NCBI GenBank assembly: GCA_964373795.1 | Contig: CAYJVY010000002.1 | Location: 106,504 to 138,503 of the forward strand | Source: an uncultured archaeon | Lineage (GTDB): Archaea; Iainarchaeota; Iainarchaeia; Iainarchaeales; DATDZZ01 | Length of the DNA stretch: 32,000 nucleotides | Direction: 5' to 3' | Part shown: positions 1 to 32,000 of the stretch, piece by piece | Layout of the letters: each line of letters opens with the position of its first letter | Numbering within the stretch: the stretch's first letter is position 1 | The notes under the pieces: model-generated | Seen by the model: the letters and a program-made list of their open reading frames with translations, nothing else | The model's database searches: none | What the model was told of the DNA's origin: nothing | Made by a program: the position numbers and the translations under genes

Positions 1-171
1 AAACCTGGATTCAAAAACTAAAAAAAGGCAAAGCAATTTAAGAACACGACAAAAACCCTTCCGCAAAAAATTTTGGAAAAAAATCATCCATTTAAAAATG
101 CCAAGTTATACAATTGTCGAAAACTTGTGAAGCAATAAAAATCTTTTCTTTGCGAAAATGCTTTAGTTTAA

Positions 172-594
172 ATGAAAATTTACTTGGATTCGAATGTGCT
201 TATTTCTGTGTTGCGAGAAGAGATTGGCAGAAATTTAAGATTACTATCTGGTGAAGCAGAAGAGTTTCTTAATTACGCAAGAGACAATAAAATTGTAATT
301 GTTTTGTCGGATTTGTTTTTCATTGAATTAGAAGATGTAATATCTTACAACAAACAAAGTGTCATAGAGTTCATTAAAGAAAAAGGAATTATTTTTGAAG
401 AAGTTAAAATGTTACAAGATGACATAGAAAATGCAAAAAAATTTGAGAAAATAGGCGTTCATTCACCCGACTCAAAACATATAGCAATAGCAATTAGAAT
501 AAAGTGTGATTGTATTGTGACATTTAATTTGAAGGATTTTGAAAAAGCAGCAAAATTTATTCAAATAATTGAACCAAAATATTTCAAACCTTGA
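172..594 (+). CDS. PIN-domain ribonuclease (VapC-like toxin)
   Basis: The 140-aa protein starts MKIYLDSNVLI, carrying the first conserved Asp. It has internal acidic residues (FFIELED) and the C-terminal motif CIVTFNLKDF, typical of the T-x-N-x-x-DF end of VapC PIN domains. The TGA stop is at 592-594. Confidence 0.75.
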   Translation: MKIYLDSNVLISVLREEIGRNLRLLSGEAEEFLNYARDNKIVIVLSDLFFIELEDVISYNKQSVIEFIKEKGIIFEEVKMLQDDIENAKKFEKIGVHSPDSKHIAIAIRIKCDCIVTFNLKDFEKAAKFIQIIEPKYFKP

Positions 595-871
595 ATCCCT
601 TTTTCTTTGCAAATTTCAAAAACGCTTTCTGCTTTTCTTCACGACTTATAAGATTTCCGTCCCAGCCATTTTCTAATGCGCCTAGAGCAAATTTTCTTGT
701 CAAAAATCTTGACCTTTGTTTTTCATCAGTTACAAGTTCTACCTGCAACAATTTCTCCCTGATTGCATCCTTCAAAAACTCGCTTCGTGAAGAATAAAGC
801 TTTGAATTCTTAATCATTTTATCAATCGCTTCAATGAACTCATCATTTACAACAGTAGTCAAAGTACCCAA
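584..871 (-). CDS. Ribbon-helix-helix (CopG/MetJ-like) DNA-binding protein, candidate antitoxin
   Basis: The 95-aa protein uses a TTG start preceded by GGTG about 7 nt upstream. Its N-terminal beta strand plus helix pattern (TLTTVVNDEFIEAIDKMI ... SRSEFLKDAIREKL) is the classic RHH signature. The gene converges on the PIN gene and overlaps its 3-prime end by 11 nt. Confidence 0.65.
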   Translation of the reverse strand: MGTLTTVVNDEFIEAIDKMIKNSKLYSSRSEFLKDAIREKLLQVELVTDEKQRSRFLTRKFALGALENGWDGNLISREEKQKAFLKFAKKKGFKV

Positions 872-876
872 AAAAA

Positions 877-903
877 CACCTACTAGCTAATGACTAATAG
901 GTG
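877..903. promoter_or_regulatory. Inverted repeat CACCTA-N15-TAGGTG just upstream of the RHH gene start (candidate operator)
   Basis: CACCTA at 877-882 and TAGGTG at 898-903 are reverse complements. Two TGACTAA direct repeats lie at and next to the right arm. The repeat sits 6-32 nt upstream of the RHH start codon. Confidence 0.3.
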
Positions 904-1023
904 ACTAACAATATTTAAAGGTTTCTTTATCACACATTATCTTTTTTTGAGTTTAATTGCAAACAAATTTAAACTAATTTTTTGAATGAAAACTTTTATT
1001 AATTGTTAAACTGTATTATTTTC

Positions 1024-3624
1024 ATGCCTATTTCACTTAAAGAAGAATCTTCAGTTATTGGAAGAACTGCTAAAGATTTGAAAAAATATGGAGAAAAAGG
1101 AACTGCTTATTTAGGGAAAACAGTTCTATCAGCTGGAGATAATCCAACTCTTGGAAGAAAAGTTTTAGTTGATATTTCCAAACCCCATTTAGTTTTAATT
1201 TGCGGCAAGAGAGGAGGGGGAAAATGTCTTCACGAAGACACTTTAATAACTCTTGACAACGGAGAAGAAATTCCAATCAAAGAACTTGAAAAAAATAATA
1301 ATAAAATAATTGCTTTAAATGATAAACTAAAATTAATTCATACGTATAAAACAGAATTTTACAAACGAGAAGTGAATAAATTATTGCAAATAAAGCTGCG
1401 AACTGGAAAAGAAATAAAGTTAACTCCTGAACACCCTATTTTTACTATTGATGGATGGATTCAAACAGAGGAGTTAAATGTCGGCAGTAGAATTGCAACT
1501 CCTAGAAAAATTAATTTTATTGGAAATGAAGTCCTGGAAGAGTTTAAAGTAGTGCTGCTTGCATACTTAATTGCAGAGGGACATTTAGGAAATAAAAAAG
1601 TATTGTTTTCAAATCAAGATGAGAAAATTATTCAAGAATTTAAAGAATGTATTAAAAAATTTGATGAAAACCTTGTTGTAAAAAAACACGGCAAAGACTG
1701 TTTTACTGTTGTACAAAAATCCATTAAAAGAAAAATTGATTACGTAGTAAGAAGTGATGGAAGGTTTGCAAAAGGAAGTAAATTTAATAAAAAAAGCGTT
1801 ACTGAATGGCTTGAAGCATTTGAACTCTATAACAAGAAATCAGAAAAAAAATTTATTCCAAAAGAAATATTCAAATTAACTAAAAAAGGATTAGCACTAT
1901 TTTTGAATAGATATTTTAGCTGTGATGGAACAATTTATTTTGATTCAAATACAAAAACTTACAGAATTAGTGTTTCTTCTGCTTCTGAAATGCTTGCAAG
2001 GCAATTGCAAAGCCTGCTTTTAAGATTTGAAATGGTTGGAGTTTTAAGAAATAAAAAAAGTAAGTTAAATGGAAAAGAGTTTAAAAGCTTTGAATTAGAG
2101 TTAAAAGGAAAAAATGTTGAAACCTTCATTAAAGAAATTGGATTCTATGGAAAAAAAGAAATTAAACAAAATGAAGCCTTAAAAAAAATAGAAAACATTA
2201 AAAGAAATACAAACATTGACACAATTCCAAGAGAGATATGGAAAACTTACAGGCCAAAAAGTTGGACTGAAATTGGTAAAAAAATTGGCTATGCAATTCC
2301 AAAGAGTTTAAGGGAAAGCATTTATTATTCTCCTTCAAGGCAAAAATTATTGCAAATAGCTAAAGCAGATCATCAAGAAAAAATAGTTGAACTAGCTGAA
2401 TCAGATATTTTTTGGGATGAAGTAATTGAAATAAAAGAACTTGAAGGAAAATTTAATGTATATGATATTGTTGTTCCGGAATTCCATAACTTTGTTGCAA
2501 ATAATATAATTGTTCACAATTCTTATTCAATGTCAGTTGTAATGGAGGAATTTTGTTTACAGCCTGCAGAGATTAGGCAAAGAATTTCTGTTATAACAAT
2601 TGATACTGGGGGAATTTTTTGGACTTTAAAATAACCGAACGAGGAAGAAAAAAAATTATTAGCTGATCCTGAGTGGAGGTTAGAGCCTCAAGGAATGAAA
2701 AATGTTCGAGTATTAGTTCCAAAAGGAAAGCTTTCATTTTATAAAGAAAAAGGCTTGCCAGTTGACGGAGCATTTAGTTTGAATATTTCTGAATTAAATG
2801 TAACTGAATGGATGGCTTTATTTCAATTAACTTGGAGTGACCCAGAAGCAGTGTTAATTACAAGAGTAATTGAAAAACTGCAAGAAGAAAAAAAAACTGG
2901 ATACGGGTTTGAAGAAATAGTTAAAGAAATTAAAGCTGATTCAGAGTCACAGGATTTAACTAAAAAAGCTTTAGCTAACAGGTTTAAAGTAGCTGATTCT
3001 TGGGGGTTGTTTGAAAAATATGGTACTCCAATTAAAGAAATTGCTACTCCTGGAATGCTTTCAATAATTGATGTTTCATCGTATAGTCAATCAATTGGAA
3101 CTGAAGGAACCAGAGACATTGTAGTTGCAATGCTTGGAAAAAAATTATTCGAAGAAAGAATGTTGTATAGAAAAGAAGAAGAAATTAATTTAATTAAAGG
3201 CAAGCAAAGAATTAGTGAAATGCCTATTGTTTGGATGTTAATAGATGAAGCGCATATGTTCATGCCAAAAGATAGGGAAAGCCTTGCATTAAAAGTGTTG
3301 CTTGAATGGGTTAGAGTAGGCCGTCAACCAGGATTAAGCTTGCTTTTAGCAACCCAGATTCCAAACAAATTACATCCAGATGCAATTTCTCAATGCGATT
3401 TATTTATTTCTCATAGAATGACTGCTCAACCAGATATTCAAGCAGTTTCACAGTTAAGGCCAAGCTATTTACATCAAAACTTTGACAAATACTATGAAGA
3501 AATGCCTAAAGAAAAAGGTTATGCATTAATTTTAGATGACAACACTGAAAGAATTTGGATGATTAGAATCAGGCCAAGGCTTACATGGGATGGAGGAAAA
3601 ACAGCTTCAGTATTTAAAGAGTAA
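1024..3624 (+). CDS. HerA/FtsK-superfamily (DUF87/COG0433-like) P-loop ATPase, intein-containing and interrupted by an in-frame TAA at 2632-2634
   Basis: The Walker A motif GKRGGGK|S is split by the intein. Walker B is VWMLIDEAHMF, followed by LLLATQ and a C-terminal RPRLTWDGG motif. Track ORFs 1003..2634 and 2695..3624 are in the same frame (both positions are 1 mod 3) and are separated only by one TAA and 60 nt of open frame. ATG at 1024 (MPISLKEE) is a more likely start than the TTG at 1003. Confidence 0.7.
1225..2520 (+). mobile_element. Intein (432 aa) with LAGLIDADG homing-endonuclease domain, inserted in the ATPase P-loop
   Basis: It begins with Cys (CLHEDTLITLDNG, block A) and has block B at KLTPEHP. 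LAGLIDADG motifs are LLAYLIAEGHL (1555-1587) and FLNRYFSCDG (1900-1929). Block F is VYDIVVPEFHNFVAN. It ends with IVHN followed by Ser. Removing it restores GKRGGGKS. Confidence 0.9.
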
Positions 3625-3701
3625 CTCTTATTATACTAGCCAGAATTTTAATTCGATATGTATAAAAATGACTTCAAGCATAATTTGTTAGGTGAATTAA
3701 A

Positions 3702-3878
3702 ATGGAAACTGTTTCAGTAAACAAACAAGCAATACAAGACTTAGTTAAGGTAAAAGAAGAATTTAATGCAATAGTTGAATCAATTGAATTAATGTCTAAT
3801 AAAGATTTTATGAAATCTTACAATAAATCAAAGCAGCAAATAAAAAAAAGACAATTCGATGATTGGAATGACTTATAA
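3702..3878 (+). CDS. Small antitoxin-like protein (58 aa) upstream of RelE; below the ORF-track size cutoff
   Basis: I hand-translated it as METVSVNKQAIQDLVKVKEEFNAIVESIELMSNKDFMKSYNKSKQQIKKRQFDDWNDL. AGGTGA lies upstream of the ATG. Its stop overlaps the start region of the RelE-like ORF. Confidence 0.6.
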   Translation: METVSVNKQAIQDLVKVKEEFNAIVESIELMSNKDFMKSYNKSKQQIKKRQFDDWNDL

Positions 3879-4116
3879 AATTCTTCCAACTAAAGAGTTT
3901 TCAAAAGACTTTAAAAAGCTAGATAAATTCTTTCAAGAACAGATTAAGAAAAAAATTCAAGAAATAAGCATAGATCCTGAACGCTATAAACATCTTCAAT
4001 ACGAGTTAAAAGGAAGCTCTAGAATAAGGATTGGAAAACTAAGAATAATATTCTCTTACAACAAACAATTACAAGAACTATATTTAGAAAAAATTGTTTT
4101 TGACCATAACTATTGA
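3859..4116 (+). CDS. relE: RelE/ParE-family type II toxin
   Basis: The sequence YKILPTKEFSKDFKKLDKFFQEQIKKKIQEISIDPERYKHL...GSSRIRIGKLRIIFSY...LYLEKIVFDHNY follows the RelE consensus (kdlkkl, dP, riGdyRiiy). The real start may be the ATG at 3868, which overlaps the antitoxin stop. Confidence 0.8.
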   Translation: MIGMTYKILPTKEFSKDFKKLDKFFQEQIKKKIQEISIDPERYKHLQYELKGSSRIRIGKLRIIFSYNKQLQELYLEKIVFDHNY

Positions 4117-4158
4117 AAAAAACAAAAAAATTAATAATATAAAAACACTAATTTTTTT

Positions 4159-5154
4159 ATGGCTAAAAAAATTCCAGTAGTAGCAGTAGTTGTTCCAACT
4201 ACTGGAGAATTTCCTCAAATAACTGATGCAATTAGAAATGCAGGAAAAGCATTGAAAAGTAAAGGAGTTAAACCATTGTTTATAGTTTCATCCAATAAAA
4301 AGTTATCCGGGGAAAGAATTAAAGCAATTCAAGGCTTAGGAGAGGAAGTGAATTTCTTAGTTATTGAAAATGGAAGAATTGGAAATCAAATGATTGCAGG
4401 ATTTGATTTTGCTGTAAACAAATCAGATGTAATTACAATGCTGCCAGATGATTTTGTTTTTGAAGCTCAAGGAATTTATTCAACTGTAAAACCTGTTTTA
4501 AACGGAAGATATGAATTTGTTAATAGTTGCTGGCATTATAAAGATTCTAGATTTGCTAAAAGCTTTCCAGAACCTCAATACTTGAATGAAGTAACTGTTT
4601 CAAGGCTTGTAACCTTGGCAAATCCCGCTTTTCATCCACGAGATTTAAGATTAATGCCTGCACTAAGACAAGCAGAAAAAGAAGGAAAACTTTTTCAAAC
4701 ATATACTGGATTGCTTTCACTTAAATCAAGTGAATGGAGTAAAGTAAAGCAAGCAATGCAAACAGTTTTACAAGGAAAAGAAGAAGAAATAAATGTATGG
4801 GCTTTTGAAATTGCTTTAATGCTTTCAGCTTTTCATGCTAGAAAAAAAGTTGGAGCAGTGCCAGCTAAAAGGCTTTTTGAACACGAATGGCCTTCAGAAC
4901 AATCAATTCAAGCATTAAGAGATAAAAGGCTTTTACAGTTTAGAGTTGCAACTGAAGTAATTAAAACTTTTTTAGAACGAACTAATCAAGCTCATAAAAT
5001 TCCTTTACTTGAAGAAATTGTTCGACAAACAATTCGCAGGATTCAAAAAGCCTCTCATCACACTAAAGAAGAAGTATGGAAAAGATTAGAGAGAATGAGA
5101 AAACAAAAAAAGTTTAGAAAACAATTTCCTAAAATAAGAAAAAAATTAAGATAA
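4159..5154 (+). CDS. Hypothetical protein, possibly a GT-A fold (GT2-like) glycosyltransferase, with a Lys/Arg-rich tail
   Basis: The N-terminus VAVVVPTTGEF and a later MLPDDF resemble the start and the DxD of GT2 enzymes. The C-terminal tail is RMRKQKKFRKQFPKIRKKLR. The function call is weak. Confidence 0.35.
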   Translation: MAKKIPVVAVVVPTTGEFPQITDAIRNAGKALKSKGVKPLFIVSSNKKLSGERIKAIQGLGEEVNFLVIENGRIGNQMIAGFDFAVNKSDVITMLPDDFVFEAQGIYSTVKPVLNGRYEFVNSCWHYKDSRFAKSFPEPQYLNEVTVSRLVTLANPAFHPRDLRLMPALRQAEKEGKLFQTYTGLLSLKSSEWSKVKQAMQTVLQGKEEEINVWAFEIALMLSAFHARKKVGAVPAKRLFEHEWPSEQSIQALRDKRLLQFRVATEVIKTFLERTNQAHKIPLLEEIVRQTIRRIQKASHHTKEEVWKRLERMRKQKKFRKQFPKIRKKLR

Positions 5155-5232
5155 ATTCAAAAAAAAACTAGACAACATGACATTTATGACAAGTAAAGTT
5201 TATATTTTTAAGAATAGTTATTTAGTGGTGTT

Positions 5233-5937
5233 ATGCCTGCTAGAATGAGACAACACGAAAAAATTCACAATTCTCAAGTAGTAATTGGTAGAAGACTTAA
5301 GGGAAATAAAGATCGACTATTAGATAGAGACAGATTAATAGTAAAAGTTGAAATGGAAGGCGCTAACAAAGGCAGATTAGGGGTTTATCTTAAAGAGGAA
5401 AATAATCTTCACATTACTCATTATGCCGAGGGACCAGATAATTTTCATCTCAAACTTCCTGAACATCAGAGACTTGTTATTCCTAATGCAAGAACTTCTC
5501 CTGAAATGCAGGATGCAATCCATGTAACAAACATTGGGAAACCTCCAAAACATGTCCCTCCAAGAGTAATTTACGATATGTTGAAAGACATGTTTGCTAT
5601 TGCAAACAACTTAAGGGCACAAAAAATAATACACACAAATCAATTTGAGTTTGATCCGATTCCTTTGCAAGGCAATTTTGACAACAGATTACTAGAAAAT
5701 CGTCAACTAGTTGTTGAAATAACAAATGGAAAATATAAAGGTTATATAGGGGTTTATTCACACAATCGAAGGCACTTGGATATAACACATAAGCCAGTTA
5801 ATGTTGAAGGCTTTCACGAAGTCAGCACAGGCCCTGGAGGGGCATTTGGTCCAGTAATTGGCGGAGACGAATTTGTTAACCCACTTCTTATAGGTGCTAG
5901 AATAATCAAAAACATAAGGCCTTCATCGGCTCCATGA
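5233..5937 (+). CDS. Hypothetical protein with an internal duplication
   Basis: Two copies of one pattern are present: RLIVKVEMEGANKGRLGVYLKEENNLHITHYAEGPDNFH and QLVVEITNGKYKGYIGVYSHNRRHLDITHKPVNVEGFH. I do not recognise the family. Confidence 0.6.
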   Translation: MPARMRQHEKIHNSQVVIGRRLKGNKDRLLDRDRLIVKVEMEGANKGRLGVYLKEENNLHITHYAEGPDNFHLKLPEHQRLVIPNARTSPEMQDAIHVTNIGKPPKHVPPRVIYDMLKDMFAIANNLRAQKIIHTNQFEFDPIPLQGNFDNRLLENRQLVVEITNGKYKGYIGVYSHNRRHLDITHKPVNVEGFHEVSTGPGGAFGPVIGGDEFVNPLLIGARIIKNIRPSSAP

Positions 5938-5965
5938 TTTTGAAATTTTTTTCTCAATAAAAAAA

Positions 5966-6493
5966 TTAAATTTCAAGTTCAATAAAATCTGCGTTTCCTA
6001 AATTAATTCTTTTTTCTAAAATCATTTCCGTGACAAACCATATAGGCCCAGTATGAGTAACAATGCAAACGCTTTCAAATTCAAGGGAATTCAATAAATC
6101 AATAAATTTTGAAAGCCTTTGAGTAAAAGATTCAATTGATTCTCCTCCTTCAACTGAGTAATTCCATTCCTTGATTTTTTCAACTATATCTGGATAATGT
6201 TTTTTAGCCCAATCCTTATTCATGCCAGTTAAAAACCCATATTTATTCATTTCCCTTAAATCATCTCTAAACTCTGAAGCCAGCTTTAATTCGTTTCCAA
6301 TTATTTCAGCTGTTTGTTTTGCTCTTTTCAAAGAAGAAGAAAAAATTTTTTGAATTCCTTTTTCACTTAATTTTTTAGCCAAAATTTTTGATTCATTTAC
6401 TCCTGCAGAAGTTAATTCATCGTCCGCCCATCCACCAAAAGTGTTATTTAAGTCATCTAATGCTTGTCCATGCCTGCATAAAAAAATCTTCAT
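5966..6493 (-). CDS. Histidine phosphatase family protein (phosphoglycerate mutase-like)
   Basis: The N-terminal catalytic motif is MKIFLCRHGQA (RHG). The second catalytic His lies in CIVTHTGPI. The 175-aa size is typical. Confidence 0.8.
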   Translation of the reverse strand: MKIFLCRHGQALDDLNNTFGGWADDELTSAGVNESKILAKKLSEKGIQKIFSSSLKRAKQTAEIIGNELKLASEFRDDLREMNKYGFLTGMNKDWAKKHYPDIVEKIKEWNYSVEGGESIESFTQRLSKFIDLLNSLEFESVCIVTHTGPIWFVTEMILEKRINLGNADFIELEI

Positions 6494-6600
6494 TAAATCC
6501 CTTTAAACAGTTAAAAATTAATAAAAACATTGTCAACTGAACCATCTCACACAAGTAGCATGACATATCATCTTTAGATTGCTTCCAGTCTTGCCTGCTT

Positions 6601-6787
6601 TTGACTCAGCTTCGCCGGCTGCGACGTCTCGTGCGTCGAGCACGAGGGGTCACGTGACCCTTCAGCTGCCGTCTCGCGCGGCAAGCGCAATGCCCATACG
6701 AACACTCAGCCTCGCCGGCTGAACGGCGCTTCAAGGGCTGAACCTTGCGCGGCTGAACGGCGCACGCTCGCCACGTGCTCGGCGAAG
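6601..6787. other. GC-rich non-coding island; candidate structured RNA or foreign/MITE-like remnant
   Basis: I hand-counted 120 of 180 nt as G+C for 6601-6780, against 12 of 60 for 6481-6540. No ORF with a start codon is present. Repeats and hairpins are detailed in the findings. Confidence 0.45.
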
Positions 6788-7486
6788 TTAGAATTCTTTT
6801 AGTTTTGCATCTAATAGTTTTCCTAAGCGATCAGTTTTTTTAATTAAATCAGGAGAAGACTTAATTGATAATTCTTTCAAGTTTTTGAATTCAATTCTTG
6901 TATGAGGGGAATCAATTACAAATTCTTGAGGTTTTGCAGTTCTTAAAACATAGTGTAATACTTTTGAAAGCTTTGAAGTTGAAACCTTTAAATAACTGGG
7001 AGAAATTTTTTCTGTTCCAGTTTTTTCAGCTGTTTCTTTTAAGTCTAATACTCCAATCATTTTTGGGCCGAAAAAAACTTCTTTGGTTTTTTGGTCTTTT
7101 AAAACTGCAATTAAAAAATCTAAAGCATTTTCTTCTTTTTGAAATACATAAGTTGCTTCAGTTCTAAAAGAATCTAAAAACAAGTCAGCTCTAAAACTTG
7201 GTTCTTCAAATCTTTTAATTGTTTTCTTTAAGTTACTTAAATTTGATTCAAGCACTTTAAAATTTGAAATAATGGATGAGTTAGAAATTTCTTTTTTAAA
7301 AGTGTTTGAAAGAGTTGGATGTGATTCAGTTAATTCTTCTAATAAAGAAGTTTTTTCTTGAATGTCTTTTAATGAATTACTTAACTCATTTAAATCATGC
7401 AATAAAGAATTAGTTTTATATAATTTTTTTTCTAAATCAGTTAATGAATGAGTTAAAACTATTTGTTCTTTTTTCTTTTCCTCCAA
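6788..7486 (-). CDS. Hypothetical protein with a coiled-coil-like N-terminal half
   Basis: The 232-aa protein uses a TTG start preceded by GGGGG about 8 nt upstream. Its composition is heptad-like and Leu/Glu/Lys/Ser-rich. I recognise no motif. Confidence 0.5.
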   Translation of the reverse strand: MEEKKKEQIVLTHSLTDLEKKLYKTNSLLHDLNELSNSLKDIQEKTSLLEELTESHPTLSNTFKKEISNSSIISNFKVLESNLSNLKKTIKRFEEPSFRADLFLDSFRTEATYVFQKEENALDFLIAVLKDQKTKEVFFGPKMIGVLDLKETAEKTGTEKISPSYLKVSTSKLSKVLHYVLRTAKPQEFVIDSPHTRIEFKNLKELSIKSSPDLIKKTDRLGKLLDAKLKEF

Positions 7487-7579
7487 AATACAACCCCCTT
7501 TAACCCCATTATATTGTATCTTTTCTTTATAAAAATCTTTTCATTAACTAATCCTTAATAAAAGTGTTGAGCGAAAAAA

Positions 7580-8035
7580 ATGGATAAAGAAAAAAAATTG
7601 CTTTACTTAGTTGCGTTTGCATTTATTGTATTGCTTGTATTAAGTGTTTTACAATTAATTGGGCAAAGAGTTCCAAATGAATTCACTGAAGCATTTCTTG
7701 AAAGAAATTCCTTGCCTGAAAAAGTAAAAGCAGGAGAAGAATTTACTATTAACATGTTTTTAACAAACAATCAAATTCAAGACTTAAACTTTGAATTCTT
7801 TGTAGTAGAAGGAGAGCTAGCAAATGATGTAAATACATTAATAGTAAGAGAAACAGGCTTAATTAATGCAAACATTATTTTGAAAGGAAAAGAAAAAATC
7901 AAGAAAAAAGAAATGAAAAAGATTCCTTTAAAATTAAAAATAACTTCACCTGGAGAAAAAAAGGTTGAAGTAAAATTCAAGCATGAAAAAGAATATTACT
8001 TTCATTCACTGTATTTTTGGACATTAGTTGAATGA
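7580..8035 (+). CDS. Membrane-anchored hypothetical protein
   Basis: It has one N-terminal TM helix (LLYLVAFAFIVLLVLSVLQLI) followed by a beta-rich soluble part. It overlaps the convergent GT-C-like gene by 34 nt. Confidence 0.5.
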   Translation: MDKEKKLLYLVAFAFIVLLVLSVLQLIGQRVPNEFTEAFLERNSLPEKVKAGEEFTINMFLTNNQIQDLNFEFFVVEGELANDVNTLIVRETGLINANIILKGKEKIKKKEMKKIPLKLKITSPGEKKVEVKFKHEKEYYFHSLYFWTLVE

Positions 8036-9477
8036 GTTTCTAAAACCCTTGTTTCAACATCTCCACATAAAATTCCGCCATAACCTATTACTCCAAAAAA
8101 ACAATTAGCATAATAATTCAAACTGTAAACTTTGTTGAATGCAGGAACAAATTTATAGTTTGGAGATCTAAAAGCATCGTCTTCAAAGTTTAAAATTAAA
8201 AATTGTGCATTAGAGTCTTTTAAAAACATGTAATCGCTTGAATTTAAATCTTTTTTTTGCAAAAACTGTAATCCTTGCACTGAAAACTTGTCAGTGAAAG
8301 CCTCTAAAGGCAATCCAGTTAGAGTTTTATTTCCTAGATTAGAGTAAAGTCCTAAGCCTTCATTAAATGCTGGTTCAGCTAAAATCATTCCTTGAACGTT
8401 TTGAGATTCAAGCCAGTTAATTGCTCTTAAATCGTTTAAAGTGATTTTTGCAAAACTAGAAGTAAAATCAACATTTATTACAGAGAAAAATAAAAACAAT
8501 CCAAAAAAAACAATTAATCCAAAAAAAACCCAGAACTTGTTAAACAATTCATTTTTTTTAAACAATACAAGCAATGAAACTATTCCTACACTTAAAAATT
8601 TTGGTTGCTCCCAAGGTCTAAGCAATCCACTTAAAAAAAAAGCAATTGAAGCAAAAAAAGAAATCAATGAAAAAATAAACCAATAAATTTGAGTTCTAGT
8701 GCGCAAATCAAATAAAGATAAAATTATTAGAGGCAAAACGAAAACAATGATTTGAAAAGCCATTACAGGCAAGTAATTAGAAAAATTAATTGCAACAAAG
8801 TCTGCTCCAGAAATTGTTCCAACTGCATTTAATTTAACTCCATTAAATACAAAAAGCCATACAAGTAATAGAACTGCAAAAAAGGGAATGAAGGTTTTCC
8901 AAAACTTTTTTTCTTTAAAAAACGCAATTAAAAAAGGCAAGGAAAACATTATAAAAGCCAAGTAATTCCAAAACAAATTCAAGGAAAGCAAAAGAGAAGC
9001 AATTCTCCATTTATCTTTTAAAGCTAAAACTAAGATTAATGGAAAAACAAAGAAAACAAAAACTTCAGGGCTTTGAGAAGCAGCAGAAATAATTGTAGGC
9101 AAAAAAGTAATTAACAGAGCTCCAACTAGTGATTCAAGTACTCCAACAAATCTTCTAAACAAGAGAAAAAAAGTAACAGCATTTAAGGAACTTAAAAAAG
9201 GCAAGAAAAATAATGCCAAAAGCCAAGAAGAAAAACCTGTAAAAACACTCATTGAAGCAATAATTGAATGATAGAAAGGAGGATAAGTATAAGGAATTAA
9301 AGGATTATCTGGATCAAATTCAGGAATAAAACCTGTTACAGTAATGTTTTGTGCAAGTTTAATATGATAATTTGAATCATAATACAAAGGCATTTGAAAC
9401 ATTAAAATAGGAAGAAAGCGTAAAATAAGTGAAATAAAAAAAATCAATAACAAAATTAATTTTTCAGTTTTATTCAT
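8002..9477 (-). CDS. Polytopic membrane protein, GT-C-fold glycosyltransferase-like (ArnT/PMT-like)
   Basis: The 491-aa protein has more than 10 predicted TM helices. Its first loop is MPLYYDSNYHIKLAQN, and a soluble C-terminal domain of about 150 aa follows. No WWDYG motif is present, so I do not call it AglB. Confidence 0.45.
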   Translation of the reverse strand: MNKTEKLILLLIFFISLILRFLPILMFQMPLYYDSNYHIKLAQNITVTGFIPEFDPDNPLIPYTYPPFYHSIIASMSVFTGFSSWLLALFFLPFLSSLNAVTFFLLFRRFVGVLESLVGALLITFLPTIISAASQSPEVFVFFVFPLILVLALKDKWRIASLLLSLNLFWNYLAFIMFSLPFLIAFFKEKKFWKTFIPFFAVLLLVWLFVFNGVKLNAVGTISGADFVAINFSNYLPVMAFQIIVFVLPLIILSLFDLRTRTQIYWFIFSLISFFASIAFFLSGLLRPWEQPKFLSVGIVSLLVLFKKNELFNKFWVFFGLIVFFGLFLFFSVINVDFTSSFAKITLNDLRAINWLESQNVQGMILAEPAFNEGLGLYSNLGNKTLTGLPLEAFTDKFSVQGLQFLQKKDLNSSDYMFLKDSNAQFLILNFEDDAFRSPNYKFVPAFNKVYSLNYYANCFFGVIGYGGILCGDVETRVLETHSTNVQKYSE

Positions 9478-9600
9478 TCAATTCACTTAAGTCTTGATTC
9501 AATAATTTAGAGAAGAAAAGAATTAAATACTTCATTCAACTGAAAAAAGCAAAGCAAAAAATATTTAAAGAAGCGTTACACATTTAATTACAGGGAAACC

Positions 9601-10674
9601 ATGAAATTACTGCATTTAATTTTGTTTGCATTGCTTTTAAGTTCAATTGTTTCAGCAAATGAAATCAATGCTCCAAAAGAGGTTTCAACGCAAGCTAATT
9701 GGAATTTTTCAATTAAATTAGATCAAACAGATTCATTTGAAGAAACAAAAGTTTTCTTAGATGGAAAACATATTGTTTCAGCTTATTCAAATGCAGTTGT
9801 TCAATTAAATCCATTTAATGGATCGTTTGTTGAAAAAGCTTTTTTAGTTGACCAAGATCCTTCCTCAAATGGGGGGCTAACATTATATGTAAGTTATTTA
9901 GGATTAGCTGAAGGAAGACATAAATTAAAATCTGTTTCCTTGAAAGATGAAAAAGAATTAAATTTTGTAGAAAAAGAAATTATTGCATTCAAGCCAATTA
10001 ATTCAACTTTTGAAAATGAAACTCAAAACAAGTTAGATAATTTAAGTGAATCAGTTAATAAAACAAAAGACGAACTTGGAACAAGAGTTGATTCAACTAG
10101 TAAAAAAATTTCAGGAGTTGAAAGTCTTTTAAAAGATGTTGAATTGAAAACAAGCGAAATAGAAAAAGAAGCAAAAAAAGTTTCATCTATTCAAAACCAA
10201 TTAAATTATTTAACAAGCGAATTAAGCAATGTAAAAAAAGAAAACGAAAATTTAAAAAAAGAAGTTAATTCATTAAAAGAAAACAATCAAAACCCTGTGG
10301 AAAAAGTTATTTCAGCAGTAAACAAAGTAATTAATCCTGGCTCTCAAACACCTCCAACAGCCCAAGTAACAAGCGAATCATTTCCAGTTAATGGATTATT
10401 TATTCCAGTTCTAGCATTAATTGTCGTAGTAGTATTATTATTTGCAATAATTAATCAAGAAAGAATAAATGATTTTTCCAAAAATCTTTTCCAAAAAAAG
10501 TCAAATGATTTATATGGAGAAGACTTGTACACTAATGAAAAAAGCGAAGAAGAAGTGCCTGTAAAAAAAGGAAAATGGGCAGCGGATAAAGAACCTGTTT
10601 TTTCAGATGCAACTAAAGAAAAAGAAAGGAAAAAATTCTTTTTCAGTGCATTAATTAAAAAAGATAAAAAATAA
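9601..10674 (+). CDS. Secreted, membrane-anchored surface protein (coiled coil, N-glycosylation sequon cluster)
   Basis: The signal peptide is MKLLHLILFALLLSSIVSANE. Sequons include NFS, NGS, NST, NET, NLS and NKT, with four of them within INSTFENETQNKLDNLSESVNKT. A coiled-coil region follows, then a TM helix (LFIPVLALIVVVVLLFAII) and a Lys-rich cytoplasmic tail. Confidence 0.6.
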   Translation: MKLLHLILFALLLSSIVSANEINAPKEVSTQANWNFSIKLDQTDSFEETKVFLDGKHIVSAYSNAVVQLNPFNGSFVEKAFLVDQDPSSNGGLTLYVSYLGLAEGRHKLKSVSLKDEKELNFVEKEIIAFKPINSTFENETQNKLDNLSESVNKTKDELGTRVDSTSKKISGVESLLKDVELKTSEIEKEAKKVSSIQNQLNYLTSELSNVKKENENLKKEVNSLKENNQNPVEKVISAVNKVINPGSQTPPTAQVTSESFPVNGLFIPVLALIVVVVLLFAIINQERINDFSKNLFQKKSNDLYGEDLYTNEKSEEEVPVKKGKWAADKEPVFSDATKEKERKKFFFSALIKKDKK

Positions 10675-10697
10675 GTTTTGAAAACCTTTTTCTACAA

Positions 10698-10780
10698 ATG
10701 CAGGAGACAGGAATCGAACCTGCTAAGGCACTAAGCCAACAGCTCCTAAAGCTGCCCCGTTATCCAATTCGGTACTCCTG
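10698..10780 (-). tRNA. tRNA-Leu (anticodon UAG), class II with long variable arm, no encoded CCA
   Basis: The reverse complement folds by hand. The acceptor stem GCAGGAG/CTCCTGC is perfect. The anticodon stem is GCAGC/GCTGT with loop TTTAGGA (anticodon TAG, G37). The variable arm is GGC-TTAGT-GCC. The T arm is GCAGG-TTCGATT-CCTGT, and the discriminator is A. Confidence 0.9.
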
Positions 10781-10802
10781 CAAAAGAAAACCAACACCAT
10801 TG

Positions 10803-10815
10803 TATTTTATATTAA
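10803..10815 (-). promoter_or_regulatory. TATA-like box for tRNA-Leu
   Basis: On the minus strand the sequence reads TTAATATAAAATA. It is centred about 29 nt upstream of the tRNA 5-prime end, which is typical archaeal spacing. Confidence 0.4.
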
Positions 10816-10849
10816 AACTAAAACCGTAATAACATCTAGTATATATTTT

Positions 10850-11133
10850 ATTTATCCACTCATCTTTTTTAACCTTTATACCACAATCCTCAAGCAAACC
10901 TGACACTTGATCTCTAAACAAAACAGATGCTGTTGTCAAACCAAGACCTTCACTTCTTTTTCCGCCATCAGAGTCAAAAACTCCTTTTAAAAAAGCTTTT
11001 TTTATTGCAAGTGAAGAGTTTCTAACAATTTTTGGAACTATAATTATATCGGATTTTTTACCCTGGGAATTTCAAAAAATTTATTAAAAAATTCTTCATT
11101 ATTCGAATGTAATTTTACTAAATCAAATGTCAT
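10850..11133 (-). pseudogene. Frameshifted remnant of a LAGLIDADG homing endonuclease (C-terminal half)
   Basis: My hand translation gives MTFDLVKLHSNNEEFFNKFFEIPRVKNPI*, with the stop at 11044-11046. In another frame, starting at 11071, it continues ...GKKSDIIIVPKIVRNSSLAIKKAFLKGVFDSDGGKRSEGLGLTTASVLFRDQVSGLLEDCGIKVKK. The motif FLKGVFDSDG lies within 10961-10996. The architecture parallels the second half of the intein endonuclease at 1850-2040. The frame has no start codon and stays open into the tRNA as far as 10759. Confidence 0.45.
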
Positions 11134-11195
11134 GCCAAAGTAAACATGTTTTTATTTAAGTTGCTTTTGAAAGTAAATTTCCTCTGAAACAAAAA

Positions 11196-11765
11196 TTATT
11201 TGTGCTTGGCAAGCAAGAAATCAGCTAATTTGTCGAATGCTTTTTGTCTGTGACTGATTTCAGATTGTTCTTTTAATGAAATATCCACTAAAGGCTTGTT
11301 CATGCCACCAGGAATAAAGAGGTTATTGTAGGGATAAAATTTTGAAAACTTTTCCATGGATAAAACTTTTTCTGAAATCATTCCATGTAACTCGCCTGCA
11401 AAAGAATGAAATTTTTTTCCATTCTCGGTATAACAACAAACTGCTTTTGCATATGCATCCCTTTTTTTGCCTTCAAGTAATTTAAGAATTCCTTCATAAC
11501 CTAAACAACCAAAAACCCATTTAGGTCTTACGCCAGGAAAATTCTTGAAAGCATTAAAAAACCATCCAGTATCATCTACAACTAAAGGTTTTTTTAGTTG
11601 TTGAAATGCGTGCAAGGCTTTGTAATTAGCTATTTCTTCTAAAGAATCAAAATCAGGTTCAATTAGTGAAAGTTTTTCTTGAACAACTGAAATTCCATGT
11701 CTGCCAAGAATGTGTTGCACTTCTTCAAACTTTGCGTTATTCGTTGTAACAAAAATTAATTCCAT
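11196..11765 (-). CDS. rdgB: Non-canonical purine NTP pyrophosphatase (HAM1/RdgB/ITPase family)
   Basis: Family motifs are ELIFVTTNNAKFEE, PLVVDDTGWFF...FPG and a C-terminal ISHRQKAF. The 189-aa size is typical. Confidence 0.8.
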   Translation of the reverse strand: MELIFVTTNNAKFEEVQHILGRHGISVVQEKLSLIEPDFDSLEEIANYKALHAFQQLKKPLVVDDTGWFFNAFKNFPGVRPKWVFGCLGYEGILKLLEGKKRDAYAKAVCCYTENGKKFHSFAGELHGMISEKVLSMEKFSKFYPYNNLFIPGGMNKPLVDISLKEQSEISHRQKAFDKLADFLLAKHK

Positions 11766-11839
11766 TTAGATCACAGATAAATAAAAAAGAAAAGAAAAAG
11801 AATAAAAAATTAAGGAAACCAAAAATACTTCACTTTAAT

Positions 11840-12328
11840 TTAATTAGTCAAAATTGAAGCATTTTTTGTGCGAGGAAACTTTAATCCTCTCTTTACAATA
11901 CTCACTTGTTTTTCTTTTATGTTAAAAGTGTTTCCAATTATTTGAATTGTTTTATTGACGTCAAATTCTTTGCAGGAAAAAACGTCAAGGAAAATAATTC
12001 CTTGTTCAGGATAGGTGTGAACAGATATATGGCTTTCAGCAATTATCACTATTCCAGTAATTCCCCATTCATTTGGAATTTTCCCCCAATTATATTTGAT
12101 TACATATGGAGGAATTAGTTTAGTCATTCCAATTTGTGCAGGCAAATCAGTTAAAAATTTGTGAATCAATTCAAAATCAACTAATTTTTTTTTATCACAA
12201 TTATAGCCATCAATTGTTAAATGTGGGCCATACCCACAAGGTGGCTCCAAATCATTAGAAATAAATTCTACTGCATAAGTAGACCTGTTTTTAGTTTTAG
12301 TTATAGTTCTTCCATTCATGAAATACAT
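11840..12328 (-). CDS. speH: S-adenosylmethionine decarboxylase proenzyme (pyruvoyl-dependent, SpeH type)
   Basis: The matching sequence is GPHLTIDGYNCD...IIAESHISVHTYPE...FLDVFSCKEFD. The Glu-Ser self-cleavage site lies in ESHIS. The start may be the ATG at 12319. Confidence 0.85.
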   Translation of the reverse strand: MYFMNGRTITKTKNRSTYAVEFISNDLEPPCGYGPHLTIDGYNCDKKKLVDFELIHKFLTDLPAQIGMTKLIPPYVIKYNWGKIPNEWGITGIVIIAESHISVHTYPEQGIIFLDVFSCKEFDVNKTIQIIGNTFNIKEKQVSIVKRGLKFPRTKNASILTN

Positions 12329-12398
12329 CTTTCTCCTTTTACAAATTTTTGAAAAAATTTGTTTAATAAATATATTAGATATGTTTTTGTTTAAAAAC

Positions 12399-12429
12399 TT
12401 TTTGTTAAAATTTTAAATTTTAACAAAAA
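12399..12429. repeat. 31-nt perfect AT-rich palindrome between the Nudix and speH genes
   Basis: TTTTTGTTAAAATTT-T-AAATTTTAACAAAAA has 15-nt arms around centre 12414, which I checked base by base. It lies downstream of the Nudix stop and upstream of the speH start. Confidence 0.6.
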
Positions 12430-12439
12430 AAATAAGTTT

Positions 12440-12925
12440 TCAAGAAAATTTTTTCTTAAACGTATTTAAATCTAGTTCAGTTACTATTGAAAGAGGTTGC
12501 GGTAAAGCATTTAATTTAAACCAACCAATTTCAGAACACTTTAATGGTTCTAAAATTTTTGGTTGCCCGCTTTTTAGTTTTGCAAGAAAAGTTGTTGCAA
12601 CCCAATGCTGTTTTTCTTCTGAAATAATGTGATTTGCAACATGCAAAACTTTTTCCAAAGAAATTTCAATTCCATATTCTTCTCTGAATTCCCTTTTACA
12701 TGCTTCTTCAAGCGATTCATTGAAGTGAACTGCTCCACCTGGAAACTCCCATTTTCCTTTTTCATTTTTTGCTTTTTCTCCGCGTTTTGAGAGAAACACT
12801 TCACCTTTTTCATTGAATAAAACTGCTCCTACCGATACTCCAATAAAATCTTTTCCTGCTCTTCTATGCATTAAAAACCTCTTTAAATAATAATTCAAAT
12901 GATTATTTAACTGATAATTATTCAA
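12440..12925 (-). CDS. NUDIX hydrolase
   Basis: The Nudix box is GKWEFPGGAVHFNESLEEACKREFREEYGIE (G-x5-E-x7-REUxEExGU). The biologically likely start is M19 (MHRRAGKDF, about 12871). The longer form overlaps the DUF5615 stop by 8 nt. Confidence 0.85.
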   Translation of the reverse strand: MNNYQLNNHLNYYLKRFLMHRRAGKDFIGVSVGAVLFNEKGEVFLSKRGEKAKNEKGKWEFPGGAVHFNESLEEACKREFREEYGIEISLEKVLHVANHIISEEKQHWVATTFLAKLKSGQPKILEPLKCSEIGWFKLNALPQPLSIVTELDLNTFKKKFS

Positions 12926-13280
12926 ATTTTCTTACCCTGTAACTACCTAATTTGACAATCGATAAAGAGTTTGATAAATTCTCTAAACCAACTATTGTAA
13001 TAAAATCTTTTAACACTTGTGTGACAGAGTTAGCTTTGAAGTCATGAGGAAGACGCAAAACAATAATGCCGTAATGAGATTTTGGAGGAAATAGCACAGG
13101 ATTTCCAAATTCCAAGTCTTTTGTAACAAGAATGCTTTTTGTCTTAATTGCATGACGTATAATTTCTTTGTCTTCTGCTCTGCCTAGCCCAATATCTCTT
13201 GCATGCCCTGCTTCTAATTTGAGTTCTCTAAATAGTTCAAGAACTGAATAGGGAATGTTTGCATCAAGAAAGAATTTCAT
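12918..13280 (-). CDS. DUF5615-family PIN-like toxin
   Basis: The sequence MKFFLDANIPYSVLELFRE...GHARDIGLGRAEDKEIIRHAIKTKSILVTKDLEF matches the MKFLLDANLP...D.eI...A....lvT.D.DF pattern. It overlaps the upstream DUF433 gene by 4 nt. Confidence 0.7.
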   Translation of the reverse strand: MKFFLDANIPYSVLELFRELKLEAGHARDIGLGRAEDKEIIRHAIKTKSILVTKDLEFGNPVLFPPKSHYGIIVLRLPHDFKANSVTQVLKDFITIVGLENLSNSLSIVKLGSYRVRKFE

Positions 13281-13531
13281 CCTTTAACCTTCAACGTTCC
13301 AACAAGTTCCTCGGAAACTATTTCAGTAGCATATTTGAGTACGGCTAGTATGCCTTCTTTTTTTATGCCGTATTCTTTTTCAACCTCTTGAAAGTTCATA
13401 CCACTAGCCAAGGCACCTAAAACCTCGTCAACGGTTACCCTGGTTCCTTTAATTACAGGTTTTCCAAATCTTACTTTCTTGTCAACAACAATTGTCTTCA
13501 GCAAATCCTTCTTCATAAAATAACTCCTCAC
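13277..13531 (-). CDS. DUF433-family antitoxin-like protein
   Basis: The sequence RFGKPVIKGTRVTVDEVLGALASGMNFQEVEKEYGIKKEGILAVLKYA matches the DUF433 core (gkP.i.GTRi.V..il..l..G.s.eei). The start may be M6 at 13516. Confidence 0.7.
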   Translation of the reverse strand: MRSYFMKKDLLKTIVVDKKVRFGKPVIKGTRVTVDEVLGALASGMNFQEVEKEYGIKKEGILAVLKYATEIVSEELVGTLKVKG

Positions 13532-13680
13532 TTCTAATATTTAAACATTCTCTTAAAAAAAATTCATGACTAAATTTCATATAGAACAAAATCTTTTCCT
13601 GGAAGCATTTTTTCATTCACAAAAACTTTTTGCAGCGTAAAAAATATAAACAAGTTTGAGCTTTATATTCAAGGGAGTTA

Positions 13681-15186
13681 ATGGGAGAATTGGAAGCACT
13701 AACAAAAGAAAAAAAAATTGAATCTATTTCTATTCTTGAAAAACTTGAACAGCAACTTAATTTGGCTTTAACTTTTGATGACGTATTGCTTGTTCCAAAA
13801 AAATCCGTAGTGTTTTCACGGAAAGACACTGATATTAGTTCAAGGCTTTCAAAAAATATTTCTTTAACAATGCCAATAATTGCAGCAAACATGGATACTG
13901 TTTGCGAGAGTCAAATGGCTATTGCAATGGCTCAAGAAGGCGGAATAGGATTTATTCATAGATTTATGAGCATTGAACAACAAGTTGAAGAAGTATTAAA
14001 AGTTAAAAGAGCTGAAAGTTATTTAATTGAAGATCCAATAACTATTAGTCAAACTGCTTTATTGAAGGACGCATTTAAAGTCATGGAGAAAAATAGTGTT
14101 TCAAGTTTACTTGTTTTAAATCCTAGAGAAAAGCTTGTCGGAATTTTAACTCATAGAGATGTAATGTTTGAAGACGATTATTCAAAGCCTGTAACAGAGG
14201 TAATGACTAAAGAAAATGAATTAATTACTGCGCCAGTAGGAACAACTATTGATGAAGCAAAAAAAATTCTGCAAAAACATAAAATTGAAAAACTTCCTTT
14301 AGTGGATGAAGAAGGAATAATTAAAGGATTAATTACTGCTAAAGACATTTTTAAGAAAACTTCTTTTCCTTGGAGTTCAACTGACAAGAAAGGAAAATTA
14401 AGGGTTGCAGCAGCAATTGGAGTAAAACACGATTTTTTAGAACGCGCAGAAAAATTATTGCATGTAGGAGTAGATGCATTAGTAGTGGATATTGCTCACG
14501 GACACTCTGTTTTAGCTTTAAAAGCTATTAGAGAAATTAGAGACAAATTAGGAGATGTAGAATTAATTGCTGGAAACATTGCAACAGAAGAAGGAGCAAA
14601 AGAATTAATTGAAGCAGGAGTAGATGCAGTGAAATGCGGTGTTGGCCCTGGAAGTACTTGCACTACAAGAATTGTAACAGGTTGTGGAATGCCACAATTA
14701 ACTGCAATTAAAAACGTGGTTAAAGGCGCTTCAAAATACGATATTCCAGTAATAGCTGATGGGGGAATAAAGGCTTCAGGAGACATTACAAAGGCTCTTG
14801 CATTAGGGGCTTCAACTGTAATGATTGGAGGATTGTTTGCTGGAACAGATGAAAGCCCTGGAATTCCAATTGTAAGAAACAACGCTAAATACAAGATTTG
14901 CAGGGGAATGGCTTCTTTTACTGCTTCAATTGATAGAAGACAAAACGAAAAAGTTAGTGGAAGAGACTCAAATTTAAGTGAAGTTGTTCCGGAAGGCGTT
15001 GAAGCAATAGTTCCCTACAGAGGAAGCGTTAAAGACATCTTAAAACAATTAGTTGGAGGACTTAGATCAGGAATAAGTTATTGCGGGGCAACAAATTTAT
15101 TTGAATTAAAGCAAAACGCTGAATTTGTTTTCATTACAAATTCTGGAATGATTGAATCAAAATCTCACGATAATCAACAAATCTAG
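13681..15186 (+). CDS. guaB: Inosine-5-prime-monophosphate dehydrogenase with a CBS pair
   Basis: Motifs are ALTFDDVLLVP, IIAANMDTV, the catalytic loop GVGPGSTCTTR, VIADGGI and GGLFAGTDESPG. An inserted CBS-type region (roughly residues 115-235) is also present. Confidence 0.95.
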   Translation: MGELEALTKEKKIESISILEKLEQQLNLALTFDDVLLVPKKSVVFSRKDTDISSRLSKNISLTMPIIAANMDTVCESQMAIAMAQEGGIGFIHRFMSIEQQVEEVLKVKRAESYLIEDPITISQTALLKDAFKVMEKNSVSSLLVLNPREKLVGILTHRDVMFEDDYSKPVTEVMTKENELITAPVGTTIDEAKKILQKHKIEKLPLVDEEGIIKGLITAKDIFKKTSFPWSSTDKKGKLRVAAAIGVKHDFLERAEKLLHVGVDALVVDIAHGHSVLALKAIREIRDKLGDVELIAGNIATEEGAKELIEAGVDAVKCGVGPGSTCTTRIVTGCGMPQLTAIKNVVKGASKYDIPVIADGGIKASGDITKALALGASTVMIGGLFAGTDESPGIPIVRNNAKYKICRGMASFTASIDRRQNEKVSGRDSNLSEVVPEGVEAIVPYRGSVKDILKQLVGGLRSGISYCGATNLFELKQNAEFVFITNSGMIESKSHDNQQI

Positions 15187-15265
15187 TTTTGGCATGCAGA
15201 CATAATAATCTTTAAATAGTTTTTCTTTCTCTTTCATATAAATAATTTTCTTTTTGGGAAAAAAT

Positions 15266-16558
15266 ATGAGTCAAGAATTTGATGTAATAATTGTAGGCGG
15301 AGGGCCTGGGGGCTCGAGTTCTGCAGCATTTTTATCAAAAAAAGGTTTCAAGGTTTTATTGCTTGAAAAAGCCAAGTTTCCAAGAGACAAGACTTGTGGA
15401 GATGCTATTTCTGGGAAAAGCACTTCACTGTTAAGAGCATTGGGAATTCAAGAACAAATTTATGAAAAACCTCATGCAGAAATTCATGGAGTAACTTTTT
15501 CTTCTCCAAGCGGAGCAGTAGTTGACATTACATTTGATACAGCTAAAGGGCAAAGAAAGGGAACAGGATTTGTTTGCAGAAGATATGTATACGATAATAT
15601 GTTGTTTGAAAACGCTAAAAAACAAGAAAATGTTACAGTTAAAGAACAATTTATGGTTACAGATTTAATTCAAGAAAAAGGCTTTGTGAAAGGAGTTAAA
15701 GGAATGAATTTGATTTCAAAAAAGCTTTTTGAATTCAAAGCAAAAATGGTTATAGGAGCAGACGGAGCAACTTCAATTATTGCAACAAAACTTGGATTAA
15801 ATAAAATTGATCCATTGCATCAAGTAATTGCAATTCGCGCTTATTACAATGGAATAGCTGACATGAAAGACAATATTGAAATTCATTTCATTGAAGATGT
15901 AATGCCAGGATATTTTTGGATTTTTCCATTAGAAAAAGGTTTAGCAAATGTAGGAGTTGGAATGATTACTAAAGACGTGAAAGAACGAAGCACTAATTTA
16001 GAGAAATCAATGTTTAAAGCAATTCAAGAAAACCCTTTATTTATTGACAGATTTAAAAACGCAAAACTATTAGGAGAAGTAGAAAAATGGAGTACTCCAC
16101 TAGAACAACATGATTTAAATGTTCAAGGCGGAAACAATGTAAAAGGATGGACTCTTCCATTGGGTTCAACTAAAAGAAAATGTTATGGAAACGGATTTAT
16201 TTTAGTTGGAGATGCAGCTTCATTAATTGATCCTTTTTCAGGAGAAGGAATTGGAAATGCAATGCTTTCAGCAAAAATTGGCGCAGAAGTAATTGAAAAA
16301 GCCTTCATTAAAAACGATTTCAGTGAAGAATTCTTTAAACAATACTCTGAAATTTTGTGGGCAGAGATTGGCCCAGAATTAAAAACCAGTTACTTGCTTC
16401 AAAAAATTGGAAGAATCAAACCATTACTAAACCTTGTAATAGGAAAAGCAGCTAAATCAAAAGAAATCAAAGAAACTCTTTCAGGAATGCTGGCAAATGA
16501 AAACGCAAAAAAAGCCTTTGTTTCTCCAATGTTTTACTTAAAACTACTTTTCGCTTAA
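15266..16558 (+). CDS. Geranylgeranyl reductase family flavoprotein (digeranylgeranylglycerophospholipid reductase-like)
   Basis: The FAD fold is FDVIIVGGGPGGSSSAAFLSKKGFKVLLLEK. Other motifs are RDKTCGDAIS and LVGDAASLIDPFSGEGI. I chose the ATG at 15266 over the TTG at 15254 used by the track. Confidence 0.85.
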   Translation: MSQEFDVIIVGGGPGGSSSAAFLSKKGFKVLLLEKAKFPRDKTCGDAISGKSTSLLRALGIQEQIYEKPHAEIHGVTFSSPSGAVVDITFDTAKGQRKGTGFVCRRYVYDNMLFENAKKQENVTVKEQFMVTDLIQEKGFVKGVKGMNLISKKLFEFKAKMVIGADGATSIIATKLGLNKIDPLHQVIAIRAYYNGIADMKDNIEIHFIEDVMPGYFWIFPLEKGLANVGVGMITKDVKERSTNLEKSMFKAIQENPLFIDRFKNAKLLGEVEKWSTPLEQHDLNVQGGNNVKGWTLPLGSTKRKCYGNGFILVGDAASLIDPFSGEGIGNAMLSAKIGAEVIEKAFIKNDFSEEFFKQYSEILWAEIGPELKTSYLLQKIGRIKPLLNLVIGKAAKSKEIKETLSGMLANENAKKAFVSPMFYLKLLFA

Positions 16559-16624
16559 CTAAAAATTCACAGTAAAGAATTAATAATTCTTAAAGCAAAT
16601 AAGTTTATGATTTCATTAATTTAT

Positions 16625-16934
16625 TTATTTTGCTGCTAGAATGAAATCGTTTTCACTTAAGCCTTTAATTGCATGAGTAAATAATGTGAGTTTTAATTTG
16701 TTCCAAGAAATTTGAATATCTGGATTATGACCTTTTTTTTCTGCAAGCTTTGCAACCTTGTTTACAAAAAAAAATGTTTTCTTTAAAGTTTTTAAATTTA
16801 AATTCGCGAACAAGGAGCTTATTGGCATTTAAATTCCATTCAGGAGTTTCATGCAAAAACCTTTTTTCCTGCATTTGAGTTAAAGGATGAACTCCTCTTT
16901 CACATGGAATGCATTTTTTTTCAAGTAAATTCAT
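16625..16934 (-). pseudogene. Pterin-4a-carbinolamine dehydratase-like gene split by a 1-nt frameshift in a homopolymer
   Basis: Track ORFs 16725..16934 (...LVREFKFKNFKENIFF) and 16625..16828 (...FFFVNKVAKLAEKKGHNPDIQISWNKLKLTLFTHAIKGLSENDFILAAK) together spell one PCD-like protein. The frames switch inside the A9 run at 16766-16774. Removing one base gives NIFFVNKVA. Confidence 0.7.
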
Positions 16935-17952
16935 TGTTTTTTACCTTAGACTTTTTTTCTTTTTTAGTTTTAGGTTTCTCAACTTGTTTTACTTCAACTA
17001 GTTTTTCGCCGAGCAATTCACTTACTTTTGCATTAACTTTTTTCCAAAAAACTTTTTCTTCATCTGTTTTTCCTGCTTCATCTTCTTTTCCTTCGTTTTG
17101 CAATGCTTTAGCAAGAGTTGCGCGAAGTTGAGCTGGCCTGGAATAAGGTGCAATAATTGAAACAGTGTCCAACATTTTTCCTAACTCATAAGCTGCTTCT
17201 ACTAAGCCTTCTCCAATTGAAGGTTCTTCACTTGAAACTTGTTTTACTTCTCTAGAAGATATTTGAGGATAGCGAAGAATTACGTTAAAGCCAATTGAAT
17301 CTAAATCACTTGGCTGACCATTTGGAACTTTAATCCAAACCTCTGCACCTTTTTCTAATCCTGCTTTGGGTTTGCGGTGAAAACGAATAACATAGTCTAG
17401 ATTTGTTTTCAAGTAATCATCAATTAAAGAGTTTGCAAGTTTGAAAACAAATTCATTCATTTCAGGTTTTGCATTAAAGTTTTTTTGCTGTAAAGCAAGC
17501 AATAAATTTTTTTTAGTTATTTTTCCATTAAATTTTGAAAGCCAGTCTTCTTTAGGAATTTCTTCCAATCTTTTCTCGGATTTAGCTGTTACTGCTACAC
17601 AGCATAAAACTTTTCCTACTTGATCGTTTGAATTAAATGTCCCGTTTCCTGTTACCCCATTCCATGTTTCAACCCAGGTTTCTTGTTTACCAATTTTTTC
17701 AAAATGAGAATTTTTAACTCTTAAAGTAGAAATAGTTCCAACTAATTCGCCTTGCTTGAATGCAGCAATTACATATCCATTTGCTGCTCTTTCGCGAAAC
17801 TTGTTTACATTAGTTAATAAGATTTCTCCCCATTGCTCGTTTTCAAGATTTGTTGCCTTGCGCAAGTTTTCTTCATCGTCTTTACTTAAAAGCTTGAATT
17901 CAAGTAAGCCTCGTTTTAAATGAAATTTTTCAATTAATTCTTTTTCAGCCAT
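16921..17952 (-). CDS. Hypothetical protein with a Lys-rich tail
   Basis: The 343-aa ORF has a GAGGT Shine-Dalgarno-like element about 7 nt upstream of the ATG. I cannot assign a family with confidence. It overlaps the start of the PCD-like gene by 14 nt. Confidence 0.55.
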   Translation of the reverse strand: MAEKELIEKFHLKRGLLEFKLLSKDDEENLRKATNLENEQWGEILLTNVNKFRERAANGYVIAAFKQGELVGTISTLRVKNSHFEKIGKQETWVETWNGVTGNGTFNSNDQVGKVLCCVAVTAKSEKRLEEIPKEDWLSKFNGKITKKNLLLALQQKNFNAKPEMNEFVFKLANSLIDDYLKTNLDYVIRFHRKPKAGLEKGAEVWIKVPNGQPSDLDSIGFNVILRYPQISSREVKQVSSEEPSIGEGLVEAAYELGKMLDTVSIIAPYSRPAQLRATLAKALQNEGKEDEAGKTDEEKVFWKKVNAKVSELLGEKLVEVKQVEKPKTKKEKKSKVKNNEFT

Positions 17953-17988
17953 TTCAATACCTCAATAAAACTTTTTAAGAAAAAGTTT

Positions 17989-18053
17989 GCAACTTTTTTT
18001 GCAAGCCTTTTTTGCAAGCCTTTTTTGCAAGCCTTTTTTTTGCAAGCTTTTTT
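17989..18053. repeat. Five tandem copies of a 12-15 nt unit GCAAGCC(T)6-8
   Basis: Copies lie at 17989-18000 (GCAACTTTTTTT), 18001-18013, 18014-18026, 18027-18041 and 18042-18053. An 8-bp hairpin follows, pairing AGCTTTTT (18045-18052) with AAAAAGCT (18056-18063). All of this lies in the 112-nt gap between two minus-strand genes. Confidence 0.8.
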
Positions 18054-18064
18054 CTAAAAAGCTT

Positions 18065-19249
18065 TTAAACAACTTTTTCTTCTTTTAATTTTTTAATTTC
18101 GTTTTCATTAAACCCCAGAGAAGTTAAAATTTCTTCAGTGTGTTGCCCTAAAATTGGTGGAGGCATTTCAATTGCTCCAGGGGTTTCTGAAAACTTTATT
18201 GGAATTCCTGTAACCTTTAATTTAAAGCCTTTTGAATGAGTTAATTCTTGAACCATTTCTCTTGCAAGAATTTGAGGATGAGTTAAAACCTTGTCAACTG
18301 AAAGAATTGGGCCAAAAGGAATTCCTTTTTCATCTAAAAGTTTTCCCCATTCTTCAACGGTTTTTTTAATTAAAATATTTTGAATTAGGGGAAACAATTC
18401 ATTTCTGTTTTTCACTCTTGATTCATTTGATGCAAATCTTGAATCATTTTTTTCTTTTTCTAGGCCAGTTAACTCGCAGAAAAGCTGCCATAATTTGTCG
18501 TTACCAATTGCAAGATTTAAGTATCCGTCTTTTGTTTGAAATGTTTCATAAGGACAAATGCTTGGATGTTGATTGCCTTTTCTTTTAGGAGTTTCTCCTG
18601 TAGCAAAAAATTTTCCTGCTTGATAGGTTAACAAGGATACTTGTCCATCCAATAAACTTACATCAATTTTTTGCCCTTTTTTTGTTTTCTGGCGAGCAAT
18701 CAAAGCTAATAAAATTCCTTGAAAGGCATAAATTCCTGCAAGAATATCTGCAATAGAAGTACCCATTTTAAATGGCGGGCCTTGCGGATCTCCAGTTAAA
18801 TCCATTAAACCACTCATTCCTTGAATTGCTAAATCATATCCAGGGTTTTCAGATAAAGGCCCTGTATGTCCAAACCCAGAAATTGAAGCATAAATTATTT
18901 TTGAATTTAATTTGTGAACTTCTTCAAAACTTAAGCCAATGCTTTCCATGTAACCTGGACGAAAGTTTTCAATTAATACATCAGATTTTTTAATTAATTT
19001 TTTTAAAATCTCTAAAGATTTTTCGTGTTTGAAATTCAATGAAATACTTTTCTTGTTGCGGTTTACGCTCATGAAATAAGTTGATTCTCCTTCAATGAAT
19101 GGCGGGCCAAAAGCTCTTGAATCATCTCCTGTTTCTGGGCGTTCAACCTTAATTACTTCTGCACCCATGTCCGCCAACCACATGGAACAATACGGCCCAG
19201 CAAGAATTCTGCTTAAGTCTAAAACTTTTAATCCATCTAAAGGCTTCAA
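18065..19249 (-). CDS. Family III CoA-transferase (CaiB/BaiF/Frc-like)
   Basis: The N-terminus is PLDGLKVLDLSRILAGPYCSMWLADMGAEVIKVERPETGDDSR. The catalytic Asp region is PGYDLAIQGMSGLMDLTG. Confidence 0.85.
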   Translation of the reverse strand: MKPLDGLKVLDLSRILAGPYCSMWLADMGAEVIKVERPETGDDSRAFGPPFIEGESTYFMSVNRNKKSISLNFKHEKSLEILKKLIKKSDVLIENFRPGYMESIGLSFEEVHKLNSKIIYASISGFGHTGPLSENPGYDLAIQGMSGLMDLTGDPQGPPFKMGTSIADILAGIYAFQGILLALIARQKTKKGQKIDVSLLDGQVSLLTYQAGKFFATGETPKRKGNQHPSICPYETFQTKDGYLNLAIGNDKLWQLFCELTGLEKEKNDSRFASNESRVKNRNELFPLIQNILIKKTVEEWGKLLDEKGIPFGPILSVDKVLTHPQILAREMVQELTHSKGFKLKVTGIPIKFSETPGAIEMPPPILGQHTEEILTSLGFNENEIKKLKEEKVV

Positions 19250-19368
19250 TTAATCACCTTAGAACAAAGAATAATTAAATCACTGAAAAAAGCATTAAAA
19301 AGCCATGCATACAACAATTAACGAAAAAAGAAACCAACTAAAAATAATTTGTGAAAAATAATTTTTGT

Positions 19369-20571
19369 TTAATTTAATAGCATTCTTTCTTCAACTCTTG
19401 AAGCTAAAAAAATTATGACAACAATTACGCCTGTAAAAAGCAAAGTTAAATCTTGATTGAAATCCAATCCAAATCCAATTAAAGGATAAATAATTACAAG
19501 AGTTAGAGATCTAATCATTGCAATAACAGAGTTAATTGTAGCTCTTCTTTCACTTGAAATAAATTGATTTGCATAATGAGTCATTAAACCAATTCTTAAA
19601 TCTCTAGCAATCTTGATTACAAAAATTAGGAATACTAAAAGTATAATTGAATTAGTTAACCCTGCAAGTAAATAACCTATTCCAACAATTAATGCAAAAA
19701 AGGTTAACAAATTTTTTTTAGTGAAAAAATTTTCAATTCTGGAAAGAAAAAAAGTTGAAATAAAGGCAAGTAAATTCATTCCAGCTGCAATAAAACCCCA
19801 AAAAATTAATTCAAGTGCTCCTTTCTGCAATAAAACAGGGTAAAACCAGAAAAGCAAATGACTTAACCCCATAAACAATCCAGCATCTAATGCAACGATC
19901 CAAAGAATTTTATTTTCCCTTAAATATTTCAAGGCAAACTTGAATGAATGAAAATAATTTTCATGCAAAAAAATTCTTTTCGGTTCAACTAAAGTGAAAG
20001 CAAGAACTGCGCCTAAAAAGAAAATAATTGAATTCAAAAGTAAAGGCAAACTTAAACCATAATTTGCAGCAATAATTGACCCAATTGGAGCAAATAAAAC
20101 AATTCCAATTCCTCCAACAGCAGTATAAGTTGTTAAAACTTTTTTAGATTTTTTTTCTTGTCCTAATTCTTTCAAGGAATCAAAAATTAAAGCAGCATCC
20201 GCTCCACTGATGAATGAAAAACCTATTGCAAAAAAAATTTCAGCTAAAATGAAAACAAAATAATTTGCAGAAGACCCATAAATAAATGCCGCCAAAGAAG
20301 AGGTCAAAAACCCTAACATTATTGAATGCTTTCTACCAATTTTGTCTGCAATTATGCCTGTTGGAACCTCTAATAATAAAACGCATGCAAAAAAAATTGC
20401 TTGTAAAAACATTATTTGAAAAAAATTAATTTTTCCAATTTCTAAATAAAATGGAATTAATATTGCTCCAAACAAGTGAGCCAAACGAAGAACATGCACT
20501 AAATACATTTTCCATTCATTTGCTTGCAATGAAAAAAAGGATTGAATTAAATTCATGTAATCACATGGCAT
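19369..20571 (-). CDS. MFS transporter
   Basis: It has about 12 TM helices and the MFS motif A-like sequence GIIADKIGRKHSIMLGF. The start may be M6 at 20556. Confidence 0.75.
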   Translation of the reverse strand: MPCDYMNLIQSFFSLQANEWKMYLVHVLRLAHLFGAILIPFYLEIGKINFFQIMFLQAIFFACVLLLEVPTGIIADKIGRKHSIMLGFLTSSLAAFIYGSSANYFVFILAEIFFAIGFSFISGADAALIFDSLKELGQEKKSKKVLTTYTAVGGIGIVLFAPIGSIIAANYGLSLPLLLNSIIFFLGAVLAFTLVEPKRIFLHENYFHSFKFALKYLRENKILWIVALDAGLFMGLSHLLFWFYPVLLQKGALELIFWGFIAAGMNLLAFISTFFLSRIENFFTKKNLLTFFALIVGIGYLLAGLTNSIILLVFLIFVIKIARDLRIGLMTHYANQFISSERRATINSVIAMIRSLTLVIIYPLIGFGLDFNQDLTLLFTGVIVVIIFLASRVEERMLLN

Positions 20572-20631
20572 TAGGATTTTAACTAATTAAATGCAAATAT
20601 TAAAATAACAGTAATTAATTAAATATATCAA

Positions 20632-21429
20632 ATGAATTTTTACATGAGTTTAGGCATAATTTTCTTTGGAATAAATCTCATTTTATTAGGATGCATTCAA
20701 CCTCCAATTGAAAGCATTTCATATTATGAATTAGTTAAAGAAGATCCTCTTTGTTCAAACAACGAATGTTCATCTGAATACATTGTTTTTTCAAATGGAT
20801 TGGTTTTTGAAAAACTAAATAAATCAACAAACTTAAAAGCTGGAAAAACATTTATTGGAACAGCCCCTCAAGATAAAGTTCAAGAAGTAATGGATTTTGT
20901 GAAAAACAATATTCCAAATTCTTTTGAAGAAGGATGTGATAACTGTCAAGTATATCATGTATTCTATCACAATGGAATTCAAACCAAAGTTTATTCTAAT
21001 TCTATTGAAAAATCGGTAAAAGAAGTAAAAGAATTGGAAACCAAAACTCAAGAATTAATTAAATCTGCAGAAGCAAAAGAAAAATTATTGTTTAAGATAG
21101 TATTTTTAAGAAAAACTTTACCTTACAAAGATTTACATCTGTTTGGAGACGGAACAGCTTTACTTGAAGACTTTGGAGAGAAAAATGGAGAGCTTTTAGC
21201 AGCAAAAATTTATTCAATTGATGGAACAAAAGTAAAAAAATTTGAAACTCTTTTAACGGAAAAATTTTTTTCAGAAAAAGACTCATTTAATGGTTGCGTA
21301 GAAAAAGGATTTAATTATGGATATGTTGAGGCATTAAAAGGTGACAAATATAATTTGGTTCAAACATGTGGAAATGGAGAAAACGACGCAGATAAATTAT
21401 TTAATGAATTAATAAAAGAGGTTAGGTGA
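20632..21429 (+). CDS. Secreted or lipoprotein-like hypothetical protein with paired Cys
   Basis: The hydrophobic N-terminus ends in LILLGC. The two halves each carry Cys pairs. It is the first gene of a tightly spaced three-gene plus-strand operon. Confidence 0.55.
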   Translation: MNFYMSLGIIFFGINLILLGCIQPPIESISYYELVKEDPLCSNNECSSEYIVFSNGLVFEKLNKSTNLKAGKTFIGTAPQDKVQEVMDFVKNNIPNSFEEGCDNCQVYHVFYHNGIQTKVYSNSIEKSVKEVKELETKTQELIKSAEAKEKLLFKIVFLRKTLPYKDLHLFGDGTALLEDFGEKNGELLAAKIYSIDGTKVKKFETLLTEKFFSEKDSFNGCVEKGFNYGYVEALKGDKYNLVQTCGNGENDADKLFNELIKEVR

Positions 21430-21433
21430 AAAA

Positions 21434-22351
21434 ATGAGTAAACGGAATTACTTATTGATTTTATTATTTTTAATAATTTTAATTCAACACACCTTTGCAA
21501 TTGCAATTGTTGCTCCAACTGTTTACATAGTAACTCTTTCAATTACAGCCTTTATCGCAAATATATTAATTTCTTTAACTGCCTGGACTGCAATAAATGG
21601 ATTTACATCAAAAACTTATGCTGGAAAAAAGCTTTCAGAAATTCTTTCATTCATTTTTTCAGGAGTAAAAAATTCAATTATTTACGTTTTTTCACTTGCA
21701 ATTGTTTTAATATTCATTAAACCACTTGATTTAGAAAGCTCTATTGCAATTGGAATTCTTTCAAGCGTGATTGCATTTGGTTTATTTCTTTTAGTGGATT
21801 CAAAAAAAATTATTTTAAGTGATTCAAAAGCTCGAATTCAAATTATTCAATCAGTTTTATTTTTTATAATTTTTATTTTTATTACTTCAAGTGCGTCAAT
21901 ATTTTTAGCTTTAGAAACAAAGCTTCTTACGACAAAAGAACCAATTAAGGAAACACAAATTATTCAAGTATTGTCTCAACCAATTTCTCCATTAACAGAT
22001 GCATTTGAATCAATCACTGAAAAATCAGTTTCAAAACCCCCGACTGAATCAGCCATTAAAAAAATTGAAGAACCAACGCAAGACATTGGACAAAGTTTGT
22101 GGATTCAACCTATGAATTCAGAAAAATGCAAAGTTGAAATTGCGAATCAAGTTTTCTCAATCAATCCAAAATTTGAATGTTTTTCAAAATCAAATTTAAC
22201 TGAAAAAACGTTTTGTCCAGTTGAAATTAAAAGAAGCGAAATAAGTTTATTGAATGGAATTGCACAAGTAAAAGAAAGTGGTTCTTGTAGCGGAGAAGCT
22301 GAAATAACTTTGAGCAACACTGGTTTTACTGCAGTAAAGATATTAAAGTGA
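21434..22351 (+). CDS. Polytopic membrane protein with a Cys-containing C-terminal extracytoplasmic domain
   Basis: It has five to six hydrophobic helices followed by a soluble tail of about 130 aa. It starts 4 nt after the previous stop. Confidence 0.55.
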   Translation: MSKRNYLLILLFLIILIQHTFAIAIVAPTVYIVTLSITAFIANILISLTAWTAINGFTSKTYAGKKLSEILSFIFSGVKNSIIYVFSLAIVLIFIKPLDLESSIAIGILSSVIAFGLFLLVDSKKIILSDSKARIQIIQSVLFFIIFIFITSSASIFLALETKLLTTKEPIKETQIIQVLSQPISPLTDAFESITEKSVSKPPTESAIKKIEEPTQDIGQSLWIQPMNSEKCKVEIANQVFSINPKFECFSKSNLTEKTFCPVEIKRSEISLLNGIAQVKESGSCSGEAEITLSNTGFTAVKILK

Positions 22352-22357
22352 ATTAAA

Positions 22358-23767
22358 TTGAATGAATTAAAGCTTTTTGAAAAGGATTTGCAAAACATTT
22401 TACAAGAAAATAACATTTTTAGTAGTGAAGCAATTGTTTTAAAACAAAACGAAAACTCTGACTTAATTCCAATTGCAAAAACCTCAAGCAAGGAATTTCT
22501 TGAAGAAATATTTTCTTCAAAGGGCCCTTTTTGGACCGTTTATTCAAATCTTGGGTTTGGGATTCCGCCATCTAATTCAAAATATTTAAATTTTGTTGGA
22601 AATAAAGTTTTCTTTTGCAAAAATGTTGAAAAAAAATTTTTTAATTTCATTGGGTTAGAGAAAAAAATAATTTTAAAAAATAATAAAATAAAGGAAGAAA
22701 TAAGATTTAATTTAATTAATTTAATATTTTTACTTCTAACTCCAATTGAATTAATTAAACAATTTTTTTCAAATTTAACTTCAATATTAAAAATTAATGA
22801 AAAATTGGATGAATTCATCGAGTTTTCAATTAAATCAAAAAATTACTGGAATGAAAATAAAGCAAAAAAATTTTCAAACCCGGTTTTAATTGCTTCAGAA
22901 GCATTAAACAATTCATTAAAGGCAATGGAGTATTCATTTTATTCTTCTTTTGCATTGCATTTAAAAATTAAATTAAAAAATTCAAAAGCATGGAAAGAAT
23001 GTGAATTAGAAGAACTTGAAAAAATCTTGAAAGAAGACTCAAAAAAATTGAGTGAAAAAACTCAACAATATGGGTTTTATTCTACATCGCCTTACGATAT
23101 TTCCCTTCCAAGGCTTTCCGAAAATCCTTACAATATAATTGAATATGGAATTCAAACAACTCCTCAAAACCCTGCAATTAAGTGGAGAGAAAATTGTAAA
23201 TTTTTGGCTGCAAGATATTTAGACATTCAAAGAAAAGCTTATCTTCAAATAGGAAATGAAAGTGGTTTAAAGGATTTAGTGTTCTTCTTAACAACTAGTG
23301 AATTAAATGAATTGAAAAACAATTTTGAAGAACTTAAAAAAATTGCTATTGAAAGAAAAACAAATTATGATTTAACAATTAAAAGTAATTTATCAAAAGA
23401 AATTATTTATTTTAAAGAATGGATTTTAACAAATTTAAATAAATCACAAGAAATTATGGGAGAAAGTGTTGGAAGTCCTTTAATTGTTCAAGGCAAAATT
23501 GTTTGCATAAATTCTTTCAAAGACTTTAACAAAGACGTAAATGAAAAAATAATTGTTTCAAGCACCTTAAACTCTGAACTAGTTACATTGTATGGAAAAA
23601 TTAAAGGAATTATTAGCGAAGGCGGCGGACAATTAGCTCATGCAGCAATTGTTGCAAGAGAACAAAAAATGCCTTGCATTGTTCAAGTTAAAAATTTTGA
23701 AAAATTAAAAGAAGGACAAAAAGTTGAGTTAAATGGAGAAACTGGAGAAATAAAAATAGTGAATTAA
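22358..23767 (+). CDS. PEP-utilizing-enzyme family protein (PpsA/rifampin-phosphotransferase-like) with the swivel phosphohistidine domain but no ATP-grasp domain
   Basis: The C-terminal GIISEGGGQLAHAAIVAREQKMPCIVQV is the PEP-utilizer mobile-domain signature and contains the phosphoryl-carrier His. The central QQYGFYSTSPYDISLPRLSENP and DLVFFLTTSEL resemble the yGhR..eldi..PRW.EdP and diFfLt..EL motifs of PpsA/RPH-like proteins. Confidence 0.7.
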   Translation: MNELKLFEKDLQNILQENNIFSSEAIVLKQNENSDLIPIAKTSSKEFLEEIFSSKGPFWTVYSNLGFGIPPSNSKYLNFVGNKVFFCKNVEKKFFNFIGLEKKIILKNNKIKEEIRFNLINLIFLLLTPIELIKQFFSNLTSILKINEKLDEFIEFSIKSKNYWNENKAKKFSNPVLIASEALNNSLKAMEYSFYSSFALHLKIKLKNSKAWKECELEELEKILKEDSKKLSEKTQQYGFYSTSPYDISLPRLSENPYNIIEYGIQTTPQNPAIKWRENCKFLAARYLDIQRKAYLQIGNESGLKDLVFFLTTSELNELKNNFEELKKIAIERKTNYDLTIKSNLSKEIIYFKEWILTNLNKSQEIMGESVGSPLIVQGKIVCINSFKDFNKDVNEKIIVSSTLNSELVTLYGKIKGIISEGGGQLAHAAIVAREQKMPCIVQVKNFEKLKEGQKVELNGETGEIKIVN

Positions 23768-25095
23768 GGAGTTGAAAAACGAGCAAAACTCCAAGGAACA
23801 TTAAATGCTTTGCAGTGAATTGAAACAGAATTAAATTCAGAAATATTTGTTTCAGCAGGAAGCTCATAAACTTGTTTTCCTTTAATGCTTTTCAATTTTC
23901 CTAATTCAATTCCAACTTTAATGTCTTCTCTAGTTGTTTTCTCGGAATTCTTTGTTAAATACACTACTAAATCAGGGCCATTTGGAGTGGAAAAATCTTC
24001 TTCAAAAACAATTGAATATTTTTCTCCTTCTTTTTGCAGTGAAGCTTTTCCTGAAGTCATGTAATTAATATTTTCAAATTGGCCTGATTTAACTGTTACA
24101 GCTTTAAAAGAAGAATCTTCTTTGACTGTTTCAGTGGAAGTAAAAGGACTTACAACTCCTTCCTTCATTAATTTTTTCATTTCTTCAACAGCTGTTTCCA
24201 TTGGCAAATCTTTTGGCTTTGAATCAATCATTTTTTGAAATTCTTCTTTGCTTAAAACCTTTGAATCAGAACCCAAATTAGAGGGAGAATCTTTTGCTTT
24301 TCCGGATTTTAATGCATTACTCCAATTAGTTGTTATTGTAGGAAAACTAAAGTAAAACAAAACTAATGCAAACAAAATAATTATTACTCCAACAACTGTT
24401 CCAAGTGACTTGAATTGTTTTTTTTGAATAGTTTTAAAGAAAGCAATTAATTCAAACAAGAAAACTAATAAAGTAATTAAAAGCACTAATCCTCCAGCTA
24501 AATTAAAAAGAAGTGAAGGATTAATTATTCCAAAATGTAAAACCGAAAAAATAAATGCGAAATAAACTAATCTGTGAAGCAATTGCCAATTCTTAAAACC
24601 TAAAACTTTGAATTGCATAAAGTCATTTGAAGTTAAAAACATTAAAAAGAAAATAAACATTGCAATTGCACCCCAAATAATTGGATTTTGAAATGGATTC
24701 AAATCTTGATAAGGAGCTAAAAAGTTTCCACCAAAATAGGTTCGAATTACTGTATTAACGTGAAGAAAAATAAAAATAAATCCCCAAATTCCAAACATTC
24801 TTCTATGTTGAACAAAATTAAATTGAGGAAAAAGCTTTGCAACAGGGCCAAGCAATAAAGCTATTCCAATCAAGGTTACTCCAGTTAAGGCAGCTCCCCT
24901 CAAAATAGATGCATCCAAATTTGAAGGGGTGATTAAGAAAAAATATTGATATGCAATTTCTATTGCGCCGAAAAGAATTGCAAGAAAACTAAAAAAAGCC
25001 ATGCATTTATATACTTGAATTCTTTCCGGACTAAAAACGTTTTCAAGAAAAGATTTTTTTGGTTGAGAAACTGGTTGAGAAACTTCTTCAGGCAT
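23764..25095 (-). CDS. Ferric-reductase-like (MsrQ/YedZ-type) transmembrane domain fused to a DM13 domain
   Basis: The TM part has paired His motifs: HRRMFGIWGFIFIFLHV and LLHRLVYFAFIFSVLHF. The C-terminal part (SGQFENINYMTSGKASL...FSTPNGPDLVVYL...LGKLKSIKGKQVYELP...FNSVSIHCKAFNVPWSFARF) matches the DM13 pattern. Confidence 0.7.
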   Translation of the reverse strand: MPEEVSQPVSQPKKSFLENVFSPERIQVYKCMAFFSFLAILFGAIEIAYQYFFLITPSNLDASILRGAALTGVTLIGIALLLGPVAKLFPQFNFVQHRRMFGIWGFIFIFLHVNTVIRTYFGGNFLAPYQDLNPFQNPIIWGAIAMFIFFLMFLTSNDFMQFKVLGFKNWQLLHRLVYFAFIFSVLHFGIINPSLLFNLAGGLVLLITLLVFLFELIAFFKTIQKKQFKSLGTVVGVIIILFALVLFYFSFPTITTNWSNALKSGKAKDSPSNLGSDSKVLSKEEFQKMIDSKPKDLPMETAVEEMKKLMKEGVVSPFTSTETVKEDSSFKAVTVKSGQFENINYMTSGKASLQKEGEKYSIVFEEDFSTPNGPDLVVYLTKNSEKTTREDIKVGIELGKLKSIKGKQVYELPAETNISEFNSVSIHCKAFNVPWSFARFSTP

Positions 25096-25151
25096 TCAAA
25101 AAATATACAGAAAAAAATATATAAAACAATTCCAAAGCCAAGTGTTTGATT

Positions 25152-28100
25152 TTATTCCGTGCCACCTAATTTCATTAAACTCATAATGTCTTGAAGGGAT
25201 AAAATTATGTTTGGAACTTGAGTTAATGGTTCAACTTTTACTTGTCCAGTGAAAATTCCTAAAATAATTTGAGTAAACATTTTAATTGGAATACTCACAT
25301 CATTAAAGCTTGGAGGTCTAAAACCTTCTTCTTCCCAGTAAGGTTTTATTTCTTGTTCTCCTTCAACTTCTTTAATTATTGTGGACAAGAGGTTGTAAAA
25401 ATAATCAAATTCAACTAAAACTGTTACACTTAAATTATCTAGAGAAGTTGTTTCATCAATTGCTTTTACTTGAATTAATTTTTCTTTATCAACTGTGAAA
25501 AGCATTCCGGATACAAGTTCTTCTTTATCCGCTATTTTAATTGCAATTCTTGCCTGTCCACCAAACCTGTCACTAATTCTATTCACTAAACCAACAACTT
25601 CTGGAACTTGCCTCATTAACTCTATGTCTTCAGGAGTAGGACCTTTAATTTCTCGTTTGAATTCTTCTGCAATCATTTTCTTAAATTCTTCCTTTGAAGG
25701 AAAAAACCATGTTTTCATGTAAGGACTTAAAACATTTAATTTTTTGTTTTTGCCTTCACTGAAAAAAGTTGTTTCAGAAAATTTTTCAAAAAATCGAACT
25801 TTTCCATTAGATGATTCAAATTCAAAGCTTAAAAGTTGTGCTTCTGAAGGCCATTCAGTTTTTCCCAAGCAATTTAAGTTTCTAGCAATTTTATCAGTGT
25901 TTTGCAAAAAGCTTTCATAAACAAATCTAATTGATTCTCCGTGAAAACGAAATTGGTTTGGATTTTTTTCAACCAACTCTGAAAAAAACCATGAACTAAA
26001 ATCATTATTCAATGAATTCTGTAATTCAATTCTTTCCTGAACTGCATCTTTTAATTCTTTTTCACACCAAGAATTATTTAACTGTAAATCTGATTGTTGT
26101 CTGAATTCATTAAATTTTTCAAATTCTTGTCCCCATCCATTAAACCAAATTCCTCCATGAAATTCTCCAGAAGTTTTCTTTCCACAGTTCCCACCCATTT
26201 CAAATTGCGAAATTGTTTCTGGCCAAGAATCTGATTTCACGCAACGAAAAGAAACAGTATTCCTTTTATCCTCAGAACATCTAGGAGAAGCACAATCTGA
26301 ATCTGTTTCACAAGATTTTTGTTCACGCGATTCACAGCCATTCAACCAATCCCCATCAACATCAAACCATCCTTGCTGACATTGACACCAACCTCTTTCT
26401 GAATTACATAATTGATTTGCATTACACTTAATGTTTTCACAAGAAGGAGGCAAGGGTTCACTAACTAAACTATCAAGAGCGGTTATAAAAGAAGTAATAG
26501 GCAAAAAAGATGCAACTCCATTTAATTTTGAATCTACTAAAAGATTTGCATCTCTTAAAGCATTTTCATCCTTAACTGGAACTGGTTTGTTTTTATCCAT
26601 TGATTCTCCAGGGAGAGGAGGTTGAATTGGTTTAGTTGGCTGAGAAGGTTGAATTTCTCCCTTGCATTGACAAGATTCTCCATCCAAGTATTGTCCTTCA
26701 AGGCAATTTATTTGAGGACATTCACAGTTAAACGTTTGAGGATCAACTATGCGAGGAGAGTCACATTTCCAGTTTCCTTTATCGTAATTGCATTTCACGC
26801 ATTCAGGGTAAAGGGAGTTACATTGATTGTCTAAATTATTATTTAAAACCTGATTTAAACAAGAATTCCATTGCTTGCAGGATTTTCTGCAACCACCTCC
26901 ATAAAATTCATCTTGACAGTCATAACAAGGATCACAAACACTTGAACATTTTGATTCATTGCAATTATTACAAGTACTGCAAACGCTTTCACATGCTTGA
27001 GGATTATTTGGATTTGCTTCATTGCATTGCGAACAAGCATCGCATTCAGTTTTACATTGAGTTCCAGAGCAATTCCAACAACCATTTTCTCCTCCACAAG
27101 TTTTTTCACAAAGCCTTCCACAGTCCTTAAAATCAACACAATCAGGATCCTCACAATCTCTAAATCCGTCGTCATCGTTATCTAATTCATCTTTACAAAA
27201 AGAATTTTTTTCATTTCCACCTAAAGCTGAAATACATTCAGCATTTTTACAAGAATTTTCTTGTCCACAAAATTCTTCTTTGGATTGACAATAAGAATTA
27301 GTTCTTTGAATTTCATTCTTAAATAATTCACGTCTATAATTTGTTTGCGAAATTTTTTCCTTCTTAAAATCAGAAGTGAATTCATTAAAAAGTTGTTCAA
27401 ATCGAGCAGTTAAATCTGTTACAGTTAAACTTGACTGCAAGTCTTCTCTGTTAACGCGTTCGGTTAAAGCATTAACAATGTTTTCTAATTCAATTCTTTT
27501 AACTCCAAGGCTTCCGCCTTCAACATGTCTTGCAGCATTAGATTTTATGTCGTGCAATATATTTCGCATGCGTTTTAATAGTTCTTCATCGCTTAAGTCC
27601 TCCAAATTTTCTCTTTCAAAAGGAAATTCAAATTCCATTGGCTTTGAAAACCTAAAATCCAAGTAAGTATTAAATCCATGCCATTGCTGTGAAAGATTTT
27701 CATTTAAAACCCAATAAATTACTCCTTCATCTGATTCAAACAAAACTCCTCTCCATTCAAGTTGTTCTTCTACTCCAGAAGATTTTTCAAAAAAGCTTGT
27801 CATTAATTTTTCACAAGAATCCTTATTTTTCCACAAAAAATCATTTAAAACTCTTTGATAATTAGCTGTCTTTGAAGCTAAGGATTGCAAGTCTTCTTCG
27901 CGTTTTGAAGAAAGATAAGAGTAAAGCGAATTATTAATGTCTTGCAGTAATTGTTTTGCATTAATCTCTTCTTCAGCTGTTTTAAACTGCATTTGAAAGT
28001 CAATCCAGTAAAATGCTTGAAGCGAATCCTTGTATTCAGCCATGTGAGGAAAAGCATTAAACATAATTCGAATTTTTTTGCCTTCAAAAATTGTTTTCTC

Positions 28101-28709
28101 CCATCTAGGCAAAGGATTTTTCACGCGAACAGATTTTTGAAGATTTTCAACCCAAACCCATTCCTCAGAACCAGTTGGCTGTCCAAAAACTTTTTGAACT
28201 TCTTCTGCGCTCCAACCACGAAAATTAAATTCATCTCGCCTTGACTCTTCTCTAAACAATGAATCAAGTTTTTCCCCTAATACTGCAACTCTCTTTAAAT
28301 CCTCTTTAGCCAAAGCTTCACGAATTTGAGTTAAAAGCTTTAATGCTTCTTCATTGTTTTCAGCTTTGAACTCTGCTTCAATTTCATTCAATATTAAGTC
28401 AAGTTTTTTTAAATCCCTCTTCAAAAAAGCTTTTTCTGCTTCATCAAATAATGAAAAAAGTTTTTCATTTGAAGGAGGTTCTTCTACTACAACTTTTTGC
28501 TGGGAATAAAAATTCGCATAAAGTTTTTCTCTAAAAGAATTCATTAAAACCCTTAACTGTAAAAAAGTTAATTCCCCTGATTCATATCTTTCAGCCACAG
28601 AAATTAGTTCAGAAAAATTTGATTGCAAATCTTCATTTGATTGAGCAAAAACAGGAATAGAAAAAATCAAACAAAGAAATGCAAATACAAGGAAAAACCT
28701 TAAATGCAT
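25152..28709 (-). CDS. Giant secreted cysteine-rich surface protein (1185 aa from the MHL start)
   Basis: The signal peptide is MHLRFFLVFAFLCLIFSIPVFAQS. I preferred this start over the track start at 28814, which would overlap the divergent ogg gene. Region 26664-27290 has 36 Cys in 209 codons by my count and includes DELDNDDDGFRDCEDPDC. A Pro-rich linker follows, then an EGF-like Cys module at 26184-26441 (11 Cys). Confidence 0.8.
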   Translation of the reverse strand: MHLRFFLVFAFLCLIFSIPVFAQSNEDLQSNFSELISVAERYESGELTFLQLRVLMNSFREKLYANFYSQQKVVVEEPPSNEKLFSLFDEAEKAFLKRDLKKLDLILNEIEAEFKAENNEEALKLLTQIREALAKEDLKRVAVLGEKLDSLFREESRRDEFNFRGWSAEEVQKVFGQPTGSEEWVWVENLQKSVRVKNPLPRWEKTIFEGKKIRIMFNAFPHMAEYKDSLQAFYWIDFQMQFKTAEEEINAKQLLQDINNSLYSYLSSKREEDLQSLASKTANYQRVLNDFLWKNKDSCEKLMTSFFEKSSGVEEQLEWRGVLFESDEGVIYWVLNENLSQQWHGFNTYLDFRFSKPMEFEFPFERENLEDLSDEELLKRMRNILHDIKSNAARHVEGGSLGVKRIELENIVNALTERVNREDLQSSLTVTDLTARFEQLFNEFTSDFKKEKISQTNYRRELFKNEIQRTNSYCQSKEEFCGQENSCKNAECISALGGNEKNSFCKDELDNDDDGFRDCEDPDCVDFKDCGRLCEKTCGGENGCWNCSGTQCKTECDACSQCNEANPNNPQACESVCSTCNNCNESKCSSVCDPCYDCQDEFYGGGCRKSCKQWNSCLNQVLNNNLDNQCNSLYPECVKCNYDKGNWKCDSPRIVDPQTFNCECPQINCLEGQYLDGESCQCKGEIQPSQPTKPIQPPLPGESMDKNKPVPVKDENALRDANLLVDSKLNGVASFLPITSFITALDSLVSEPLPPSCENIKCNANQLCNSERGWCQCQQGWFDVDGDWLNGCESREQKSCETDSDCASPRCSEDKRNTVSFRCVKSDSWPETISQFEMGGNCGKKTSGEFHGGIWFNGWGQEFEKFNEFRQQSDLQLNNSWCEKELKDAVQERIELQNSLNNDFSSWFFSELVEKNPNQFRFHGESIRFVYESFLQNTDKIARNLNCLGKTEWPSEAQLLSFEFESSNGKVRFFEKFSETTFFSEGKNKKLNVLSPYMKTWFFPSKEEFKKMIAEEFKREIKGPTPEDIELMRQVPEVVGLVNRISDRFGGQARIAIKIADKEELVSGMLFTVDKEKLIQVKAIDETTSLDNLSVTVLVEFDYFYNLLSTIIKEVEGEQEIKPYWEEEGFRPPSFNDVSIPIKMFTQIILGIFTGQVKVEPLTQVPNIILSLQDIMSLMKLGGTE

Positions 28710-28792
28710 TAAAGTAATGCGTCTTTTAAAAATAAAAATCCTTCGATTGAAAAAACAAAGAATTTTAAACAATTTTTTACTCAAAGAATTTA

Positions 28793-29152
28793 ATGAAGCA
28801 ATTATTGAATTCAATTAATGAATTAAAGAATGGTTCGCAAAAACAAGTAATTCACTCCAGAATTAAAGAATTTGAAGAGTTTCAAGAAAAAAACATTGAA
28901 GAAATTTTTCAAGAACTCTGTTTCTGCATTCTAGCTGCAAACTTTAATGCTGAAAAAAGCATGAAAATTCAAAAAGAGTTAGGAAAACAGTTTCTAACTT
29001 TGCCTGAAAAAAAATTGGCAAAAAAATTGAAAGAACTTGGGCATAGATTTCCAAATACTAGAGGTAAATATATTGTTGAAGCACGTCAAGTGAAAAATTC
29101 ATTGAAACAAAAATTAAAAAAAATTCAAAACGAAGCAGAACTTTTTAAATGA
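28793..29152 (+). pseudogene. ogg: Ogg2-type 8-oxoguanine DNA glycosylase, 3-prime truncated (N-terminal about 120 aa only)
   Basis: The sequence ELKNGSQKQVIHSRIKEFEEFQEKNIEEIFQELCFCILAANFNAEKSMKIQKELG..LTLPEKKLAKKLKELGHRF aligns, from memory, with archaeal Ogg2 such as MjaOgg (about 207 aa). The HhH-GPD motif and the catalytic Lys/Asp that should follow are absent. The ORF stops where base composition changes. Confidence 0.65.
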
Positions 29153-29790
29153 TTTCTGAATCTATCTTTCTAATGGTCGAACGTTTGGTAAAGAATGCAT
29201 TAAAGAAGCCTGCTTTGAAAAACGCATTGCCTGGTTTCATCAATGCAAAACTTGTTATTGATGAACTCGCAGAACATTCCGGTTTCTTGGGGTGGGGGTT
29301 TAAGAGAATTATGCTGCCGCTGGCCATTTTTTACGTGATTTTAGGCTTCCTGCTCGGAGAACACGTCCTGGGCTCGCTATTAATGGGAATTATTATTTTT
29401 CTTTATGCCAATTTTCTGCCGGATCTTGATACATTTTTTCAATTCACCAACAACAAGAATAATGAAGTTGGAACGGCAAAAAAGAGGATTGCCCTCTTCT
29501 TGGCTCCGCTGGTAATTTATTATATTTTATCAAGAAGGCAGAAAGGTTGGGGCCTGGGAAAGGACAAGCCATTTCACAACGTGAGGGCTCTTCTGGAGTT
29601 CAGCGTTTTCTTAATGATTCTTGGAAGCATACTTTATTTCTCATTTCTTAAAGCGTTTTTCTTCATGATCTTTGGTTTTAGCGGTTATTGCACTCACCTA
29701 CTAATCGATGGAAAAATAAGCTGGATAAAAATAAAGAGAACACAAACCGCAAAAAATAAAATAAATGCGGATTTCTCAGAGTTGAGTTAA
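29149..29790 (+). CDS. Membrane protein, DUF457/YdjM-like putative metal-dependent hydrolase
   Basis: Several TM helices are present, along with NFLPDLD, PFHN and CTHLLIDG, which resemble the PD.D / H / sHl.lD pattern of DUF457. G+C is about 40-47% in the lines I counted, above the native background. Confidence 0.45.
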   Translation: MISESIFLMVERLVKNALKKPALKNALPGFINAKLVIDELAEHSGFLGWGFKRIMLPLAIFYVILGFLLGEHVLGSLLMGIIIFLYANFLPDLDTFFQFTNNKNNEVGTAKKRIALFLAPLVIYYILSRRQKGWGLGKDKPFHNVRALLEFSVFLMILGSILYFSFLKAFFFMIFGFSGYCTHLLIDGKISWIKIKRTQTAKNKINADFSELS

Positions 29791-30007
29791 GTCATCACAA
29801 CCTTTTTGCAAGCAAAAAGCTTGACCAAAAAGTTCAGCAGGTGTTAAACTTAGAGCATTACCACAAATTTGATGGGCGTTAGCAACGGTTTCAAAAACTC
29901 CCTGTTCCCCGCATTGTAAATGGAAAATAAATAGTTCATATTTTAACCGTTGCTCCGGCGGTCATCAACGAAGCTGGAAACGGCACGGAACAAAGCCGGA
30001 AAACAAA

Positions 30008-30052
30008 CACAAATTCCACAAATTTTTCTTTACATTCACAAATTGTTCTTTA
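30008..30052. repeat. Iteron-like direct repeats (CACAAATT core) in a 540-bp non-coding gap
   Basis: CACAAATT occurs at 30008, 30017 and 30037, and also at 29862. Two extended 17-mers, CCACAAATTTTTCTTTA (30016-30032) and TCACAAATTGTTCTTTA (30036-30052), differ at 2 positions. Confidence 0.6.
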
Positions 30053-30330
30053 TAAAGAGTCGAAGGACAAATAGGCAAAATGCTTGCGAAGGCTGGCATC
30101 AAATGTTACGCTGAAACGTAACAGATTTCCACCGGTTTTGTTACAGTTTTTCTTACCCTTTTGGCGAGGCGTATGAAACAGGCATTTGCAGCAAAAAGCG
30201 CTCATAAAAATCGTGTTTAATAGCCAAAAACAAGTGATGTTCTGTCACTATTGCCTGATTTTGACTAAAAGCATCCAATAAAAACATTAAACTAAACATT
30301 TTTATATACTTTTGTTTAGTATGATTATCT

Positions 30331-31587
30331 ATGTTGCGGGATGATTTGGCATTGCAAAAACTTGAATTAGAAAAACGGTTAGCAGAACCCTACGTTGAAC
30401 GCGAAGCGCAGTTCCGGAATTTGAATAGTGATTTGATTAAAGTAGTGATTGGCCCGCGTCGTGCCGGAAAGTCTTTTTTTGTAATTCACCAGTTACAAAA
30501 ATTGGGACCGTTTGGTTACGTGAATTTGGACGATGAACAGTTGGCCAAGGTCGAGAATTTTAACGAGATTCTGGTGGCAGTGGATGAATTATATGGCTCG
30601 CCGCGCTATTTATTATTGGATGAAATTCAAAATTTTCCCCGTTGGGAGCTGCTGGCAAACCGGTTGCAGCGACAGGGCAGAAACTTGTTTTTGACAGGCA
30701 GCAACTCAAACCTATTAAGCAAAGAACTTGCAACTCATTTGACAGGGCGGCATACGCTGGCACACGTTTTTCCGTTTTCGTTCCGAGAAGTTCTGGGATT
30801 GGAAAAACGAGAACTAACAACCACTGAAAAAAAAGAAAAATTGCTGACCTATGCACAATATGGAGGCTTTCCAGAGCCGGTAGTTAAAAAAATGGATTTT
30901 GCGGATTACATTGCCCGCCTTTTTGATGCAGTGGTTTACAAGGACATTGTTTCACGATATAAAATAAGGCGCATTAAGACCCTGCAAGAAGCCGCGCGAA
31001 TACTGTTTGCAAACATAGCAAAGGAATTCTCGTATACTTCACTGAAAAATTCGGTTCAACAGACAAGCGTCATCACACTCCAGCAATATGTCTCATACTT
31101 GGAAGAGGCATATGTTTTTTTTGGAGTCCCGCGTTTTTCCTTCAAAGTAAAAGAACATGAACGCTCCAACAAAAAAATATACTGTTTTGACAATGGCTTC
31201 ATTTTCGCCAAGGCATTCAAAGCAAGTCCGGACTGGGGAAGACTGTTTGAAAACCTAGCCGCCATTGAGCTAAAAAAAGCAGAAATCGACGGAAAACTCG
31301 ACTTTTATTATTGGAAAAACCCGCAGCACGAGGAAGTAGATTTCGTCATAAAAGGAGGCACAAAAATAATCCAATTAATTCAGGTCTGCTACGATGTTTC
31401 CGATTCCGAAACAAAAAAAAGAGAGATTCGCGCACTAATAAAAGCCAAACAGGAACTAAAATGCAACAACCTTTTGGTTCTTACAAACGATTATGAAGCT
31501 GAAGAATCGGCAGAATGGTTCGGAGAAAAAGCAAAAATAAAATTCATGCCGTTGTGGAAATGGCTCATAACAAAAGAAGACAGGTGA
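30331..31587 (+). CDS. AAA-superfamily ATPase with a DUF4143 C-terminal domain
   Basis: Walker A is VVIGPRRAGKSFF and Walker B is LLLDEIQNFPRWE. Other motifs are LTGSNSNLLSKELATHLTGRH and a C-terminal EVDFVI. G+C is about 47% in the line I counted. Confidence 0.8.
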   Translation: MLRDDLALQKLELEKRLAEPYVEREAQFRNLNSDLIKVVIGPRRAGKSFFVIHQLQKLGPFGYVNLDDEQLAKVENFNEILVAVDELYGSPRYLLLDEIQNFPRWELLANRLQRQGRNLFLTGSNSNLLSKELATHLTGRHTLAHVFPFSFREVLGLEKRELTTTEKKEKLLTYAQYGGFPEPVVKKMDFADYIARLFDAVVYKDIVSRYKIRRIKTLQEAARILFANIAKEFSYTSLKNSVQQTSVITLQQYVSYLEEAYVFFGVPRFSFKVKEHERSNKKIYCFDNGFIFAKAFKASPDWGRLFENLAAIELKKAEIDGKLDFYYWKNPQHEEVDFVIKGGTKIIQLIQVCYDVSDSETKKREIRALIKAKQELKCNNLLVLTNDYEAEESAEWFGEKAKIKFMPLWKWLITKEDR

Positions 31588-31613
31588 CCACAAAAATGGA
31601 AAGCGTGGTCACC
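31583..31613. repeat. 9-bp perfect inverted repeat (hairpin) spanning the ATPase stop codon
   Basis: GGTGACCAC (31583-31591) and GTGGTCACC (31605-31613) are separated by a 13-nt loop. No T-run follows, so I do not call it a terminator. Confidence 0.6.
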
Positions 31614-31643
31614 CAAACATTCTACAATCAATGTGGATAGAAT

Positions 31644-31994
31644 ATGAAGAAGCAATCTTTGATGGAAATTGAGAATTTTTACATACAAAGAGGTTATTAT
31701 GGGGAAAGACTCAGGATGGCGCTGAAAAGAGACAAAGAGTACCAAAAACTGTTGAAGGAAAGAAGAAGAAAAATCAGTACACAAATTAAGTCGAGTTCCT
31801 TGGAGAGAAAAAAATTTGTCCTTTCTACTGATGCCGATTTTGAAATTTTGGGCAAGTGTAAGCAACTTCAAAAATGCAGGTTAAAAACTTCAGATAAAAA
31901 AACTGTAAAATTAATCAAGTCACAGCTCGAAGATGATTGGCGAAAACCGCTTATTCAAGCACTGAACCGAATGCTGACAAAGTATCAAAAATAA
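31644..31994 (+). CDS. Hypothetical basic protein (116 aa)
   Basis: The Lys/Arg/Glu-rich composition is coherent (KFVLSTDADFEILGKCKQLQ...LEDDWRKPLIQALNRML). I preferred it over the antisense ORF 31491..31871, which overlaps the ATPase 3-prime end. I do not recognise the family. Confidence 0.5.
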   Translation: MKKQSLMEIENFYIQRGYYGERLRMALKRDKEYQKLLKERRRKISTQIKSSSLERKKFVLSTDADFEILGKCKQLQKCRLKTSDKKTVKLIKSQLEDDWRKPLIQALNRMLTKYQK

Positions 31995-32000
31995 ATGCGG

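Follow-up and report, generated by a model that had tools for sequence, protein, structure and literature searches.

At positions 6601 to 6787 of the window, i.e. the whole 32,000-nt stretch of DNA that was analysed, a short GC-rich island lies between two minus-strand genes. On one side it adjoins the TAA stop codon of an ORF coding for an orphan protein of 232 residues, for which neither a homologue search nor Pfam yielded a match, and on the other side the closest gene codes for a histidine phosphatase (Table 1). The island contains 66.8% G+C, compared with 31.1% for the window, which places it 6.4 SD over the window mean; the runner-up among stretches of 187 nt reaches 49%. One such cluster only is present in the 32 kb of this genome that were covered. 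A preliminary description of the locus, made from the letters alone, had reported a 187-bp island of 67% G+C abutting the stop codon of a gene at 6788, and our measurements agree with it, including the 120 G or C among the 180 bases of 6601-6780 and the minus-strand ORF at 6788-7486. In contrast, the background of 20-27% G+C that it had given is too low for a window at ~31%, and its count of 12 G or C in the 60 bases just upstream does not fit the 42% G+C of positions 6541-6600. Because of this last value, the left edge of the island is a shoulder rather than a step. The shoulder holds a weak copy (10/14) of the gene-end sequence 6786-6799, which is not significant (chance probability estimated at ~0.2) and was rejected as a target duplication.

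Independent assemblies support the limits of the island. Logan contigs from two sequencing runs (ERR3478686 and ERR4904391) match the window at 100% identity, one of them up to position 6633 (L003) and the others from positions 6728 (L002) and 6737 (L001), and both AT/GC junctions are reproduced in the assemblies of the two runs, with 33 nt of the island on the left and 51-60 nt on the right. None of the three contigs crosses the island: each breaks off within it, and positions 6634-6727 are backed solely by the window's own assembly. These breaks might point to a chimera or another artefact of assembly. However, the left part of the island bears the same module as its uncovered centre, and related arrays are found in unrelated assemblies (NCBI DATDZZ01 and JGI Ga0209542), which, together with the two junctions, makes an artefact very improbable. 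As no repeat internal to the island is as long as the k-mer of the Logan assemblies, the breaks are probably due to poor coverage of this GC- and hairpin-rich stretch.

Table 1. Features of the GC-rich island and of its surroundings. Positions are those of the window; the plus strand of the island is the strand bearing the ACTCAG...GCTGAA modules.
Feature	Positions	Strand	Basis or remark
Histidine-phosphatase gene, flanking	5966..6493	-	start 107 nt away from the island
Shoulder of 42% G+C	6541..6600	.	base count; membership in the element uncertain
Whole GC-rich hairpin cluster	6601..6787	+	G+C contrast, hairpin count against shuffles, repeat listing
5' part of split C module (ACTCAGCTTCGCCGGCTG)	6604..6621	+	17/18 bases identical to the intact module at 6704-6721
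E-type hairpin CGACG-tctcgtg-CGTCG, loop TCTCGYS	6622..6638	+	hairpin listing
Perfect 7-bp hairpin CTCGTGC-gtcga-GCACGAG	6628..6646	+	hairpin listing
14-nt palindrome GGGTCACGTGACCC	6647..6660	.	hairpin listing
Inverted C-like segment CCCTTCAGCTGCCG	6658..6671	-	inverted-repeat listing
E-type hairpin TGCCG-tctcgcg-CGGCA	6667..6683	+	same type as CGCCG-tctcgcc-CGGCG of locus L025, 6550-6566
Intact C module with 5' flank	6696..6729	+	contains the 26-mer common to SMAG_U8205 loci
C-type variant CAAGG-gctgaa-CCTTG	6732..6747	+	same loop; three stem pairs altered on both sides
C-type variant TGCGC-ggctgaacg-GCGCA	6746..6764	+	hairpin and direct-repeat listings
Two overlapping 5-bp hairpins, GCACG-ctcgcca-CGTGC and TCGCC-acgtgctc-GGCGA	6762..6785	+	hairpin listing
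3' stem arm of split C module (CGGCGAAG)	6780..6787	+	perfect pairing with 6610-6617
232-aa orphan ORF, flanking	6788..7486	-	TAA stop adjoins the island (0 nt)

Hairpin modules of the island

Ten perfect hairpins of at least 5 bp were detected in the island, compared with 2.1 ± 1.4 in dinucleotide shuffles, none of which reached ten (0/2000). Its longest exact direct repeat is of 14 nt, compared with 7.8 ± 1.1 nt in the shuffles (0/2000). Folding also departs from that of shuffled sequences, with z-scores of -2.2 for the RNA of the plus strand, -3.4 for that of the minus strand and -3.2 for the DNA of the plus strand, and the minus-strand RNA fold (-98.5 kcal/mol) is stronger than that of the plus strand. 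Many adjacent hairpins overlap and are thus mutually exclusive, such as the perfect 7-bp hairpin and the first of the two E-type hairpins.

A recurrent unit, which we called the C module, has the form ACTCAG-C-stem-GCTGAA-stem. Its intact copy carries two mutually exclusive hairpins, TCAGCC-tcgcc-GGCTGA and CGCCG-gctgaa-CGGCG. An H-type pseudoknot was rejected, since the segments that would connect its helices appear from their geometry to be too short, and the two hairpins are therefore alternatives. In line with the preliminary description, the motif GGCTGAAC is present three times in the island, at positions 6717, 6736 and 6751. The three hairpins with a GCTGAA loop have three differing stems, each of them fully complementary. 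The inverted C-like segment shows complementarity to GGCTGAAC hairpins, of 79% to that at 6713-6726 and of 83% to that at 6749-6760.

The ends of the island also pair with each other, as CTTCGCCG at 6610-6617 is complementary to CGGCGAAG at 6780-6787. This 8-bp pairing had been described as a closing helix or terminal inverted repeat (TIR). The pairing stands, but a transposon TIR is not its best description: the outer helix is the stem of one ancestral C module split by ~158 nt of nested hairpins. The split stem is comparable to the intact stems TCGCCG/CGGCGA of a related array (locus L066, 3736-3753; see below). Nested within the split module are the two E-type hairpins, the 7-bp hairpin, the 14-nt palindrome, the inverted C-like piece, the intact C module, the two C-type variants and the two overlapping hairpins. 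The island is thus a nested mosaic, the variation of which preserves hairpins.

Other details of the preliminary description were confirmed, namely the 18-mer present at both 6604 and 6704, with 17 of 18 bases identical, and the 7-bp hairpin at 6628-6646. The palindrome given as 12 nt at 6648-6659 does exist, but it is longer by one base on each side, and the GCACG-N7-CGTGC hairpin is found one base away from where it had been placed, at 6762-6778.

Searches for known RNAs, proteins and mobile elements

The preliminary description had proposed that the island might be a structured RNA gene, while mentioning that no RNase P, SRP, tRNA or C/D motif could be seen. The second point holds, as neither Rfam nor ARAGORN detects any of them in the island. 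The Rfam scan that had been suggested as a check was run and identified no family for the island: the sole match of Rfam 15 over the window is a tRNA-Leu at 10699-10781, and ARAGORN reports this true tRNA only. The G+C content of that tRNA, at 53%, is far below the 67% of the island. In a permissive scan of positions 6400-6950 (E up to 10), the best score was 18.5 bits for chrB-a (E = 0.88), compared with a gathering threshold of 43.9 bits. The proposal of an RNA gene is thus unsupported by any Rfam family or by a homologous covarying island, but we retained it as a rival reading, which is weighed below.

Several other identities were considered and rejected. For C/D or H/ACA sRNAs, the island has no C box and no ACA geometry. 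The T-arm-like sequence GTTCAGCC, which could evoke a tRNA half or a tRNA-like structure, has a loop of 6 nt, and no model matches it. In the case of an integron attC site, GCTGAAC departs from the RYYYAAC consensus, and there is no paired R' site. CRISPR arrays have repeats of 24-37 nt with regular spacers, whereas the spacings here are 100, 34, 19 and 15 nt and the units are differing hairpins. The only trace of an ORB box of a replication origin is TTCCAGT, without a dyad, and only 7 nt (GACTCAG) are common with the 454/Ion adaptor A, in the case of a sequencing-adaptor remnant. Lastly, the island contains no tRNA fragment, as would be found at an att site of an element integrated in the tRNA-Leu gene.

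A scrap of foreign high-GC DNA fixed by chance, e.g. a fragment of a bacterial gene, was another option of the preliminary description. Its G+C content 36 points over the background and one reading frame open over 61 codons could be accounted for in this way. Nevertheless, blastn searches of the island against plasmids and phages returned chance-level matches only, with at most 23% coverage, and scans of viral contigs returned one chance match and nothing further. No match of 100 nt or longer to a gene from a high-GC organism turned up. The two longest frames have no credible relatives in 5.8 and 1.8 billion proteins: the frame of 59 residues is unmatched among 5.8 billion, and the lone match of the 61-residue frame (E = 2e-4; P0122, locus L089) is to an unrelated tandem repeat (180 nt) of a marine contig, over which a spurious ORF had been called. 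Furthermore, the density of hairpins and repeats is far over that of shuffles, and genuine matches come solely from another archaeon of low G+C. A foreign scrap is therefore hardly credible.

Hairpin arrays in the archaeon SMAG_U8205

We scanned one genome per prokaryotic species (596 Gb) with the 18-mer ACTCAGCYTCGCCGGCTG, which yielded 70 loci, i.e. 66 single matches and four loci on four contigs of the archaeon isolate SMAG_U8205. The single matches, nearly all of which are in GC-rich bacteria (46-72% G+C at six sampled loci), were read as chance. SMAG_U8205 is a metagenome-assembled genome of 33-38% G+C, and the match to it lengthens to an exact 25- to 26-mer, ACTCAGCCTCGCCGGCTGAACGGCG(C), that corresponds to positions 6703/6704 to 6728/6729 of the window. 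The 26-mer is found in its loci L024, L025 and L066 and in the metagenome contig L081, and the 25-mer in L006 and L079. Beyond these, the C module can be aligned over 33-34 nt at 91-94% identity. A metagenome scan returned only L079 and L081, which belong to a sister strain of SMAG_U8205, in addition to chance matches. The search for other copies that had been suggested for the island was thus successful for two types of module, which recur in SMAG_U8205, but most of the island has no match in any search: what the two genomes have in common is short, namely modules of 26-34 nt and a hairpin of 17 nt.

The C and E modules of the island occur in SMAG_U8205 in GC-rich mosaic arrays of 170-400 nt with ~50-60% G+C, wholly composed of short hairpins arranged head to tail. 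In these arrays, the A-type hairpins consist of a stem with a GA..TC top and an NRGA loop; a GNRATCYG linker and then variable B hairpins come after them, and the C module consists of ACTCAGCC and CGCCG-GCTGAA-CGGCG. An 88-nt composite is nearly unchanged in L024, L025 and L066, with neighbouring modules that differ each time. The E-type hairpin, with a 5-bp stem and a TCTCGYS loop, has two copies in the window and one in L025. No Rfam family was matched by the SMAG_U8205 arrays, and the tRNA-Leu(taa) genes called by ARAGORN inside them are false, as the Rfam tRNA model gives no support to them.

Such hairpins are scarce elsewhere: 483 kb of GC-rich control loci contained two C-type and five E-type hairpins, and eight other DPANN loci (123 kb), including a relative with 30% G+C, contained neither type. 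The loci of geranylgeranyl-reductase homologues (L083-L086 and L090-L093) are either at 43-49% G+C, or at 30% G+C and devoid of both island and module. The geranylgeranyl reductase of the window is 52% identical to the SMAG-type enzyme, and its best matches, at 57-63%, are in Diapherotrites and Micrarchaeota. The genome of the window and SMAG_U8205 are thus distant from each other, and an exact 26-mer in such distant genomes implies transfer or strong constraint. On balance, the odds slightly favour a family of repeats with members in two or more low-GC DPANN archaea that are only distant relatives.

The A-type hairpins have at least seven differing stems that are still complementary (92.9% paired), with five of seven pairs altered on both sides, values that 0 of 500 shuffles attain; this set was partly gathered by a hairpin search, which introduces an ascertainment bias. 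Together with the C-type hairpins of the island, the alignments suggest that the hairpins themselves are the constrained feature, with loops that are kept and stems that vary with compensation.

Comparisons between strains revealed turnover of the arrays, and one array of the related genome has a flanking duplication. This is the array of L024, bounded by an exact 13-bp direct repeat, CCTGGTGCCTAAC; the upstream gene's stop codon lies within the repeat. Relative to it, the sister strain (L081) lacks 56 bp, corresponding to one hairpin module and the last codons of the gene. The alignment of L006 with L079 covers 361 nt and shows three substitutions, all of them inside the array. In all, these strain comparisons amount to five substitutions and one indel. 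The three copies of the 88-nt composite, the 13-bp repeat and the 56-bp indel, all from SMAG strains, are indirect signs that suggest propagation.

The flanking genes of the island and of the arrays are housekeeping genes, and three arrays, that of the window included, adjoin stop codons. In L006, the last base of the array is 5807 and the Top6A stop codon occupies 5808-5810 (0 nt), and in L024, 1 nt separates the stop codon from the array. The array of L066 begins 0-2 nt past a tRNA-Ala gene. Orientation relative to neighbours varies: in the window and in L025, the motif strand runs antisense to the genes on either side, but it is the sense strand in L024 and, past the tRNA gene, in L066. Within an array, all the C-, E- and A-type hairpins are on one strand, except for the inverted C-like piece of the island. 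The strand signal is contradictory: cells with wobble pairs outnumber A-C cells on the motif strand (7 vs 3, from a hand tally of the A3 alignment rows), and in one of the strain substitutions an A-T pair becomes G-T on that strand, but the complement of the motif strand folds more stably in five arrays out of five.

These data bear on the possibility that the island is an independent structured non-coding RNA, or an array of RNAs transcribed together with neighbouring genes, made downstream of genes or tRNAs, the GCUGAA, UCUCGYS and NRGA loops of which would bind a putative protein. Conserved loops with covarying stems, and a 26-mer kept exactly despite the 52% identity of the geranylgeranyl reductases, would fit such RNAs, and indeed they would be equally expected of any protein-binding RNA or single-stranded DNA motif under selection. 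The L066 array that directly follows tRNA-Ala, with no T-run in between, the excess of wobble cells on the motif strand, the substitution from A-T to G-T there, and folds that beat those of shuffles (z of -2.2 to -3.4) also argue for it. Nevertheless, no Rfam family was found even at E up to 10, the orientation relative to flanking genes varies between loci, and the greater stability of the complement is at odds with a motif-strand RNA. Furthermore, the arrays differ in modules and length and vary faster than their flanks between strains, and the modules are missing from the 123 kb of other DPANN loci. We thus consider a structured RNA as unlikely.

The positions of the arrays evoke another function, that of a cis-acting 3' element of the 232-aa gene, i.e. 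a putative stabilizer of the mRNA 3' end, a terminator, or an insulator before the promoter of the phosphatase gene. In archaea, transcription termination usually depends on oligo-T rather than on hairpins, and a scan for terminator-like sites found none here. The 232-aa gene is an orphan without homologues, and the same modules are also found past a tRNA gene and upstream of an L21e gene, points that count against this reading. Conversely, the island begins at the very next base after the stop codon, its minus strand folds best, other arrays adjoin stop codons as well, and bacterial REPs are known to play such a role (PMC3733652). A cis-acting element, evolved or co-opted in place, appears quite improbable as the explanation of the island, but it may coexist with an origin as a repeat.

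Likeness to known repeat families and proposed reading

Bacterial REP/BIME elements are short (about 20-40 bp), GC-rich, imperfect palindromes that are extragenic, located mostly at the 3' ends of genes and organized in mosaic clusters (PMC3733652, PMC2817692). The island similarly consists of short, extragenic, GC-rich palindromes, with its ten perfect hairpins having stems of 5-7 bp in 187 nt. Like REPs, BIMEs and REPINs, it is a mosaic of hairpin types with short conserved linkers and compensated stems, it is presumably non-autonomous, and it is able to fold within mRNA 3' ends. It differs from REPs in that it has no GTAG tag (tag geometry as in PMC3733652), its loops are better conserved than its stems, its host is an archaeon, and no RAYT is present among the ORFs examined. 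CGTC does precede hairpins at 6625 and 6670, as in CGTC-REPs, but the stems of 5-7 bp have no AT at the first two positions, the loops are of 5-7 nt and there is no CCA tail. The units of the island are mostly head to tail, unlike those of BIMEs that alternate in orientation. As for copy number, there is one cluster in the 32-kb window, compared with at least four arrays on four contigs of SMAG_U8205.

The palindromic GC clusters of mitochondria, which are found in yeast and in other fungi and include double-hairpin elements, propagate, in the case of yeast, cross species, diversify fast, and merge or shuffle (PMC4478555). They share with the island their nature of GC-rich palindromes in an AT-rich genome, their nesting and mosaicism, and their presence across lineages, and their fast diversification is reminiscent of the strain-level turnover of the SMAG_U8205 arrays. 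They have no sequence relationship with the island and belong to another domain and another replicon, so that the likeness is one of analogy only.

Small, non-coding, structured elements with inverted-repeat ends also include MITEs and PATEs, the latter being hairpin-ended derivatives of IS200/IS605 known in haloarchaea (PMC3119063). The island shares these traits, and the exact 13-bp direct repeat that flanks the L024 array is in keeping with such elements. However, the apparent TIR of the island is the stem of a split module, neither an empty site nor a transposase was found for the window copy, where no target duplication reaches significance either, and the arrays are variable mosaics with no fixed-length unit. 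No parent IS, TnpA or TnpB was seen, and the 30 ORFs of the window and 10 ORFs of SMAG_U8205 include no transposase or RAYT, as is to be expected for the neighbourhood of non-autonomous units. Among the options of the preliminary description, a MITE-like insertion nonetheless comes closest, given that modules recur on four archaeal contigs; its terminal inverted repeat is better taken for the stem of a split module.

The island shares composition and structure with the non-coding RNA islands of AT-rich archaea (tRNA, SRP, RNase P, Hgc, C/D and H/ACA), but it differs from them by its modular repeat content and by having no covariance-model match and no C/D or H/ACA boxes. By analogy, it would work most like REP/BIME clusters and yeast mitochondrial GC clusters, which it resembles more than a classical RNA gene. 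It is outside the tagged REP families, fixed-length MITEs, Rfam families and CRISPR arrays. Searches of the full-text literature found no description of such elements for DPANN archaea.

We therefore favour, with a probability of roughly 0.55, the reading that the island is a compound cluster, with modules nested in one another, from a family of GC-rich hairpin repeats that is dispersed, non-autonomous and probably mobile. The modules would be selfish DNA that multiplies by insertion or duplication of hairpin-forming units, which are probably handled as single strands by an enzyme supplied in trans. They would merge, nest and shuffle, and now and then cross lineages; the identity of the 26-mer may reflect such a transfer, or constraint by the enzyme that recognizes it. 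Clusters would survive only where they are harmless, i.e. flush with stop codons or tRNA 3' ends. Incidentally, the mRNA of the 232-aa gene would acquire from the minus-strand copy a very stable 3' structure, which could hinder 3' exonucleases or keep transcription from running on into the phosphatase gene, an effect that REPs have in bacteria.

A further and rather doubtful proposal is that the modules, whose loops are invariant and whose stems covary freely, serve as recognition units in an as yet undescribed system of DPANN archaea. This might be a new kind of mobile DNA that targets hairpin loops and passes from one distant lineage to another without a known transposase, or modular RNA arrays that are transcribed jointly with genes or tRNAs and attract a conserved protein.

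The genomes of DPANN archaea are tiny, streamlined and AT-rich, and they are usually described as repeat-poor. The rule that a GC-rich island in an AT-rich archaeon is an RNA gene appears unsafe. Hairpin clusters break short-read assemblies, as is probably the case in the two runs analysed here, and they provoke false annotations, such as the tRNA-Leu genes called by ARAGORN in the SMAG_U8205 arrays. If our reading is correct, a GC-rich mosaic hairpin family in distant DPANN archaea would be an archaeal counterpart of REP/BIME elements and mitochondrial GC clusters, and it would mark horizontal exchange between episymbiotic archaea.

Possibly variable segments and toxin-antitoxin-type genes

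Several toxin-antitoxin-type genes are found within the 32-kb window, coding for a PIN domain, a ParE toxin and a DUF5615/PIN-like product, and the genes between the GC-rich island and the tRNA-Leu gene consist of four ORFs in succession. None of these four has a solid Pfam family, and one of them, coding for 232 residues, is without any homologue. The segment that they occupy may be a variable or acquired one adjoining a tRNA gene.

Towards the right-hand end, two 69-nt sequences that are 94% identical flank the AAA_14/DUF4143 ATPase gene region, one on each side, the second lying just past position 32000, in L088. The two copies may be direct repeats on either side of an insertion of ~2.2 kb. 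A 540-nt stretch with a G+C content of 40-45% contains no ORF, and no Rfam match was detected in it. It harbours a perfect 7-bp hairpin, TGTTACG-ctgaaa-CGTAACA, whose loop is similar to the GCTGAA loop of the island.

Coordinates of the features described in this part
Feature	Sequence	Positions
PIN domain	window	172-594
Stretch compared with L003	window	2600-2720
In-frame TAA of ATPase gene	window	2632-2634
ParE toxin	window	3859-4116
Four successive ORFs	window	6788-10674
tRNA-Leu gene	window	10698-10782
DUF5615/PIN-like	window	12918-13280
69-nt sequence, first copy	window	29758-29826
69-nt sequence, second copy	L088	1695-1762
ORF-free stretch	window	29791-30330
7-bp hairpin	window	30103-30122
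AT-rich hairpins	L025	6780-6960
AT-rich hairpins	L006	150-290
tRNA-Leu(taa) call	L006	5731-5810
tRNA-Leu(taa) call	L066	3677-3748
tRNA-Leu(taa) call	L079	1040-1119
180-nt tandem repeat	L089	130-805

An intein-containing ATPase gene in two assemblies

The LAGLIDADG intein-containing ATPase gene is a single ORF of 866 residues in L003, an independently assembled Logan contig, whereas an in-frame TAA, in place of GAA, interrupts it in the window. The two sequences differ by 17 mismatches in total, several of them within the stretch compared around this codon, where they are chiefly A/T in L003 versus G/C in the window.

Hairpin arrays, false annotations and a second repeat type

At two loci of the distantly related archaeon SMAG_U8205 (L006, L066) and in a sister strain (L079), ARAGORN called a tRNA-Leu(taa) on the complementary strand of the hairpin arrays. 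As the Rfam tRNA model matched none of these sites, arrays of this family can yield false tRNA annotations. The tandem repeat (3.8 copies) of a marine metagenome contig, L089, is annotated as a 224-residue protein whose translation requires TGA to be a sense codon; this repeat is unrelated to the island.

SMAG_U8205 also harbours AT-rich perfect hairpin repeats (e.g. CAACTTTTTCTTAAAAAGTTG and CAAACTTTTAAGAAAAGTTTG), located between the GC-rich arrays and the 5S rRNA gene and also adjoining tRNA-Cys. They are a second type of hairpin repeat near stable-RNA genes.

Follow-up and report, generated by a model that had tools for sequence, protein, structure and literature searches.

A predicted outward electron conduit of the MsrQ/STEAP type fused to DM13, beside a giant cysteine-rich protein, in a likely DPANN archaeon

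In MsrPQ, the periplasmic methionine-sulfoxide reductase system of Escherichia coli, MsrQ (YedZ) is the flavocytochrome in the membrane; its residues H91 and H164 serve the heme and R77, R78, S135, W147 and H151 the FMN site, and MsrQ-type domains send electrons outward (PMC12525009). The electron input of MsrQ is Fre or quinone-linked and its partner is the molybdoenzyme MsrP. The eukaryotic metalloreductases STEAP2-4 carry one outer heme and an inner flavin, have an N-terminal cytosolic dehydrogenase of the F420/NADPH type, lack DM13 and pass electrons straight to metal ions at their heme face, the STEAPs being ferri- and cupric reductases (PMC3591440). An Arg in place of the first canonical His, together with the flavin-site residues, forms the signature of the MsrQ/YedZ-STEAP subgroup (PMC3591440, PMC12525009). 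DM13 (PF10517) is found in the animal DM13-DOMON proteins Skeletor and Knickkopf and in bacterial secreted DM13 proteins, which are extracellular and keep a conserved Cys; it pairs there with DOMON or stands alone, and has been predicted, in its Pfam description and in Knickkopf papers, to contribute to electron transfer. The searched literature held no paper linking DM13 to the ferric-reductase/MsrQ-type domain (FRD), MsrQ, Msr or archaea, no experimental redox activity for any DM13 protein and no biochemistry for FRD-DM13 or for the DM13 domain on its own.

In the 32-kb stretch of archaeal DNA analysed here (the window), the gene for an FRD-DM13 fusion lies downstream of the gene for a giant cysteine-rich protein, and the ORF coordinates agree with the original prediction of two same-strand genes 56 nt apart, as listed in Table 1.

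Table 1. Features of the gene pair, positions counted from the first nucleotide of the window
Feature	Position	Strand	Residues (aa)	Detail or basis
Giant Cys-rich protein ORF	25152..28709	-	1185 from ATG	
Signal-peptide-like hydrophobic segment MHLRFFLVFAFLCLIFSIPVFAQ	28641..28709	-	1-23	hydropathy scan
Conserved N-terminal family domain	27660..28247	-	~155-350	homologue alignments, invariant columns
Cys-rich block 1	26664..27290	-	474-682	36 Cys in 209 aa; Cys count
Pro-rich linker	26442..26663	-	683-756	12 Pro in 74 residues; composition
Conserved C-terminal family domain	25170..26444	-	~756-1180	best-conserved stretch across giant family
Second Cys block, opens C-terminal domain	26184..26441	-		11 Cys; C..NQ.C....GWC.C..GWF..DGDWLNGCES
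Intergenic spacer, giant stop to fusion ATG	25096..25151	-		56 nt, read from sequence
FRD-DM13 fusion ORF	23764..25095	-	443	
Six-helix FRD core	24418..25029	-	23-226	alignments with homologues and E. coli MsrQ
R98, R99	24799-24804	-		E. coli MsrQ R77, R78
H112	24760-24762	-		E. coli MsrQ H91
W170	24586-24588	-		E. coli MsrQ W147
H174	24574-24576	-		E. coli MsrQ H151
H187	24535-24537	-		E. coli MsrQ H164
Seventh TM helix	24301..24405	-	231-265	AF2 secondary structure
DM13 beta-sandwich	23779..24099	-	333-439	Pfam and alignments
H427-C428 in DM13	23812-23817	-		invariant IHC.AFNVPWS motif of the FRD-linked family

The predicted joining of a ferric-reductase/MsrQ-type domain to DM13 is confirmed by HMM searches, in which both Pfam models scored above their gathering cut-offs: PF01794 (Ferric_reduct) over aa 90-184 with 39.5 bits against a cut-off of 28, and PF10517 over aa 340-438 with 59.7 bits against a cut-off of 25. 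The NCBIfam MsrQ equivalog NF003831 was matched in part, at 53 bits and below its cut-off of 130, and a Pfam scan of the genes around the fusion in the window and around its relatives in their loci found no msrP (molybdopterin oxidoreductase); on these two grounds the fusion was rejected as MsrQ proper of an MsrPQ system. The MsrQ positions R77, R78, H91, T134, S135, W147, H151 and H164 are invariant and equally spaced in an alignment of the E. coli protein with seven family members, and the fusion thus shares with MsrQ the six-TM core and all heme and FMN-site residues (PMC12525009). The flavin-site set R98, R99, S156, W170 and H174 is invariant in the fusion family when aligned with MsrQ, and H112 and H187 occupy the outer-heme ligand positions of TM3 and TM5. 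Across 21 homologues the only invariant His residues of the FRD are H112, H174 and H187, H97 is variable, and the canonical first-His position is taken, as in STEAP2-4, by an invariant Arg, R98. The two paired-His heme-b motifs originally proposed therefore do not hold, and the two-heme type (NOX/FRE long-form), with four His in two bis-His pairs, was rejected on the same residues. The pattern predicts an FRD of MsrQ/STEAP type with one heme and a flavin site.

The AlphaFold (AF2) model of the fusion (pLDDT 86) contains seven TM helices, in agreement with the hydropathy profile, so that the membrane domain first described as six-helix has one helix more; this extra helix and the covalent fusion set the protein apart from E. 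coli MsrQ. K/R counts in the loops give an N-in, C-out orientation, and the seventh helix would thereby place DM13 outside the cell, an extracytoplasmic position also suggested by the lipoprotein signals of the split forms described below. Foldseek returned STEAP1 and STEAP2 as the best structural matches. DM13 is a small beta-sandwich for which no cofactor is known; it has no PDB relative by sequence, and its fold resembles the Cu,Zn-SOD and CHRD beta-sandwiches weakly and without significance (E 0.03-0.9, TM 0.3-0.5). C428 is invariant even when stand-alone DM13 proteins are included; the adjoining His, H427, is replaced by Trp in those proteins. The fusion would resemble MsrQ in handing electrons across the membrane to an extracytoplasmic partner that shares its operon or polypeptide, that partner being DM13 instead of MsrP, and differs from the known DM13 proteins in wiring this domain to an MsrQ-type heme domain.

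There are 36 further FRD-DM13 homologues, of which 32 carry annotations for both PF01794 and PF10517, in archaea (Thaumarchaeota, Aenigmatarchaeota) and in MAGs labelled CPR bacteria or Gammaproteobacteria. Their genomic partners were tallied in 24 loci, and the counts that follow are lower bounds, many loci being short, from related loci that are not fully independent. A DAO(FAD)-Rieske module is fused N-terminally to the FRD in 8/24 loci (proteins of ~900 aa, labelled CPR or Gammaproteobacteria), with a single DAO-Rieske-FRD-DM13 polypeptide in L016, L019 and L027 and a DAO-Rieske-FRD protein plus DM13 lipoprotein in L025; these long forms resemble STEAP2-4 in carrying an N-terminal cytosolic dehydrogenase, which here is DAO-Rieske, and this built-in input differs from that of E. 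coli MsrQ. Non-fused Rieske genes lie nearby in three loci and a DAO gene in one more. In the split forms (L014, L022, L024 and L025) the DM13 gene directly follows the FRD gene and has its own lipoprotein signal. MsrA or MsrB genes occur within seven of the 24 loci, and also in L040 and in L045, where a stand-alone DM13 lipoprotein is followed by YceI and then by MsrB with a signal peptide; an association with methionine-sulfoxide reductases is thus common to FRD-DM13 and E. coli MsrQ. The locus of the closest homologue has NiSOD directly upstream of the FRD-DM13 gene, and 8-oxoG-type glycosylases are also among the recurrent neighbours. Copper genes were near FRD-DM13 in 2/24 loci: L001, where the homologue is surrounded by YHS, a P-ATPase of the Cu type, HMA and cupredoxins, and L029, where a CsoR-type repressor and a second P-type ATPase homologue lie close by. 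The window itself contains no gene for Msr, SOD, Rieske or DAO proteins.

For the giant protein, the Cys count and the N-terminal hydrophobic segment agree with the earlier description of a protein that has a signal peptide and packs 36 Cys into 209 codons, an excess with a binomial P of ~3e-36 against the window background of 0.8% Cys, and the Pro-rich linker and the 11-Cys block were both present as described. The hydropathy scan revealed no further TM segment and no C-terminal anchor. Block 1 contains the acidic motif DNDDDGFRDCEDPDC at aa 510-524 and three Cx3Cx2Cx2C units at aa 552, 573 and 588; the N-terminal family domain displays the pattern GWS..FG.PT..WVW...P.WEK.IF.GKKI.I..NA.P. The Cys blocks contain no DNA tandem repeat, the sole TRF match (26527-26575) falling within the Pro-rich linker. 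No Pfam or NCBIfam domain was found in the whole protein, and EGF-like, TSP type-3 and MopE-type repeats were rejected for aa 474-842, where no curated Pfam model matched even at E<=10; the labels of EGF-like and of metal- or Ca-binding repeat are not confirmed.

Far from being an orphan, the giant protein belongs to an unnamed family of proteins of 900-2200 aa with ~200 representative clusters (exhaustive HMMER: 200 clusters at E<=1e-3, 74 at E<=1e-30), whose members are homologous in the N-terminal as well as the C-terminal domain and have a signal-peptide-like start. Homologue P0041 can be aligned to aa 34-1182 (E 6e-286), and P0040-P0044 have comparable signal-like N-terminal segments. The only named relatives come from DPANN MAGs, such as MDO8627260.1 (Diapherotrites MAG) and ABFQ65_00850 (Nanoarchaeota MAG), and they share with the giant protein the start, both terminal domains, the motif DDD.D..DC.DPDC and a Cys-rich middle, whereas this middle differs in length and content. 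Cys-richness is a trait of the family and the acidic motif recurs in 33/75 sequences at a similar place, mostly ~aa 410-590; the length of block 1 is variable, and in the closest homologue, P0039 (47% identity), most of aa 530-620 is missing and the Cx3Cx2Cx2C units (aa 552-598) are largely absent. The Cys-rich middle probably forms a stalk stabilised by disulfides or metals, and the whole is plausibly a DPANN surface or attachment protein; the source organism is likely a DPANN archaeon.

The original prediction had assigned the conduit to the adjoining Cys-rich protein and had proposed conservation of the gene pair as its test. A giant-family or giant Cys-rich neighbour was found in none of the 24 other distinct FRD-DM13 loci, and FRD or DM13 in none of the three giant-family loci with gene context (P0040, P0041 and P0042; none is from a close relative of the source genome, and P0039 lies on a 2.7-kb contig and thus gives no context). 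The adjacency was seen in no other locus examined, the two genes do not form a conserved functional pair or operon there, and the claim of dedication is not supported on this point; a pairing specific to the source lineage is possible. In the spacer, the stop codon of the giant gene is followed by a T-run, and the TATA-like element that had been noted before the fusion gene is present as TTTATATA, ~22 nt ahead of the fusion ATG. Its reading as an archaeal TATA box is plausible on weak evidence, as the genome has 30% GC, and the spacer may hold a candidate terminator and the fusion's own promoter; a sigma-70/terminator scan of the spacer used a model type that is uninformative for archaea.

A conduit dedicated to forming, isomerising or maintaining disulfides or metal sites in the giant protein could be imagined from the two genes lying so close on one strand and from DM13 and the giant protein both being predicted extracytoplasmic, and by analogy with DsbD a reductive conduit could in principle help to isomerise disulfides. 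The direction of electrons suits this poorly, because MsrQ and STEAP domains export electrons (PMC12525009) whereas the net formation of more than 20 disulfides needs an oxidant to remove them; moreover, the pairing is missing from the 24 and three loci above, each family is widespread alone, FRD-DM13 has its conserved partners in DAO-Rieske and Msr genes, and the T-run and TATA-like element suggest separate transcription, which together make such dedication very improbable.

A STEAP-like extracellular Fe(III)/Cu(II) reductase, with DM13 binding or presenting the metal for uptake or copper homeostasis, would fit the STEAP1 and STEAP2 matches, the copper genes of L001 and L029, the invariant His-Cys of FRD-linked DM13 and its weak Cu,Zn-SOD likeness, but copper genes are outnumbered by Msr genes (2/24 vs 7/24 loci), the His is Trp in stand-alone DM13 proteins, one His adjacent to one Cys makes a poor metal site, and no metal transporter adjoins the FRD-DM13 gene in the window, so we regard it as unlikely. 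A role in reactive oxygen, by superoxide reduction or dismutation at an SOD-like DM13 or by NOX-like production of ROS outside the cell, appears still less probable: the closest homologue has NiSOD just upstream, weak Cu,Zn-SOD and CHRD matches of the DM13 model are many and NOX enzymes belong to the FRD superfamily (PMC3591440), yet those matches are not significant, SOD metal ligands are not conserved in a DM13 with a single invariant His, and the residues follow the MsrQ/STEAP pattern and not that of NOX.

The preferred reading, to which we give a probability of roughly 60%, is that the two genes have no link and became neighbours by chance, an MsrQ-like outward conduit standing beside a giant-family surface protein. 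The outward-conduit role itself, as first proposed, is plausible because the MsrQ cofactor residues are conserved, DM13 is predicted outside and split DM13 lipoproteins exist. By homology, a cytoplasmic reductant would reduce a flavin at the inner face of the MsrQ/STEAP-type six-helix domain, from which electrons would pass to a single b-type heme near the outer face and on to the DM13 beta-sandwich at H427-C428, held outside the membrane by the seventh helix. DM13 would fill the place of MsrP as terminal extracytoplasmic acceptor or reductase, with an electron donor that would be separate in the source archaeon and built in as DAO(FAD)-Rieske in eight related loci.

Membership of one stress regulon may be all that lies behind the Msr association, because the MsrA/MsrB neighbours in CPR-labelled, Gammaproteobacteria-labelled or archaeal loci look cytoplasmic, having no signal peptide. 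FRD-DM13 is seen here as a widespread, uncharacterised electron-conduit family, of which the fusion in the window is a short form, and the MsrA, MsrB, NiSOD and 8-oxoG-type glycosylase neighbours suggest that its most likely job would be to defend or repair, by reduction, envelope components that have suffered oxidative damage.

The 443-aa fusion protein carries a ferric-reductase domain (Ferric_reduct, PF01794; FRD) at aa 90-184 and a DM13 domain (PF10517) at aa 340-438, and the union of both in one protein, anticipated in the original prediction, was upheld by Pfam matches above the gathering scores; the NCBIfam MsrQ match is sub-threshold (53 bits against a cut-off of 130). Across an alignment of 21 homologues, H112, H174, H187, R98, R99, S156 and W170 are invariant and H97 varies, and the alignment of E. 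coli MsrQ with seven family members exhibited invariant R77, R78, H91, T134, S135, W147, H151 and H164 (MsrQ numbering). H91 and H164 of MsrQ are the ligands of its single outer heme, and in place of the inner heme there is an FMN site lined by R77, R78, S135, W147 and H151 (PMC12525009), with an arginine at the first canonical histidine position being the defining mark of the YedZ/STEAP group (PMC3591440). Two paired-His heme-b motifs had been proposed for the fusion, which is incorrect because the MsrQ-type pattern of heme and FMN residues, with its arginines, is invariant in the family; H97 was rejected as a fourth heme ligand, being variable and one residue ahead of an invariant arginine. 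The FRD is predicted from these residues to be of the one-heme-plus-flavin type. The AlphaFold2 model (21-sequence alignment, pLDDT 86) contains two linker helices, a beta-sandwich at aa 333-439 and seven transmembrane helices instead of the supposed six, and the K/R residues per loop alternate 3, 0, 3, 0, 2, 0, 3, which indicates an N-in, C-out orientation; the seventh helix and this pattern place the DM13 domain, by prediction, outside the cell. With the fusion as query, the top Foldseek matches in the PDB were STEAP1 and STEAP2, ahead of Dcytb and cytochrome b561. For the DM13 part, fold searches of PDB and BFVD gave sub-significant similarity to Cu,Zn-SOD and CHRD beta-sandwiches, a weak, model-based likeness to be taken as a lead and not as a result, and the DM13 profile found no relative among PDB sequences.

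The protein search returned 36 other homologues of the fusion at 37-55% identity, 32 of them annotated with PF01794 and PF10517 and named by NCBI as 'DM13 domain-containing protein', most of them in MAGs of Thaumarchaeota and Nitrososphaerales and a single one in Aenigmarchaeota. Since this architecture is already annotated in databases, the window gene is a further member of an existing family. A further 15 FRD-DM13 loci came from GTDB species genomes, including MAGs labelled Peribacteria, Kerfeldbacteria, Magasanikbacteria, Patescibacteria and Gammaproteobacteria, and the metagenome scan yielded mostly 1-2 kb contigs with little context. The hosts span archaea (Thaumarchaeota, Aenigmatarchaeota) and MAGs labelled as CPR bacteria or Gammaproteobacteria, and the forms comprise fused, split and 'all-in-one' proteins of ~900 aa. 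The literature search found no paper tying DM13 to FRD, MsrQ, methionine sulfoxide or archaea, and DM13 goes unmentioned in a 2013 survey of FRD architectures, whose recorded fusion partners include Rieske, Fer2 and DOMON (PMC3591440).

Differential architectures were observed among these loci. A DAO-Rieske module is fused to the FRD in eight loci by tblastn (L013, L016, L018, L019, L020, L024, L025 and L027), all in MAGs labelled CPR or Gammaproteobacteria, and in three of them Pfam orders DAO (FAD), Rieske [2Fe-2S], Ferric_reduct and DM13 along single polypeptides of ~900 aa, as shown in the table. Rieske also occurs as a separate gene near FRD-DM13 in L001, L022 and L034, as well as in L050 and L051, and DAO as a separate gene nearby in L014. 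In the split form, observed in L014, L022, L024 and L025, a DM13 gene carrying a separate lipobox signal comes directly after the FRD gene, an independent confirmation of both the joint action of the modules and the export of DM13. The coupling of FRD and DM13 is demonstrated, at the level of sequence, by their occurrence both fused and split. In the long forms DAO-Rieske sits at the cytoplasmic N-terminus, and the DAO(FAD)-Rieske-Ferric_reduct-DM13 protein is predicted to be a complete electron wire from the cytoplasm to the outside in one polypeptide.

Coordinates of the two window genes, the cysteine blocks and the long FRD-DM13 forms (L, comparison locus)
Feature	Position	Strand	Detail
Giant ORF	25152-28709	minus	1185 aa from ATG (MHLRFF...)
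Giant Cys block 1	aa 474-682, nt 26664-27290	minus	36 Cys
Giant Cys block 2	aa 757-842, nt 26184-26441	minus	11 Cys
Fusion ORF	23764-25095	minus	443 aa
DAO-Rieske-FRD-DM13	L016:6522-9230		Pfam
DAO-Rieske-FRD-DM13	L019:4283-7030		Pfam
DAO-Rieske-FRD-DM13	L027:5474-8197		Pfam
DAO-Rieske-FRD, then separate DM13 lipoprotein gene	L025:6465-8717 plus 8768-9346		Pfam

Genes for methionine-sulfoxide reductases were the other recurrent neighbours, with msrA inside the FRD-DM13 locus in L013, L022, L025 and L036 and msrB in L014, L019 and L027; the DM13-only fragments L040 and L045 also carry msrB, and in the latter YceI and a signal-peptide-bearing MsrB come, in this order, after a stand-alone DM13 lipoprotein. 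The presence of msr in 7 of the 24 loci examined is far above expectation by a rough, uncomputed estimate of at most 3% per locus, which assumes one or two msr genes per ~1 Mb genome and is applied to loci that are not fully independent. The conserved partners of FRD-DM13 are the DAO-Rieske input module and the methionine-sulfoxide reductase genes. The closest homologue of the fusion (P0002, 48% identity) has a NiSOD gene 16 nt upstream, and L012, L019 and the window all have glycosylases of the HhH-GPD/Ogg type. The window protein is the short form, and no gene for a donor, Msr, Rieske or DAO is present in the 32 kb. On the bacterial contigs of L045 (7189-9442) and L049 (4074-5210), a conserved secreted protein of ~231 aa, possibly an outer-membrane barrel and with no Pfam match, lies directly ahead of a stand-alone DM13 lipoprotein that bears the motif IWCQ and not IHC, and the L045 cluster is preceded by a Crp-family regulator.

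At 28793-29790 the window holds two ORFs that share 4 nt, an Ogg-HhH (8-oxoguanine glycosylase) ORF, divergent in orientation from the giant gene, and the next ORF, with no Pfam match. The glycosylase ORF is just 119 aa long and covers positions 2-98 of the 173 in the profile, so that a truncation or a frameshift is possible. From 29000 to 32000 the GC content rises from ~0.30 to 0.375-0.40 around an AAA_14 + DUF4143 ATPase gene (30331-31587), a family also present no more than a few kb from FRD-DM13 in L012, L018 and L024, and this segment may be mobile or horizontally acquired. The intein ORF at 1003-2634 (Intein_splicing and LAGLIDADG_3) and the following DUF87/HerA-like ORF at 2695-3624 probably represent one intein-bearing ATPase gene. 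Two adjacent ORFs without a Pfam match at 20632-22351, one for a putative lipoprotein of 265 aa (LILLGC, 7 Cys) and the other for a protein of 305 aa that has several hydrophobic segments, lie just upstream of a PEP-utilizers-domain gene that converges on the fusion gene.

The giant, the cysteine-rich secreted protein encoded 56 nt from the fusion, contains 51 cysteines in total. The predicted count for block 1 was borne out and is far beyond chance (binomial P ~3e-36), as the 26 other ORFs of the window average only 0.8% Cys. Block 1 includes DNDDDGFRDCEDPDC at aa 510-524, eight CxxC and six CxxxC motifs, and three Cx3Cx2Cx2C units at aa 552, 573 and 588; TRF detected no DNA tandem repeat within the Cys blocks, its sole match (26527-26575) falling in the Pro-rich linker. 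The N-terminus is a signal-like hydrophobic segment, and hydropathy revealed no membrane anchor. Pfam and NCBIfam gave nothing above curated cut-offs for the giant or its sub-regions, and no Pfam model matches the Cys blocks even at E<=10, so that 'EGF-like', as one block had been called, is a label of composition and not a domain assignment. The AlphaFold model (3-sequence alignment) reached a pLDDT of 37, too low to be of use.

Word-indexed protein searches with the giant (single sequence and 3-sequence profile) found only three proteins, suggesting an orphan, a status overturned by exhaustive HMMER, which recovered 200 representative clusters at E<=1e-3 and 74 at E<=1e-30; for such a compositionally biased query, the limit of 8000 candidates in the indexed search may have displaced genuine relatives, and orphan calls from an index alone need caution. 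Family members are mostly 900-2200 aa long and share an N-terminal (~aa 155-350) and a C-terminal (~aa 756-1180) domain, and Cys-richness is a trait of the family (median 4.6%, with a maximum of 192 Cys in one protein). Of 75 sequences, 33 have the acidic motif DDD.D..DC.DPDC, with little variation in its location (mostly ~aa 410-590). The Cys-rich middle differs in length between members, the closest homologue (P0039, Diapherotrites MAG, 47% identity) being without most of aa 530-620, and looks like a variable stalk joining two conserved domains. Named relatives come from DPANN MAGs, and the giant is best read as a predicted lineage-typical secreted surface protein.

The neighbourhood of giant and fusion was not observed elsewhere among the available loci, which do not include close relatives of the window's genome: none of the 24 distinct FRD-DM13 loci besides the window has a giant-family gene (tblastn) or a large Cys-rich ORF beside it, and no FRD or DM13 lies near the three giant-family genes with context (P0040 from a Nanoarchaeota MAG, P0041 and P0042). 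Scans for sigma-70 promoters and intrinsic terminators, with models unsuited to archaea, performed no better than shuffles. The proposed pairing of a redox system with a giant surface protein is probably a chance effect of gene order; the features first described are largely confirmed, apart from the corrected heme and helix counts, and of their interpretation the electron conduit is supported and its dedication to the giant is not.

A donor in the cytoplasm would feed electrons to the flavin, from which they would reach, by way of the single b heme, the external DM13, which would take the place of MsrP as the outer partner, and the Msr, SOD and glycosylase neighbours suggest a reductive role in protecting or repairing the cell envelope. 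FRD-DM13 might alternatively act as a STEAP-like extracellular Fe(III)/Cu(II) reductase; the main support for this is the copper cluster of L001 (9425-19222, with the Thaumarchaeota-like homologue P0004), comprising YHS, FRD-DM13, Rieske, a P-type ATPase, HMA and two cupredoxins, and copper genes lie near FRD-DM13 in two loci, L001 and L029. A tentative reading, with a probability of roughly 0.3, is that FRD-DM13 is an unrecognised Mo-free analogue of MsrPQ, in which DM13 is the final reductase of the chain and acts either in the repair of oxidised envelope proteins or in oxidant detoxification. In such an MsrPQ analogue, the MsrQ-type flavocytochrome would hand cytoplasmic electrons, supplied in the long forms by the fused DAO(FAD)-Rieske dehydrogenase, to the extracytoplasmic DM13, its users would be small-genome lineages without respiratory chains (CPR bacteria, DPANN archaea) together with Thaumarchaeota, and the giant could be one client of DM13, not a dedicated partner.

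For the window the result is mostly deflationary, as both families are already in databases and neither is characterised. The family picture of an MsrQ-type core, a DAO-Rieske input and an Msr linkage is a worthwhile hypothesis drawn solely from genomic context, and offers a concrete, testable proposal for DM13, a domain without a demonstrated function. The Mo-free MsrPQ analogue, if true, would give DM13 its first biochemical function, and the picture is relevant to the question of how reductive chemistry beyond the membrane could be driven in organisms that lack quinone-based respiration.
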